Positions 1-64,000 of a stretch of 64,000 bases of DNA are shown piece by piece (positions within the stretch are counted from its first letter, which is position 1; every line of letters begins with the position of its first letter). The translations under genes were made by a program, and so were the position numbers. The notes beneath the pieces were generated by a model, which saw only the letters and a list, made by a program, of their open reading frames with translations, searched no databases and was not told where the DNA came from. This stretch comes from Dehalococcoidia bacterium (lineage in GTDB: Bacteria; Chloroflexota; Dehalococcoidia; Bin125), in contig OY820591.1 of assembly GCA_963555985.3 (NCBI GenBank), positions 2,784,001-2,848,000 of the forward strand, written 5' to 3'.

Positions 1-308
1 AGGGCGACGACGGCGGTGAGTCCGAAGTACATCACCGAGAGGATGATCAGCGAGGCGATCCAGATGCGGCGGCGGTCGAAGCGGTCGGCGAGCGCGCCCA
101 CGAACATGCCGAAGAGCAGGCGGGGCAGCATCCGGATCAGGAAGGCGAGCGCGACGAAGCCCGCCGCTTCGGTGAGGTCGCGGGCGTAGAGCGAGAGCAC
201 GAGCATGTCGAGCCAGCGCACCATGCCGGTGATCGCGCCGGCTAACCAGACCCGCCGAAACCCGGGGTTCGACAGCAAACTCCGTGACGAACCCGGGGGC
301 CGATTCAC
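1..308 (-). CDS. MFS transporter, 5' part (runs off window start)
   Basis: Manual translation from GTG at 308: MNRPPGSSRSLLSNPGFRRVWLAGAITGMVRWLDML...FVGALADRFDRRRIWI; hydrophobic helices and MFS motif A (GxLaDRfgRR-like). Confidence 0.85.
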   Translation of the reverse strand, partial: MNRPPGSSRSLLSNPGFRRVWLAGAITGMVRWLDMLVLSLYARDLTEAAGFVALAFLIRMLPRLLFGMFVGALADRFDRRRIWIASLIILSVMYFGLTAVVA

Positions 309-319
309 TCAGTTGTCCG

Positions 320-868
320 CTACGCCTCGGCTGCGAGACGCTCCCGCACCCGTTCCTGGAATTCGCGATCTTCGCGCTTGCCCCGATACACCGTCAGGTC
401 AATTGCGCGCCAGACTTCGGGCGTGATCTTGAACAGCATTCGCGGCTCGGTCTGCATGTTGGCGAAGAAGGCGTCTACAGCATCGTCGTTGGCCGGATCG
501 CCGCGGCCGACGTACTTCTCCGCCAGCAGCCGCGAGGTTGGCCAGATGTCGAACTCGGGCAGGGTGAACGCCTCCGCTGTGCCGTCGATCCCGATATGCC
601 CGGGCCCGGGCGTGGAACGCTCGATGCAGAACGAAACGCGCGGATCGCGCATCAGTTGCTTGCACCAGACGCGGCTGAGCGTACCGGTGAACCAGAAGTG
701 TCCGCGCGGCGGATTGCGCACTGGATGCGCGTCGTCGTCCACCTCACCCTCCCAGAGGAACCAGAGCGGGACGGTGTAGGGTCGTCCGTCGGCGCGCAGC
801 GAGGCCAACACGCAACTCTCCGGTTGCTGGAGGAACTCGCGGATCACATCGGGTCGCATTCTGGCCAT
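320..868 (-). CDS. Pyridoxamine 5'-phosphate oxidase-like (split-barrel, probably F420-dependent) protein
   Basis: LASLRADGRPYTVPLWF and RDPRVSFCI motifs typical of PPOX-class proteins. Confidence 0.8.
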   Translation of the reverse strand: MARMRPDVIREFLQQPESCVLASLRADGRPYTVPLWFLWEGEVDDDAHPVRNPPRGHFWFTGTLSRVWCKQLMRDPRVSFCIERSTPGPGHIGIDGTAEAFTLPEFDIWPTSRLLAEKYVGRGDPANDDAVDAFFANMQTEPRMLFKITPEVWRAIDLTVYRGKREDREFQERVRERLAAEA

Positions 869-940
869 CTCAACTCCCCCATCCGTCAGTCTGTCACTGC
901 ACCGACATTGCCCCGATGGTAAGCCAACGTTGCCCGCGCT

Positions 941-994
941 CCGTCATTGCCGCCCTTCTCCGTCATTGCCGCGCTCCGCCGCGGCAATCTCGCC
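941..994 (+). repeat. REP-like palindrome (GTCATTGCCGCG...CGCGGCAATCTCG type) with duplicated GTCA foot
   Basis: ccgtcattgccgc occurs twice 19 bp apart, followed by the hairpin arm gcggcaatctcg. Confidence 0.8.
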
Positions 995-1042
995 GTGGTC
1001 GAATGCCGACCCCACCTCAGCGGCAAGTCTGCCATATAAGCC

Positions 1043-1197
1043 CCTTTGCAAAGGTCTCCTGTGGGCGCGTTGGAGCTTGGGGGGGCGGATCGCGCGATGC
1101 AAGGTCGGCGGTACGACCAGCTTGGGAGTGGCTTCATACTTGGTTGCTTCGAGATTCCCGCCTGCGCGGGAATGACGGAAATGGGGGTTTGCGCAGG
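1043..1197 (-). repeat. Composite repeat containing a REP (GTCATTCCCGC...GCGGGAATCTC); uninterrupted counterpart of the IS30 target site
   Basis: Reverse complement ccatttccgtcattcccgcgcaggcgggaatctcgaagca...tggtcgtaccgcc...gcatcgcgcgatccg aligns with 13611-13640 joined to 14684-14753. Confidence 0.85.
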
Positions 1198-1240
1198 CCG
1201 CTCTGCATGGGAATGACAGTGGCACCTGGGCCTTGCCGGG

Positions 1241-1744
1241 TCAGATGTCCTGGCCCGGCTCAAACTCCGACAGATCAATCGCCCGCCACTTGATCGGCGC
1301 GACCTTGAACAGCATCGGCGTCATCGACTGCGTCGACTCCATGTACTGGTCAACCGCTTCGTCGTTGGCCGGATCGCCGCGTCCGACGTACTTCTCCACC
1401 AGCCGGCGCATGATCGGCCACGGATCGGCGTCCGCCTCGGACAAGACCTCAACCGTCCCGTCGATGCCCACATGCTTGGCTGGCGGTCCCTCCACATCGA
1501 TACAGAGGGACATGCGCGGATCCTGCTGCAAGTGCCGGACCCAGGTGCTCGTCTCGCCACCCAGGAACCAGGCGTGGCCCTGCGGCGGATTGCGGATCGG
1601 ATGCACATCGTCCGGCACCTCGCCTTCCCACAGGTACCAGAGCGGGATCGTGTAGGGACTGCCGTCGCGCCGCAGCGTCGCCAGGATCGCCGGCAGCGGC
1701 TCATCCAGGAACTCACGCAGGACTTCGGCTCGCATCTCAAACAT
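1241..1744 (-). CDS. PPOX-like (probably F420-dependent) protein, paralog of 320-868
   Basis: LATLRRDGSPYTIPLWY, QDPRMSLCI; closely similar to the neighbouring paralog. Confidence 0.8.
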   Translation of the reverse strand: MFEMRAEVLREFLDEPLPAILATLRRDGSPYTIPLWYLWEGEVPDDVHPIRNPPQGHAWFLGGETSTWVRHLQQDPRMSLCIDVEGPPAKHVGIDGTVEVLSEADADPWPIMRRLVEKYVGRGDPANDEAVDQYMESTQSMTPMLFKVAPIKWRAIDLSEFEPGQDI

Positions 1745-1758
1745 CGCGCAATCCTTCC

Positions 1759-2673
1759 TTACGGCGTTGAGGGCAGACCGAGCAGTTCCCGCGCTTCCCC
1801 CGGACTCGCAACTGGACGCCCGACCTCGTCGCAGAGCGAGACCAGTTCCTCAAGCAGCTCGGTATTCGAGGGCGCGCGATCCCCGTCCCAGAAGTCCTCG
1901 AGGCCGACGCGGACGTGTCCGCCCTTCTCCAGCGCGAGACGGGCGAATCCGCTGCCCACGACATCTCCGCCGAGCACGGCGACCGACCATTCCAGGCCGG
2001 TGCCTTCGAGCATCGAGAGGTAGGCGTCGAGGCAGGGTTCGTTGGGCAGCATTCCGAAGCCCAGCGGGCCGCGGCCGGTACCGCCGAAGTAGAGCTTGAC
2101 GAGGGAGCCGCTCGGTACCAGTCCCTTGGCCGCGTAGGCGAGCACGACGCGGAGGAAGCCCGGTTCGAAGATCGAGATTGACGCGCCGCGACCCATGCGG
2201 TTGGCCAGGGCAAACATCTGACGCGCGTCGCGGTAGGTGTTGATGTAGACCGCGTCGACGTCATTCGGCAGGCCGTCCGCATCGCCGCCGCCCAGTGCGA
2301 CGCAGCCCGGGTCGATCAGACCCTGGCCCAACACGCCCGCCGCCTCCAGCGCCGCGAGGTGGCTGAGCCGCACGTGAATGTCGGTACCCGGCCCGCCGCT
2401 GGCCTGGGTGGGATAGAAGATCGTGTCCGGGCGTTGGTCGAGCGCCGCGCTCCAGGCGTCGATGTAGGGCTGCGGATCGTGCCAACCGGCGCGCAAGCGC
2501 GAGCGCTCGCCGATCACCTCGTCGTCGTTGTGGTTATGCACGATCGCCGCGCCCGCATCAACGGCGCGCACCGCGTCGGCTGCGATCTCCTCGACCGAAC
2601 GAGGGGAGTTGGAGTTGCGGGATTTGGGCGTGCCGCCGTTGATGGCGGCTTCGATCACGACAGGTTTGGACAT
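1759..2673 (-). CDS. Beta-keto acid cleavage enzyme (BKACE / 3-keto-5-aminohexanoate cleavage family, DUF849)
   Basis: VIEAAING, AGAAIVHNH metal-binding HxH, GGHVRVGLED motifs. Confidence 0.9.
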   Translation of the reverse strand: MSKPVVIEAAINGGTPKSRNSNSPRSVEEIAADAVRAVDAGAAIVHNHNDDEVIGERSRLRAGWHDPQPYIDAWSAALDQRPDTIFYPTQASGGPGTDIHVRLSHLAALEAAGVLGQGLIDPGCVALGGGDADGLPNDVDAVYINTYRDARQMFALANRMGRGASISIFEPGFLRVVLAYAAKGLVPSGSLVKLYFGGTGRGPLGFGMLPNEPCLDAYLSMLEGTGLEWSVAVLGGDVVGSGFARLALEKGGHVRVGLEDFWDGDRAPSNTELLEELVSLCDEVGRPVASPGEARELLGLPSTP

Positions 2674-2732
2674 GGTTCAGCCTCCGTGCAGGGTTGCAGT
2701 CTAGGCGTTGCTCTCAGCCCCTCCCCGCCTCC

Positions 2733-2847
2733 GTCATTGCCGCGCTCCGCCGCAGCCTGCCCCTGGCCTGAACAGGGGGCAATCTCGCCGTGTTCGCGAC
2801 GACGGTGCAGATAACGGCGAGATACCCGCGACAAGCGCGGGTATGAC
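2733..2847. repeat. REP doublet (REPIN-like) with nested ~24 bp hairpin insert at 2754-2777
   Basis: gtcattgccgcg...ggcaatctcgccg / spacer / cggcgagatacccgcg...cgcgggtatgac; similar to 24717-24807 and 5459-5553. Confidence 0.85.
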
Positions 2848-2946
2848 GATCCTTGATCTACGCAACGGCCTCCGCAGCCAGTGAACCCAAACCACATCCC
2901 CGCATCTCTGTCACCCACGTCACAACCCGCACTGCCTCAAACCGTC

Positions 2947-2969
2947 TATCCTGATGCGAACATCAGTAC
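2947..2969 (+). promoter_or_regulatory. Putative -10 (TATCCT) followed by LexA-type box GAAC-ATCA-GTAC
   Basis: Direct reading; one mismatch to GAAC-N4-GTTC. Confidence 0.5.
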
Positions 2970-3257
2970 ACCAACAGCTCGCAAGGCGGCTCAATCATGC
3001 TCAGCTTCCCGCAGCCCCGGAGCCAATCAAGGCTGAACAAACCTGAACATCCTGAACGCCGTTCAGCCCGAGCAAGCCTGAACAACGCTGAACGCCCTGA
3101 ACAGCGTTTCTCCCAGCCAACACAGGAGATCAGCGATCTGCGCCGGCCAGAAAAAATTCTTCCTGAACGCCTGGGGCCGTCTTTTTTTTCGGCTCGCCCA
3201 AGAGTTTTTTTCTTCTCCCGAGTGCCGTCCGTTCGGAAGCGAACGAGGATGCAGGTT

Positions 3258-3347
3258 CCGCTGCCGCGCTGCGCAAGGGCAATCTCGATCCGTTGGCGAC
3301 GATGGCGCTGGTCACGGCGAGATACCCGCGGCAAGCGCGGGTATGAC
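3258..3347. repeat. REP doublet (degenerate left arm)
   Basis: gcaatctcg ... cggcgagatacccgcggcaagcgcgggtatgac. Confidence 0.75.
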
Positions 3348-3467
3348 GGTTGTTCATCGGTCTCCGGGGGAGAGAGAAAGGGATTGTTGGCGGAGCTGCG
3401 TTTCTCTGTCTCTGGCAATTCCGATCCCGATTTGGCATATTGCGCGTGAACGAACAGGAGCACCGCC

Positions 3468-4766
3468 ATGATGATCGGCTACTTCACCGAGCGACCCTAC
3501 CAGGACCCGCAGACTGGGTTCTTCGGTGCGACCGGACTTGACCTGACCGACCTCGACGCCTCGAACTCGGCCTACGACCCGCGCGTTGGTTCCGACCTCT
3601 ACCACCGCTATCTAGACGAGAAACTGTATGCGGAGGAGATGGGCTTCGACGCGCTGATGCTGAACGAACATCACTCCACGCCCTTCTGTATGGGTTCGGT
3701 GATGAATGTGGAGGCGGCGATCCTGGCGCGGATCACGCGCAAGGCCAAGATCGTGCTGCTGGGCAACATCCTGCCGATCTGGGAGGATCCGCTCTGGCTG
3801 GCGGAGACGCTGGCCCAGATCGACATGATCTCGGGCGGACGGTTGGTCACCGGCTGGGTGCGCGGCGGCGGGCGTGAGTCGGTCTCGCACAACGCCCAGG
3901 CGCCCTTCAACTGGGAGCGCTTCCAGGAGGCGCACGACTTTGTGGTCAAAGCCTGGTCGACCGCCGGCCCCTTCCGCTGGGAGGGCGAGCACTACAACTT
4001 CCGCTACGTGAATCCGTGGTCGCGCCCGATCCAGGACCCGCATCCGCAGATCTGGATCCCGGGGATCATGTCGCGCAACACGGTCAAGTGGACGGCGGAG
4101 CACCGCTACCCCTACATCATGCTCGCCACCGACCTCGAGCCGACCAAGCAGTCGTTCGACTACTACGACGAGGTGGCGCGGGAGAACGGCTATGAGGCCG
4201 GCTCCGAGCATCACGGCTACCTCTTCAAAGTCCACGTGGACGAGACCGAAGAGCTGGCCGAGGAAGCGGGCCGCCGCTACCTGCAAGGCCCCTCCAACCC
4301 CTTCCTCGAAGGCAATCAGGGCGTCGTCCGCGCCAATCTCCAGAACCTGCCCGGCCTGACCTCGCGCACCAACGTCCTGCCCACGATCCAGAACTTCGCC
4401 GCCGCCGCCTCGCGCGGTCGCACCGCCGCCGCCGAAGCCGCCCTCGCCGCCCGCGAGCAGGAGCAGCCCGAAGCAGCCGACATCTTCGGCTCCTACGAAG
4501 ACCAGAAGGCGCGAATGACGATCATCACGGGCACGCCCAAAACGGTGATTCCCAAGATCCGGCACGTGCTCGAATACCTGCGCCCCGGCCAGATTTTCTT
4601 CTGGGACGGCGACGGCGCAATGACGCACGAAGACTCAATGCGCTCCCTGCGCCTGTTCGGCGAGGAAGTGATCCCGGCCACGCGCGAGATCGCCAAGGAG
4701 CTCGATCTCAAATCAGCCTTCGAGGTGGACACCAAGACGGGCGCCGATCTGACCGCGGCACCGTAG
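3468..4766 (+). CDS. Luciferase-like (LLM class) flavin-dependent oxidoreductase
   Basis: AEEMGFDALMLNEHH, DMISGGRL, PIQDPHPQIW, SLRLFGEEVIP motifs; RBS aggag. Confidence 0.9.
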   Translation: MMIGYFTERPYQDPQTGFFGATGLDLTDLDASNSAYDPRVGSDLYHRYLDEKLYAEEMGFDALMLNEHHSTPFCMGSVMNVEAAILARITRKAKIVLLGNILPIWEDPLWLAETLAQIDMISGGRLVTGWVRGGGRESVSHNAQAPFNWERFQEAHDFVVKAWSTAGPFRWEGEHYNFRYVNPWSRPIQDPHPQIWIPGIMSRNTVKWTAEHRYPYIMLATDLEPTKQSFDYYDEVARENGYEAGSEHHGYLFKVHVDETEELAEEAGRRYLQGPSNPFLEGNQGVVRANLQNLPGLTSRTNVLPTIQNFAAAASRGRTAAAEAALAAREQEQPEAADIFGSYEDQKARMTIITGTPKTVIPKIRHVLEYLRPGQIFFWDGDGAMTHEDSMRSLRLFGEEVIPATREIAKELDLKSAFEVDTKTGADLTAAP

Positions 4767-5063
4767 GCGTTCTCAGTCGTCAAGAAGGCTGCCAGTGGGT
4801 ATGTTGAAGTCCATGGCAGCCTTCAACCGGATCAAGCAGATCCGCGTTGGGAGAGGCATGTGTGCCCGAGCGAGCGCGTATCCGCTCCTCACCGACCAGG
4901 CGCGAATTCAGGCAGGGCCTCACGCGCAGGCAGCGGGCATCGCTGGTCAAGTTCACGCTCGTTTGAGCTACTTTGCTAGCAGTTGCCGTTGCCGGCAGTG
5001 GGATTTTCCGGAGCCGATGACGGTCGCACGCTGAGCTCTCTTCGAGAGGATTACACTCCAGAC

Positions 5064-5339
5064 ATGGCGCTGATACAGCAACTCCGCATCTTCGAGATCA
5101 TCAAGCCTCATTGGGGCAGCGATGACGCACGTCACTTCGTTAATGCCCTGGGCGATGAACTCGATCCTCTCGTCAAGGACGAACAAGTCCGTTCCATCGT
5201 TCGAGAGATGACAGCGCTGTTCGGTGCAGCTCTTGCTCAATCAGAAGCGCGCGTGATCAAATTCGTTGTTGGCGCAAGCGCAGCCGTGATCGCGACCATG
5301 GGCATCTGTACCGGCATCATCGTCGCCTTCCTCGGTTAA
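5064..5339 (+). CDS. Small protein with helical region and C-terminal TM segment (DUF1640/CCDC90-like architecture)
   Basis: MALIQQLRIFE...EARVIKFVVGASAAVIATMGICTGIIVAFLG. Confidence 0.55.
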   Translation: MALIQQLRIFEIIKPHWGSDDARHFVNALGDELDPLVKDEQVRSIVREMTALFGAALAQSEARVIKFVVGASAAVIATMGICTGIIVAFLG

Positions 5340-5364
5340 CTGCCGGGGCCTCGCCCGTGTCGTT

Positions 5365-5447
5365 CATTGGCGAGTGGTGACGGTATTCTTCGACCACCGG
5401 CGGCGAAGCACGCGATGAAACTCAAGATCGACAACGAAGCTGACGCG
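5365..5447 (+). pseudogene. Remnant junction of a DUF4258/DUF2283-like toxin-antitoxin pair
   Basis: WRVVTVFFDHRRRSTR-stop (TGA 5416-5418) overlapping ATG 5415 of MKLKIDNEADA, cut off next to the REP doublet. Confidence 0.55.
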
Positions 5448-5458
5448 CCCATAGCACC

Positions 5459-5553
5459 GTCATACCCGCGCTTGCCGCGGGTATCTCGCTGAGTCGAGCA
5501 CGAACGTTGGTGCAGCACATGGCGAGATTGCCGCGGCGGGGCACGGCAATGAC
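5459..5553. repeat. REP doublet (REPIN-like)
   Basis: gtcatacccgcg...cgcgggtatctcg / spacer / cgagattgccgcgg...cggcaatgac. Confidence 0.85.
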
Positions 5554-5651
5554 GGAGACGAGGGATTGCGCATCGGTCTCTGCGAGGGGGAGCAGAAGCT
5601 CAAAGCGCCGCTGTGATCGATCCCTCATTCGCCCATCTGAACAGGCTCGGG

Positions 5652-6620
5652 CTAGCGCAATTCGTCCACGATCTCCGACAACTCCGCCATCGCCTCCATC
5701 TGACGCTCCGGATGAATATCCCAGGCCGGAACATCGTACGCGGGCATCGTCAGCGCATGATCCAGACCTGCATCCGAATATGCCCCCAGCGTGTCCACGA
5801 TCTGGTCTCGGGAACCGCCGGCGACCGCTGGAAACGCGCTCACGCTTGACGGATCGCCGCTGAGCAGCACCATCGGACCCAGCATCGAGACTTCGACCTC
5901 TGCGGGGTCCCGACCGGCCCGTTCGAGCTCTTCGTTGACCAGCGCGATCTCGGCTGCGACCTCATCGGGCGTTGACGTGATCGTGTGGTAACCGTCGCCG
6001 TAGCGCGCGACTCGGCGGGCGGCAATCGGCCCCTTGCCGCCGATCCAGATTGGGACGTGAGGCTGCTGCACGCACTGCACCAGACCGCCCATTTCGCCGA
6101 AGCTACGGAACTCGCCTTCGTAGGAGATCGGGCCGTCGCCGGTCCAGGCTGCCTGGGCGATCCGCATCCACTCGTCCGTCACCGCGCCCCGGCGGGTGAA
6201 CGGCTCTCCGCCCAGGCCCAGCGCCTCAAACTCCTCCTCCATCCAGCCCACGCCGATGCCCAGCACGATCCGTCCGTGCGAGAGCCGATCGAGCGTGGCG
6301 ATCATCTGCGCCTGCACGAGCGGGTCGCGGTAGGGGATGATCAGGACGCTGGTCCCGATCTGCACCTGGCTGGTGCGCACCGCCACCGCCGCCATCGTGG
6401 CGATCGGGTCGAAGATGTCCTGGTGATAGGCGAAGCCGGCGACGCCGCTCTCGTTGTAGGGATAGCGCGAGCCGATCCGGGCGGGCATGAAGACGTGATC
6501 GTGTACCCAAACCGAGTCGAAGCCGAGCAGCTCTGCGCGCTCGGCGACGTCGACCACATCGCTGATGTCGCCGTACTTGCCGTAGGTGCCGAAGTTGCCA
6601 ATCGGAATCCCAAACTTCAT
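5652..6620 (-). CDS. LLM class F420-dependent oxidoreductase (Rv2161c-like)
   Basis: AELLGFDSVWVHDHV, SRYPY, TLDRLSHGRIVLGIGVGWMEEEF. Confidence 0.88.
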   Translation of the reverse strand: MKFGIPIGNFGTYGKYGDISDVVDVAERAELLGFDSVWVHDHVFMPARIGSRYPYNESGVAGFAYHQDIFDPIATMAAVAVRTSQVQIGTSVLIIPYRDPLVQAQMIATLDRLSHGRIVLGIGVGWMEEEFEALGLGGEPFTRRGAVTDEWMRIAQAAWTGDGPISYEGEFRSFGEMGGLVQCVQQPHVPIWIGGKGPIAARRVARYGDGYHTITSTPDEVAAEIALVNEELERAGRDPAEVEVSMLGPMVLLSGDPSSVSAFPAVAGGSRDQIVDTLGAYSDAGLDHALTMPAYDVPAWDIHPERQMEAMAELSEIVDELR

Positions 6621-6640
6621 CTCAAGCTCCTGATCTCCAC

Positions 6641-6688
6641 TCTCCCCCCGCTCTGTGGGGGGAGATGTCCCGTAGGGACAGAGGGGGG
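6641..6688 (+). repeat. Double-hairpin repeat (CTCCCCC..GGGGGAGATGTCCCGTAGGGACAGAGGGGG family), insert-free copy
   Basis: Related copies at ~15740-15795, 22955-22990, 52531-52600, 53952-54026, 56492-56535. Confidence 0.8.
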
Positions 6689-6698
6689 TCTGCCACTC

Positions 6699-7664
6699 CT
6701 ATTGAAACGCCGGCAGTAGTTCGGACGACATGAACTCCATGCCTCGCATGACTCGTTCGAGCTGGGATTCGCCCTGGAACGTTGGCGTGCCGACAAGGTG
6801 TTCGAGGCCGACCTTGCCGAACTGGAGCAGGTCTGCGGCTATCTGGTCGGGTGATCCGTTCAGCAGCGGTCGTCCGTCCTCGTCCAGCGACGTGTCCGTC
6901 AGGAAGATCCCCGAGAGCATCGAGATCTCCAGTTCGTCGGGATCGCGCCGGTCGCGGCGGCAGGCGGCGTGCAGACCCTCGACCTCGGCGGCGAGGTTCT
7001 CGGGCGACTGGAAGGCGGCGTGGAAGCCGTCGCCCCAGCGCGAGGCTCTGCGCCAGGCGTTGATGCCGTTGCCGCCGATCACGATTGGGATGCTGCCGCC
7101 GTCCTCGCGTTGGGCGGGTTTGGGATATGCGCCGACTTGATCGAAGGAGACGTAGCGGCCGTGGAACGAGGACGGTCCGGTGTTCGTCCACATCTCCTTC
7201 ATCGCGCGCAGGAACTCGTTCGTGACTGCGCCGCGGCGGCGGTAGTGCTCCTCCGAGAGGCCGAGCGCTTCGAACTCCTCGCGCATCCAGCCGACGCCTG
7301 CGCCGAGGACGATCCGTCCGCCCGAGAGCCGATCCGCCGCCGCCAGCATCTTGGCGGTGACGGCCGGGTGTCGGTAGGGGATGACCAGCACCGAGACGCC
7401 GATCTCGACGGATTCCGTCGCTTCGGCCAGGGCGCACATCATCGTCAGCGGCTCGAAGCACTCGATTGAGGGAGGCGCGGGGAAGTCGCCGGTCTCGTTG
7501 TAGGGATAGCGCGACTCGATTGAGGTTGGGATGACCACGTGGTCGTTGCACCAAACCGAATCGAAGCCGAGGTCTTCGGCGGCCTGGGCGACTTCGAGGC
7601 AGGCGTCCACGCCTCCCGGATCACCGAATCCGCCCATGTTGCCTACGCCAACGCCGAATCGCAT
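6699..7664 (-). CDS. LLM class F420-dependent oxidoreductase (Rv2161c-like), tandem paralog
   Basis: AEDLGFDSVWCNDHV, SRYPY, DRLSGGRIVLGAGVGWMREEF. Confidence 0.88.
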   Translation of the reverse strand: MRFGVGVGNMGGFGDPGGVDACLEVAQAAEDLGFDSVWCNDHVVIPTSIESRYPYNETGDFPAPPSIECFEPLTMMCALAEATESVEIGVSVLVIPYRHPAVTAKMLAAADRLSGGRIVLGAGVGWMREEFEALGLSEEHYRRRGAVTNEFLRAMKEMWTNTGPSSFHGRYVSFDQVGAYPKPAQREDGGSIPIVIGGNGINAWRRASRWGDGFHAAFQSPENLAAEVEGLHAACRRDRRDPDELEISMLSGIFLTDTSLDEDGRPLLNGSPDQIAADLLQFGKVGLEHLVGTPTFQGESQLERVMRGMEFMSSELLPAFQ

Positions 7665-7804
7665 GGCCGCCCCTCCAAACGTTCGGCCGCGCTGTTGCCG
7701 ATGCGCGGCTGCGCGAATAGTAGGCGTTCAGGCGCAGGCGCTGCCAGACGAGTCGGCGATACACTGGCGCTCGCAGGCCGTGGACGGCGGATGCGGAGGC
7801 GGCA

Positions 7805-8848
7805 ATGTCGGAGTGGTCTCGCGCGAAGCCCGCAACCGCAGCACCATCCGAGGCCGTGCCTGTGGCTGCGCCCGCTCCGAGCGCGCCTCCTGCGCCGCTC
7901 CCGGATCATGCGCCGTTTGCCGATCTCCGCGCCGAGATCGCGCAGGTGATCGTCGGGCAGGATGCGCTGATCACGCGGCTGCTGATCGCGCTGCTCTGCG
8001 ATGGACACTGCCTGATCGAGGGCGTGCCTGGATTGGCGAAGTCGCTGACTGTGAGTACGCTCGCGGCCTGTCTGGACGCCGACTACACACGCTTGCAGTT
8101 CACTCCGGATTTGCTGCCGGCAGACCTCACCGGCAGCGAGATCTACAACGCGGCCCAGGCCGAATTTCATGTGCGGCAGGGGCCGATCTTCACCAATGTG
8201 CTGCTCGCTGACGAGATCAACCGCGCGCCGGCCAAGGTGCAATCGGCGCTGCTTGAGGCGATGCAGGAGCGGCAGGTCTCGATCGGCGGGGAGAGTTTTC
8301 CTTTGCCGCAGCCGTTTCTGGTGCTGGCGACGCAGAATCCGATTGAGCAGGAAGGCACCTATCCGCTGCCGGAAGCGCAGCTCGATCGCTTCATGCTCAA
8401 GGTGGTGGTGGATTATCCGGGCGAACTTGACGAGCGCGAGGTGCTTGACCGCCAGCTCGATGCAGCCGTGCCCACTGTGCAATCAGTGACGGACACGGCT
8501 GCATTGCTCGATGCGCGTCGTTCCGTCGCTGAAGTGCGGCTGGAACCGTCGCTGCGGGACTACATCGTGCAGCTCGCGCGGGCGACGCGCGCGCCTGCTC
8601 GCTGGCGGCGCGAACTGGCGGCCTATGTCCGCCACGGCGCTTCGCCGCGAGCGACGGCTGCGCTGGCGCAGGCGGCGCGCGCCCATGCCTGGCTCTCGGG
8701 CCGCGATTATGCGACTCCCGACGACGTGAAGACGCTCGCCTTGGACACCCTGCGGCACCGGATCGTGCTGAGCTACGAAGCCGAAGCCGACGAAATCGAC
8801 TCCGACCAGGTAATCAGCGAACTGTTGCAAGCATTGCCCCTACCGTGA
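7805..8848 (+). CDS. moxR: MoxR family AAA+ ATPase
   Basis: Walker [19 protein letters not shown], Walker [46 protein letters not shown]. Confidence 0.95.
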   Translation: MSEWSRAKPATAAPSEAVPVAAPAPSAPPAPLPDHAPFADLRAEIAQVIVGQDALITRLLIALLCDGHCLIEGVPGLAKSLTVSTLAACLDADYTRLQFTPDLLPADLTGSEIYNAAQAEFHVRQGPIFTNVLLADEINRAPAKVQSALLEAMQERQVSIGGESFPLPQPFLVLATQNPIEQEGTYPLPEAQLDRFMLKVVVDYPGELDEREVLDRQLDAAVPTVQSVTDTAALLDARRSVAEVRLEPSLRDYIVQLARATRAPARWRRELAAYVRHGASPRATAALAQAARAHAWLSGRDYATPDDVKTLALDTLRHRIVLSYEAEADEIDSDQVISELLQALPLP

Positions 8849-9816
8849 CCGACGATGCCGTGAACCACCAGCGCTCGATCCTGGAACGCGCCCGCGATTG
8901 GCTGATTCCGCCCTTGCCGCCGGAGGGGGAAGAGGCGGCGCTTGCGCCTGAGCAGTTGCGTCGCGCGGTGCGGCGGATTGAGATCCGGGCGCGGAGATTG
9001 CTCCGCGATCAGCTGGCCGGTCAGTATGCGGCCGCTTTTCGCGGTCGCGGGATCGAGTTCGCCGAACTGCGGCCGTATGCGCCGGGGGACGAGGTGCGCA
9101 GCATCGACTGGAAGGCGACCGCGCGGCTGCGCCAGCCGGTGGTGCGGCGCTACGTTGAGGAACGCGAGCAGACCGTGCTGCTGCTGGTCGATCTGAGCGG
9201 CTCGGCCGGGTACGCCGCGAGTGGGCCGTCGGTCGCCAATCGCGCGATCGAGATTGCGGGCGTGCTCGGCTTTGCGGCTGCTGCGGCCAACGATCTGGTT
9301 GGGGCGGTCGCGTTCTCGAACCAGATCGACTTCACGATTCCGCCGGCCAAAGGCTCGCAGCATGTGCTGCGGATCGTGCGCGATCTGCTTGCTCAACCGG
9401 TGGGAGGGAGGACCGAGCTGGCCCGTGCCTTCCAACACGCGGGACGGCTGATGCGGCGGCGCGGGATCGTGATCATCATCGGCGACTTCATCGCGGTGCA
9501 TCCCGATCACGTCTGGGAACCGAGCCTGAGCCAGCTCGCCTTGCGGCATGATGTGGTGGCGGTCTGCGTGCGCGATCCGGAGGAGTCGCGGCTGCCGGCT
9601 GCGCCGCTGGCGACCTGGAGCGGGGCAGAGCGCGGCGATACGGTGCTGGCCGACGAAGCGACGACCGCACTCCAGCGCCGGCGGCTGCGCGAGGATCGGG
9701 ATGAGACTGTCGCTCGCCTGCGCCGCTGCGGCTGCGACGTGATTGCGCTCTCCACGACCGACGACTATCTGCCTCCGCTCACCCGCCTCTTCTACGAGCG
9801 CCGCCAACGACCATGA
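8845..9816 (+). CDS. DUF58 domain (vWA-like) protein
   Basis: GRGIEFAELRPYAPGDEVRSIDWKATAR; follows moxR. Confidence 0.9.
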   Translation: MTDDAVNHQRSILERARDWLIPPLPPEGEEAALAPEQLRRAVRRIEIRARRLLRDQLAGQYAAAFRGRGIEFAELRPYAPGDEVRSIDWKATARLRQPVVRRYVEEREQTVLLLVDLSGSAGYAASGPSVANRAIEIAGVLGFAAAAANDLVGAVAFSNQIDFTIPPAKGSQHVLRIVRDLLAQPVGGRTELARAFQHAGRLMRRRGIVIIIGDFIAVHPDHVWEPSLSQLALRHDVVAVCVRDPEESRLPAAPLATWSGAERGDTVLADEATTALQRRRLREDRDETVARLRRCGCDVIALSTTDDYLPPLTRLFYERRQRP

Positions 9817-10688
9817 CTCGCGCCCTGTTCCTCAGTCTCTGTCTGCTGCTCGTGTTCTCTGTAGTCGCCCCTGCTGCGGCGCAGACGCCGCCCAGCGCCA
9901 GCGTCGTCGTTACGCCTGTTGATTCGCTCACCGTCGGCGATCCGGTGACGATCACCGTCACGATCACGCACGACGCGGAGACTCGCGTCGTGTTGCAGCC
10001 CGCCCTCACGCCGATGGGAGAGATGGATCCGGCCGTCCCGGAGATGGTCGCGGTCTCGCCCACCGAGACGGCCTTGACCTACGAAACTCGCGCGTTCAAG
10101 AGTGCGCGTTTCGTGATTGAATTGCCGCCAATCCCGCTCGAACGCGATGGTCAGCGGCTCGAACCCGTCAACGTCGATCCGATCCTGGTCACGGTGGTGA
10201 GCGTGCTCTCGTCAGTCACGGAACCGCGCCCGCTGACTCCGCCCGATCTGCTCGAAGCGCAGGAGCGGAACTTCGCGCCCTGGATCGTGGCGATCATCGG
10301 GATCGGCGTCGGATTCATCGCTGCGCGGCTGTTGCGGATGCGTAGGCGTTCGCAGCGCCCTGCAGAACAGCTATCGGAGATTGACGCGCCGCAGTGGGCG
10401 TTGCCCGAGTTTGATCCCTCGCTACCGCCCGCCGAACAGTGCCGGCAATTGGCGCAGGCGGTGCGCGAGCGGCTAGCGGCGGAATGGTCGCTGCCGGCGC
10501 GCTCGCTGACCACTGCCGAGTTGCCGAGAGCATTGGCGGCGGCGGGAGCGCCGGCTGCCACTGTCCAGCAGGTGCGCAATCTGTTGCAGGAGTGCGATCG
10601 GGTGCAGTATGCGGGTCGTGCGCCGGCTTCCGAGCGTCTGCGCGGCTATCACGAGCTGGCGGCGGCGATCATCGCGCAGGCTCGGTGA
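9813..10688 (+). CDS. Signal peptide/TM protein of a Bat-like operon
   Basis: N-terminal signal peptide, TVGDPVT, internal TM segment, C-terminal LQECDRVQYA; operon position. Confidence 0.7.
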   Translation: MTRALFLSLCLLLVFSVVAPAAAQTPPSASVVVTPVDSLTVGDPVTITVTITHDAETRVVLQPALTPMGEMDPAVPEMVAVSPTETALTYETRAFKSARFVIELPPIPLERDGQRLEPVNVDPILVTVVSVLSSVTEPRPLTPPDLLEAQERNFAPWIVAIIGIGVGFIAARLLRMRRRSQRPAEQLSEIDAPQWALPEFDPSLPPAEQCRQLAQAVRERLAAEWSLPARSLTTAELPRALAAAGAPAATVQQVRNLLQECDRVQYAGRAPASERLRGYHELAAAIIAQAR

Positions 10689-10701
10689 GGCGGAGAGTGC
10701 C

Positions 10702-11658
10702 ATGCAGCTTGAAGACCCCGCCTTGCTCGCGCTCTTCGCAGTGGTTCCGCTCTATCTCTGGGTGCTGGTTCGGGTGGGGCGGTTGCCGCGTCCTCGCTAT
10801 GCGTTGCCGCAGCTTGCGGGTGCGCCGCCGGATTCGGCGCAGCGGGGCTGGCGGCTGCGGCTGCTGCCCTGGCTGCCTGCGATTCGGGTGATCGCAGTCG
10901 TGTTGATCATCATCGCCATGGCCCGGCCCCAGGCGACGCAGGTCGAAGCCGTGCGGCCTGCCGAAGGCATCGACATCGTGCTCGTGATCGACACCTCAAG
11001 CTCGATGACCACGACTTACCTCTCGCAGAACGAGACCCGGATCGAGGCTGCGCGCCGGGTGGCCCGCGAGTTCGTCTCGCAGCGCGTCGAGGATCGCGTC
11101 GGGTTGGTCATGTTTCAGCGCCGCAGTTTGGTGCTGAGCCCGCTCACGCTCGACCTGGATGCGATTGACGCGATGATCGAGACCAGCGTGCGCAGCGGCT
11201 ATATACCCGACGGCACTGCCCTCGGCGTCGCGCTGGCCGAAGCCGTCGACCTGCTGCGCGACTCCGACGCGGCCAGCCGGATCGTCGTCGCCCTGACCGA
11301 CGGCGAGAACAACGTGCCCGACATCACTACCAATCAGGCCGCTTCGATCGCTCGTGCGCTCGGCGTGCGCATCTACATGATCGGCCTACCGACGCTGGGC
11401 GGGCGGACTAGCGTGGGACCGAGCGAACTCAGCCTGGTCTACATCGCCGACGAGACCGGCGGCGTCTACTTCCGCGCCGAAGACGCCAACGAACTGGCCG
11501 AGGCGTATGACCACATCAGCCAGCTTGAACGCGAGCGTGTGGGCGAAGAAACCCTGCTGACCACACGCGAGCTGGCTCCGCTGCTGCTGATTCCGGCGGG
11601 GCTGCTGATCCTGCTCGAACTGGCGCTGCGCGGCAGCTGGTGGCGGCGAGCTCCGTAA
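10702..11658 (+). CDS. BatA-like vWA domain membrane protein
   Basis: AMARPQ, GIDIVLVIDTSSSM (MIDAS), GTALG, LTDGENN. Confidence 0.9.
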   Translation: MQLEDPALLALFAVVPLYLWVLVRVGRLPRPRYALPQLAGAPPDSAQRGWRLRLLPWLPAIRVIAVVLIIIAMARPQATQVEAVRPAEGIDIVLVIDTSSSMTTTYLSQNETRIEAARRVAREFVSQRVEDRVGLVMFQRRSLVLSPLTLDLDAIDAMIETSVRSGYIPDGTALGVALAEAVDLLRDSDAASRIVVALTDGENNVPDITTNQAASIARALGVRIYMIGLPTLGGRTSVGPSELSLVYIADETGGVYFRAEDANELAEAYDHISQLERERVGEETLLTTRELAPLLLIPAGLLILLELALRGSWWRRAP

Positions 11659-13532
11659 TGGCCTGGGGAGCGCCGGAAGCGCTGGCCGCGCTCGTACTTG
11701 CGCCGATCGCGTTGGCGGCGGTCTGGTGGCTCTGGCGCTGGCGGCGCGTGCATCGGATTGCGACGCGAGCGCGAGTGATCGGCGAGCGTCGGGGGAACCG
11801 TCTTGCGTACGCGCTGATCGGGCTGAGCCTGATCCTGCTCGCGCTGGCGGCTGCGCGACCGCAGTGGGGCGCAACCGAGCAGGCGCTCGAGCTCTCCGAG
11901 TTCGCCGTGGTGATCGCGCTCGATGTCTCGCAGAGCATGGCGGCTGAGGATGTCACGCCCAGCCGCTTTGCCGCGGCCCAGGCGGAAGTTCGCCGCCTGG
12001 TCGACGCGCGGCGCGGCGACCGGATCGGACTCGTGATCTTCGCGGGACAGCCATTCCTGCGTTTCCCGCTCACTCGTGATCACGCGAGCGCGCTGGCGGT
12101 GCTCGATGCGCTACAGCCCGGTGAGGCGCTTGCGCCGCCCGGCTCGAATATCGCGGCCGCGATCGAGACCGCCCGCGCGACGCTGGCACGAGAGGAAGCT
12201 CCGGGCGTGATCGTGGTCGTCAGCGACGGCGAGACCCACAGCGGCGATGCGGTCTCAGCGGCGGCGGCCGCTTGGGAGGACGGCACACAGGTCTTCACGG
12301 TTGGAGTCGGCACGGCGGACGGAGAGAACGTGCCGATCGGCGGCGGCCTGACCGGGCGTCCACGCGAGTTCAAGATCGACGCGCGCAGCGGACGGCCAGT
12401 GGTCTCGCGGCTTGATGCGGAGTCGCTGCGTGCGATCGCCGAGACAGGCGGCGGGCGCTACATCGAGCTGCGCCGTCCCGGCTCGATGACGGCGATGAAC
12501 GCGGACTTGGCCGCGCTGGAGCTCTCGCGTGAGGTGGCCGAGGTGGAGTCGGCGCTGCACGAGCAGTACCGCTGGTTCGCGCTGCTGGCGCTACTGGCAC
12601 TAATCGGCGCGAGCGCCGTGCGACTGTTGGCTCACGGAGGCTGGGCGCGGAATCGTGCGGTGCGTCGTGCCGCGCGGGTGTTGGGGCTGACGGCGCTTGT
12701 CGCGTCGGCCGCGGCGGTCAGCGGTTGTCAAGCTTCGGCTGTCGAGCGCGCTAATACCGAGGGCGCCGAACACTATGCCGCTGGTCGCTACGGGGAAGCG
12801 CTGGAATCCTGGCGTGAGGCGCAGCGGGCGGATCAGCGCGACGGCGCGATCGATCCGCGTCTGCACCTGAACGCCGGGCGGGCGCTGCACCAGTTGGGCC
12901 AATACGAGCGGGCCGAAACCGAGTCGCTGGCGGCGCTGCGCTCGACCGATCCGGCGCAGCGGGCGTTGGCTTGGTTCCATACGGGCAATCACCGCTGGGC
13001 CAACGAAGATCCGCTCGGAGCCAGAGCTGCCTACATCGAGGCCTTGCGTGAACAACCCGAGCTGCTCGACGCGAAGATCAACCTCGAACTGGTCAACCTA
13101 CTGCTCGATCAGGTGGAATCGGCGCAGTCCGAGCAGGAGGGCGCCGCACTCGCGGCTGAGTCGGAGCAATCCGCTGAAGCGGAGGGGCCTGGACTGAGCG
13201 CCGAGGCAGAGCAAACCGGGCAGGCGGCAGCTCCGGCGGAGGGCGAGCCGGAGTCCGCTGAGTCAGGATCGTCGGCCGCGGCTGAGAGTGAGGCTGATAC
13301 AGAGGGACAGAACGCCGGCGCGCCGACCAATCCCACGTTCGCCGAAGAAGATCGCTCCGACGCGCGGCGCGAAGCATTAGCCGAGCTCCAGGAGGCGTTG
13401 GACGCGCTGCCGCTGGAGGAGGCGAGCCTGGAGCAGGCCTTGGCAGTGCTGGATGCGCTGAGGGCGGTACCCGGTGATCGCCTGGCGGCGGGATCGTTGC
13501 CGACCGCGGAGTCCGGTGTGGCGGATTGGTAG
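11658..13532 (+). CDS. BatB-like vWA protein fused to TPR (BatC-like) domain and acidic tail
   Basis: AAARPQWG, DVSQSM, SDGE, TPR repeats (NAGRALHQLGQY, AKINLEL); TAATG overlap with the upstream gene. Confidence 0.85.
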   Translation: MAWGAPEALAALVLAPIALAAVWWLWRWRRVHRIATRARVIGERRGNRLAYALIGLSLILLALAAARPQWGATEQALELSEFAVVIALDVSQSMAAEDVTPSRFAAAQAEVRRLVDARRGDRIGLVIFAGQPFLRFPLTRDHASALAVLDALQPGEALAPPGSNIAAAIETARATLAREEAPGVIVVVSDGETHSGDAVSAAAAAWEDGTQVFTVGVGTADGENVPIGGGLTGRPREFKIDARSGRPVVSRLDAESLRAIAETGGGRYIELRRPGSMTAMNADLAALELSREVAEVESALHEQYRWFALLALLALIGASAVRLLAHGGWARNRAVRRAARVLGLTALVASAAAVSGCQASAVERANTEGAEHYAAGRYGEALESWREAQRADQRDGAIDPRLHLNAGRALHQLGQYERAETESLAALRSTDPAQRALAWFHTGNHRWANEDPLGARAAYIEALREQPELLDAKINLELVNLLLDQVESAQSEQEGAALAAESEQSAEAEGPGLSAEAEQTGQAAAPAEGEPESAESGSSAAAESEADTEGQNAGAPTNPTFAEEDRSDARREALAELQEALDALPLEEASLEQALAVLDALRAVPGDRLAAGSLPTAESGVADW

Positions 13533-13619
13533 GGGATGTTGGGATCCTGTCTGCGGAGACCGTTGCAAAAGTCCCCTCCCCTCTCCCCCTTGGAGACCTG
13601 CGCATAATCCCCATTTCCG

Positions 13620-14636
13620 TCATTCCCGCGAAAGCGGGAAGGTGGGTTCACATTGCAACTGCAACAACTGCCGACCGAAGACTTCGGCCGGGGAGAGGTA
13701 GTCGAGGCACTGGCGGGGGGTGTTGTTGTACAACTGCAGCACTTCGATCAAACGCGCGAGGCTGAGTTGGGCGAGGTCGAGCCGGCGCGGCAGGACCCGG
13801 CGCAGGCGTCCGATCGCATTCTCGATCCCGCCCTTCTGCCAGGGCGCGTAGGGGTCGCAGAAGAAGGTCTCCACGCCCAGCCGGTGCAGTTCGTAGTGGC
13901 GGGCGAACTCGGTCCCGTTGTCGAACGCGACCGTGCGCCGCAGGGCGGGCGGCCAGGCGCGGAGCAGGCTGAGCAGCAGGCGCGCGACCGGAGCGGCCGC
14001 CTTGCCCGCCACGGGCAAGCCCACGAGCAGCCGCGAGGAGCGCTCGTGCAGCATCAGCAGGAGCGGACCGCCGCGCCCGAAGAGCATCAGGTCGGCCTCC
14101 CAGTGACCGGCTTCGAGCCGCCCGGCGGCCGCCGCCGGGCGCTCGCTCAGGGGCCGCCGCAGTTGGATGCGCTCGACCGAACTGCCGCCTTTGCGCCCGC
14201 GCCAACCGCGTTTCGCCTTGCGCCGCGGCAGATACTGGCGCCAACCGCCGCCGCGGCCGGGCTTGGCCCGCGAGGCTTGGGCGTAGATGAAGCGGTAGAT
14301 GCTCTCGTGCGAGATCACCGGCGCGCCCGCCTCGCGCGCCAGCCGGCCTGCGACCTGTTGCGGCGAGAGCCCGCGGGCCAACTCGCGCAGCACCCGCGCG
14401 CGCAGCTGATCGTCGCGTTCCAGCCGCGAACCGCGCCAGCGCCGCGCCTGGGCCTGTTGCTGGGCGTAGTCGGGACGGTAGCCGTCGCGCGCCGTGTTGC
14501 GTTTCAGCTCTCGAGCAATCGTCGATGGCGAGCGATCCAGAGCTGCAGCGATCTGCCGGATCGAGCGCCCCTCGGCCTGTAAGCGGGCAACCGCGCATCG
14601 CTCCGCCAGGTCCAACTGCGTGTACTGCGCGCCCAT
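13620..14636 (-). CDS. IS30 family transposase
   Basis: HTH SIRQIAAALDRSPSTIARELKRN, SHESIY, GHWEAD, FDNGTEF, PWQKGGIEN, NNTPR. Confidence 0.97.
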   Translation of the reverse strand: MGAQYTQLDLAERCAVARLQAEGRSIRQIAAALDRSPSTIARELKRNTARDGYRPDYAQQQAQARRWRGSRLERDDQLRARVLRELARGLSPQQVAGRLAREAGAPVISHESIYRFIYAQASRAKPGRGGGWRQYLPRRKAKRGWRGRKGGSSVERIQLRRPLSERPAAAAGRLEAGHWEADLMLFGRGGPLLLMLHERSSRLLVGLPVAGKAAAPVARLLLSLLRAWPPALRRTVAFDNGTEFARHYELHRLGVETFFCDPYAPWQKGGIENAIGRLRRVLPRRLDLAQLSLARLIEVLQLYNNTPRQCLDYLSPAEVFGRQLLQLQCEPTFPLSRE

Positions 14637-14680
14637 GGGCTCACCTCAATCATCTGTCGCACTTCGTCTGTGAGACTAGG
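13641..14680 (-). mobile_element. IS30-family insertion sequence (~1040 bp) inserted in a REP, 3-bp target duplication GAA
   Basis: Imperfect terminal IRs (ggtgggttcacattgcaactgcaaca vs reverse complement cctagtctcacagacgaagtgcgaca); GAA at 13638-13640 and 14681-14683; removal restores a REP like 1151-1176. Confidence 0.85.
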
Positions 14681-14790
14681 GAATCTCGAAGCACCCCAAG
14701 TCCGAAGCCATCTCCACATCTGGTCGTACCGCCAACCCGCATCGCGCGATCCGTTCCCTCCCCTCTCCATAAACCACAATACACAACCCC

Positions 14791-14829
14791 GAACACCAAT
14801 TCACTATAGTCACCACAGAACCCATGTAT
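14791..14829 (+). promoter_or_regulatory. Putative promoter: GAAC-ACCA-ATTC, -10 TATAGT (14805-14810), GAAC-CCAT-GTAT
   Basis: Two near-consensus LexA-type boxes flank a -10 upstream of RBS gaaagga and ATG 14851. Confidence 0.55.
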
Positions 14830-14850
14830 CACTACCTGAAAGGACTACCC

Positions 14851-15594
14851 ATGCAGATCCACCCCGCCCGCCGCCGCCGCGCGCTCCGCGTCCACTACCT
14901 CCGACAGCGCGGCCACTCGCTGCGCAAGATCGGCGAACAACTCGGCCTCTCCCACACCACCGTCCGCGACGACCTCCAACTGCTCGAAGCCCACTGGAGC
15001 AGCATCGCCGCCCCGGCCGCCGACGATCTCCTGCTCGAATCCCTGCAACTGCTCCAGTTCCGGCTCGCCCTCGCCACGCGCGACGACGAAGTCGCCCGCC
15101 TCGCCGACCACCTCACCCCGGTCGAGTACCTCCGCGCCCGCGACGCCCAGGACGCCCAGCTCACCGCCCTCGTCCGCGAGATCCGGCGCACCGTCGGCGA
15201 GGTCCACCGCCGCGCCGAGCAGCGCCCCGACCAACCCGGCCTCCAGGCCGAAGAGTCGCCGACCCCGGCCGAAACTCCCCAACCTTCCACAGCTTTACAG
15301 CCCGAATCGACGATCTCCAGTGCAGAGCGTGAGATCGTCGAAATTCCGGCCCCGCAGGAAAAATTTCTTCCAACTCCGTCCAACTCCCCGAGCCGCCCGC
15401 ACACGACGCTCTGCTCAGCGAAGTCGTCGACCGCTTCCCCCAGCTCCAAGGCCAGTCGGAGGAGCACATCCTCGAATTCCTCGACCAATTCACCAGCCCC
15501 AACGAGGAGCACACCCAAATCCAGACCGCAGCCGCCGGCTAACTCCCATCTCCTCCCCGTGATCGATCTCCCCCTTGAGGAGACCTGCGCCTAA
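14851..15594 (+). CDS. N-terminal HTH protein of unknown function; probable -1 frameshift near 15360 (alternative end 15542)
   Basis: GHSLRKIGEQLGLSHTTVRDDL HTH; RBS gaaagga; -1 frame gives the more protein-like tail DALLSEVVDRFPQLQGQSEEHILEFLDQF. Confidence 0.7.
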   Translation: MQIHPARRRRALRVHYLRQRGHSLRKIGEQLGLSHTTVRDDLQLLEAHWSSIAAPAADDLLLESLQLLQFRLALATRDDEVARLADHLTPVEYLRARDAQDAQLTALVREIRRTVGEVHRRAEQRPDQPGLQAEESPTPAETPQPSTALQPESTISSAEREIVEIPAPQEKFLPTPSNSPSRPHTTLCSAKSSTASPSSKASRRSTSSNSSTNSPAPTRSTPKSRPQPPANSHLLPVIDLPLEETCA

Positions 15595-15795
15595 TCCCAA
15601 ATTCCGTCATTCCCGCGAACGCGGGAATCCATGCGGCGTATCGAGTGGGACGTGAAGTCCCGCGAACGCGGGAATGACGAAACGCGCAGATCGGGGACTT
15701 CCGCAGAAGCCTGCCCCTGCGTAGGCAGGGGGACTCCGCAGGCGCGGAGGGAGATGTCGCAGCCTGCCTCTGGCCTGAACAGGGGGCAGAGGGAG
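15580..15795. repeat. Cluster: REP doublet 15606-15678 plus two AGCCTGCC-hairpin modules (15708-15731, 15761-15785)
   Basis: gtcattcccgcgaacgcgggaatcc...cccgcgaacgcgggaatgac; spacer atgcggcgtatc shared with 21241-21309 and 52626-52670. Confidence 0.85.
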
Positions 15796-15864
15796 AAGGG
15801 AACTGGTGTAGGGAAGTGGGGACTGATTCGTTCTTGGGTGATTTGAGATTCTCGGTTGTGTGTT

Positions 15865-18708
15865 TCAGTCCCCGGCCGGAGCAGGCGCTCCGCCTTCGAG
15901 CTCGGTAAGTTCGGGCTCCAGCGGACGGGGACGGCCTCCGGGCAGGTGCAGCATCCGTCTGACCAGGCGTCCCCGGAGAGTGCGCCAGGTCTGGGCGACG
16001 GCGGCGCTGTCCTCGTCGCTCAATTGCTTGCGTCCGAAGCGGACAGCGGCGTAGGACTGGGCCACGCTTTGGGCTTGAGCTTCCGAACCGAGCGTCTCAT
16101 CAATGCGAGCGGCGTGTTCGTGTGCGGTGGTCGAATCGACGGCGGGGATGCCCGACCAGCGTGCGAGACGGGCAGTGGCGACCCAGGCTCGCTCGGCGGG
16201 GCCGAGTCCGCGCAGGGAAATCCGCCAGACGATGGCGAAGACGACGATCATGCCGGCGAGGATCGCTGCTCCGATCGTCGGGCCCAGCCAGTACCACTTG
16301 CTCGGGGGGGGTTCGAGCAGCGCGCCTTCGCCCGGGAGCACGCCTTGGGCGAGGTACTGGAGGATGTCTTCAAGCACGACGTCCTGCATCACATCGCCGC
16401 CGAAGCCGGGGCGCAGATCGAGCCGCGGGGTGGTGAGCCGCTGGGTGGCGATCCGGCGTCCGCCCACGCCGCCGCCCGCGATCGAGGCGAGCGTCTCGTC
16501 GACCGAGGAGCCGGGCGTCGGGTCGAAATCGACCCAGCCGTAGTCGGGGAAGTAGACCTCGACCCAGGTGTAGGCGTCGTGTCCGCGCACGATGTAGTTC
16601 TCGGTGCGTTCGTCGAAGTTGTTGGAACTGAGCACGAATCCGGTCGCGATCCGCGCAGGTACGCCGGCCACGCGCAGCAGGATCGCCATCGCGCTGGCGT
16701 GGTAGTCGTAGTAGCCGCCAATCGGGCGTCCGTCCTCCATGTTCTCGAACAGGAACCAGAGCACCGCATCGGCGTCGGCGGGGGGCAGCTCAATATCGGT
16801 CGTGAGCGGGTAGAGCGGAATCGCGTTGCCGTCGTCGTCGCGGATGATCTGGCCGCGCTCATCGAGCGCCGGCGCGGAGCGCAGGTAGTTCTCAATCGCG
16901 GTGGCGATCGCGTAGGCGTTGTAGCCGCGATCGGGGCGATCGATGTCACGGGGCAGCCCGAAGCGCGCCGCAATCGTGTCGAGCAGGCGGCGGAGCTGCA
17001 CCTGCTCCTCTTCGGAGAACTCGGGCAGTTGCAGGAAGGTCTCGCGGACCCAGAGCGGGTAATCGTAGCCGGCTTCGGACAATGCGAGTTCGTTCGCGCC
17101 GGAGACGGTTCCCGTGATCTGGTAGGTGAAGCCCGCGCGCACGCGCTTCTGGGTGGGGCGCAGAGCGAGGATGTCGGCCTCTTCCGGCTCGGAGCGCAGG
17201 ATCACGCCGGTGGGCGTGCCGTCGCTCTCATCGGTGACGACATCCACGAGGTAGTACTGGGGCGGCACGTAGGAGGCGACTTCGGTCGCCGAGGGCGGCT
17301 CGGTTTCGTCATCAACCTGTTCCAGGCGCTCGACGATCGCGGTGACGGCGGGTTCGAGATCGGTGCCGCTGAAGCGTTCGGCGTCGGCGAAATCGACCGT
17401 GAATTCGGCGGGGGCGAGTGAATCGACGCGGGTGGCCTTATTCGCGATCACGGGCACGCCGAAGGAGAAGAGCACGCTCGGGCTGCGCTCGACCGAGATC
17501 TGAGCCGCGACCGGGCGGCGCTCAAGGTACTGGGTAATCACGACACCGCCGCCGGTGGAGCCTTCGTCTTCCGCCGCTTCACCGCTGATCGGTTCCAACT
17601 CGTCCACGGTGCGCGACGAACTCGGACTCTGCGTCCAGCCGCGACCGGTGTAGTTGTCGTAGGACGCTCCGCGCAGCAGACCGGGCTCGGTCGCGGCGGC
17701 TCGCATGATGATCGCGTCGCCCGGATCAACATCGCCCTGCAAGACCATGAAGTCGTCGAAGGAGTGGACGGGCGCGCCGCGATGGGAGTCGATCCCGCTG
17801 AAGACGCGGCGGAAGTCGTCGCTGAGGCCCTCGAAGGGATTGGCGATCGCCTGCCAGGCGTCTTCGAGCGCTTGGGATTCGTCGGGGCGGGGGAGTGCGC
17901 GGGAGAGCGTGAGCAGCAGGATGATCGCGATCATCGTCGCGCCGAGGAAGGAGAGCGAGATCCAGTCGGGGTAGGCGGCTCCCGCCGATCGCCAGCGGTC
18001 GAAGCGGCGGAGCAGGCTGGAGCGCATCAGCAGCAGCATCGAGCCGGTGAGGAAGAATCCGTAGGAGAGGTTCCACTGGCGGTCGGAGAGGTAGGAGACG
18101 TTCACGGCGAGCAGCGCGCCCAGCATGATGATCGCGATCCAGGCGTTGCGCCAGCGTGCGACGGCATATGCGCCCAGGAACGCAGCGAGGTAGATGAAGA
18201 CATCGGTGAAAAAGACAAAGGGCAGATTGTCAGTGGTCAGACCGGCGCTGAAGGCTTGCCGGAACCAGTCTTCGAAGCGGTAGCCGAAGTCGGTGAAGCG
18301 ATCCCAGAAGATCGGCTGTCCGCCCAGACTTTCGAGCTGCACCATCTGAGCCATGATCAGGACGCCGCCGAGCACGAGGCCAAGCAAGATGCCCAGCGGC
18401 CAGCGCAAGCGGCGAATCGCGCCGAAGATCATAGCCAGGATCACGCCGATCGTGGCTGTGATGCGCAGATCGGGCATCTCCGCGACCCAACCGGCGATGT
18501 AGATGCTGTTCGCCGTACTGAGCGCGACCAGCAGGAGGATGCCAAAGGTGATCGTGGTTTCCAGCCCGCGCTGGAACCACGAGCGCGGGCGCAGCTGTCC
18601 GGAGATGACGACGGTCTCGCCACTCTGGCGGCGAGCGAAGAATCTCCGCTCCGCTTCGGCGACGTTGGTACCCGCGCCCGGGTCCGGAGCGGACGACTGG
18701 GCGCTCAC
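15865..18708 (-). CDS. Membrane transglutaminase-like (TgpA/DUF3488-DUF4129 type) protein, catalytic Cys/His apparently replaced
   Basis: Multi-TM N-terminus, YDNYTGRGW, GYYDYHASAMAILLRVAGVPARIATGF, DAYTWVEVYFPDYGWVDFDPTP. Confidence 0.88.
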   Translation of the reverse strand: MSAQSSAPDPGAGTNVAEAERRFFARRQSGETVVISGQLRPRSWFQRGLETTITFGILLLVALSTANSIYIAGWVAEMPDLRITATIGVILAMIFGAIRRLRWPLGILLGLVLGGVLIMAQMVQLESLGGQPIFWDRFTDFGYRFEDWFRQAFSAGLTTDNLPFVFFTDVFIYLAAFLGAYAVARWRNAWIAIIMLGALLAVNVSYLSDRQWNLSYGFFLTGSMLLLMRSSLLRRFDRWRSAGAAYPDWISLSFLGATMIAIILLLTLSRALPRPDESQALEDAWQAIANPFEGLSDDFRRVFSGIDSHRGAPVHSFDDFMVLQGDVDPGDAIIMRAAATEPGLLRGASYDNYTGRGWTQSPSSSRTVDELEPISGEAAEDEGSTGGGVVITQYLERRPVAAQISVERSPSVLFSFGVPVIANKATRVDSLAPAEFTVDFADAERFSGTDLEPAVTAIVERLEQVDDETEPPSATEVASYVPPQYYLVDVVTDESDGTPTGVILRSEPEEADILALRPTQKRVRAGFTYQITGTVSGANELALSEAGYDYPLWVRETFLQLPEFSEEEQVQLRRLLDTIAARFGLPRDIDRPDRGYNAYAIATAIENYLRSAPALDERGQIIRDDDGNAIPLYPLTTDIELPPADADAVLWFLFENMEDGRPIGGYYDYHASAMAILLRVAGVPARIATGFVLSSNNFDERTENYIVRGHDAYTWVEVYFPDYGWVDFDPTPGSSVDETLASIAGGGVGGRRIATQRLTTPRLDLRPGFGGDVMQDVVLEDILQYLAQGVLPGEGALLEPPPSKWYWLGPTIGAAILAGMIVVFAIVWRISLRGLGPAERAWVATARLARWSGIPAVDSTTAHEHAARIDETLGSEAQAQSVAQSYAAVRFGRKQLSDEDSAAVAQTWRTLRGRLVRRMLHLPGGRPRPLEPELTELEGGAPAPAGD

Positions 18709-20144
18709 TGTTCCGTCTCCTCAGCGCCGCCCGTGGGCATGACCACTTCTGCTGGACGCCCCCAATCCTCGATCGGAATCTCCGCTGCCTCCTCCATTGC
18801 CGAGAGTCCGCCAAGGTCGACGGCGGCAGCGCCATTTGCGCCGTTGGCGAGCGGCTGTTCGGCGGCGGCCGGCACGCTTGGTCCCGGGACCTGTCCCACC
18901 ATTACGGCGGGGAGGTAGTCGTCCTTGCGGATCAGATTGACTTGTACGCCCAGGGCGCGCAGTTCGGCGGCGGTGGCGGGCGCGCCGCCGCGCCCGCCCC
19001 AAGATTCGAGATCGAGGAGTGCGACGGCGGCTTTGACGCCGCGATGGGTGAGCGTCTGGACGGCTCCCTGCCAGCGTGGATCGGTGGAGCCGGTGACGAC
19101 GATCACGGTGGTGTGGCGTCCCCAGCGCCGCGACTGTTGATAGAGCAAGCTGGCGACGGGGACGGTGCCGTTGGACTGGGCGACGGCCAGCGCCTCGAGC
19201 ATCCGCCCGAAGTGCTGCGTACCGCGATCGGGCTCGATTACATCGAGGCGCTCGCCCATCATCATCAGCCCGACCGAGCGGTTCTGGTTGATGAAGAGTC
19301 GCAGCACGGAGGCGGCGATCGTGACGGCGGTTTCGACGGAGGCGTCGTCGCCGCGACCGGCGTGCTCCTGGGCGGCGAGATCGAGCACGACCCAAAGGTG
19401 GGAGGCGGGGTCCAGCTCGAAGGTCTTCACCTTGAGCGATCCAGTGCGGAGGCTGCTTTTCCAGTGGATGCGATTGACGGAGTCGCCTGGCTCGTACTCG
19501 CGGATGCCGCTCGCGTTGGGGGTGACGTAGTGGGTGCGGCGGCGGAAGCGTCCCTCGCCCGGGAGATTGGCCGGGGGAGCGGAGTAGCGGGGCAGTTCGA
19601 GCGCGCGGGGATAGACCACCAGTCCGCGCCGATGTCCGAAGCGGAGCTCGCGGCGGAAGAGATCGAAGGGATCGGAGCTATGCACCGAGATCGGGCCGAG
19701 TTGATAGAGGCCGCGGCGGTGGCAGGTGGTCTGGACGCGCCAGGAGCGTTTGCCGGTGCGTCCGAGGGAGGTGACGAATTGGGCGGTGTGGCCGGGCAGA
19801 TTGCTGGCTTCTTCGACTTCGAGCCAGAGTTTGGGCAGGCGGCTGTCGTTGATCACCTCGAAGCGCTCGATGATGTCTTCGCCGGCCTGTACGCGGTCGC
19901 GGCTGCGCGACATGCGCACGCGCAGGCCGTAGCCGGCGGACCAAGTCCAGGCGGCGGCGAGGAAGAGACCGAAGAGCAGGGTGTAGCCGAGCCGCTGGGG
20001 GAGCCAGTAGTTGGAGGCGAAGCCGACGGCGAAGGCGACGATCGTGAGCACGATCACGATGCTGAGTGATCGGCGGCTGCCGAAGCTCGCGCGCCAAGCC
20101 CGCCGCAGTGGTCGGAGCAGAGGGCTGAGCAATGCGGCGCGCAC
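18705..20144 (-). CDS. DUF58 domain protein with N-terminal TM segments
   Basis: RRGLYQLGP, DPFDLF, IREYEPGDSVNRIHWKSS. Confidence 0.9.
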   Translation of the reverse strand: MRAALLSPLLRPLRRAWRASFGSRRSLSIVIVLTIVAFAVGFASNYWLPQRLGYTLLFGLFLAAAWTWSAGYGLRVRMSRSRDRVQAGEDIIERFEVINDSRLPKLWLEVEEASNLPGHTAQFVTSLGRTGKRSWRVQTTCHRRGLYQLGPISVHSSDPFDLFRRELRFGHRRGLVVYPRALELPRYSAPPANLPGEGRFRRRTHYVTPNASGIREYEPGDSVNRIHWKSSLRTGSLKVKTFELDPASHLWVVLDLAAQEHAGRGDDASVETAVTIAASVLRLFINQNRSVGLMMMGERLDVIEPDRGTQHFGRMLEALAVAQSNGTVPVASLLYQQSRRWGRHTTVIVVTGSTDPRWQGAVQTLTHRGVKAAVALLDLESWGGRGGAPATAAELRALGVQVNLIRKDDYLPAVMVGQVPGPSVPAAAEQPLANGANGAAAVDLGGLSAMEEAAEIPIEDWGRPAEVVMPTGGAEETEQ

Positions 20145-20178
20145 AGCTCATGCCTTTCGTTTGCGACAGCGCGCGCGA

Positions 20179-21135
20179 TTAAGAGGCGGCGGCCGCACGT
20201 GCGCCCGGGACGGCGACGCGATCGAGCACATCGTCGATCACGGTGCGTGCGTCCTGATTGCGCACCTGTGCAGAGGGGCTGAGGATGATCCGGTGTCCCA
20301 GCGCGGGATGCGCGAGCGCTTTGATGTCGTCGGGGATCACGTAGTCGCGCCCGGCCAGCAGCGCGCTCGCCTGTGCGCAGCGGAAGAGGGCGAGCGATCC
20401 GCGCGGGGAGGCGCCCAGGTAGACCGCTTCGTGAGAGCGGGTCGCGGCGACGAGTTGGACGGCGTACTGCTTCAGTTGGGGGTCAACCCAGATGTCACGG
20501 GCGACCTGGTGGATTTCGCGTACCTCTTCGGGCGAAGTGACGGACTGGAGCTGTTCGATCGGGTGGCGCTTCTGCTGGCCTTCGAGCACAGCGACTTCAT
20601 CGTTGGCGTCGGGGTAGCCGAGGTGGATGCGGAGGAGGAAGCGGTCGAGCTGGGCTTCGGGCAAGGGGAAGGTGCCCTCGTATTCGACCGGATTCTGGGT
20701 GGCCATGACCATGAACGGCGGAGGCAAGGGGCGAGTGACGCCGTCCGCCGTGACCTGGCGCTCCTCCATCGCTTCAAGCAGGGCGGATTGAGTCTTGGGC
20801 GTAGCGCGGTTGATCTCGTCGGCGAGCACGATCTGGGAGTAGACCGGGCCCTGCCGCCACTCGAAGTCCTGGGTCTTCTGGTTGTAGACGGAGACGCCGG
20901 TGACATCGGAGGGGAGCAGGTCGGGGGTGAACTGGATGCGGTTGAAGGTGCAGCCAGTGGAGACGGCAAGGGCTCGGGCGAGCATGGTCTTGCCGGTACC
21001 GGGCACGTCTTCGATCAGCAGATGGCCGTCGGCGACGAGCGCGAGCACGGCCTGCCGGACTTCGGCGGTCTTGCCCAGGATCACCTGCTCGACATTGGCG
21101 ACTACACCCATGAGAGTTTTGCGCGGATCGTCCAC
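20179..21135 (-). CDS. moxR: MoxR family AAA+ ATPase (second copy)
   Basis: [40 protein letters not shown]. Confidence 0.95.
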
Positions 21136-21240
21136 CGGTTCTGCCTCCCTGCAATGCCGCGACCATCGTCGGCAACGTTCAGGGCAAGCCTATCCGATCT
21201 ATCAGCCCACTCCAGTCCTGCGGCTCGATCTTGCCCCTTG

Positions 21241-21336
21241 TGCCCGCGAAAGTGTGAATCCAGACGCTGCTTGATACGCCGCATAGATTCCCGCCTGCGC
21301 GGGAATGACGGAACATGGGATTTGTGCGACAGCCCC
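21241..21336 (-). repeat. REP doublet with one degenerate arm
   Basis: gattcccgcctgcgcgggaatgac (21286-21309) and spacer gatacgccgcat shared with 15606-15678. Confidence 0.8.
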
Positions 21337-21376
21337 TGCTAGACAGGGTGGGAATGATGGGGCGATAGTGAGGGTG

Positions 21377-22564
21377 ATGAGGTTCGAGCGGCCGGGAGTC
21401 AGGGTAGGTGCGGCGCGAGGCGTGCGGCAGCGGCCGTGGAGCCGTCGGGCGGTGCTGCGCGCGATGATTGCGGGCGGCTGCGGGGCATTGCTGGCGGCCT
21501 GCGGGGGCGACGAGCTCGATCCGTTTGCGGTGAGCCGCGACTCCGAACAGCGCCAGACGGTTCCCCCGCCGGCCGCCGCTGCCCCGGATAGCGAGAGCGA
21601 GCCGGAGGTGGCAGCGCAAGCGGCAGGACAAGCGCAAGTCGATCAGCAAACGCAACGCCAGACCGAGGCGGAACAGGCACAGGCCAGCGCCGAACAGACG
21701 CCGTTGCCGGAACCGCTGGTTTACATCGTGCCCTCGCCCGCGCAGCAAGGTCATGCAGTGATGATCCTGATTCATGCGCCAGGAGCAGCGGGCGCCGCAG
21801 TCGCCTGGGCGAACGAGACGCACACGCTGATCCAGGAGGAAGACCGGTTCATGGGCTTCTTCGGGATCGATGCGAACGCGCCGCCGGGCCCGCAGGCGTT
21901 GGGCGTTGCGGTCTGGGGTCCGAACGACCAACAACTGCTCTGGCAGGAGACATTGATCGAGGTTGAGGCGGTCGAATGGACGACGGACGATATTCAGATC
22001 GACGGGGCCAACGCGGCGCTGCTCGATCCGGCGGTGCGGGCTGCCGATGATGCGGCACGCCTGCCCTATCAAACGGAACTGACTCCGCAGCGACACTGGT
22101 TGGGCGTATTCGATCCGCCCTCGGAAGCGGCGATCACGGCGCTCTACGGGGAACAGCGCTCCTTCAATGGCGGGCCGATCAGCGAGTATCACACCGGGAT
22201 CGATTTCGGCGGCGAATCGGGCACGCCGATCGCGGCGGCGAACAGCGGCGTGGTGAGTTGGGCGGGGCGCACGGAGCGGCGGGGGAACGGGCTGATCATC
22301 GACCACGGCGCGGGGGTCTTCAGCGGCTATTACCACCTCTCGGAGGTGTTGCAGACGGCGGGGAATGTGGTGGAACAGGGCGCATTGATCGCGCGGATGG
22401 GGGCGACCGGTCTGGCGACCGGGCCGCATTTGCACTGGGAAGTGGTGGTGCGGGGGGTGACGGTGAATCCGTTGCCGTGGCTGCGGATTCTGGAGTATCC
22501 GGATCCGCATCAGGAGTTGAATCCGGCGAATGCGATTGCGGCGACCAACCTGGCTGCGGGGTAG
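21377..22564 (+). CDS. M23 family metallopeptidase, predicted Tat-type lipoprotein
   Basis: SRRAVL + LLAAC lipobox; HTGIDF, YYHL, TGPHLHWEV; start uncertain. Confidence 0.9.
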   Translation: MRFERPGVRVGAARGVRQRPWSRRAVLRAMIAGGCGALLAACGGDELDPFAVSRDSEQRQTVPPPAAAAPDSESEPEVAAQAAGQAQVDQQTQRQTEAEQAQASAEQTPLPEPLVYIVPSPAQQGHAVMILIHAPGAAGAAVAWANETHTLIQEEDRFMGFFGIDANAPPGPQALGVAVWGPNDQQLLWQETLIEVEAVEWTTDDIQIDGANAALLDPAVRAADDAARLPYQTELTPQRHWLGVFDPPSEAAITALYGEQRSFNGGPISEYHTGIDFGGESGTPIAAANSGVVSWAGRTERRGNGLIIDHGAGVFSGYYHLSEVLQTAGNVVEQGALIARMGATGLATGPHLHWEVVVRGVTVNPLPWLRILEYPDPHQELNPANAIAATNLAAG

Positions 22565-22796
22565 GGTGCGTCCAGGTGGGCGAGATTTTGGGTGTGGACA
22601 GCGAATTTGCAGTCGTGGGCGGGGAATTGGGCGGGAGGTAGTCCGGAAAAGTCCAGATTTGTCCAGATCCATCCGGATTTTTGGATGCTGAGAGCGGAGA
22701 TTGGGATATTGATCCAGGTTTGTCCAGGGGTGTCCAGGTGGGTTGCGGCGGTCATGGCGGGTTCCGTTGGTTGCGGCGGGTCGTCCGGCATGGGCA

Positions 22797-22817
22797 ATGG
22801 TATATGAACGGAAGTTC
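22797..22817 (-). promoter_or_regulatory. Perfect LexA-type box GAAC-N4-GTTC (22806-22817) just upstream of -10 TACCAT
   Basis: Plus strand gaacggaagttc; minus strand gaacttccgttc-ata-taccat. Confidence 0.6.
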
Positions 22818-22890
22818 TTTGGTTGGAGGCGGGTGTTGCGGGGGTTACGGTCGGGGGAGGGGGAGTTGGATGGGCTTGGGTGCAGGACTC

Positions 22891-22990
22891 GGCGAGATAC
22901 CCGCGGCGAGCGCGGGTATGACGGAGTTCTTTGGGGAGTGGGGCAGCTGGCGGATCCCCTCTGTCGCTGCGCGACGTCTCCCTTTAGCGG
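22891..22990. repeat. REP (GAGATACCCGCG...GGTATGAC) plus double-hairpin family copy
   Basis: ggcgagatacccgcggcgagcgcgggtatgac; cccctctgtcgctgcgcgacgtctcccc. Confidence 0.8.
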
Positions 22991-23799
22991 AGGGCGGCGG
23001 CGGCTTCGGCGACTAGGGCGATGGCGACCATGCTGGCGGTTTCGGCTCTGAGGGGGCGGTCTCCGAGGGTGACCGGGATCCAGTTGTGGGCTCGGGCCAG
23101 AGCGGCTTCGGGGAGGCTGAAGCCGCCTTCGGGGCCGACCAGGAGATGAACGTGTTCGGGGAGTTGGGATTGTTCGCTGAGGATGGGGGCGATGCGCTGG
23201 CTGCGCTCGAGGGCCGAGGCGAGCAGGCGGAGCGTGCCCGGTTCCGGGGGGGCGGCGATGATCTCTTCGAGCTCGACCGGTGGGCTGATCTCGGGGCGGT
23301 GCTCGCGGCGGCATTGTTCGGCGGCTTCGGTGGCCAGGCGACGCCAGCGAGCCAGGCGTTGTCCGCCTTCGCCGCGCGTCAGCGACCGCTCCGACCAGAC
23401 GGGGCGGATCGCGACCACGCCAAGCTCAGTCGCTTTCTCGACCATGAAGTCGTAGCGCTGGGGTCGGATTAGGGAGGCGCTGATCGTGATTTGCGGTCTG
23501 CGGGAGGGGAGCAGTTCGCGCCGACTTGTGATCAGTGTGGTGACGGTCTCTTGCGAGACCCAATCGACGCGCACCTGGTAGAGCATTCCGCTGGGCGGGT
23601 GGACAATTTCGAGCGGATCGTCGCGGCGGACGCGCATCACGCGGATGAGGCGCCGCGCCTTGGGGCCGCGGATGTGAATGGCGGGAGCGTCGAGCGCGTC
23701 GGGGTCGTCGATGAAGTAGCGGGGGAGCAGGCCCAAGCGCCCCTCGTTCTGAAGCGGGTCGCGCTCGGCGGGCGGGTTGGTTTCGACGCTGGTCGTCAT
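22984..23799 (-). CDS. rsmE: 16S rRNA m3U1498 methyltransferase RsmE
   Basis: VEKATELGV, EAAEQC, VGPEGGFS, LGDRPLRAETA. Confidence 0.93.
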   Translation of the reverse strand: MTTSVETNPPAERDPLQNEGRLGLLPRYFIDDPDALDAPAIHIRGPKARRLIRVMRVRRDDPLEIVHPPSGMLYQVRVDWVSQETVTTLITSRRELLPSRRPQITISASLIRPQRYDFMVEKATELGVVAIRPVWSERSLTRGEGGQRLARWRRLATEAAEQCRREHRPEISPPVELEEIIAAPPEPGTLRLLASALERSQRIAPILSEQSQLPEHVHLLVGPEGGFSLPEAALARAHNWIPVTLGDRPLRAETASMVAIALVAEAAAALR

Positions 23800-23903
23800 G
23801 TCCTCAGCTTAGCAACGACTCGATAGGTCTAGACTCCGCGCAGGCTCGAATACGCAGCGATCGTCAGCGATGCCGGAGCCGCAGCAGCGCAAAGGAACGA
23901 ATC

Positions 23904-24683
23904 ATGGAGCTGGGACTGAGCGGGAAAGTCGCGATTGTCACGGGCGGCTCGGAAGGGATCGGGCGGGCGACAGCGGTGTTGTTCGCTCAAGAGGGCGCGC
24001 AAGTCGCCATCGGCGCGCGGCGGCAGGGTCCGCTGGATGAGGCGGCGGCCGAGATTCGGGCTGCGGGCGGGGATCCGCTCGTGGTCTCGATGGATGTGAC
24101 CAGCGATGCGGATTGTCAGCGTCTGGTGGACGAGGCGATTGCGCGCTTCGGCGGGGTGGACATTTTGATCAACAACGCCGGCCAGTCGTCGTCGGGGATG
24201 ATCGAGTCGCACGATATCGAGACCTGGGCGGTGGATCTGGATCTGAAGCTGTACGGGGCGATTCGGCTGGCGAAGCTGTGCGCGCCGTCAATGCGTGAAC
24301 GGGGCGGTGGTCGGATCGTGAACCTGCTCAACATCGGTTGCAAGACGCCCGGGGCGGGTTCGATGCCGACGGCGGCGAGCCGGGCGGCGGGTTTGGCGAT
24401 GACGAAGGCGTTGAGCAAGGAGGTGGCTGCGGACCAGATTTTGGTCAACGCGGCCTGCATCGGCTCGGTCGATTCGGCGCAGTGGCACGGGTTTCATCAG
24501 GCGCAGATGCCGGACGCGACGTATGAGGAGTTTTTGGAGAGCGTGGGTCAGCGGATTCCGGTGAAGCGGATTGGCACGTCGGAGGAGGCGGCGAACATGA
24601 TCGTATTCCTGGCTTCGGGGGCGGCGAGTTTTATTTCGGGTTGCGCGATCAATATCGACGGGGGCGCTTCTCCGGCTTGGTAG
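23904..24683 (+). CDS. SDR family oxidoreductase (atypical, lacks YxxxK)
   Basis: TGGSEGIG, DILINNAG, INIDGG. Confidence 0.92.
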   Translation: MELGLSGKVAIVTGGSEGIGRATAVLFAQEGAQVAIGARRQGPLDEAAAEIRAAGGDPLVVSMDVTSDADCQRLVDEAIARFGGVDILINNAGQSSSGMIESHDIETWAVDLDLKLYGAIRLAKLCAPSMRERGGGRIVNLLNIGCKTPGAGSMPTAASRAAGLAMTKALSKEVAADQILVNAACIGSVDSAQWHGFHQAQMPDATYEEFLESVGQRIPVKRIGTSEEAANMIVFLASGAASFISGCAINIDGGASPAW

Positions 24684-24716
24684 GGGGATTGGCGTCAGAC
24701 GGCACTCACAATTCCG

Positions 24717-24910
24717 CTATTGCCACGCTCCGCCGCGGCAATCTCGTCGTGTGAGTGACGACGGTGCAGATCGCGGCGAGATACCCGCGGCGGAGCGCGG
24801 GTATGACGGTGTTGCAAGCGCGGGTGTGACGGTGTTGCAGGCGCGGGTGTGACGGTGTTGCAGGCGCAGGTGTGGCGGTGTTTGCGGGCGCGGGTTGTCG
24901 GTGTTTTGGA
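24717..24910. repeat. REP doublet followed by ~5 copies of a 23-bp tandem unit derived from the REP foot
   Basis: gcgcgggtRtgacggtgttgcaR units start at 24795, 24818, 24841, then degenerate units at 24864 and 24888. Confidence 0.9.
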
Positions 24911-24912
24911 CG

Positions 24913-26079
24913 TTAGCCGCCTGGGTTGACGAGGGACTCGAAGGCTTGGTTGCCTCGGAGTGAGTCGAAGTGGTCGTCGGTTTTGGCGGCTTCGGCGTAG
25001 CGGGGGTTGAGGGCGACGGCTCGTTGGAGTGCGCCGACGGCTTGGTCGGCCTGGTTGAGTTTGGCGGCGGCGGAGGCGAAGCCGTAATGCGCGCCGGGCT
25101 GGTCGGGTTCGAGGTTGACGGCAGTACGGAAGGAGTCGAGCGCTTCCTGGGCGCGGTCTTCGTAGAGCAGGGTGAGGCCGAGGTTGGTGTGGGCGGCGCC
25201 GTCGTTCGAACGCAGCCGCAGGGCGTGGCGGAAATCGGCTTCGGCGGTGTCGAATTCGCGTCCGAAGAGGCGCAGGAGGCCGCGATTGACGTAGATGTCG
25301 GGGTCGTCGGGGGCGAGTTCGATGGCGCGCTCGTAGTCGCTGGCGGCGTCTTCGGTGCGGTCGAGCCGGATCAGGGCGTTGGCGCGGTTGTAGTAGGCGG
25401 CGGCAGAGTTGGCGTCGAGTTCGATGGCGCGGTCGTACTGGTTGATGGCTTGCTCGTAGTTGGAGGTCTCGAAGTAGACGTTGCCTTCTTCGAGGTAGGA
25501 GGCGGCGCTGCGTTCGGGGATGGTGGAGGGCGGGGTCGCCACTGCGGCTGCGGCGGGTGCTGCGGCCGGGGCCGGGCTTGGCGGAGGGGCCGGAGGCGAA
25601 CTCGGCGGCGGCGCGACTGCCGCCGGTGCGGACGGCGCTGCTGCCGACGGCGCGGGAGCCGGGGGCGGTTCGGGCGCAGCCGGCATGGGCGGCGTCGGGC
25701 GGGGCTGAGGAGCGGCGGCAACAGGCGCTTCAGGCATGGGCGGCGCGGGCGGGGGTGGCGCAGGCGGAACCGAGATGGCGGCTGCGGCGGGTGGTTGCGG
25801 CATCGCCGGGGGCGGGTTTGGGCTCGCAGGCGGCGCTTCGGGGATCGGCATCGAGGGTCGAACAGCGTCCGGGTTGCCGGTCGCCTGGGCGATCTGGCGC
25901 GCCATCAGTTCGGCCTGCTCGCGCCGGCTGCGCTCGGTGCTGAGTTGCAGCTCCAGGTGTCCGATCCGTTCTTCGGTCAGCTCGCGTTCGAGGCGCTGCT
26001 GCGATTGCAGGGTTCGGTAGACCCAGAGCGCCGCTGCCCAGGGGAGGAGCAGACGGAGCAGAAGCGCGAGGAATTGCAT
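24913..26079 (-). CDS. Membrane-anchored protein with Pro/Ala linker and TPR repeats
   Basis: N-terminal hydrophobic segment, PAPPP-rich linker, AYYNRANAL / IYVNRGLL / AHTNLGL TPRs. Confidence 0.88.
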   Translation of the reverse strand: MQFLALLLRLLLPWAAALWVYRTLQSQQRLERELTEERIGHLELQLSTERSRREQAELMARQIAQATGNPDAVRPSMPIPEAPPASPNPPPAMPQPPAAAAISVPPAPPPPAPPMPEAPVAAAPQPRPTPPMPAAPEPPPAPAPSAAAPSAPAAVAPPPSSPPAPPPSPAPAAAPAAAAVATPPSTIPERSAASYLEEGNVYFETSNYEQAINQYDRAIELDANSAAAYYNRANALIRLDRTEDAASDYERAIELAPDDPDIYVNRGLLRLFGREFDTAEADFRHALRLRSNDGAAHTNLGLTLLYEDRAQEALDSFRTAVNLEPDQPGAHYGFASAAAKLNQADQAVGALQRAVALNPRYAEAAKTDDHFDSLRGNQAFESLVNPGG

Positions 26080-26118
26080 GGGGAGCTCCTTTAGCGGCGT
26101 CGGGCCGCGGTGGTTCAG

Positions 26119-26553
26119 TTATCCGTTCGAGTCGGCGCGCAAATGCTCGCTGATGGCCTGAAGTCCGTTGAGGGCCAGGGTGAGGCGGTCGCGCGCGGAG
26201 AGGTCTTCGAGTTCGGCCAGGGTTTCGTCGCGCATGGAGACGGGATCGCTGGCGCCGAAGAGCGCGGCCGGACCTTCGTCGTCAAAGGAGAGTTGGAGTT
26301 CGCGCAGTTCTCCGGATTCGGTCACGATCACGCAGCCGATGTTCTTGTCCTCGAGGCCGTCGGGTTCGACTTCGACGCCCATCGTGAAGAAGGCGCCCGG
26401 GAAGGGAGGGAAGGGACGCAGTTCGAGGGCAGCCTCGCGCAAGAGGGCGAGCACGCGCTCAGCGGCGTCGTTGAGGATTTCGTCGGCCATGCGGAGGCGC
26501 AGGTCTGCGCGGATCGCATCGGGGGAGGATTGGCCGGGGCGCGCTTCGCTCAT
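26119..26553 (-). CDS. Hypothetical protein
   Basis: RBS ggagag before ATG 26553; globular-looking sequence (LRPFPPFPGAFFT, GCVIV..GELREL). Confidence 0.7.
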   Translation of the reverse strand: MSEARPGQSSPDAIRADLRLRMADEILNDAAERVLALLREAALELRPFPPFPGAFFTMGVEVEPDGLEDKNIGCVIVTESGELRELQLSFDDEGPAALFGASDPVSMRDETLAELEDLSARDRLTLALNGLQAISEHLRADSNG

Positions 26554-26740
26554 GCGCTCTCCGGTTGGGGTGTGTTGATCGGGTGGGGCATAGCTAGAGA
26601 TTATACGCGCGCACGAATAAGTACAGCGCCGGTATGTTGCGGCGTGTGCGGAAGACGGGCGTCGATTCAGCGCATCCGCGCGCCGACTAGGATGATGCTG
26701 AGGCCGGCGGGCCGGGTTGGCGCGGTCGGAGTGGGAGCAC

Positions 26741-29041
26741 ATGGCGGACGGCATCTGGAACTCGCAACTGCGAATCGCGGCCGGATACGCCGTGGACGAC
26801 GCGCCGCAGTTGGCGTTCGCAGAGCGCAGCGACGCACAGGGGCGGCTGGTCAGCCTCTACATCCTGGCCGAGCCGGTGGCGGCGGGTGCGGAAGCGTTTA
26901 TCGACTCGTTTGTGGGCCGGATCGGGGAGCTGTTCGATCCGGCGGCGCGCTCATTGACGGGGGCGCTGAAGCTGGCGATCGAAACGGCGCATGAGGAGTT
27001 GCGGGTCTGGAATCGCGAGCATCTGCCGGTGGAACAGGCGGCGTACGGGGTCTCTTGCCTGATTTTGCGTGAGGGGGGAGACGCGATTCTGGGGCAAGCG
27101 GGTCCGTCGCTGGCATTTGGGGCGGGAGATCCAGGTGAGGCAGGCTCACGGCCCACGCAGTTGTACGCGCATCGGGGCGAGGATCCCGTGGCTGCGCCGA
27201 TCGGCGGTTCGCAGCCGTTGCGGGTGCAGTTTGCGCCGCCGCCGCAGGCGCGGGCGGGCTGGGCGTTGCTGCTGACGTCGAATGTCGGTCAGTTGCTGGA
27301 CGCCGAGCGCCGGGTGGCGCTGAGCCGCTTGCCGGCGGACGAGGTGCTGCGCAGTCTGTATCCGTCGTTGACGCCGCTGTATGACGCGGCGGGGCTGATC
27401 GTGGCGCTGGCGGACGAGACGGTGATTCCGCCAACGCCGCCGCAACCGCTCTCGCAGCCGCCACAACCTGCGCCGCCGCCGCTGGCTCCGCAGTCTCCGC
27501 CCGGATCGTCCTTGGCGACTGTCGAGCCGTCTGCACAGGGGGAAGTAGCGGCTGAGGATGTTCGCCCAGCGGAACCGGAGCCTGAGCCGGAAGCGCAGAG
27601 CGAAGCCGATGCGCCGGGCGAACCTGACGATGAGACGGCGACGCGGCGGCCGGTCGAGTTTCGGCGCGAATTGAGCCTGTCTTCGTTCGCGGCGGGGCCG
27701 GAGTTGAGCGGGATGGCGTGGCCGCGCAACCCGTTTGCGGTAGAGGATTGGCGGGTGTTGACGGTGGCGGTAGGTCCGGCGGCGGCGCCCGTGCAGCGCT
27801 CGATCATGGAGGTGGGAGACACGCTGCCCACGCTTGGCGGGGAGCCTGCTCCTACTCCAGCCTCGCCTGCGCTCGTACGGCGAGGCGAACCGCGCGGATC
27901 GAATCGGCGGGCGGCGTTTGCGCTGGCGGGGATGCTGCTGATCTTTGCGGCGATCGCGGCGGCGCTGCTGGGGCCGCCACTGTTGCGTACCGAGCAGGAT
28001 GAGTTCACGTCGCTGCTGGAACAGGCTCGGACTGATCTGGCGGCGTCGAAGCTGGCAGTGGGAGCGGAGGCGTCGCGGCCCGCGCTCGACGATGCGTTGG
28101 AGCATGTCGCGGCGGCGTTGGAGCTGAACCCGCTGGCGGAGGAGGCGCTGACGCTGCGTGGCGAGATCGAGGCGGCGCTGGATCAGCTGAAGCTGGTGCA
28201 ATCGCCCGGCGAGTTGGTGACGCTGGTTGATCTTGGTCGCTACGGACCGTCGATTGCGCTGGGCACGCTGCGCGCCGGCGGCGGGCGAGTGTTCGCGCTC
28301 GACGACGCGGGCGGTCGCGTGTTTGCGGTCTCGGAAGAGGGCGTGGCGACCGTGATTTACCTCGAGGGAGCGGTGCTGAGCGCGGGCGGACAGATGCGGG
28401 CGGGGCGTCCGATCAGCATCACGGTCGAGTCGGCGGGCGATGAGACGGCGCTCTGGATTCTCGACTCGAATGCGCGGCTGTATCGCTGGAGCGAGAGCGG
28501 GACGTTGCTGATTCCGCTGCCGGGTGCGTCGCGGTTCGGCTCGATGGACGCGATCGCGGCGGGGGCGGGCGGTCTGTATCTGCTGGACGCGAGCGGGGGC
28601 GCGGTCTGGCGCTTCGATTATGACGGTCGCACGCTCTCGGAGCCGATGCGGGCGGTGGGCCGGACGGATCTGCATCAGGCCGACGAGTTGGCGGTCTGGC
28701 GCAATGAGCGAGGCCGGATTGAGATTCTGATCGCAGGCGGCGACGGTCGCTTGCGGCGGTTCGTGGACGGGGAGGAAGAGGCGGTGGCGTTGACGCTTGA
28801 GCGCGAGCTGCTCGCGCCCGCGTCGCTGACGGTGGGCGGGCAGTCGGGTCTGGTCTATAGCGCTGATCGTGGCGGCGGGCGAGTGATCGTGGTGCGTCCC
28901 GAGGTTGGATTGGTGGCGCAGATTGAGTCGCCGGAGCTGCGCGAGGTTCGGGGCGTTGCAGTGGACGAGGCGAGCGGGCGGATCGTGTACGCCTTGCCCG
29001 CTTCGCTGTTGCTGGGTCAAGCGCTCGGATCGGGGCAATAG
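26741..29041 (+). CDS. Single-pass membrane protein: degenerate PP2C-like N-domain, Pro-rich linker, C-terminal NHL-type beta-propeller
   Basis: LKLAIETAHEEL, AILGQAGPSLAF; central TM; repeats LYLLD..GGAVWR, VYSADRGGGRV. Confidence 0.65.
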   Translation: MADGIWNSQLRIAAGYAVDDAPQLAFAERSDAQGRLVSLYILAEPVAAGAEAFIDSFVGRIGELFDPAARSLTGALKLAIETAHEELRVWNREHLPVEQAAYGVSCLILREGGDAILGQAGPSLAFGAGDPGEAGSRPTQLYAHRGEDPVAAPIGGSQPLRVQFAPPPQARAGWALLLTSNVGQLLDAERRVALSRLPADEVLRSLYPSLTPLYDAAGLIVALADETVIPPTPPQPLSQPPQPAPPPLAPQSPPGSSLATVEPSAQGEVAAEDVRPAEPEPEPEAQSEADAPGEPDDETATRRPVEFRRELSLSSFAAGPELSGMAWPRNPFAVEDWRVLTVAVGPAAAPVQRSIMEVGDTLPTLGGEPAPTPASPALVRRGEPRGSNRRAAFALAGMLLIFAAIAAALLGPPLLRTEQDEFTSLLEQARTDLAASKLAVGAEASRPALDDALEHVAAALELNPLAEEALTLRGEIEAALDQLKLVQSPGELVTLVDLGRYGPSIALGTLRAGGGRVFALDDAGGRVFAVSEEGVATVIYLEGAVLSAGGQMRAGRPISITVESAGDETALWILDSNARLYRWSESGTLLIPLPGASRFGSMDAIAAGAGGLYLLDASGGAVWRFDYDGRTLSEPMRAVGRTDLHQADELAVWRNERGRIEILIAGGDGRLRRFVDGEEEAVALTLERELLAPASLTVGGQSGLVYSADRGGGRVIVVRPEVGLVAQIESPELREVRGVAVDEASGRIVYALPASLLLGQALGSGQ

Positions 29042-29096
29042 CGATCGGGCAGCGTCGGTCTGGGAGTAGGCTGCTGATCCGGGATTGGAGCGGTTA

Positions 29097-30134
29097 ATGG
29101 CTTTTCGAGTGTTGGCGCTGGAGTCGTCGTGCGACGAATTCGCAGGCGCGGTGATCGAGGGCGGGGTGGAAGTCGTGGCGTCGGTGGTGGCGTCGCAGGC
29201 GGAGATTCACGCTCGCTACGGCGGGGTCGTGCCGGAAGTGGCGGGACGGGAGCATCTGCGCAATCTGGCGCCGGTATTGCAGGGGACGCTGGAAGCGGCG
29301 GAGTTGGACTGGAGCGATCTGGATGCGATGGCGGTGACGCAGGGTCCGGGCCTAGGCGGATCGCTGTTGGTGGGCGTGAATGCGGCGAAGGCGGCGGCGT
29401 GGGCGCGGGGCTTGCCGCTGATTCCGGTGCATCACATCGCGGGGCACCTGTACGCGAACTGGTTGCGTCCGGCGACGGAGCATTGGGACGACACACCGCC
29501 GCCGTTTCCCTGCGTGGCGCTAGTGGTGTCGGGGGGACACACCGAGTTGTTCTGGATGGAAGATCATGATCAGGTGGAGCGGATCGGACAGACGCGGGAC
29601 GACGCGGCCGGGGAAGCGTTTGACAAAGTGGGTCGGTTGTTGGGTCTGCCGTTTCCCGGCGGTCCGGAGATCGAGCGGGCGGCGAAAGGCGCGACCGAAG
29701 AGGCGTTGGCGGCGACGCCGCAGTTGCCGCGCGCGTGGATGCGGGGTACGGATGATTTCTCGTTCTCGGGTCTGAAGACGGCGGTGCTCAACCGTACCCG
29801 GCGCGGTCCCGTGGACATGGCGGCGACCGCGTACCGATTTCAGGAAGCGGTGGTGGACGTGCTGGCGACGAAAACGGCACGGGCGGCGGCGGAACGCGGA
29901 GCGGCCTGCGTGATCGTGGCGGGCGGGGTAGCGGCGAATTCGGCGCTGCGCGAGGGGTTGTATGAGCGCTGCGATGTGCCGGTGCGGGTGCCGCCGCCGT
30001 ATCTGTGTACGGATAATGCGGCGATGATCGGGGCGGCGGCGTCGTACCGGCGGGACGGAGCGGTGACGACGGACGGGCTTGATTTTGATGTGTACAGCAC
30101 GTCGGGGGTAGAGGTGTTCTCGCCGGGGGTCTAG
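29097..30134 (+). CDS. tsaD: tRNA threonylcarbamoyltransferase TsaD
   Basis: LALESSCDE, YGGVVPEVA, HHIAGH, SGGHT, DDAAGEAFDK, GGVAAN, CTDNAAMI. Confidence 0.96.
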   Translation: MAFRVLALESSCDEFAGAVIEGGVEVVASVVASQAEIHARYGGVVPEVAGREHLRNLAPVLQGTLEAAELDWSDLDAMAVTQGPGLGGSLLVGVNAAKAAAWARGLPLIPVHHIAGHLYANWLRPATEHWDDTPPPFPCVALVVSGGHTELFWMEDHDQVERIGQTRDDAAGEAFDKVGRLLGLPFPGGPEIERAAKGATEEALAATPQLPRAWMRGTDDFSFSGLKTAVLNRTRRGPVDMAATAYRFQEAVVDVLATKTARAAAERGAACVIVAGGVAANSALREGLYERCDVPVRVPPPYLCTDNAAMIGAAASYRRDGAVTTDGLDFDVYSTSGVEVFSPGV

Positions 30135-30169
30135 CAGGGCGCGAGCACACCGAGTTGTTCAGCAGCCTG

Positions 30170-31315
30170 CTAGCGATTGAGACTGGGAGTGAGTCCGCCC
30201 GAAGCCGTGGCGGCGCGGCTGGAACGGGACAGGCGCGCGAGCGGACAGGCGGCGCAGGCGCCGTGGCGGCAGCGGTGGCGTTCGAGTTCGAGTAGGGCCT
30301 GGGTATGGGGATGACGCCAGTTGAAGGTGGATTCGGCGTGCTCGGTTTCGGGTTCGAGGCGGTCGCGGAGGGCGTCGGTGCGTTGGTAGCAGGCCGGGGG
30401 CAGTTGACTCCAGGGTTCGAAGGCGTAGCTGAAGGGGTAGATTGCGTCGGCGAGGAGTTGACGGGCGCGGGCGGTACCGAGCCGGTGCGGGATTCGGAGT
30501 TGAGCGCCGGCCTCGTTGGGCGGCAGTTGAGCCAGGCGCTCGAAGGCGGCGGCGGGGCCGCCGTCGGTCTCGCGCCAGCGGGTGAGGAGTTCGGCGAGAA
30601 TCTGCGCGGCGGTTCGGGCTGCGCCGAGCGGCCCGCGTGCGTGTCTCCAGGGGGACTCGACGAGCGCCGATTCGAGCGGCGAGGCGAGTTCGTCCCAGTG
30701 GTCGGCTGAGGGCAGAGAGCGGAGGAGCGCGCGCCGGATGGCTTCGGCGTTGTGGGGCTGTCCGAGTGCGCGGGCGGCGGCGATCGCGGCGCGGCGGTCG
30801 TCTAACGAGCCCGGCCCGTTGGGAGGTTGGAGTTGAGTGATTTCGGTCGCCTTGCGGAGGAAGCGCCGCTGCGCGAGTTGGAGGAGTTGCGCCTCAAGCG
30901 CCGCGCTTCCGGCGCGTTCGCGGAGATTGGCGCAGGGAGGAGGGATGGCGGGCATAGCCGGGTCGCCATTGGGCAGCTCGATCGTGGCGAGAGCGGGACT
31001 GAGCGCCGCCGCCCCTGGTGAGTTCTTGGCGACCAAGTGGAGGATGACGTTGGCGTAGGCGGGATCGTGCTGGTGTCCGTGCTGGTTCCAACCGCTTGGG
31101 CGCAGGTGACATTCGATATCGCCGCGGCGGACGCGGCCGTCGGCGTCGAGTAGTTGGGCGTCGCGGAAATCGGGGCCGGGGCCGAAGTTCCACTGTCCGG
31201 CGTGGATGATTCGCAGCGGGCGGCCGTTCGCGTCGTGCAGAAGCGGCGCGGGCCAGGCGCCGCCGGCCCAGCGTTGTTGGAGGGCGTGCTCGCTCTGAGC
31301 GTCCGCTTCAGGCAT
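30170..31315 (-). CDS. DUF2851 family protein
   Basis: GQWNFGPGPDFRDA, GDIECH, WNQHGHQHDPAYANVILH, C-terminal CxxxxCxxCP. Confidence 0.8.
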   Translation of the reverse strand: MPEADAQSEHALQQRWAGGAWPAPLLHDANGRPLRIIHAGQWNFGPGPDFRDAQLLDADGRVRRGDIECHLRPSGWNQHGHQHDPAYANVILHLVAKNSPGAAALSPALATIELPNGDPAMPAIPPPCANLRERAGSAALEAQLLQLAQRRFLRKATEITQLQPPNGPGSLDDRRAAIAAARALGQPHNAEAIRRALLRSLPSADHWDELASPLESALVESPWRHARGPLGAARTAAQILAELLTRWRETDGGPAAAFERLAQLPPNEAGAQLRIPHRLGTARARQLLADAIYPFSYAFEPWSQLPPACYQRTDALRDRLEPETEHAESTFNWRHPHTQALLELERHRCRHGACAACPLARLSRSSRAATASGGLTPSLNR

Positions 31316-31604
31316 CGGAGTCCGCTTCTTTGCGGTCATCGGGGTTGGCGTCGGCTCCGGATTGGTAGCCGAAGCGGGCGTCTTCGGCGACGCGGGTGAG
31401 CAGACGCGCGGCAGGGCCGCGGGGTTGGTATTGGCCCCGCTCCCACTCGGAAATGGTCTGCTGACGAGTGTTGAGTTCGTCGGCTAAGTCGGCTTGGGTG
31501 AGGCCGAGGTGGGCGCGCAGTTGACGGATACGCTCGGCGTCCCACTGGCGGTCGCGTCGGCGGCGTTGGGCATTGCGCTTGCGGCGGCTGCGGGGCTGGT
31601 TCAT
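31308..31604 (-). CDS. XRE-family helix-turn-helix protein
   Basis: IRQLRAHLGLTQADLADELNTRQQTISEWERGQYQP; 8-bp overlap with the DUF2851 gene. Confidence 0.9.
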   Translation of the reverse strand: MNQPRSRRKRNAQRRRRDRQWDAERIRQLRAHLGLTQADLADELNTRQQTISEWERGQYQPRGPAARLLTRVAEDARFGYQSGADANPDDRKEADSDA

Positions 31605-31675
31605 CAGACGCGCAGAATACACGTTTCCGTGTATCTCTGCTGATGTGGGCGTTACGCAACCAACTCATGTCCGGC

Positions 31676-31705
31676 TTGACGATTGGTTCAGGAGCGTCCT
31701 AAACT
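31676..31705 (+). promoter_or_regulatory. Putative sigma70 promoter of rpoB (TTGACG-N18-TAAACT)
   Basis: Hexamers read directly; ~270 nt upstream of the rpoB start. Confidence 0.5.
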
Positions 31706-31974
31706 GCAAATGGCAACCCATGCCCCAGAACAGCACTTCCTCAGACCACGATCAGCAGCGATGCCGCAGACGGCCTCGGCTGCGTAGAGGTGCGTCGCCC
31801 GCCTAAATCGGAAGCGCGCCCCGATGCAGTCTTTGCGCCACGGCGGTTGGCGCGCTGTGGCATCTGATGATCCCGACGACTCTGTCGACGTGCTGACACT
31901 TGGGCGAGAGGCTGATTGTCGGTCGCGGCTGCTGTCTAGATGATGAGGCAGATTGGCGAGAAAGGGCGTTCCGC

Positions 31975-34900
31975 ATGGTACTCGAACCTCCTTCGGCGAC
32001 GAGCGGATTTGAGGCAGCGCAGGCCGGCTCGACGGCGGCGCGCGAGGTAATTCGCTACTCGCGGCTGGACGAGAAGCATCCGCTGCCGAATCTGATCCAG
32101 TTGCAGCGCGATTCCTACAACTGGTTCCTCGAAGAGGGCCTGGACGAGCTGCTCACGGAGATGTCGCCGATTACCGATTTCACCGGTAACCGGATGGAGT
32201 TGTACTTCAAGGACTACCGCTACCTGCCGCCGACGATGAGTCCGCTCGAATGCCGCCGCCGCGACGCCACTTACGAAGGCGAGTTGCGGGTGACGGTGGG
32301 TCTGCTCTCGAAGAAGACGAACGAAACCAAGGAGCAGGAGCTTTACTTCGGACACCTGCCGCATATGACCGAGACCGGCACGTTCATCATCAACGGCGCC
32401 GAGCGGGTGGTGGTATCGCAGCTGGTGCGGTCGCCGGGGGTGTATTTCGGGGCGAGCCAGGACTCGGCGACGGGGCGGGCGCTCTGCGCGGCCAAGCTGA
32501 TTCCCAGCCGGGGGGCCTGGTTGGAGTTCGAGAGTTCCAGCCGCGACGTGCTCACGGTCAAAGTCGACCGTAAGCGCAAGATCGCGGTGACGACGCTGCT
32601 GCGGGCGCTGGACGACTCGGACGATCCCGAGTTCTACGAAGACGGCGATGTCGAGAACGGGCGCAAGCTCGAGCACCTGTTGGGTACCGACGAACGCATT
32701 CGGCAGATGCTGGTCGGCGCTGACCCGGAGGACGCGCCGCACCAGTTCATCGAGCGCACCTTCAACGCTGAATCCGCGACTACTCCGCCGGAAGAGCGCA
32801 ACAAGCAGTGGGCGATGCTCGAAGTCTACAAGCGTCTGCGCCCGGGCGACCCGCCGACGCTGGAGACTGCGCGCTCGATGCTCGAGGGTCAGTTCTTCCG
32901 TCCGCGCCGCTACGATCTCGGCGCGGTGGGACGCTACAAGGTGAACAAGCGCCTGGGCGTGATCGCGGAAGAGCTGGGCGAGCGCTGCCTGGGTCTGGGC
33001 GTGGACGCGGAACGAACCGATGCCGATGAAGCCCGCGAACGCGCGCTCTGGATGCGCGATCTGCTGGCGATCATTCACACGCAGGTGCGGATCAACAACG
33101 GGATCGAAGAGCCGGACGACATTGACCATCTCGGCAACCGCCGGATTCGCGCGGTGGGCGAGCAGCTGCAGAACCAGTTCCGCGTGGGCATGGTGCGGAT
33201 GGAGCGCGTCGTTCGTGAGCGGATGACGATCATCGATCCGGATCAGGCGGCGTCTAGCGCGCTCGTGAACATTCGCCCGGTACAGGCGGCAGTGAAGGAG
33301 TTCTTCGGCGGTCACCAGCTCAGCCAGTTCATGGATCAGACGAACCCGCTGGCGGAACTGACGCACAAGCGGCGGCTCTCGGCGCTGGGTCCGGGCGGAC
33401 TCAGTCGGGACCGGGCCGGCTTCGATGTGCGCGACGTGCATTACTCGCATTACGGCCGGATCTGTCCGATCGAGACGCCGGAAGGCCCGAACATCGGCCT
33501 GATCGGTTCGTTGGCGACGTATGGCGTGCTGAACGAGTTCGGCTTCATCAAGACGCCCTATCGCAAGGTGATCGACGAACTGGCTCCGGATCACCCGGAC
33601 ATTCTTGGCCGGATCCTGGATGAGGATGTCGAGGATGCCGAAGGGGACGTGATCGCTAGCGAAAGCGACGAGATCACGCCGGAGCTGGCGCGCCGGATCG
33701 CCGAGGTCAACGACGCGCCGGTGGCGATTCTGCCCTTCGTCTCGGACGAGGTAGTGGAACTGACGGCGGACGATGAGCGCGATGCGGTGATCGCGCAGGC
33801 GAATGCGCGGGTGGATGCGCGCGGTTATCTGATGGACGAGCGCGTGGAGGGGCGCAAGGGCAAGCGCTTTGAGGAGTTCGCGCGTGAAGAGATCGAGTAC
33901 ATGGACGTGTCGCCGCGCCAGATCGTGTCAGTGGCGGCGTCGCTGATTCCGTTCCTCGAGCACGACGACGCGAATCGCGCCCTGATGGGCGCGAATATGC
34001 AGCGTCAGGCGGTGCCGTTGGTGCGTCCGGAAGCGCCGCTGGTGGGGACAGGGATGGAGCGCCCGGCCGCGTATGACTCCGGCCAGGTGCTCTCGGCCGA
34101 GGGCGACGGCGAAGTGAGCAGCGTGACGGCGGAACAGATCACGCTGCGCTACGACAAGCCGGTGGACGGCCGTCGCGAGCACTCGTACCCGCTGCTCAAG
34201 TTCATGCGCTCCAACCAGGGCACTTGTATCAACCAGCGCGCGATCGTGTTCAAGGGCGAGCGCGTGGTGGCGGGTCAGGCGATCGCTGACTCGTCCTCAA
34301 CCGACCAGGGCGAGTTGGCGCTCGGTCAGAATGTGCTGGCCGCGTTCATGGCCTGGGAGGGCTACAACTTCGAGGACGCGGTGATCGTCTCCGAGCGGCT
34401 GGTGCAGGATCACAAGTTCACCTCGATTCACATGTCCAAGCACGAAGCGGGTGCGCGCGAGACCAAGCTCGGGCCCGAGGAGATCACGCGCGATATTCCC
34501 AACGTGGGCGAAGACTCGCGCGCGCATCTGGACGATGAAGGGATCGTGCGGATCGGCGCGGAGGTCAAGCCGGGCGACATCCTGGTCGGCAAGATCACAC
34601 CGAAGGGCGAGACCGAGCTGACCGCCGAGGAGAAGCTGCTGCGGGCGATCTTCGGTGAGAAAGCGCGCGAAGTGAAAGACACTTCGAAGCGGGTGCCGCA
34701 CGGCGTGCGCGGGGTGGTCGTCGATGTGCGCGTGTTCAACCGCAGCGAGGACGATGATCTGCCGGCGGGGATGGAGAAGCTGGTTCGGGTCACGATCGCC
34801 GAGCGGCGCAAGCTGCAAGTGGGCGACAAGATGGCCGGACGGCACGGCAACAAGGGTGTGATCTCCACGATTTTGCCGGTGGAGGATATGCCGCATCTGG

Positions 34901-35962
34901 AGGACGGCACTCCGATTGACGTGATTCTCTCGCCGATCGGCGTGCCCAGCCGGATGAACTTGGGCCAGATTCTGGAGACGCAGCTGGGCTGGGCTGCGAA
35001 TGAGCTCGGCTTCCGCGCGATCACGCCGGTCTTCGATGGCGCTTCGGAAGAGGAGTTGCAGGACGCGCTGGCGCGAGCCTGGCTGGTGCGCAGCGCGCGC
35101 GGTCAACCGGCGCTGTCGCCGGGCGGCGGCGAGCTGATGAGCAACGGCGCTCGCGGCGAGACCAACGGAGCGCACGCCGGCAACGGCGCGAGCGACGCTC
35201 CGCTCGATCTGTCGGTGCTTGGCGGCGACGGCGCAGTCGATGCCCGCACCGAGGCCTGGCTCTCGGCGCGGGGGTACGGCGATGAGGCGATCACGGAGGC
35301 GTTCAGCAGGGAACACATTGGCGCGGCCAGCCGGATGGCGCTGGCGGAATGGCTGATCGAGCTCGGCGAGCCGCGTTCGGCCCGCCACTTCGCGCCGCAG
35401 ACGTTGATCGATAAGGCGATGCAGGCCGTGCGCGAGAGCAAGGGTTCGCCCCCGATTTACGGCAAGCAGCGCCTGATCAACGGACGCACGGGCGAGTGGA
35501 TCGACCAACCGGTCACGGTTGGCTACATTTACCTGCTCAAGCTGAGCCACATGGTCGAGGACAAGATCCACGCCCGCGCGACCGGACCCTACTCGCTGAT
35601 CACGCAGCAGCCGTTGGGCGGTAAGGCGCAGTTCGGCGGGCAGCGCTTCGGCGAGATGGAAGTTTGGGCGCTGGAGGCGTACGGCGCGGCGAACACGCTG
35701 CAAGAGCTGCTGACCGTCAAGAGCGACGACATCGTGGGTCGGGTGAAGACCTACGAGGCGATCGTGAAGGGCGAGTCGGTGCTCGATCCGGGGGTGCCGG
35801 AGTCGTTCAAGGTCTTGCAGAAAGAGCTGCAAAGCCTCGGTCTCTCGATTGAGATTCTGAACAGTGAGAAGGATGTGCGGCTGGAGTTTGAAGCGGCCAG
35901 CCGCGACGACCTGCCGCAACTCGGCATCAACCTCTCGGGCTTCGAGGGAGAGGACGTGATTC

Positions 35963-35970
<8 letters not shown>
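31975..35970 (+). CDS. rpoB: DNA-directed RNA polymerase subunit beta
   Basis: [52 protein letters not shown]. Confidence 0.99.
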
Positions 35971-40393
<4,423 letters not shown>

Positions 40394-40428
40394 AGTCGGC
40401 GCTGCGCGCCAAGCGGAAGCTGACACGA

Positions 40429-40466
40429 AGCAGCCCCCGCGCCAGTCGGCGCGGGGGCTGCTGTTT
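40429..40466. terminator. Hairpin terminator between convergent rpoC and groEL
   Basis: 15-bp perfect stem agcagcccccgcgcc / ggcgcgggggctgct with 4-nt loop, followed by gttt. Confidence 0.8.
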
Positions 40467-40489
40467 GGCTGCCGATTTGGGCTGTCGGG

Positions 40490-42160
<1,671 letters not shown>

Positions 42161-42460
42161 TTAGACAATCAGCTTGGCGAGGACCTCGCGCTCCTCGAGC
42201 ACGATCAGGTCTTCGTTGTCGATCTGGATTTCCTGGCCGGTGTACTTCTTGTAGAGGATGCGGTCGCCGAGCGTGATGCTCATCTCAATCCGGCCGCTGC
42301 CGTCTTCGCTGAGCTTGCCGGGGCCGACGGCGATGACTTCGCCCTGCTGCGGCTTTTCCTTGGCGGAATCGGGGATCACGATGCCGCTGGAGAGCACCTG
42401 CTCCTGCTGAAGGGGCTTGATCACGATGCGGTCGTTCAGTGGCTCAAGGCGGGTGGCCAT
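42161..42460 (-). CDS. groES: Co-chaperonin GroES
   Basis: LEPLNDRIVIK, GIVIPDSAKEKPQQGEVIAVGPG. Confidence 0.97.
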   Translation of the reverse strand: MATRLEPLNDRIVIKPLQQEQVLSSGIVIPDSAKEKPQQGEVIAVGPGKLSEDGSGRIEMSITLGDRILYKKYTGQEIQIDNEDLIVLEEREVLAKLIV

Positions 42461-42501
42461 GGGTGGGTCGTCCTTCTGCTCTGCACGTCTGGGTTCGAGT
42501 T

Positions 42502-42528
42502 CTGGCACTCACACAGTGCGAGTGCTAA
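42502..42528 (-). promoter_or_regulatory. CIRCE element (HrcA operator) upstream of groES
   Basis: Minus strand TTAGCACTC-gcactgtgt-GAGTGCCAG vs consensus TTAGCACTC-N9-GAGTGCTAA. Confidence 0.92.
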
Positions 42529-42733
42529 CGAGCGCATCGTACGCAACCGATTGGGCTGCTGCAAGCGAGGCCGCCGCTTCCAGTATCAACCCTGCGTAAC
42601 CTGCTGCACTCTCTACCGAGGCAGCAGCTAACGTGAATTCAACGGGCCGCGCACGGCTTGACGCGCCTGTTTCCGTTTTGGGCGCGGGCGCGTGCTCGCC
42701 CGTCTCGAATGCGCGCAGCACAGGAGGGCAGCG

Positions 42734-43681
42734 ATGAGCCGTTTCATCGGCCGGCCGGTCGTCTTCAGCGGCAACGCCCACTCGCAGCTGGCGCGCGATG
42801 TCTGCGCTTATCTCGAGGTCCCCCTGGGACGCGCGAACGTGTTCGACTTCGCCAATGGCAACACCTTCGTGCAGCTCCTGGAAAACATTCGCGAGCGCGA
42901 TGTCTTTCTGATCCAGCCGGGGGCGCGTCCGGTCAACCATCATCTGGTGGAACTGCTGATCATGATCGACGCCGCCCGCCGCGCCTCCGCCGGCCGAATT
43001 ACGGCCGTCGTGCCCTTTTTCGCCTACGGGCGCTCCGACAAGAAAGATCAGCCCCGAGTTCCGATCACCGCCCGACTGTTTGCCGATCTGATCCAAACCG
43101 CCGGCGCCGACCGAATGCTGACGATGGACCTGCACGCCGGCCAGATCCAAGGCTTCTTCCACATCCCCACCGACGAGCTCACTGGTCAGCGCCTCTTGGT
43201 TGATCACTTTGAGCAGGAAGGTTTCGACGGAGTGGTGGTGTCGCCGGACCTGGGTTCGGCGAAGCGGGCGCGTGCAGCGGCGGATCGCTTGGGAGTGCCT
43301 CTGGCGATCAGTGAGAAACGCCGCAGCGGTAATGAGGATCGGGCCGAAGCGATGCAGCTGATCGGCGAAGTCGCAGGCCGAGACGTGCTGATCATCGACG
43401 ATGAGATCGATACGGCGGGGACGTTGGTGCAAGTGGCGGAACTGCTGCGCAACGAGGGCGCACAGGAAATCTACGGCGCGGCGACGCACGGCGTGCTCTC
43501 GAATCCGGCGTTGGAACGTCTGACCGCGAGTCCGATTAGCAAGGTCGTAGTGACGGACACGCTGCCCCCGCCGAATAACGGGGCCATGTGCGGGCTGGAA
43601 ATCGTCTCAATTGCGCCATTGCTGGGCGAGGCGATCCGCCGCATTCACGAGGGCGATTCGGTCGGAGCGCTGTTTCGGTAG
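42734..43681 (+). CDS. prs: Ribose-phosphate pyrophosphokinase
   Basis: PFFAYGRSDKK, DLHAGQIQGFF, VVSPDLG, IIDDEIDTAGT. Confidence 0.97.
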   Translation: MSRFIGRPVVFSGNAHSQLARDVCAYLEVPLGRANVFDFANGNTFVQLLENIRERDVFLIQPGARPVNHHLVELLIMIDAARRASAGRITAVVPFFAYGRSDKKDQPRVPITARLFADLIQTAGADRMLTMDLHAGQIQGFFHIPTDELTGQRLLVDHFEQEGFDGVVVSPDLGSAKRARAAADRLGVPLAISEKRRSGNEDRAEAMQLIGEVAGRDVLIIDDEIDTAGTLVQVAELLRNEGAQEIYGAATHGVLSNPALERLTASPISKVVVTDTLPPPNNGAMCGLEIVSIAPLLGEAIRRIHEGDSVGALFR

Positions 43682-43810
43682 AGAGCCCGGATTGCGTGGG
43701 GCGCGACGTGTGCGGCTTGTTGATCTTCGCAACGACGCTGCTAGCAATTCCGCTTGAGCCTTGCTGAGCCATCGACACGACGTCCCTGCGACGTGAGAGT
43801 CGAACTGCCC

Positions 43811-45793
43811 ATGGGAATGATCCGGAGACTGGCGGCGATTGTGCTTGGGATGATGTTGATCATCGCCTGCGACGGTGAAGAACAGGCTGAACAGGACGCG
43901 AATCAGGCGGCGACTCCTCCAGTCGAAATCCGCTCCGCTCCCCGAACCCCGGACGATCCGCCCGTGCGCTGGTCCGCCGTTGAGGTCGGACGCTTCCCCG
44001 GCGATGTCGGCGGCGGCCCACTGGTCAAGCAGCAGCCCGTACTGACACTGCCGTCCTGGTGGCCAAGCTCGGGCGTCGATTCGTCGGATGGACAGATCCG
44101 GCCCAACGACCAGTCGCCGCGCTATCGCATGGTCGGACGCTCCGAGGACGGAACCTGGATCGCCGTGCGAGCAGTAACGGGGGATGAAGGTCTGATCTGG
44201 TTGAAATCAGAGGGAGTGACGACGGTGGAAGTGGTCGCAGGATTGCCCGTGCTGGCGAACGCGCCCCAGGCCGGACCCGAGCCGGTGATGGCCAGCCACG
44301 ACTGGTTCAGCATCGGCATTCGAGCCTGGCCCGGTCACGAGAACGGATTCCGAATTGTGCGGCGCTGGGGCGAGGCGCCTACGAAGTATCCAGTGGTCGG
44401 ACGCTCGCTCAACGGGGGTTACATCGCGGTCCGTCTGGGCCAAGTGAATCCGCCGGTGGTTTGGGTCGAGCGGGGCAGTGTCGGAATCGGCTCCGACGCG
44501 CCGGAGGCTCCCGTGTTGGTCGCGAGTGGAACGGAAGCGATTGGTCCGGACGGTGAGTTTGCTGCGATCCAGCGAATGTCGCGCTGGCAGTGGCGCGCGG
44601 ACAGTACGATCGTAGGCGCGAACAACAACGGCGTCTGGCACTGGGATCCGGACAGCGGCGTCCTGCGCCGGATTACGGAGGCTTCGTTCAAGCCGGTCTT
44701 CTCCTCCGACGGTTCGTATGTCGCGATTGGCCAGCCGCAATACGCGGAGGATGGGATGATCGCGTGGGAGCGGCCCCGCGTCGTGCAGGTGTGGCCGGTC
44801 GACGAGGAGGGCGAGCCGCTGACGTTCGAAGGCGTGAATCGCTTCTACTTCACCCACCATCCGACCGATCCGTCGCTGCGCTGGTCACCCGATTCGCGCT
44901 ACCTGCTGTCGTATTTGGATGTCCGCGGCGACGAACCGTCAGGCCGCTGGTTCGTACTGGACATTCAAGGTGGGCAGTCGGAACTGCCGCCGATCGGGCG
45001 GGCTTGGCCGGTCTGGTTGGCCGATTCGACGCTTGCGTTCTTGGCCTCGGACGACATGCTTCTGCGAATCTCGCCAACCGGTGAACTGTTGCAAGAACTC
45101 GAGCTCGACCTTGGGGCGGTCCAATACATCCGTTGGTCGCCAACCGAGACGACCGCGCTCGCCGGCGGTGACGAGGGCTGGTTTCGGATCGATCTGGATG
45201 CAGCGCGGATCGCGGCCTTGCCCATGTCTCTCGATGAGGGTGATTGGCGGGCGCAGTGGTCGTCCGATGGGGGCTTCGCGCTGTTCGCTTCGGCCGCAGG
45301 GGCATTGGTTCTCTATTCGACCGAAGCGAACAGCGCGGAGCGAATTGGAGCGGTCAAACTGCCAGCCGGACGTTCTCCGTCGCTTCGCGCCCTCTGGGAC
45401 TCCGGCAGCGAGCGTTTCGCCGTCGTCGGCGCAGATGGTGCTCTGTACATCGTCGAGCGGGAGTCGAGCGAGGCGACTGTAGTTCGCTCGGGTTCGGATG
45501 GTCTGTTTGGGGGAATGGTCCCACTCGCGTGGTCGCCGGATGGGGAGCAGCTGCTGACGCGGGTCGTGCGGGCCGTCGATCGGGTTGATCAGGACGGCTA
45601 CGCCGCATTCCCGCAAACGTCGTTCGGTCCAGTGGTGTGGCTCTACGCCGAGTTTCTGGTCTTGGATCGATCCGGGGCTATGCAGGAGTCGTACCGCGCG
45701 TACACGAACGGCTGTGGCGAGTACGTGCGCGGGGAATGGTCGCCGAATGGTCGCTGGCTGGTGTTTGCGGGCGATGTCTGGGACTGCAATTGA
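43811..45793 (+). CDS. Lipoprotein with two SH3-like repeats and a TolB/WD40-like beta-propeller
   Basis: Lipobox LIIAC; VGRS..G.WIAVR motif twice; repeated WSPDG/WSSDG motifs. Confidence 0.75.
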   Translation: MGMIRRLAAIVLGMMLIIACDGEEQAEQDANQAATPPVEIRSAPRTPDDPPVRWSAVEVGRFPGDVGGGPLVKQQPVLTLPSWWPSSGVDSSDGQIRPNDQSPRYRMVGRSEDGTWIAVRAVTGDEGLIWLKSEGVTTVEVVAGLPVLANAPQAGPEPVMASHDWFSIGIRAWPGHENGFRIVRRWGEAPTKYPVVGRSLNGGYIAVRLGQVNPPVVWVERGSVGIGSDAPEAPVLVASGTEAIGPDGEFAAIQRMSRWQWRADSTIVGANNNGVWHWDPDSGVLRRITEASFKPVFSSDGSYVAIGQPQYAEDGMIAWERPRVVQVWPVDEEGEPLTFEGVNRFYFTHHPTDPSLRWSPDSRYLLSYLDVRGDEPSGRWFVLDIQGGQSELPPIGRAWPVWLADSTLAFLASDDMLLRISPTGELLQELELDLGAVQYIRWSPTETTALAGGDEGWFRIDLDAARIAALPMSLDEGDWRAQWSSDGGFALFASAAGALVLYSTEANSAERIGAVKLPAGRSPSLRALWDSGSERFAVVGADGALYIVERESSEATVVRSGSDGLFGGMVPLAWSPDGEQLLTRVVRAVDRVDQDGYAAFPQTSFGPVVWLYAEFLVLDRSGAMQESYRAYTNGCGEYVRGEWSPNGRWLVFAGDVWDCN

Positions 45794-45889
45794 TGAGATC
45801 GTGGATTGACCGGAGATTCGCGCCGTCTCCGCCGTTATGATGGATCAGTATGCCCCTGAGCGGGCGCTGAGCTGATTGGACTGCAATCG

Positions 45890-48640
45890 ATGGGTTTGTT
45901 GGATCGGGCGAAGAAGCGGGCCGGGTCGCTCTTGGGCGACGCCAACGCACGTGAGGTAAAGAAGCTGTCCGGCGCAGTTGAGCGGATCAGCGAGTGGGAA
46001 GACCAGATTCGCCGCCTGCGCGACGACGAACTGAAGGCCAAGACTGCCGAATTCATTGCCCGACTCGAAGACGGGGCAGGATTGAACGACATCCTGCCCG
46101 AAGCGTTCGCAGTCGTCCGCGAGGTGGCCTGGCGGCAGGTGGAGATGCGCCACTACGACGTGCAGATGGTGGGCGGGATCGTGCTTCACCAGGGCAAGAT
46201 CGCCGAGATGCGGACGGGCGAGGGCAAGACCCTGGTGGCGACGCTGGCGCTCTACCTGAACGCGCTCGAAGGCGACGGCGCGCACCTGATCACGGTGAAC
46301 GACTACCTGGCCAAGCGCGACGCCCAATGGATGGGACCGATCTATCACGCGCTGGGACTGTCGGTAGGCGTCTTGCAGCACCGCGCGGCGTTCCTCTTCG
46401 ATCCTGAGGCCGATTCGACCATCGAAACCGACGAGGACGAAGCCGGCCTCGACCCCGACGAACTTCGCCGCCGCCGCGAACTCGGCGACCTCAACATGCT
46501 CCACCCCTGCACCCGCCAGGAGGCCTACCAGGCCGACATCACCTACGGCACCAACAACGAATTCGGCTTCGATTACCTGCGCGACAACATGGTCATGCTG
46601 GCCAGCGAGAAGGTGCAGCGCCCGCTCGCCTACGCGATCGTCGATGAGGTCGATAACATCCTGATCGACGAGGCCCGCACCCCCCTGATCATCAGCGGCC
46701 AGGCGGAGGAGTCGCTCGACACTTATCGAGTCTTCGCCAATCTCGTGCGCGGGTTGCAGTCCGAGACCCATTTCACGCCTGATCCGAAATCTCGGACAGT
46801 GGCGCTGACCGAGGAGGGGATCGGGAGAGTTGAGGACCAACTGGGGATCGACAACCTCTTCGAGGGCGAGAGTGCGCGGCTGACCCGCTTCCTCGATGCC
46901 GCCCTCAAGGCCCAGTTCATGTACCAGCGCGACCGCGACTACGTAGTCCGTCAGGGCAAGGTCGTGATCGTCGACGAGTTCACCGGCCGGATGATGGACG
47001 GCCGCCGCTACTCGGAAGGTCTGCACCAGGCGATTGAAGCGAAAGAGGGAGTCTCGGTCGAACGCGAAACAGTGACTCTGGCCACGATCACCTATCAGAA
47101 CTACTTCCGTATGTACGCGAAGCTGGCGGGGATGACCGGTACGGCGGCGACCGAAGCGGAAGAACTGCACAAGATTTACGGGCTCGATGTGGTCGTCGTA
47201 CCCACCCACCGCGACATGGTCCGCGACGATCAGGACGACCTCGTCTTCCGTACAGAGAAGGCCAAGTTCGAAGCGGCGATTGAGGAGATCGCCGATCTCA
47301 GCGCCGAGGGCCGGCCGGTGCTGGTAGGTACGGCGTCAGTGGAAACGTCGGAGCGGCTCTCGAATATGCTGCGCCGCCGGCGGGTATCGCATGAAGTGCT
47401 GAACGCCAAGCAGCACGAACGCGAAGCGCTGATCATCGCCCGCGCCGGAGAGCCGGGCGCGGTCACGATCGCGACGAATATGGCTGGACGCGGTACCGAC
47501 ATCAAGCTGGGCGAATTGGTCGCGGATCGGGGTGGTCTGGCGGTGATCGGTACCGAGCGGCACGAGTCGCGGCGGATCGACAACCAGTTACGCGGTCGCT
47601 CAGGACGGCAAGGCGATCCCGGTTCCAGCCGCTTCTACGTCTCGTTTGAGGACGGGATGATGAAGCGTTTCACACCCGATTGGCTGCCGGGGATGTTGGA
47701 GAAGGCGGGACTCGAGGATGGCACGCCGTTGGAGTCGGGGATGGTGGGCAAGGCGCTGGAGCAGGCGCAGCAGAAGGTGGAGACCTACCACTTCGACATT
47801 CGCAAGCACCTGGTCGACTACGACGACGTGATCAACCGTCAGCGCGAGGTGATCTACACGGAGCGCGACAAGGTGCTGACAGCGAAGGATGATCTGGCGG
47901 AGATCGTCGGCGACATGCTCCAGGCGACGATCGAGGAACTTGGCGAAGCGATGTCCGCCAGCCTCTGGGATCACACCGTCGCCGACGAGTTCTGGCAGGA
48001 AGCGGCCCAGTTGATGCCGCTGGAAGGTCTGGATCGGAACGCGCTTGACGGAGCCGAATTGGACGAATGCGTCGAGTCATTGCAGGAGCACGCCGCCGTC
48101 AAGGTCGAGGAACTGGCCGAGCGCGTGCGCGGCTCCGAGAGCTGGCGCGAATTGCTGCGCGCTCTAGTGCTACGCACCCTCGACCGGCTCTGGATCCGGC
48201 ACCTCACCGAGATCGACTCGCTCCGCCAGGGCGTGGGCTTGCAGGCGTATGGCCAGCAGGATCCGCTGGTGACTTACAAGCGCGAAGCGTTCGACATGTT
48301 CGATCAGCTGGTGTCGGCGCTGAAGCGGGAAGTTTCGGCGGCGGCGATGCACGCGGCGGCACAGGTCGATCAGACAGTTCCAGCCGCTGCGGGAGCGGAT
48401 GTGTCTCGAGCCGGCGTGTCTGCACAGGCGGCCCGTTCGGGAGGACGGCGCCGGCGAGCGGCGCTGGCGCCGGCGCGTCCACAGTCGGTGCAGGTGAGCA
48501 ACGTGCGCGAGTCGGGCGGCGGCACTGCTACAGCGACCGCGCCGCGTGCAGGCACGGGCGCGCAGAAGGTGGGCCGCAACGCGCCCTGTCCCTGCGGTTC
48601 GGGGCGCAAGTACAAGCGCTGTCACGGCAAGGCGGCCTGA
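45890..48640 (+). CDS. secA: Preprotein translocase ATPase SecA
   Basis: MRTGEGKT, IVDEVDNILIDEARTP, IATNMAGRGTDI, C-terminal GRNAPCPCGSGRKYKRCH. Confidence 0.99.
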   Translation: MGLLDRAKKRAGSLLGDANAREVKKLSGAVERISEWEDQIRRLRDDELKAKTAEFIARLEDGAGLNDILPEAFAVVREVAWRQVEMRHYDVQMVGGIVLHQGKIAEMRTGEGKTLVATLALYLNALEGDGAHLITVNDYLAKRDAQWMGPIYHALGLSVGVLQHRAAFLFDPEADSTIETDEDEAGLDPDELRRRRELGDLNMLHPCTRQEAYQADITYGTNNEFGFDYLRDNMVMLASEKVQRPLAYAIVDEVDNILIDEARTPLIISGQAEESLDTYRVFANLVRGLQSETHFTPDPKSRTVALTEEGIGRVEDQLGIDNLFEGESARLTRFLDAALKAQFMYQRDRDYVVRQGKVVIVDEFTGRMMDGRRYSEGLHQAIEAKEGVSVERETVTLATITYQNYFRMYAKLAGMTGTAATEAEELHKIYGLDVVVVPTHRDMVRDDQDDLVFRTEKAKFEAAIEEIADLSAEGRPVLVGTASVETSERLSNMLRRRRVSHEVLNAKQHEREALIIARAGEPGAVTIATNMAGRGTDIKLGELVADRGGLAVIGTERHESRRIDNQLRGRSGRQGDPGSSRFYVSFEDGMMKRFTPDWLPGMLEKAGLEDGTPLESGMVGKALEQAQQKVETYHFDIRKHLVDYDDVINRQREVIYTERDKVLTAKDDLAEIVGDMLQATIEELGEAMSASLWDHTVADEFWQEAAQLMPLEGLDRNALDGAELDECVESLQEHAAVKVEELAERVRGSESWRELLRALVLRTLDRLWIRHLTEIDSLRQGVGLQAYGQQDPLVTYKREAFDMFDQLVSALKREVSAAAMHAAAQVDQTVPAAAGADVSRAGVSAQAARSGGRRRRAALAPARPQSVQVSNVRESGGGTATATAPRAGTGAQKVGRNAPCPCGSGRKYKRCHGKAA

Positions 48641-48643
48641 GCG

Positions 48644-49639
48644 ATGGCGCGCAACTCCGATCGTCGTGAGCTTGTGGAGGCCGAGCCGATCGCGTCGCCG
48701 TTTCCCGACGGAGTCGGCGATCCTGCGCAGAGTCCCGGTAGCGGATTCAGCGAAGACCCGGACAAACTCGATGATCTGCTGGACGGACTTGACGACCCGG
48801 ACGACATCGCCGATGCAGCCGCCGAAGCGGCACAGGCGGCGCTGGCTGAACGCAACGCCGATGACCTGTTGATCCGTTTCGAGTTGGAGTTGCGCGGCGG
48901 CCGTCTCTGGTTCGACTCCTTGCTCGATTGCATCCGCGACTGGCGCTTGCCGCGCGAGCGCGTCGGCGATCGCGAGTACGTCTTCTTGATCGAGCGCGAG
49001 GCATTCGATTGGCTCCTGCTGGCAGAGCGTCTCTGCGACGCCATGCCGCCCGCGCTGCTGCCGCTCCACGAGATCGAGGCCTTGCTGCTCGACGAACTCC
49101 CGCCGGTCGCCCTCAGCGAGGACGAATTCAAGCGCCGCCTGGGTCCGGAGAAGTACTGGGCGCATCTCAACTTCCTCTACGGCGTGCGAGTCGAGCAAGC
49201 CCTCCACCTCGCCGTCGAGCGGACCCTGCTCAAAGAGCGCGGCGGCGTGGCCTTCTCCCACGCCCGGATCGACCTCGAACAGGACGTCTTCGGGCGCATC
49301 TACGGCTCGCGCCACGCCGATCTGCTGCGCGAGTTCCGCGCCGCCGGCAGCCGTCCCGACACCGACCGGATGAGTCAGAGTGAGTCGCAAGCGTTCACCT
49401 ATTGGCTCTTCCGGCGACGCCTTGAGCGCCAGGATCCGGCACGAGTCGCCAGCGACACTCGGTTGGGACTCGACATGCTGCGCGAGCTCGAGCTGGCGCG
49501 TCAGCGCCGCCGGCAACGGGCGGCCGACGAAGCCGCACTGAACCCGGCTCGATCCAACGGCGCCAACTCGAATGGGGCGTCGGCAACCGGCGAAGATGAG
49601 GACGACGTGATTGAGGCGGTGGTGGTAGCCGTAGGCTAG
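48644..49639 (+). CDS. Hypothetical protein, probably co-transcribed with secA
   Basis: Starts 3 bp after secA; EAFDWLLLAERL, KYWAHLNFLYGVRVEQAL, FTYWLFRRR, RVASDTRLGL. Confidence 0.8.
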   Translation: MARNSDRRELVEAEPIASPFPDGVGDPAQSPGSGFSEDPDKLDDLLDGLDDPDDIADAAAEAAQAALAERNADDLLIRFELELRGGRLWFDSLLDCIRDWRLPRERVGDREYVFLIEREAFDWLLLAERLCDAMPPALLPLHEIEALLLDELPPVALSEDEFKRRLGPEKYWAHLNFLYGVRVEQALHLAVERTLLKERGGVAFSHARIDLEQDVFGRIYGSRHADLLREFRAAGSRPDTDRMSQSESQAFTYWLFRRRLERQDPARVASDTRLGLDMLRELELARQRRRQRAADEAALNPARSNGANSNGASATGEDEDDVIEAVVVAVG

Positions 49640-49756
49640 GTCCGGTTGGCGCGCGGCGGGCGCGCCGGTCGGGCCCAAACACGCCGTTCGATTTCCCCCG
49701 CCGCTTCGAGATTCCACGCACTCGCTTGACCGATTCGCCGTGATGGGACCAACACT

Positions 49757-52510
<2,754 letters not shown>

Positions 52511-52530
52511 GGCTGGGCTGTCTGGGCGGA

Positions 52531-52784
52531 CCCTCCTCTGTCTCCCGATCGAGTCGAGGGCAGGCTCTTCGGGACATCTCTCCCGCGATGCGGGGGGAGA
52601 GTTTTATGCAGGTCTCCGCAAGCGAGAATCCACGTCCCGCTCGGTACGCCGCATGGATTCCCGCCTGCGGAGGCTTTTGCAGATTGGCATTCCCGCTGCT
52701 CTCGTCATTCCAGCGAAAGCTGGAATCTCGCCCGACCAGATAGACCGAACTCCGAACGAGATTCCAGGTCAAGCCTGGAATGAC
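52531..52784. repeat. Repeat cluster: double-hairpin repeat with nested insert (52544-52566), REP fragment (52626-52670), REP doublet (52704-52784)
   Basis: gtcattccagcgaaagctggaatctcg ... gagattccaggtcaagcctggaatgac. Confidence 0.85.
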
Positions 52785-52810
52785 GGAGGAGGTTGGCATG
52801 AAGCAGTCGG

Positions 52811-53854
52811 TCAGAGCGGCAGCTTCGATAGCGCGTCGCGGAATTCGGGGACGTCGGTGCGGAAGTCGTCGGCGTTGATGTTGTCGTTGGCGGCGAGATG
52901 GGCGGCGAGGAGTTGGGCGGGGACGGCGGCGGGGATGGGCAGGAGCGGGGGCGAGAGTTCGCTCAGGGTCAGGTGACGGGCGGACTCGGGGGCGGGCGCG
53001 CTCTCGGGCGCGACCCAGGCGGCGGCGCAGCCCATGTCCATCGTCAACTGGGTGATCGCTCGGGTTCGTTCTGCGGATTGGTCGTTGGCGGCGAAGCTGA
53101 GGATGCGGTCGGTTTCGAGGAGTTGGACGGCGGGGCCGTGCAGGAACGATTCCGGTTCTTGATGGCGTACGGCGCGGCGGGAGGCTTCGGCGATCTTGAT
53201 GTGGGCTTCTTCGGCGGCTGCGAGCATCGGGCCCGCGCCCAGGGCGATTAACGCGCCGGACGACCACTCGGCGGCGATTTCGGCGATTTCGGCTTCACGT
53301 TCGAGCGCTGAGGCCAGCGCGGACGGGATCGCGGCGATGTCGCCCAACGATCCGGGTTTGAGCTGGTCGGCGATGATTGCGGCTGCGGTCATCGCGGTGG
53401 TGTGGGAGACCGTGTACATCGCGGACGGGTCTTGGGTGGTGGTGTGGAGCGTGGTCACCGTGGGCGGGAAGCTGTCGAGGTCGAAGCCGGTGTCGATCTT
53501 GGTGATGACCACAGTGGGCGCGGCTCGCTCGATGCAAATATCGAGCGCGAAGCCGCTGTAGGTCTTGCGTCCGGTGTGAGCGAAGAGGAGGACGGCGTCG
53601 CCGGCCGCGAGCGGAGGCCAGAAGGCGAACTCCATGCTAGTGAGTGGGCGGGCGTTGAGTCCGGCGGCGCGGAGCATCCAGGCGGCAGCGTTGGCGGCGT
53701 TGTAGGAGGTGCCGATGCCGACGGTCCAGACACGCGTCGCTTGAGCGAGCGTCTCGGCGGCCTGCTCGAACGGCTGAACGCTGCTGAGGACTTTGGCGCA
53801 CTCGGAGGGTTGGGCCTGGATGGCTGGGTAGAGGCGGTAGTCGGTGATCTGCAT
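52811..53854 (-). CDS. Double SIS-domain sugar isomerase/deaminase-like protein (GlmS/FrlB-like, no amidotransferase domain)
   Basis: VGIGTSYNAA, EEAHIKIAE, ESFLHGP. Confidence 0.8.
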   Translation of the reverse strand: MQITDYRLYPAIQAQPSECAKVLSSVQPFEQAAETLAQATRVWTVGIGTSYNAANAAAWMLRAAGLNARPLTSMEFAFWPPLAAGDAVLLFAHTGRKTYSGFALDICIERAAPTVVITKIDTGFDLDSFPPTVTTLHTTTQDPSAMYTVSHTTAMTAAAIIADQLKPGSLGDIAAIPSALASALEREAEIAEIAAEWSSGALIALGAGPMLAAAEEAHIKIAEASRRAVRHQEPESFLHGPAVQLLETDRILSFAANDQSAERTRAITQLTMDMGCAAAWVAPESAPAPESARHLTLSELSPPLLPIPAAVPAQLLAAHLAANDNINADDFRTDVPEFRDALSKLPL

Positions 53855-53951
53855 GAGGTCTCCGGCCGTGGTTCAGGCGTGGAGGGTCAGTTGTAGCACG
53901 TTGGGAGACGGGCTGTCGTGCGCGTGTATTGGGGTTGGCGGACGGGGTGTT

Positions 53952-54139
53952 CCCCCCCCTCTGTCCCCCCGCCTTCGCGGGGGCAGGCTCTACGGGACAT
54001 CTCCCCCCGCAAGGGGGGGAGAGGGGAATTGTGTTGGGGGTTGGGTGCTGTGAACGGCGAGATACCCGCGGCGGGGCGCGGGTATGACGGAGCTCTGGGC
54101 GTGGGTATGACGGGGCTCTGGGCGCGGGTATGACGGGGG
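53952..54139. repeat. Double-hairpin repeat with 23-bp insert (53967-53989), REP (54055-54088) and 23-bp tandem foot repeats
   Basis: gcgYgggtatgacggRgctctgg units at 54076, 54099 and 54122. Confidence 0.88.
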
Positions 54140-55282
54140 TTAGGCGACGGCTCCGGTGGTTTTGAGTTCTTCGCTGGTGTTTCCGTTGAGGCCGAGTTCG
54201 TTGAGGATTTCGTCGGTGTGTTGGCCGGGGTAGGCGGGCGGGCCCTGGATTTCGCTTTGGGTTCGGCTGAAGCGGGGGGCTGGGGCGGGTTGGACGACTC
54301 CGGCGACCTCTTCGAATGCGCCTCGGGCTTTGGCGTGGGGGTGGTTGGGGGCTTCCCAGGGTTCGAGGACGGGGCCGAAGCAGACGTCGGAGCCTTCGAA
54401 GATGGTTTCCCACTCGGCGCGGGTTTTGGTGCGGAAGATGGCTTCGACGCGGGCTTTGAGTTCGGGCCAGCGGGTGTTGTCCATCTGGTGGGGCAGGTCT
54501 TCGTTTTCGAGGCCCAGGAGGTGCAGGAGTTCGGCGTAGAACTGCGGCTCGATCGAGCCGATCGAGACGTACTTGCCGTCGAGGGTTTCGTAGGCGTCGT
54601 AGAAGTGTGCGCCGGTGTCGAGCACATTGGCGGCGCGTCCGCGTCTCCAGCCGCCTGAGGCGAGTCCGGCGTGGACGGAGGTGATGAGGGAGGATGCGCC
54701 GTCGACCATGGCGGCGTCGACGACCTGGCCCTTGCCGCTGCGCTGGGCTTCGATCAAGGCGCCGAGCATCCCGACGGCGAGGTACATGCCGCCGCCGCCG
54801 AAGTCTCCGACGAGGTTGAGCGGGGGGACGGGAGCTTGGCCCTTGCGGGCGATGGGCGCGAGCGCGCCGGCGAGGGAGATGTAGTTGATGTCGTGGCCGG
54901 CCATTTGCGCGTAGGGGCCTTCCTGGCCCCAGCCGGTCATACGTCCATAGACGATGCGGGGGTTGCGTTCGAGGCAGACGTCGGGGCCGAGGCCGAGGCG
55001 TTCCATGACACCCGGACGGAAGCCTTCGAAGAGGGCGTCGGCGCCTTCGATCAGCTTGAGCGCGACTTCAACGCCTTCGGGGTTTTTGAGGTCGAGGGCG
55101 ATGGAGCGTCGGCCGCGGGCGAGCAGGTCGCCCGGCGGGTTGGCGGGGGCTTCGGCGGGGGCGTTGGAGGCGCGGTCGATGCGGACGATGTCAGCGCCCA
55201 TGTCGGAGAGGATCATGCCGCAGAAGGGTCCTGGGCCGATGCCCTGGAATTCGATGATGCGGATGCCGGTGAGGGGTCCCAT
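54140..55282 (-). CDS. CaiB/BaiF family III CoA-transferase / alpha-methylacyl-CoA racemase
   Basis: GIGPGPFCGMILSDMGA, EGFRPGVMERLGLG, AGHDINY, DFGGG. Confidence 0.93.
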   Translation of the reverse strand: MGPLTGIRIIEFQGIGPGPFCGMILSDMGADIVRIDRASNAPAEAPANPPGDLLARGRRSIALDLKNPEGVEVALKLIEGADALFEGFRPGVMERLGLGPDVCLERNPRIVYGRMTGWGQEGPYAQMAGHDINYISLAGALAPIARKGQAPVPPLNLVGDFGGGGMYLAVGMLGALIEAQRSGKGQVVDAAMVDGASSLITSVHAGLASGGWRRGRAANVLDTGAHFYDAYETLDGKYVSIGSIEPQFYAELLHLLGLENEDLPHQMDNTRWPELKARVEAIFRTKTRAEWETIFEGSDVCFGPVLEPWEAPNHPHAKARGAFEEVAGVVQPAPAPRFSRTQSEIQGPPAYPGQHTDEILNELGLNGNTSEELKTTGAVA

Positions 55283-55342
55283 GAGTTCGCTCCTGGCTTA
55301 GTCTCTGAGTGGGATCGGTCTGTTCAGGCAGGGTAGCGGGCG

Positions 55343-55831
55343 ATGGCATATGAGATCGCGGCGGCGGGCGCGGAAGCTGCGCCGGAGGTGATCGAGCTGA
55401 TCCACCGGGTGTTCGACGAGTACGGGTTCACCTGGGAGCCGGAGGAGGAGTTCTGGGATTTCCTGGGCGACAGGTATCCGTATGCGCCGCCGACTGGTCA
55501 GTTGTGGGTGATGCGGGACGAGGCGGGGACGGTGGTGGGTTCGATTGCGGCGGAGCTGATTGAGGAGGGGGTTGCGGAGTTGCATCGGTTGTATCTGGAC
55601 GCGGAGTTGCGGGGGCGGGGGTTGGGGCGGGCGCTGCTGCGGACGGGCGAGGAGTGGGCGGCAGCGCAGGGTTGCGAGCGGGTGGTGCTGTGGAGCGACA
55701 CGGAGTTTGCGGAGGCGCATCGGTTGTATGAGCGGAGCGGGTATGCGCGGACGGGCGAGCGGTCGTTGGCGGATGTGAACGAGACGGTGGAGTGGCGGTA
55801 TGAGCGGGGGTTGTCGGTGGGTGAGCGCTGA
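55343..55831 (+). CDS. GNAT family N-acetyltransferase
   Basis: ELHRLYLDAELRGRGLGRALL, AHRLYERSGY. Confidence 0.9.
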   Translation: MAYEIAAAGAEAAPEVIELIHRVFDEYGFTWEPEEEFWDFLGDRYPYAPPTGQLWVMRDEAGTVVGSIAAELIEEGVAELHRLYLDAELRGRGLGRALLRTGEEWAAAQGCERVVLWSDTEFAEAHRLYERSGYARTGERSLADVNETVEWRYERGLSVGER

Positions 55832-55926
55832 TTTTGAGCACGGTAGGGACTGGGCGGTCGCGGTTCGCGGCCTGACGGGGGCTGTGAGAAAAAAACGAGA
55901 TGGGGTCGCCGCTTGCGGTCGGGGGG

Positions 55927-56283
55927 TTACTGCGGCTCTTCCTCTTCCTCGAGGCTGTCGTCGTCGTCCGGCAGGGGCACGTCTTCGCCGCGCATGAGGG
56001 CCACGGCGATGGCGTGCGGGTGCAGGTGGAGCTCCTTCTTCTGCTCGGAAGTGAGCGGGGCTTCGGGCAGTCTGGGGGAGTGGTTGGCTCGGGGTTTGGG
56101 GGATGGCTCGGGATGGGGTTCGAGGTCGAGCGCGTGGTGGATCTCGCGGGTCTTGGCGTTGGAGGGGGAGAGTTCGCGGATAAGGAGGGCGAGCGCTTTG
56201 ATGCGGACGTGGCCGGCTTCGTTGGAGTGGGCGAGTTGGCCGACGCCGGTCATGCTGGACTGGTAGGTGTGGGGGAAGGGCAT
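55927..56283 (-). CDS. Orphan hypothetical protein (118 aa)
   Basis: RBS gaaagga before ATG 56283; MPFPHTYQSS...ALMRGEDVPLPDDDD. Confidence 0.6.
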   Translation of the reverse strand: MPFPHTYQSSMTGVGQLAHSNEAGHVRIKALALLIRELSPSNAKTREIHHALDLEPHPEPSPKPRANHSPRLPEAPLTSEQKKELHLHPHAIAVALMRGEDVPLPDDDDSLEEEEEPQ

Positions 56284-56302
56284 GGGGCTGTTCCTTTCTT
56301 GG

Positions 56303-56345
56303 GAACCTACGTTTCGGATAGGTGAGTTTATATGTTCTGATGTTC
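56303..56345 (-). promoter_or_regulatory. Putative promoter: GAAC-ATCA-GAAC, -10 TAAACT (56325-56330), second box GAAC-CTAC-GTTT (plus strand, 56303-56314)
   Basis: Same layout as 14791-14829. Confidence 0.5.
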
Positions 56346-56401
56346 GGGTGGGTAATTTGGGAGTGTGTTGTGGTTGTCGGTTTGGGGGTTGGGTGCTGGT
56401 C

Positions 56402-56672
56402 ACGGCGAGATACCCGCGACGGAGCGCGGGTATGACGGAAGTGGGGGCGGGGAGGGAGGTGCGGGGCGTCTGTGCTGGGTGTGGCGTTTCACCCCCTCTG
56501 CTCCTTTGGGGCATCTCCCCCTTGAGGGAGAGAGGTTTCTTGGGGGAGATTGGGGAGGTGGGGTTGGGGGTTGATAGTGCTCACATCGAGATACCCGCGA
56601 CGGGGCGCGGGTATGACGGAGCTCTGGGCGCAGGGATGGCGGAGTTGGTTGGGCATGGGTATGACGGAGTGG
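56402..56672. repeat. Repeat cluster: two REPs (56402-56436, 56587-56617), double-hairpin copy (56492-56535), degenerate tandem foot repeats
   Basis: gagatacccgcgacggRgcgcgggtatgac twice; foot units at 56605, 56628 and 56653. Confidence 0.85.
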
Positions 56673-56797
56673 TGGGTTGAAGAGGGCAGAAGTGGGGGTA
56701 GGCGTTGACCATCTGATTGGGGTGCGGGTACGATCCCGATGCATCGCTGGTGCCGCCTTGCACGGAGTTGGGGGCGTCGGCGGGTGCGGAGGATGAT

Positions 56798-57184
56798 GTG
56801 TCGGAGCTGTTTGAGAACTATGGCGCGGTGCTGGTGGCGATCCCGGTAGGGATCATGCTGGTGCTGACGGCGCTGTTGGCGACGAAGCTGCTGGCTCCGC
56901 AGCGGCGGACGGCGCTGAAGGGTCAGGTCTACGAGTGCGGGATGCTGCCGATTGGGCGGAACTGGGCGCAGGTGCATGTGCGTTACTACACGTATGCGCT
57001 GCTGTTTCTGGTGTTTGACGTGGAGGTGGTGTTCCTGTTCCCGTGGGCGGTCTCGTTCCTGGGCTTGATTGACGCCGACTTGGGCAAGGTGATTTTGTGG
57101 CAGATGGTGCTGTTCATCGGCACGCTGCTGGTCGCGCTCGCCTACGCCTGGCGCAAGGGCGTGTTCGATTGGAAGAGCAACTGA
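56798..57184 (+). CDS. nuoA: NADH-quinone oxidoreductase subunit A
   Basis: [32 protein letters not shown]; RBS ggagga before GTG. Confidence 0.95.
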
Positions 57185-57185
57185 G

Positions 57186-57761
57186 ATGACCACACAACAA
57201 CCGCCCGGGCAGATGGGGGATCCGACGCCGGTGATCATCTCGCCGGAATCGCTGCGCTTGCAGGCGATCGACGACGCGCCGCCGGTGGTGCCCTACAAAA
57301 TGGTGCTGCCGGGAGTGATGCAGGCTCCGGCGGAGGCGTTGATCTCGGCGGCGCGGAAGTCGTCGCTGTGGCCGATGACGTTCGGTCTGGCTTGCTGCGC
57401 GATCGAGATGATCGCGACTTATATGGCAAATCACGATCTTGACCGGTTCGGGATCGTGCCCTGGCCATCGCCGCGGCAGTCGGACGTGATGATCGTGGCG
57501 GGGACGGTGACGAAGAAGATGGCACCGGCGGTGAAGCTGCTCTACGAGCAGATGCCGCATCCGAAGTGGGTGATTTCGATGGGCGCGTGCGCGACCAACG
57601 GGGGGCCGTACACGCAGTACGACCGAGTGGTGCAGGGGGTGGACAACATCGTGCCGGTGGATGTGTATGTGCCGGGGTGTCCGCCGCGGCCGGAGGCGCT
57701 GATTGACGGTCTGCTGGCGTTGCAGGAGAAGATCGTCGAAGAGCGGTCGCGGGGATACTGA
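57186..57761 (+). CDS. nuoB: NADH-quinone oxidoreductase subunit B
   Basis: [25 protein letters not shown]. Confidence 0.97.
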
Positions 57762-57773
57762 GGCAGACGGGTT

Positions 57774-58790
57774 ATGACCACACGCCGCCGCCGCGCCGCC
57801 GACGATCCGCCCGCCGTGCTTGAGCCGCCGCCGGGCTCCATTGCGGACACGTACCGGTTGGTGATGCCGCTGATTCCGTTTGAGGCGGTGCTGACCAAGG
57901 GCGACGATGTGGCGTTGACGATTTCGGCGGACGCGATTCACGAGGTGTTGGAGCGGGGCCGGGACGACTCGCGTTTGCAGATGAATCTGCTGCGCAACCT
58001 GACGGCGGTGGATTGGCCGCAGCGCGAGCCCGAGGGCGGCTTGGAGTTGGTGTATCACCTGTATTCGATTCCGCTGCGGCAGGCGGTGACGATCAAGTCG
58101 TGGCTGCCCTCGGAGGGGGCGGTGGTGGAATCGGTGACGGATCTCTACCGGATGGCGGACTGGGCGGAGCGCGAGTGCCGCGAGATGTTCGGGATCGAGT
58201 TTGTGGGGCATCCGGATCCGCGCAACCTGTTGCTGGATGAGGATTTGGACATCCATCCGCTGCGGAAGAGTCATCCGCTGGCCCCGGTCGAGATCGAGCA
58301 GGGTGTGGATGTTGAGTTCTTTACGAAGCAGTACCCGCCGGAGGAGCCGGAGGTTGCGCAGGAGGAGGAAGCGGCGGCTGAATCGCAGGCGGCTGCACCG
58401 GAGCGTCGTCGCTTGGAGGATATGACGGAAGAGGAGCGGGAGGCGCGTCGGGCGGAACAGGCGGAACGGGTGCGTCTTGCGCGCGAGTTGGCTGCGGTGC
58501 GTCGGGCGGAACGGTTGGCGGGCGCGCCGCCAGCGGGCGGCCCTCGTCCCGAGGGGGCGGCGCCGCCGCCGCGTCCAGAGCCGGCTGCTGCTCCTGCGGC
58601 TCCCGCAGCGGCTGCGGCGGCACCGTCGGCGCCGGCTGCGGATCGTCCGCCGGCACCGCCGCCGCCGGAGTTGCCGACGATTCCAGACGCCGAAGAGGAC
58701 CCGGAAGGCCGCGCTGCGGCGCAGGCCGAGCGGGTTCGGATCGGTCGCGAGCTGGCCGCCGCACGGCGGGCCCAGTTGCGGGGCGAGTAG
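57774..58790 (+). CDS. nuoC: NADH-quinone oxidoreductase subunit C with long C-terminal extension
   Basis: LTAVDW, WAERECREMFGIEFVGHP, HPLRK. Confidence 0.92.
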   Translation: MTTRRRRAADDPPAVLEPPPGSIADTYRLVMPLIPFEAVLTKGDDVALTISADAIHEVLERGRDDSRLQMNLLRNLTAVDWPQREPEGGLELVYHLYSIPLRQAVTIKSWLPSEGAVVESVTDLYRMADWAERECREMFGIEFVGHPDPRNLLLDEDLDIHPLRKSHPLAPVEIEQGVDVEFFTKQYPPEEPEVAQEEEAAAESQAAAPERRRLEDMTEEEREARRAEQAERVRLARELAAVRRAERLAGAPPAGGPRPEGAAPPPRPEPAAAPAAPAAAAAAPSAPAADRPPAPPPPELPTIPDAEEDPEGRAAAQAERVRIGRELAAARRAQLRGE

Positions 58791-58801
58791 GGAGAGGGCC
58801 G

Positions 58802-59965
58802 ATGGTTCAGCGAGTCGTCGAGGGCGAAGTACTGACCGAACCGGTGGTGATCGAGCGCGAGTTCGAGACCGTCGATATGAACATCAACATCGGGCCGCAG
58901 CATCCGGCCACGCACGGGGTGTTCCGGATGGTGCTGACGGTGGACGGGGAGATCGTGAAGGACGCGATTCCGTACATCGGCTATATGCACCGGGGCGGGG
59001 AGAAGCTGTCGGAGAATCTGGATTACCGAGGGGCGCTGGGGTATCAGGATCGGACGGATTATCTGGCGGCGTTCAACTCGGAGTGGGTGTACGTGAACGC
59101 GGTCGAGCGTCTGGCAGGGATCGAGATTCCGGAGCGGGCGGAGTATGTACGGCTGATTTTGGCGGAGTTCAACCGTCTGCTCTCGCACTTCATGTTCATG
59201 GGCGCGTTCGGGACGGATGTGGGCTATTTCGGGACGGCGTTCACGTGGACGTTCAAGGAGCGGGAGCGGATTCAGGACTTGTTCGAGGCGGTCTGCGGCG
59301 ACCGGATCATGTACAACTACTTCCGCGTGGGGGGGCTGGCCTGGGATGTGCACGAGACATTCGTGGCGGACTCGCACTGGGTGCTGGATCAGGTGGAGAC
59401 GGGGATCGGGGACGTTGACGATTTGATGACGGACAACGAGGTGTTCGTCGCGCGCTGCCGCGACGTGGGCGTGATGTCGGCGGAAGATGCGATCAACTAC
59501 GGGGTGACGGGTCCGATGCTGCGGGCGTCGGGGGTGCCGTTCGACCTGCGCGTGGACGAGCCGTACTCGATCTACGACCGCTTCTACTGGGAGATCCCGG
59601 TGGGCGAGCGGGGGGATGTGTACGACCGCTACCTGGTGCGGCTGGAGGAGATGCGGCAGTCGGTGACGATCTTGCGTCAGGCGCTAGATCAGATGCCGAC
59701 GTCGGGGCCGATCATGGCAGAGCGATTGCCGGCGCGGTTGCGGCCGGAGCCCGGTGAGATTTATATGCGGCAGGAGAATCCGCGGGGTGAATACGGGATC
59801 TACATGGTCTCGGACGGGACGGACAAGCCGTGGCGGGTGAAGATGCGCTCGCCCTGTTTCCACAATCTGTCGTCGCTGAAGCCGCAGGTGTTGGGTTCGT
59901 ATCTGGCGGATGCGGTGGTGGCTTTGGGTTCGATCGACATCGTGCTGTGCGAGGTAGACCGCTGA
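58802..59965 (+). CDS. nuoD: NADH-quinone oxidoreductase subunit D
   Basis: NIGPQHPATHGV, GYMHRG, TGPMLRASG, ENPRGE, EVDR. Confidence 0.96.
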   Translation: MVQRVVEGEVLTEPVVIEREFETVDMNINIGPQHPATHGVFRMVLTVDGEIVKDAIPYIGYMHRGGEKLSENLDYRGALGYQDRTDYLAAFNSEWVYVNAVERLAGIEIPERAEYVRLILAEFNRLLSHFMFMGAFGTDVGYFGTAFTWTFKERERIQDLFEAVCGDRIMYNYFRVGGLAWDVHETFVADSHWVLDQVETGIGDVDDLMTDNEVFVARCRDVGVMSAEDAINYGVTGPMLRASGVPFDLRVDEPYSIYDRFYWEIPVGERGDVYDRYLVRLEEMRQSVTILRQALDQMPTSGPIMAERLPARLRPEPGEIYMRQENPRGEYGIYMVSDGTDKPWRVKMRSPCFHNLSSLKPQVLGSYLADAVVALGSIDIVLCEVDR

Positions 59966-60088
59966 TGCGGCGGCGCAATCGGCCGCGGATCATGGCGCGT
60001 AGCGGCGCGAGGGAGTATCACGGTCTAGCCCGTGTGCGCGCTAGGGCGCGTTTGCGGGGAGCGCGAATGAGTCAGAGGACGGGGCGCG

Positions 60089-61312
60089 ATGCCTGATCTG
60101 GTACTCAGCGAATTCGCCGGGGTGGCGATGCCCGACTGGATTGATGCGCTGTTGCGGATCATCTTCATCGTGGCGCTGATGACGATCAATGCGTTCGCGC
60201 TGATCTATCTGGAGCGGAAGATTCTGGCGCGCTGGCAGGCGCGGGTGGGGCCGACGCGGACGGGGCCGATCGGGACGCTGCAATCGATTGCGGACGCGCT
60301 GAAGCTGGTAACGAAGGAAGATGTGCGGCCGGTTACGGCGGATCGCTGGGCGTTTGAGCTTGCGCCCTACATCGCGTTCGTGCCGGTCTTCCTGATCTTC
60401 GTGCCGATGCCGTTCACGGAGACGTGGTTCATCCGCGACCTGAATTTGGGGTTGCTCTACGTGTTCGGAGTGCTGGGGTTGAACATCGTCGGGGTGGTGA
60501 TGGCGGCCTGGGGATCGGACAACAAGTATGCGCTGTTGGGCGGGGTGCGGGCGGCGGCGCAGGCGATCTCGTATGAGATTCCGATCCTGCTGATCATCGT
60601 CGCGGTGGTGATGGTGGCGGCCGGGCGGATGATGGCGGCGGACGGGGACGTGTCGCTGGCGATGAGCATCAACGGGATCGTCGGCGACCAGCGGACGACG
60701 CCCTACATCCTGTTGCAGCCGCTGGGCTTCGTGATTTTCCTGATTGGCGCACTGGCTGAGCTGCATCGACCGCCGTTCGACATGCCGATTGCCGAGTCGG
60801 AGGTCGTAGGCGGGTATTTCGTGGAGTACAGCGGGATGCGCTGGGGGATGTTCTTCCTGGCCGAGTACACGGCGCTGTTCTTGGTGGTGCTGCTGGCCTC
60901 GTCGCTGTTCCTGGGCGGCTGGAACTGGCCGTTTGGGACGGATTTGGGTCTGGGCTGGCAGATTGTGCTGACGTTAGTGAAGACGTCGGTGCTGATCGTG
61001 ATGGTGATCAGCTCGCGAGCGCTGTTCCCGCGTCTGCGGATTGACCAGCTGATGGCCTTCTCCTGGAAGGTGCTGCTGCCGTTCGCGATCGTGCAGGTGA
61101 TTGCGAACGGGATCATCCTCGCCTACGGCGGGCCGGATTGGGTGGTGGGTCTGGTCTCGTTTGCGCTCTTGGTGGCGCTCTCGGGGCTGGTGTTCGTGCT
61201 GATGCGTCAGCGGAAGGGCGAGGGCGCGCGCACTGTTTCGACCACGCCGGCCACGCCGCGCGTGATTACAGGCCGAGAAGCGACGCCGGTCGAAGCCGGC
61301 GGCGGCGACTAG
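60089..61312 (+). CDS. nuoH: NADH-quinone oxidoreductase subunit H
   Basis: ERKILARWQARVGP, ADALKLVTKE, AQAISYE, RPPFDMPIAESE, PRLRIDQL. Confidence 0.96.
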   Translation: MPDLVLSEFAGVAMPDWIDALLRIIFIVALMTINAFALIYLERKILARWQARVGPTRTGPIGTLQSIADALKLVTKEDVRPVTADRWAFELAPYIAFVPVFLIFVPMPFTETWFIRDLNLGLLYVFGVLGLNIVGVVMAAWGSDNKYALLGGVRAAAQAISYEIPILLIIVAVVMVAAGRMMAADGDVSLAMSINGIVGDQRTTPYILLQPLGFVIFLIGALAELHRPPFDMPIAESEVVGGYFVEYSGMRWGMFFLAEYTALFLVVLLASSLFLGGWNWPFGTDLGLGWQIVLTLVKTSVLIVMVISSRALFPRLRIDQLMAFSWKVLLPFAIVQVIANGIILAYGGPDWVVGLVSFALLVALSGLVFVLMRQRKGEGARTVSTTPATPRVITGREATPVEAGGGD

Positions 61313-61331
61313 AGCGCGGAGAGGAGCCGAG

Positions 61332-61847
61332 GTGGACGACGGCGTAACCGCGACTCAGGTCGTGTTCTGGATTCTGGCGGTGGTGATGCTGCTCTCGGCG
61401 GTCGGCGTCGTGACGGCGGGGAACATCGTCTATGCGGCGCTGTTCTTCATCGCCTCGCTGGCGGGGGTCGCGGGGATCTATCTGATTCTGACGGTCGAGT
61501 TCATCGCGCTGGTGCAGCTGCTGATCTACGGCTCGGCGGTGGTGATTCTGATTCTGTTCGCACTGATGCTGACGCGGGCGCGGGAGCGGCCGCAGGCGCT
61601 GTTCGGGCGCAGCCGTCCGCTGGGGATCGCGGCCGCATTGGGTCTGCTGGCGGCGCTGATCGGCGGGATTGTGGCGACGACCTGGACGACGCCGGCGTCA
61701 TCGTCGGCGATTGAGCCGGTGGGACTGCAAGCGATTGGAGACGTGATTTTCACGGTCTGGATCGTGCCCTTCATCATCGTGGGGGTGCTGCTCTCGATTG
61801 CGCTCGACGGAGCAATCATGCTCGCGCAGCCGGACGAGGACGAATAG
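61332..61847 (+). CDS. nuoJ: NADH-quinone oxidoreductase subunit J
   Basis: NIVYAALF, EFIALVQLLIYGSAVVILILFALML. Confidence 0.92.
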   Translation: MDDGVTATQVVFWILAVVMLLSAVGVVTAGNIVYAALFFIASLAGVAGIYLILTVEFIALVQLLIYGSAVVILILFALMLTRARERPQALFGRSRPLGIAAALGLLAALIGGIVATTWTTPASSSAIEPVGLQAIGDVIFTVWIVPFIIVGVLLSIALDGAIMLAQPDEDE

Positions 61848-62162
61848 ATGCCGGCGCTTGAACACATCCTGGTGGTCAACGCGATTCTGTTCGCCATCGG
61901 CGCGATGGGCGTGCTCACGCGCCGGAACGCGGTGCTGATTCTGCTCTCGGTGGAGCTGATGCTGAACGCGGTCTCGCTGAACATGGTCGCGTTCGCGGTC
62001 TACGGACACGTGGATTTCGGCAACATCACCGGGATCATTTTCGCCTTTTTCATCATCGTCGTGGCGGCGGCCGAAGTCGCGTTGGCGCTGGGGATCGTGG
62101 TGCGCACGTTCCGCAACCGCGCGACCGCCAACGTCGACGAAGTCGATTTGTTGAAGTGGTAG
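61848..62162 (+). CDS. nuoK: NADH-quinone oxidoreductase subunit K
   Basis: RRNAVLILLSVELMLNA, VAAAEVALAL. Confidence 0.96.
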   Translation: MPALEHILVVNAILFAIGAMGVLTRRNAVLILLSVELMLNAVSLNMVAFAVYGHVDFGNITGIIFAFFIIVVAAAEVALALGIVVRTFRNRATANVDEVDLLKW

Positions 62163-62171
62163 GGGGCGCTG

Positions 62172-64000
62172 ATGATCTGGGCTGATCATGCGTGGATTCT
62201 GCCGGCGATTCCGGCGATCGCGTTCGTGATTCTGTTCGCGTTCGGGCGCTATCTGCCGCGCGGGGGCGACTTCATCTCGGTGGGCGCGATCTTCGCCGTG
62301 TTCGTGCTGTTCTTCTTCGTGCTGGAGTCGCACCTGGACTGGTTGGGCGGCGGACTGGGCGGGATTCGCAACGTGGGCACGGACTGGATTCGGTTCGACG
62401 ACTTTGTGGTGCGGCTGGGCTTCACCGTGGACTCGATCGCGATGGTGATGGTGTTCGTGGTGGCGACGGTCGCGCTGATGGTGAATCTGTATTCGACGAG
62501 CTATCTGCGCCATCACGGGAAGCCGGAGCCGCGCTACTGGTGGTATTTCGCGGTGCTGTCGCTGTTTGTGGCGGCGATGCTGACGCTGGTGCTGGCGGAC
62601 AACCTGTTGCTGATGTTCGTCGCCTGGGAGGGCGTGGGGTTGTGCTCGTTCCTGCTGATCGGCTTTTACTACGAGCGGCGCTCGGCGGTTGAGGCGGCGA
62701 AGAAGGCGTTCGTGACCACGCGCCTGGGCGACGTAGGGCTCTTTATCGGGATCATTCTGTTCTGGCGGGCGACCGGCTCGTTCCAGATTTCGGACATCAT
62801 CGCCGCGGCCGAAGCGGGGCGGGTGAACGACCTGGCTCCGGTGATGGGCGACGGTTATCTGACGCTGGCGACGCTGATGGTGTTCCTGGGCGCGGCGGGG
62901 AAGTCGGCGCAGGTGCCGTTCCACGTCTGGCTGCCGGACGCGATGGAAGGCCCGACGCCGGTCTCGGCGCTGATTCACGCGGCGACGATGGTGGTGGCGG
63001 GGGTGTACCTGGTAGCTCGCTTGCTGCCGGTGTTCGAGGTCGCGGGCGGGGCGGCGAACGTGGTGCTGGCGGTTGGTCTGATTACGGCGCTGCTGGCGGG
63101 GATGATGGCGCTGGCGCAGAACGACATCAAGCGCGTGCTGGCGTATTCGACGGTGAGCCAGCTCGGGTTCATGTTCGTGGCCTTGGGCGTGGGCGCAGTG
63201 GGCGTGGCGATGTTCCACTTACTCACGCACGCCTTTTTCAAGGCGTGTCTGTTCTTGGGTTCCGGCTCGGTGATTCACATGACCGAGGAGCAAGACGCGC
63301 GGCGTCTGGGCGGTCTCTGGTGGCGAATGCCGGTGACGGCCTCGACCTTCATCATTTCCTCGGTGGCGCTGGCGGGGATTCCGCCCTTGAGCGGGTTCTT
63401 CTCCAAGGACGAGATCTTCATTGCGACGCTGGGCGGCGCGAACACGGCGGTGGCGATCCTGTTGGGCGTGGCCGCGTTCTTGTCGGCGCTGTATATGGCG
63501 CGGCTGGTGATCATCACGTTCTTCGGGCCGCCGAAGGTGATGGCGGTGATCCGGCGAGCGCGCGAGGCGGATCCGATCATCTTGTTCCCGCTGGTGTTCC
63601 TGACCGTGTTGACGTTCCTGGTGGGCTTCGTCGCTTTCGATCAGGTGGGCGACGCGCTTGGCTTCCCGGGCGGGATCAACAGCTACATCTACTTCCCGGA
63701 GCCGGAGAGCTTCCACTTCTCGAACTCGATTGCGGCGGTGACGGGGACGGTGTCGCTGCTGGGCTTCCTGACGGCGTGGTGGTTCTTCTGGGGCAAGAAC
63801 TCGCATCGGGCCGAGGCGGTGCGGCAGTTCCAGCCGCGCCTGGCGGCGGTGGTGGAGAACAAGTTCTACTTCGACGAGGCCTACCAATGGGCGATCGACC
63901 GCGCGGTCTTGCCGCTGGCGCGGGTGGTGGCCTGGTTCGACCGGATGGTAGTGAACGACACGGGGATCAACGCCCCGGCCGACGCAACGCGGTACGCGGC
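62172..64000 (+). CDS. nuoL: NADH-quinone oxidoreductase subunit L (runs off window end)
   Basis: Manual translation MIWADHAWILPAIP...WEGVGLCSFLLIGFY...GKSAQVPFHVWLPDAMEGPTPVSALIHAATMV...HAFFKACLFL. Confidence 0.95.
   Translation, partial: MIWADHAWILPAIPAIAFVILFAFGRYLPRGGDFISVGAIFAVFVLFFFVLESHLDWLGGGLGGIRNVGTDWIRFDDFVVRLGFTVDSIAMVMVFVVATVALMVNLYSTSYLRHHGKPEPRYWWYFAVLSLFVAAMLTLVLADNLLLMFVAWEGVGLCSFLLIGFYYERRSAVEAAKKAFVTTRLGDVGLFIGIILFWRATGSFQISDIIAAAEAGRVNDLAPVMGDGYLTLATLMVFLGAAGKSAQVPFHVWLPDAMEGPTPVSALIHAATMVVAGVYLVARLLPVFEVAGGAANVVLAVGLITALLAGMMALAQNDIKRVLAYSTVSQLGFMFVALGVGAVGVAMFHLLTHAFFKACLFLGSGSVIHMTEEQDARRLGGLWWRMPVTASTFIISSVALAGIPPLSGFFSKDEIFIATLGGANTAVAILLGVAAFLSALYMARLVIITFFGPPKVMAVIRRAREADPIILFPLVFLTVLTFLVGFVAFDQVGDALGFPGGINSYIYFPEPESFHFSNSIAAVTGTVSLLGFLTAWWFFWGKNSHRAEAVRQFQPRLAAVVENKFYFDEAYQWAIDRAVLPLARVVAWFDRMVVNDTGINAPADATRYA

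Follow-up and report, generated by a model that had tools for sequence, protein, structure and literature searches.

Insertion sequences of the IS30 family are about 1-1.2 kb long and contain one long reading frame between imperfect terminal inverted repeats of 20-30 bp. IS30 of E. coli and IS1655 of Neisseria meningitidis are like the element described here in having a single DDE transposase with an N-terminal helix-turn-helix, a length of about 1 kb, imperfect ends and a target duplication of 2-3 bp, and both prefer nearly palindromic targets. The pathway of IS30, i.e. copy-out-paste-in via a circle or dimer with abutted ends, and the hot spots of the element have been described (PMC9333248). 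In the survey of Tobes and Pareja, no more than 2 of 13 and 2 of 6 copies of IS1655 adjoined REPs (PMC1525189). The REP-targeting elements of that survey are IS1397 and ISKpn1 (IS3 family), ISPpu9, ISPpu10 and ISPa11 (IS110) and ISRm22 (IS4); as in the present case, the copies lie at one REP position and the flanks suffice to reconstruct the REP, which for every copy of an element was termed a 'type 1 association' (PMC1525189). The families named in the survey are IS3, IS110, IS4, IS256 and IS5, and IS30 is absent from them (PMC1525189).

Stop codons supplied by the target have been reported for IS870 and ISMt1 (CTAG), for ISLxc2/ISLxx4 of the IS481 family (NCTAGN), for ISPsp10 (TA to TAA) and for IS1239 (variable flank), and likewise for IS1547 and IS1110 (PMC13630536, PMC2516522, PMC4133298). 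In these elements the transposase frame leaves the element and is closed by host sequence, as it is here. The repeats at our locus are in turn like the CGTC-1 REPs, to which dRS3 of Neisseria belongs and which combine a CGTC tag with an 8-bp stem beginning with AT and a loop of 4 nt, frequently followed by a CCA tail (PMC3733652). CGTC-1 REPs have the tag at one end only, reach a high copy number and are for the most part extragenic. Di Nocera et al. (2013) described CGTC repeats as having no dedicated transposase and few, fortuitous associations with transposase genes, and named five phyla that contain them, Chloroflexota and Nitrospirota not being among these (PMC3733652). A search of the published literature, specialist IS databases aside, yielded no account of an IS30-family insertion into REPs or of a stop codon supplied by a REP.

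The element and the repeat that it interrupts

The window, a stretch of 64,000 nucleotides from the genome of a Dehalococcoidia bacterium, contains an IS30-family insertion sequence of 1040 bp at 13641..14680 with the transposase on the minus strand; its limits are the ends common to ten near-identical copies in the genome, which show 0-1 differences each. The transposase scored 217.2 bits with the NCBIfam IS30 model NF033563 (cut-off 80), while the runner-up family, IS481, gave 50.8 bits with a cut-off of 224. Alignment with NF033563 stopped at residue 309 of 338. Pfam HTH_38 matched residues 5-47 (E = 3.5e-15), corresponding to an N-terminal helix-turn-helix. The DDE triad reads D182-(56)-D239-(32)-E272, and all three residues were invariant in an alignment of 20 sequences; this spacing fits the IS30-family signature D-(54-61)-D-(33)-E (PMC2516522). 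The terminal inverted repeats are imperfect, with 17 of 30 positions identical between the right repeat (IRR, 13641..13670, minus), which also codes for the last transposase residues and contains a TTGCAA hexamer, and the left repeat (IRL, 14651..14680, minus), which begins with CCTAGTCT. The single long frame of the element extends from an ATG at IS position 45, preceded by GAGGTGA, to the element end. A target duplication of 3 bp was observed, with GAA at 13638-13640 and again at 14681-14683. By its model match, helix-turn-helix, DDE triad, size and ends, the 1040-bp element with its 3-bp duplication can be assigned to the IS30 family on sequence features.

On the plus strand the order at the site is CGTC-ATTCCCGC-GAAA-GCGGGAA, IS, GAA-T, which places the insertion in the second arm of a hairpin. 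The left part of the split REP covers 13618..13640 (plus) and comprises the CGTC tag (13618-13621), the arm ATTCCCGC, the loop GAAA and the arm GCGGGAA including the first GAA. The second GAA of the duplication (14681..14683, plus) was read directly from the sequence, and is followed by the rest of the repeat at 14684..14760 (plus), i.e. the last stem base, the tail and a longer accompanying module, as defined by alignment with paralogues and with contig C8. A preliminary description of this DNA had placed the element at 13641-14680 inside a REP and had claimed that its removal together with one GAA restores the repeat. This was borne out, since in silico deletion yielded the stem-loop ATTCCCGC-GAAA-GCGGGAAT with a stem of 8 bp that starts with AT and a loop of 4 nt, and the restored site had 143 matches in the genome, of which 36 ran uninterrupted across the junction, including the paralogue at about 1085..1190 on the minus strand. 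The hairpin forms part of a longer repeat unit of about 135 bases (13578-13640 and 14684-14760 in the window, plus 36 other places in the genome), reminiscent of the mosaic blocks of repeats known to surround dRS3 in Neisseria. The IS is located between a VWA/TPR gene (11640-13532) and a small frame (14824-15594) with weak helix-turn-helix matches; the stop codon of the VWA/TPR gene is about 85 bases before the hairpin tag, and the transposase reads towards the end of this gene.

The transposase frame (13620..14636, minus) has 338 codons, of which codons 1-332 are in the IS, while codons 333-338 (FPLSRE) and the stop codon are in the REP. Direct reading of the window copy confirmed the earlier statement that the transposase has no internal stop codon, reads through the inverted repeat into FPLSRE and ends at the TGA at 13622-13620: the right end of the IS is wholly coding and contains no stop in frame. 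The TGA (13620..13622, minus) is target-supplied; two of its bases are the final two of the CGTC tag, and the third is the first base of the stem. In the direction of the transposase the tag reads TGAC and is referred to as the foot of the hairpin below. The stretch from the IS end to the foot TGA consists of 18 bases of hairpin, and the insertion leaves a 7-bp hairpin intact immediately after the final codon of the IS. This hairpin persists in the fold predicted for a 70-nt stretch at the RNA 3' end (-21.8 kcal/mol).

The genome has a size of 3.33 Mb in 11 contigs (96% complete, 7.5% contamination) and contains about 151 footed hairpins, 142 of which are unoccupied. A looser hairpin pattern gave 140 matches, as against 0 for a reversed-pattern control. 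In this genome, all 99 strict hairpins had the foot on exactly one side and none had it on both, and the orientation of an insertion is therefore well defined. By its tag, its 8-bp stem starting with AT, its 4-nt loop and its copy number of 140-151, the target would be classed as a CGTC-1 REP. The tails of the occupied REPs were of the CCA type in six of nine cases and CTC in three, the window site being one of the latter.

Site and orientation of insertion in this and other genomes

Nine of the ten copies were inserted at the same REP nucleotide and in the same orientation, with the arrangement ...GATT(C/T) / IS / TTCNNGC-N4-GCNNGAA-TGAC in the direction of the transposase, and the foot TGA closed the frame in 9/10 copies. 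The stems used by this transposase were TTCCCGC, TTCCAGC and TTCTCGC, with tails of the TGGA and the GAGA type. Two of the REP copies (G000:C1:1954870-1955909 and C1:259917-260956) had TTT as left flank and TTC as right flank, i.e. no identical duplication. The tenth copy was found in unrelated DNA with AAG on both sides, and its frame runs to 408 codons; a frame of 398 codons spans the restored site of this copy, and a flanking frame of 351 aa had no Pfam match. The AAG duplication indicates that the duplication is 3 bp long and that the mobile unit does not contain the hairpin. The preliminary description, which had preferred 3 bp to a possible 5 bp (gggaa), was correct in this respect. It had also proposed an alignment of the flanks of all copies as a check on targeting; the same REP position and orientation was recovered for nine of them and not for the one in unrelated DNA, so that in this genome a type 1 association in the sense of 100% of copies at one REP position is replaced by 9/10.

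Contig C8 (12.3 kb) was colinear with window positions 9000-13640 (97.8% identity) and 14679-15371 (91% identity). At the junction it carries the whole hairpin, with a different hairpin loop, and no IS; it is an empty-site allele or a duplicate. Because of the 7.5% contamination of the assembly, a co-assembled strain is the likely source of C8. The duplication of window 9000-15410 in C8 suggests that the assembly probably mixes two strains, or else that it contains a large duplication. Miniature derivatives with both IS ends were not found in the genome, where the left end was confined to the ten copies. A 22-nt look-alike of the right end was observed at G000:C1:1747681-1747702, not beside a hairpin, and is probably due to chance or an old relic. 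A Y1 transposase was not found in this genome either (96% complete). In four public read sets, of seven covering part of the stretch, the contigs broke at the IS ends (about 13630-13641 and 14680-14685) and none bridged the empty site or a circle junction, such breaks being uninformative either way on circles or polymorphic insertions. By the cumulative GC skew of C1, which has its minimum at 0.27 Mb and its maximum at 3.04 Mb and departs from a regular two-arm profile, four copies would be co-directional with replication and six head-on.

Among 41 related genomes searched, five, this genome counted, contained the transposase at E <= 1e-30. The four copies in G022 (84% identity) were identical to each other and all located in a hairpin at the same position, and in G019 (about 60% identity) all seven were located in a TTCCTGC hairpin and ended at the TGA. 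The six copies in G007 (about 62% identity) were likewise all found in hairpins at the REP position, and none of them ended at the foot TGA. Five of these are copies of one element in front of a hairpin with a 6-nt loop, which puts the TGA out of frame, one of them also having a CGAC foot; the sixth is a second element with a CGAC foot. Their frames have 341, 363, 395, 405, 430 and 477 codons. Differences among the five copies amount to 0-2 of 1037 bases, and this near-identity indicates a recent spread without a borrowed stop. All copies within a genome were thus at one REP position, as in a type 1 association, in G022 (4/4), G019 (7/7) and G007 (6/6). G018 contained only a broken remnant of the transposase, and at E <= 1e-30 the transposase was not found in the REP-rich relatives G014 (122 hairpins), G029 (113) and G032 (68). 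In G019, six of the seven copies (L020, L024, L028, L031, L034, L036) match the transposase from residue 66 on only and have the same upstream sequence, which may be explained by a defect common to them, by a frameshift or by the spread of a shorter variant. G019 also contains about 1546 hairpins of the TTCCTGC type, many in tandem arrays with a spacing of 36-44 bases (e.g. G019:C1 102401-102774 and 46352-46603).

For more distant relatives, species-representative genomes were scanned and the best 80 of 559 loci were analysed; 79 of them, from 36 genomes, could be anchored, and the 80th was a copy of G022, also with hairpin and TGA. Neither the loci of a single genome nor those of related genomes count as independent observations here. 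The frame was open across the IS end in 79/79 anchored loci (best 80 of 559), with a premature stop further upstream in four. In 61 of the 79 loci (best 80 of 559) the IS end was immediately followed by a hairpin with no more than one mismatch, and 32 of the 36 genomes had at least one such copy. Among the 61, 56 had a TGAC foot and a stop six codons on, and five had a CGAC foot and read through. The remaining anchored loci comprised four with two mismatches and 14 below the criterion, some of these with partial hairpins; site specificity is therefore strong and not absolute, 14/79 distant loci lying outside a clean hairpin. Counting all loci, the stop was exactly six codons past the IS end in 65/79 (best 80 of 559). 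The duplication was identical at 57 of the 61 hairpin sites in other genomes, and non-hairpin loci elsewhere had matching 3-bp duplications too. With nine of ten copies here, 4/4, 7/7 and 6/6 in the relatives and 61/79 distant loci (best 80 of 559), the view of the preliminary description that this is a REP-specialised IS30 element was upheld.

The target consensus of the 61 sites on the transposase strand was c-TGGA / TNC / CNGC-NTNC-GCNGG-NA-TGAC-G. The positions of the tag were invariant or nearly so, making it the most conserved part of the target. Stem sequences differed from one genome to another as well as inside single genomes, the changes being compensatory, and the point of insertion did not shift. 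The complement of this consensus is the CGTC-1 repeat of Di Nocera et al. (PMC3733652). By database labels the hosts include Dehalococcoidia and other Chloroflexota, Nitrospira and Nitrospirales (Nitrospirota), Bradyrhizobium, Pseudolabrys and a Hyphomonadaceae genome (Alphaproteobacteria), Oleiharenicola, a genus of Verrucomicrobiota, and Binatia. The CGTC-type hairpins in genomes of Chloroflexota, Nitrospirota and Binatia are outside the five phyla named in PMC3733652.

The proteins were in agreement with the loci. In the 120 best homologous protein clusters, lengths were mostly 335-336 aa with scattered longer ones, and 117 could be anchored on a conserved ...CEST. The tail after ...CEST had exactly six residues in 102/117 anchored homologues. 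Tail residues 2 and 5 were P/R in 80, L/Q in 10 and R/P in 7, i.e. in 97 of the 102. These pairs derive from complementary codons, a stem base pair having changed on both sides, and the tail is therefore hairpin DNA read as protein. All 15 longer homologues showed the same kind of tail first and then W, R or Y at the position of the stop. Among representatives of 50%-identity clusters, the lowest identity at which hairpin-type tails were still seen was about 43-46%. Two plasmid IS30 outgroups (about 40% identity) had their own TAA or TAG inside the element, an estimated 33-75 bases from its end, with ends placed only by a 14-of-20 repeat match. In a plasmid collection of 114 records all matches were below 60% identity and none belonged, by identity, to the clade with hairpin tails. 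Many distant representatives of the IS30 family (P0132-P0270, 35-47% identity) ended in ...VALQT, ...VALEM or ...CCTS with the last one or two residues variable, and in other IS30 branches too the gene may stop at the element end or shortly beyond it.

Mechanism and role of the borrowed stop codon

Taken together, the element is very probably an intact, recently active member of a large IS30-family clade that lands in CGTC-tagged REP hairpins, its borrowed stop codon being a by-product of site specificity and not something that activity depends on. Movement would, as in IS30, be by copy-out-paste-in. The element inserts into the hairpin arm away from the tag, with duplication of the three bases TNC, and in a fixed orientation in which the transposase gene points into the hairpin. 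Translation would run through the 18 bases of hairpin, and with a 4-nt loop and a TGAC tag it would stop at the TGA, leaving a six-residue tail that mirrors the local hairpin. On this view the target has taken over the supply of the stop because it hardly ever differs from one insertion to the next. As to how the transposase recognizes the hairpin, no other part of the target is as conserved as the tag, which most probably has a role in recognition. Orientation was kept in G007 where no stop was gained, which places the asymmetry in target recognition and not in selection for a stop.

The right end may have more than one function. With a spacer of 2-3 bp, right end and left end would form TTGCAA-N16/17-TAGTCT across a circle junction. 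This layout would correspond to the junction promoter described for the IS3, IS21 and IS30 families (PMC12288879). The right end could thus serve as binding site, possible -35 element and coding sequence at once, and this triple role may be why there is no stop in it.

In addition, the hairpin over the stop could be a working 3' module that ends or stabilises the message, or slows termination and thereby keeps the amount of transposase low, and could have been kept for that reason. The hairpin is intact just after the final IS codon and is retained in the predicted fold, the geometry is constant across the clade, and REPs are described as influencing mRNA stability and termination (PMC3733652). 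Site-specific insertion alone, however, would give the same geometry, and its constancy is no sign of selection. Such a function, which would add to the by-product explanation, is conceivable and rather doubtful.

The preliminary description had gone further and concluded that correct termination requires oriented insertion at this REP position, from which it would follow that only copies at this position and in this orientation make a working transposase and that specificity is thereby enforced. Several observations agree with this: no examined member of the clade had a stop at the IS end and 65/79 loci had theirs exactly six codons beyond it (both best 80 of 559), the six-residue tail was present in 102/117 homologues, and the frame of the one copy outside a REP in this genome extends to 408 codons. 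The conclusion was nevertheless not sustained. All six G007 copies are in hairpins and none ends at the foot TGA, yet five are nearly identical, a sign of recent spread; the five sites with a CGAC foot read through; and orientation was kept where no stop was gained. Also, the NCBIfam IS30 model ends at 309/338, leaving the tail outside the conserved core. IS1239 is an IS30-family element, the family not being named in the text of its source paper. It is reported to be expressed with variable flank-encoded C-termini in five of six copies tested (PMC13630536). Strict dependence on the REP is therefore improbable. The long-tailed proteins of G007 may be less active, or another copy may have supplied the enzyme, and a need for the borrowed stop is not established by the present finding, which limits its meaning in this respect.

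A more far-reaching reading is that the clade recognizes the CGTC hairpin as structure plus tag and hands its 3' end over to the repeat, which would provide both the stop and a hairpin that ends or throttles the message, and that it could be the missing enzyme that maintains or moves CGTC repeats. The compensating stem changes at an unchanged insertion point would speak for a structure being read, and the link to CGTC repeats, for which no mobilising enzyme is known, for a role in maintaining or moving them. We consider this speculative and hardly likely to apply in full.

It might also be supposed that the hairpin belongs to the element or was spread by it, the REPs being footprints, solo ends or miniature derivatives of the IS30 clade. 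CGTC-type REPs are reported to lack a dedicated transposase (PMC3733652), no Y1 transposase was found in this genome (96% complete), and apart from this IS no transposase was seen physically joined to hairpins here. The mobile unit, however, excludes the hairpin, as is evident from the AAG duplication of the non-REP copy, the empty site in C8 and the REP-rich relatives without a match to this transposase. Non-hairpin copies had clean 3-bp duplications and no hairpin halves, the empty-site allele has the whole hairpin, 142 of about 151 hairpins are unoccupied and no miniature derivative with both IS ends was found. This origin of the REPs is close to refuted. Chance was rejected as a cause, with nine of ten copies at one nucleotide of about 151 hairpins in one orientation and a reversed control of 0 versus 140, as were an assembly artefact and a conserved FPLSRE peptide, the tail residues following complementary stem codons.

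Comparison with known systems

With regard to the CGTC repeats, the clade links them to a transposase, the first such link found in the literature searched. It also accounts for the variable annotated lengths of the transposase (335-552 aa), which are explained by a frame end that depends on the flank. As a clean natural system, it could be used to study how a DDE transposase locates a hairpin repeat with single-nucleotide precision, and whether by sequence or by structure.

Compared with the REP-targeting elements known from other families, the clade would add a sixth REP-targeting IS family. A stop codon derived from the REP is not reported for the REP-targeting elements of the survey by Tobes and Pareja, the term 'stop codon' having no occurrence in that paper (PMC1525189). 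In most elements with target-supplied stops the stop arises where element and target meet, inside the duplication or next to it, whereas here it is 18 bases away, across a hairpin, in the conserved tag of a repeat. In IS1239 the position of the stop is variable and follows a 1-bp deletion. Unlike IS30 and IS1655, the element described here has an abundant genomic hairpin repeat as its target and inserts in one arm and not at the centre of symmetry, its orientation is fixed, and its gene has no stop inside the element. REP-targeted insertion and a target-supplied stop are each known in other IS families, never together in the literature searched; here they are joined, in a widespread clade of the IS30 family found in at least five phylum-level groups by database labels.
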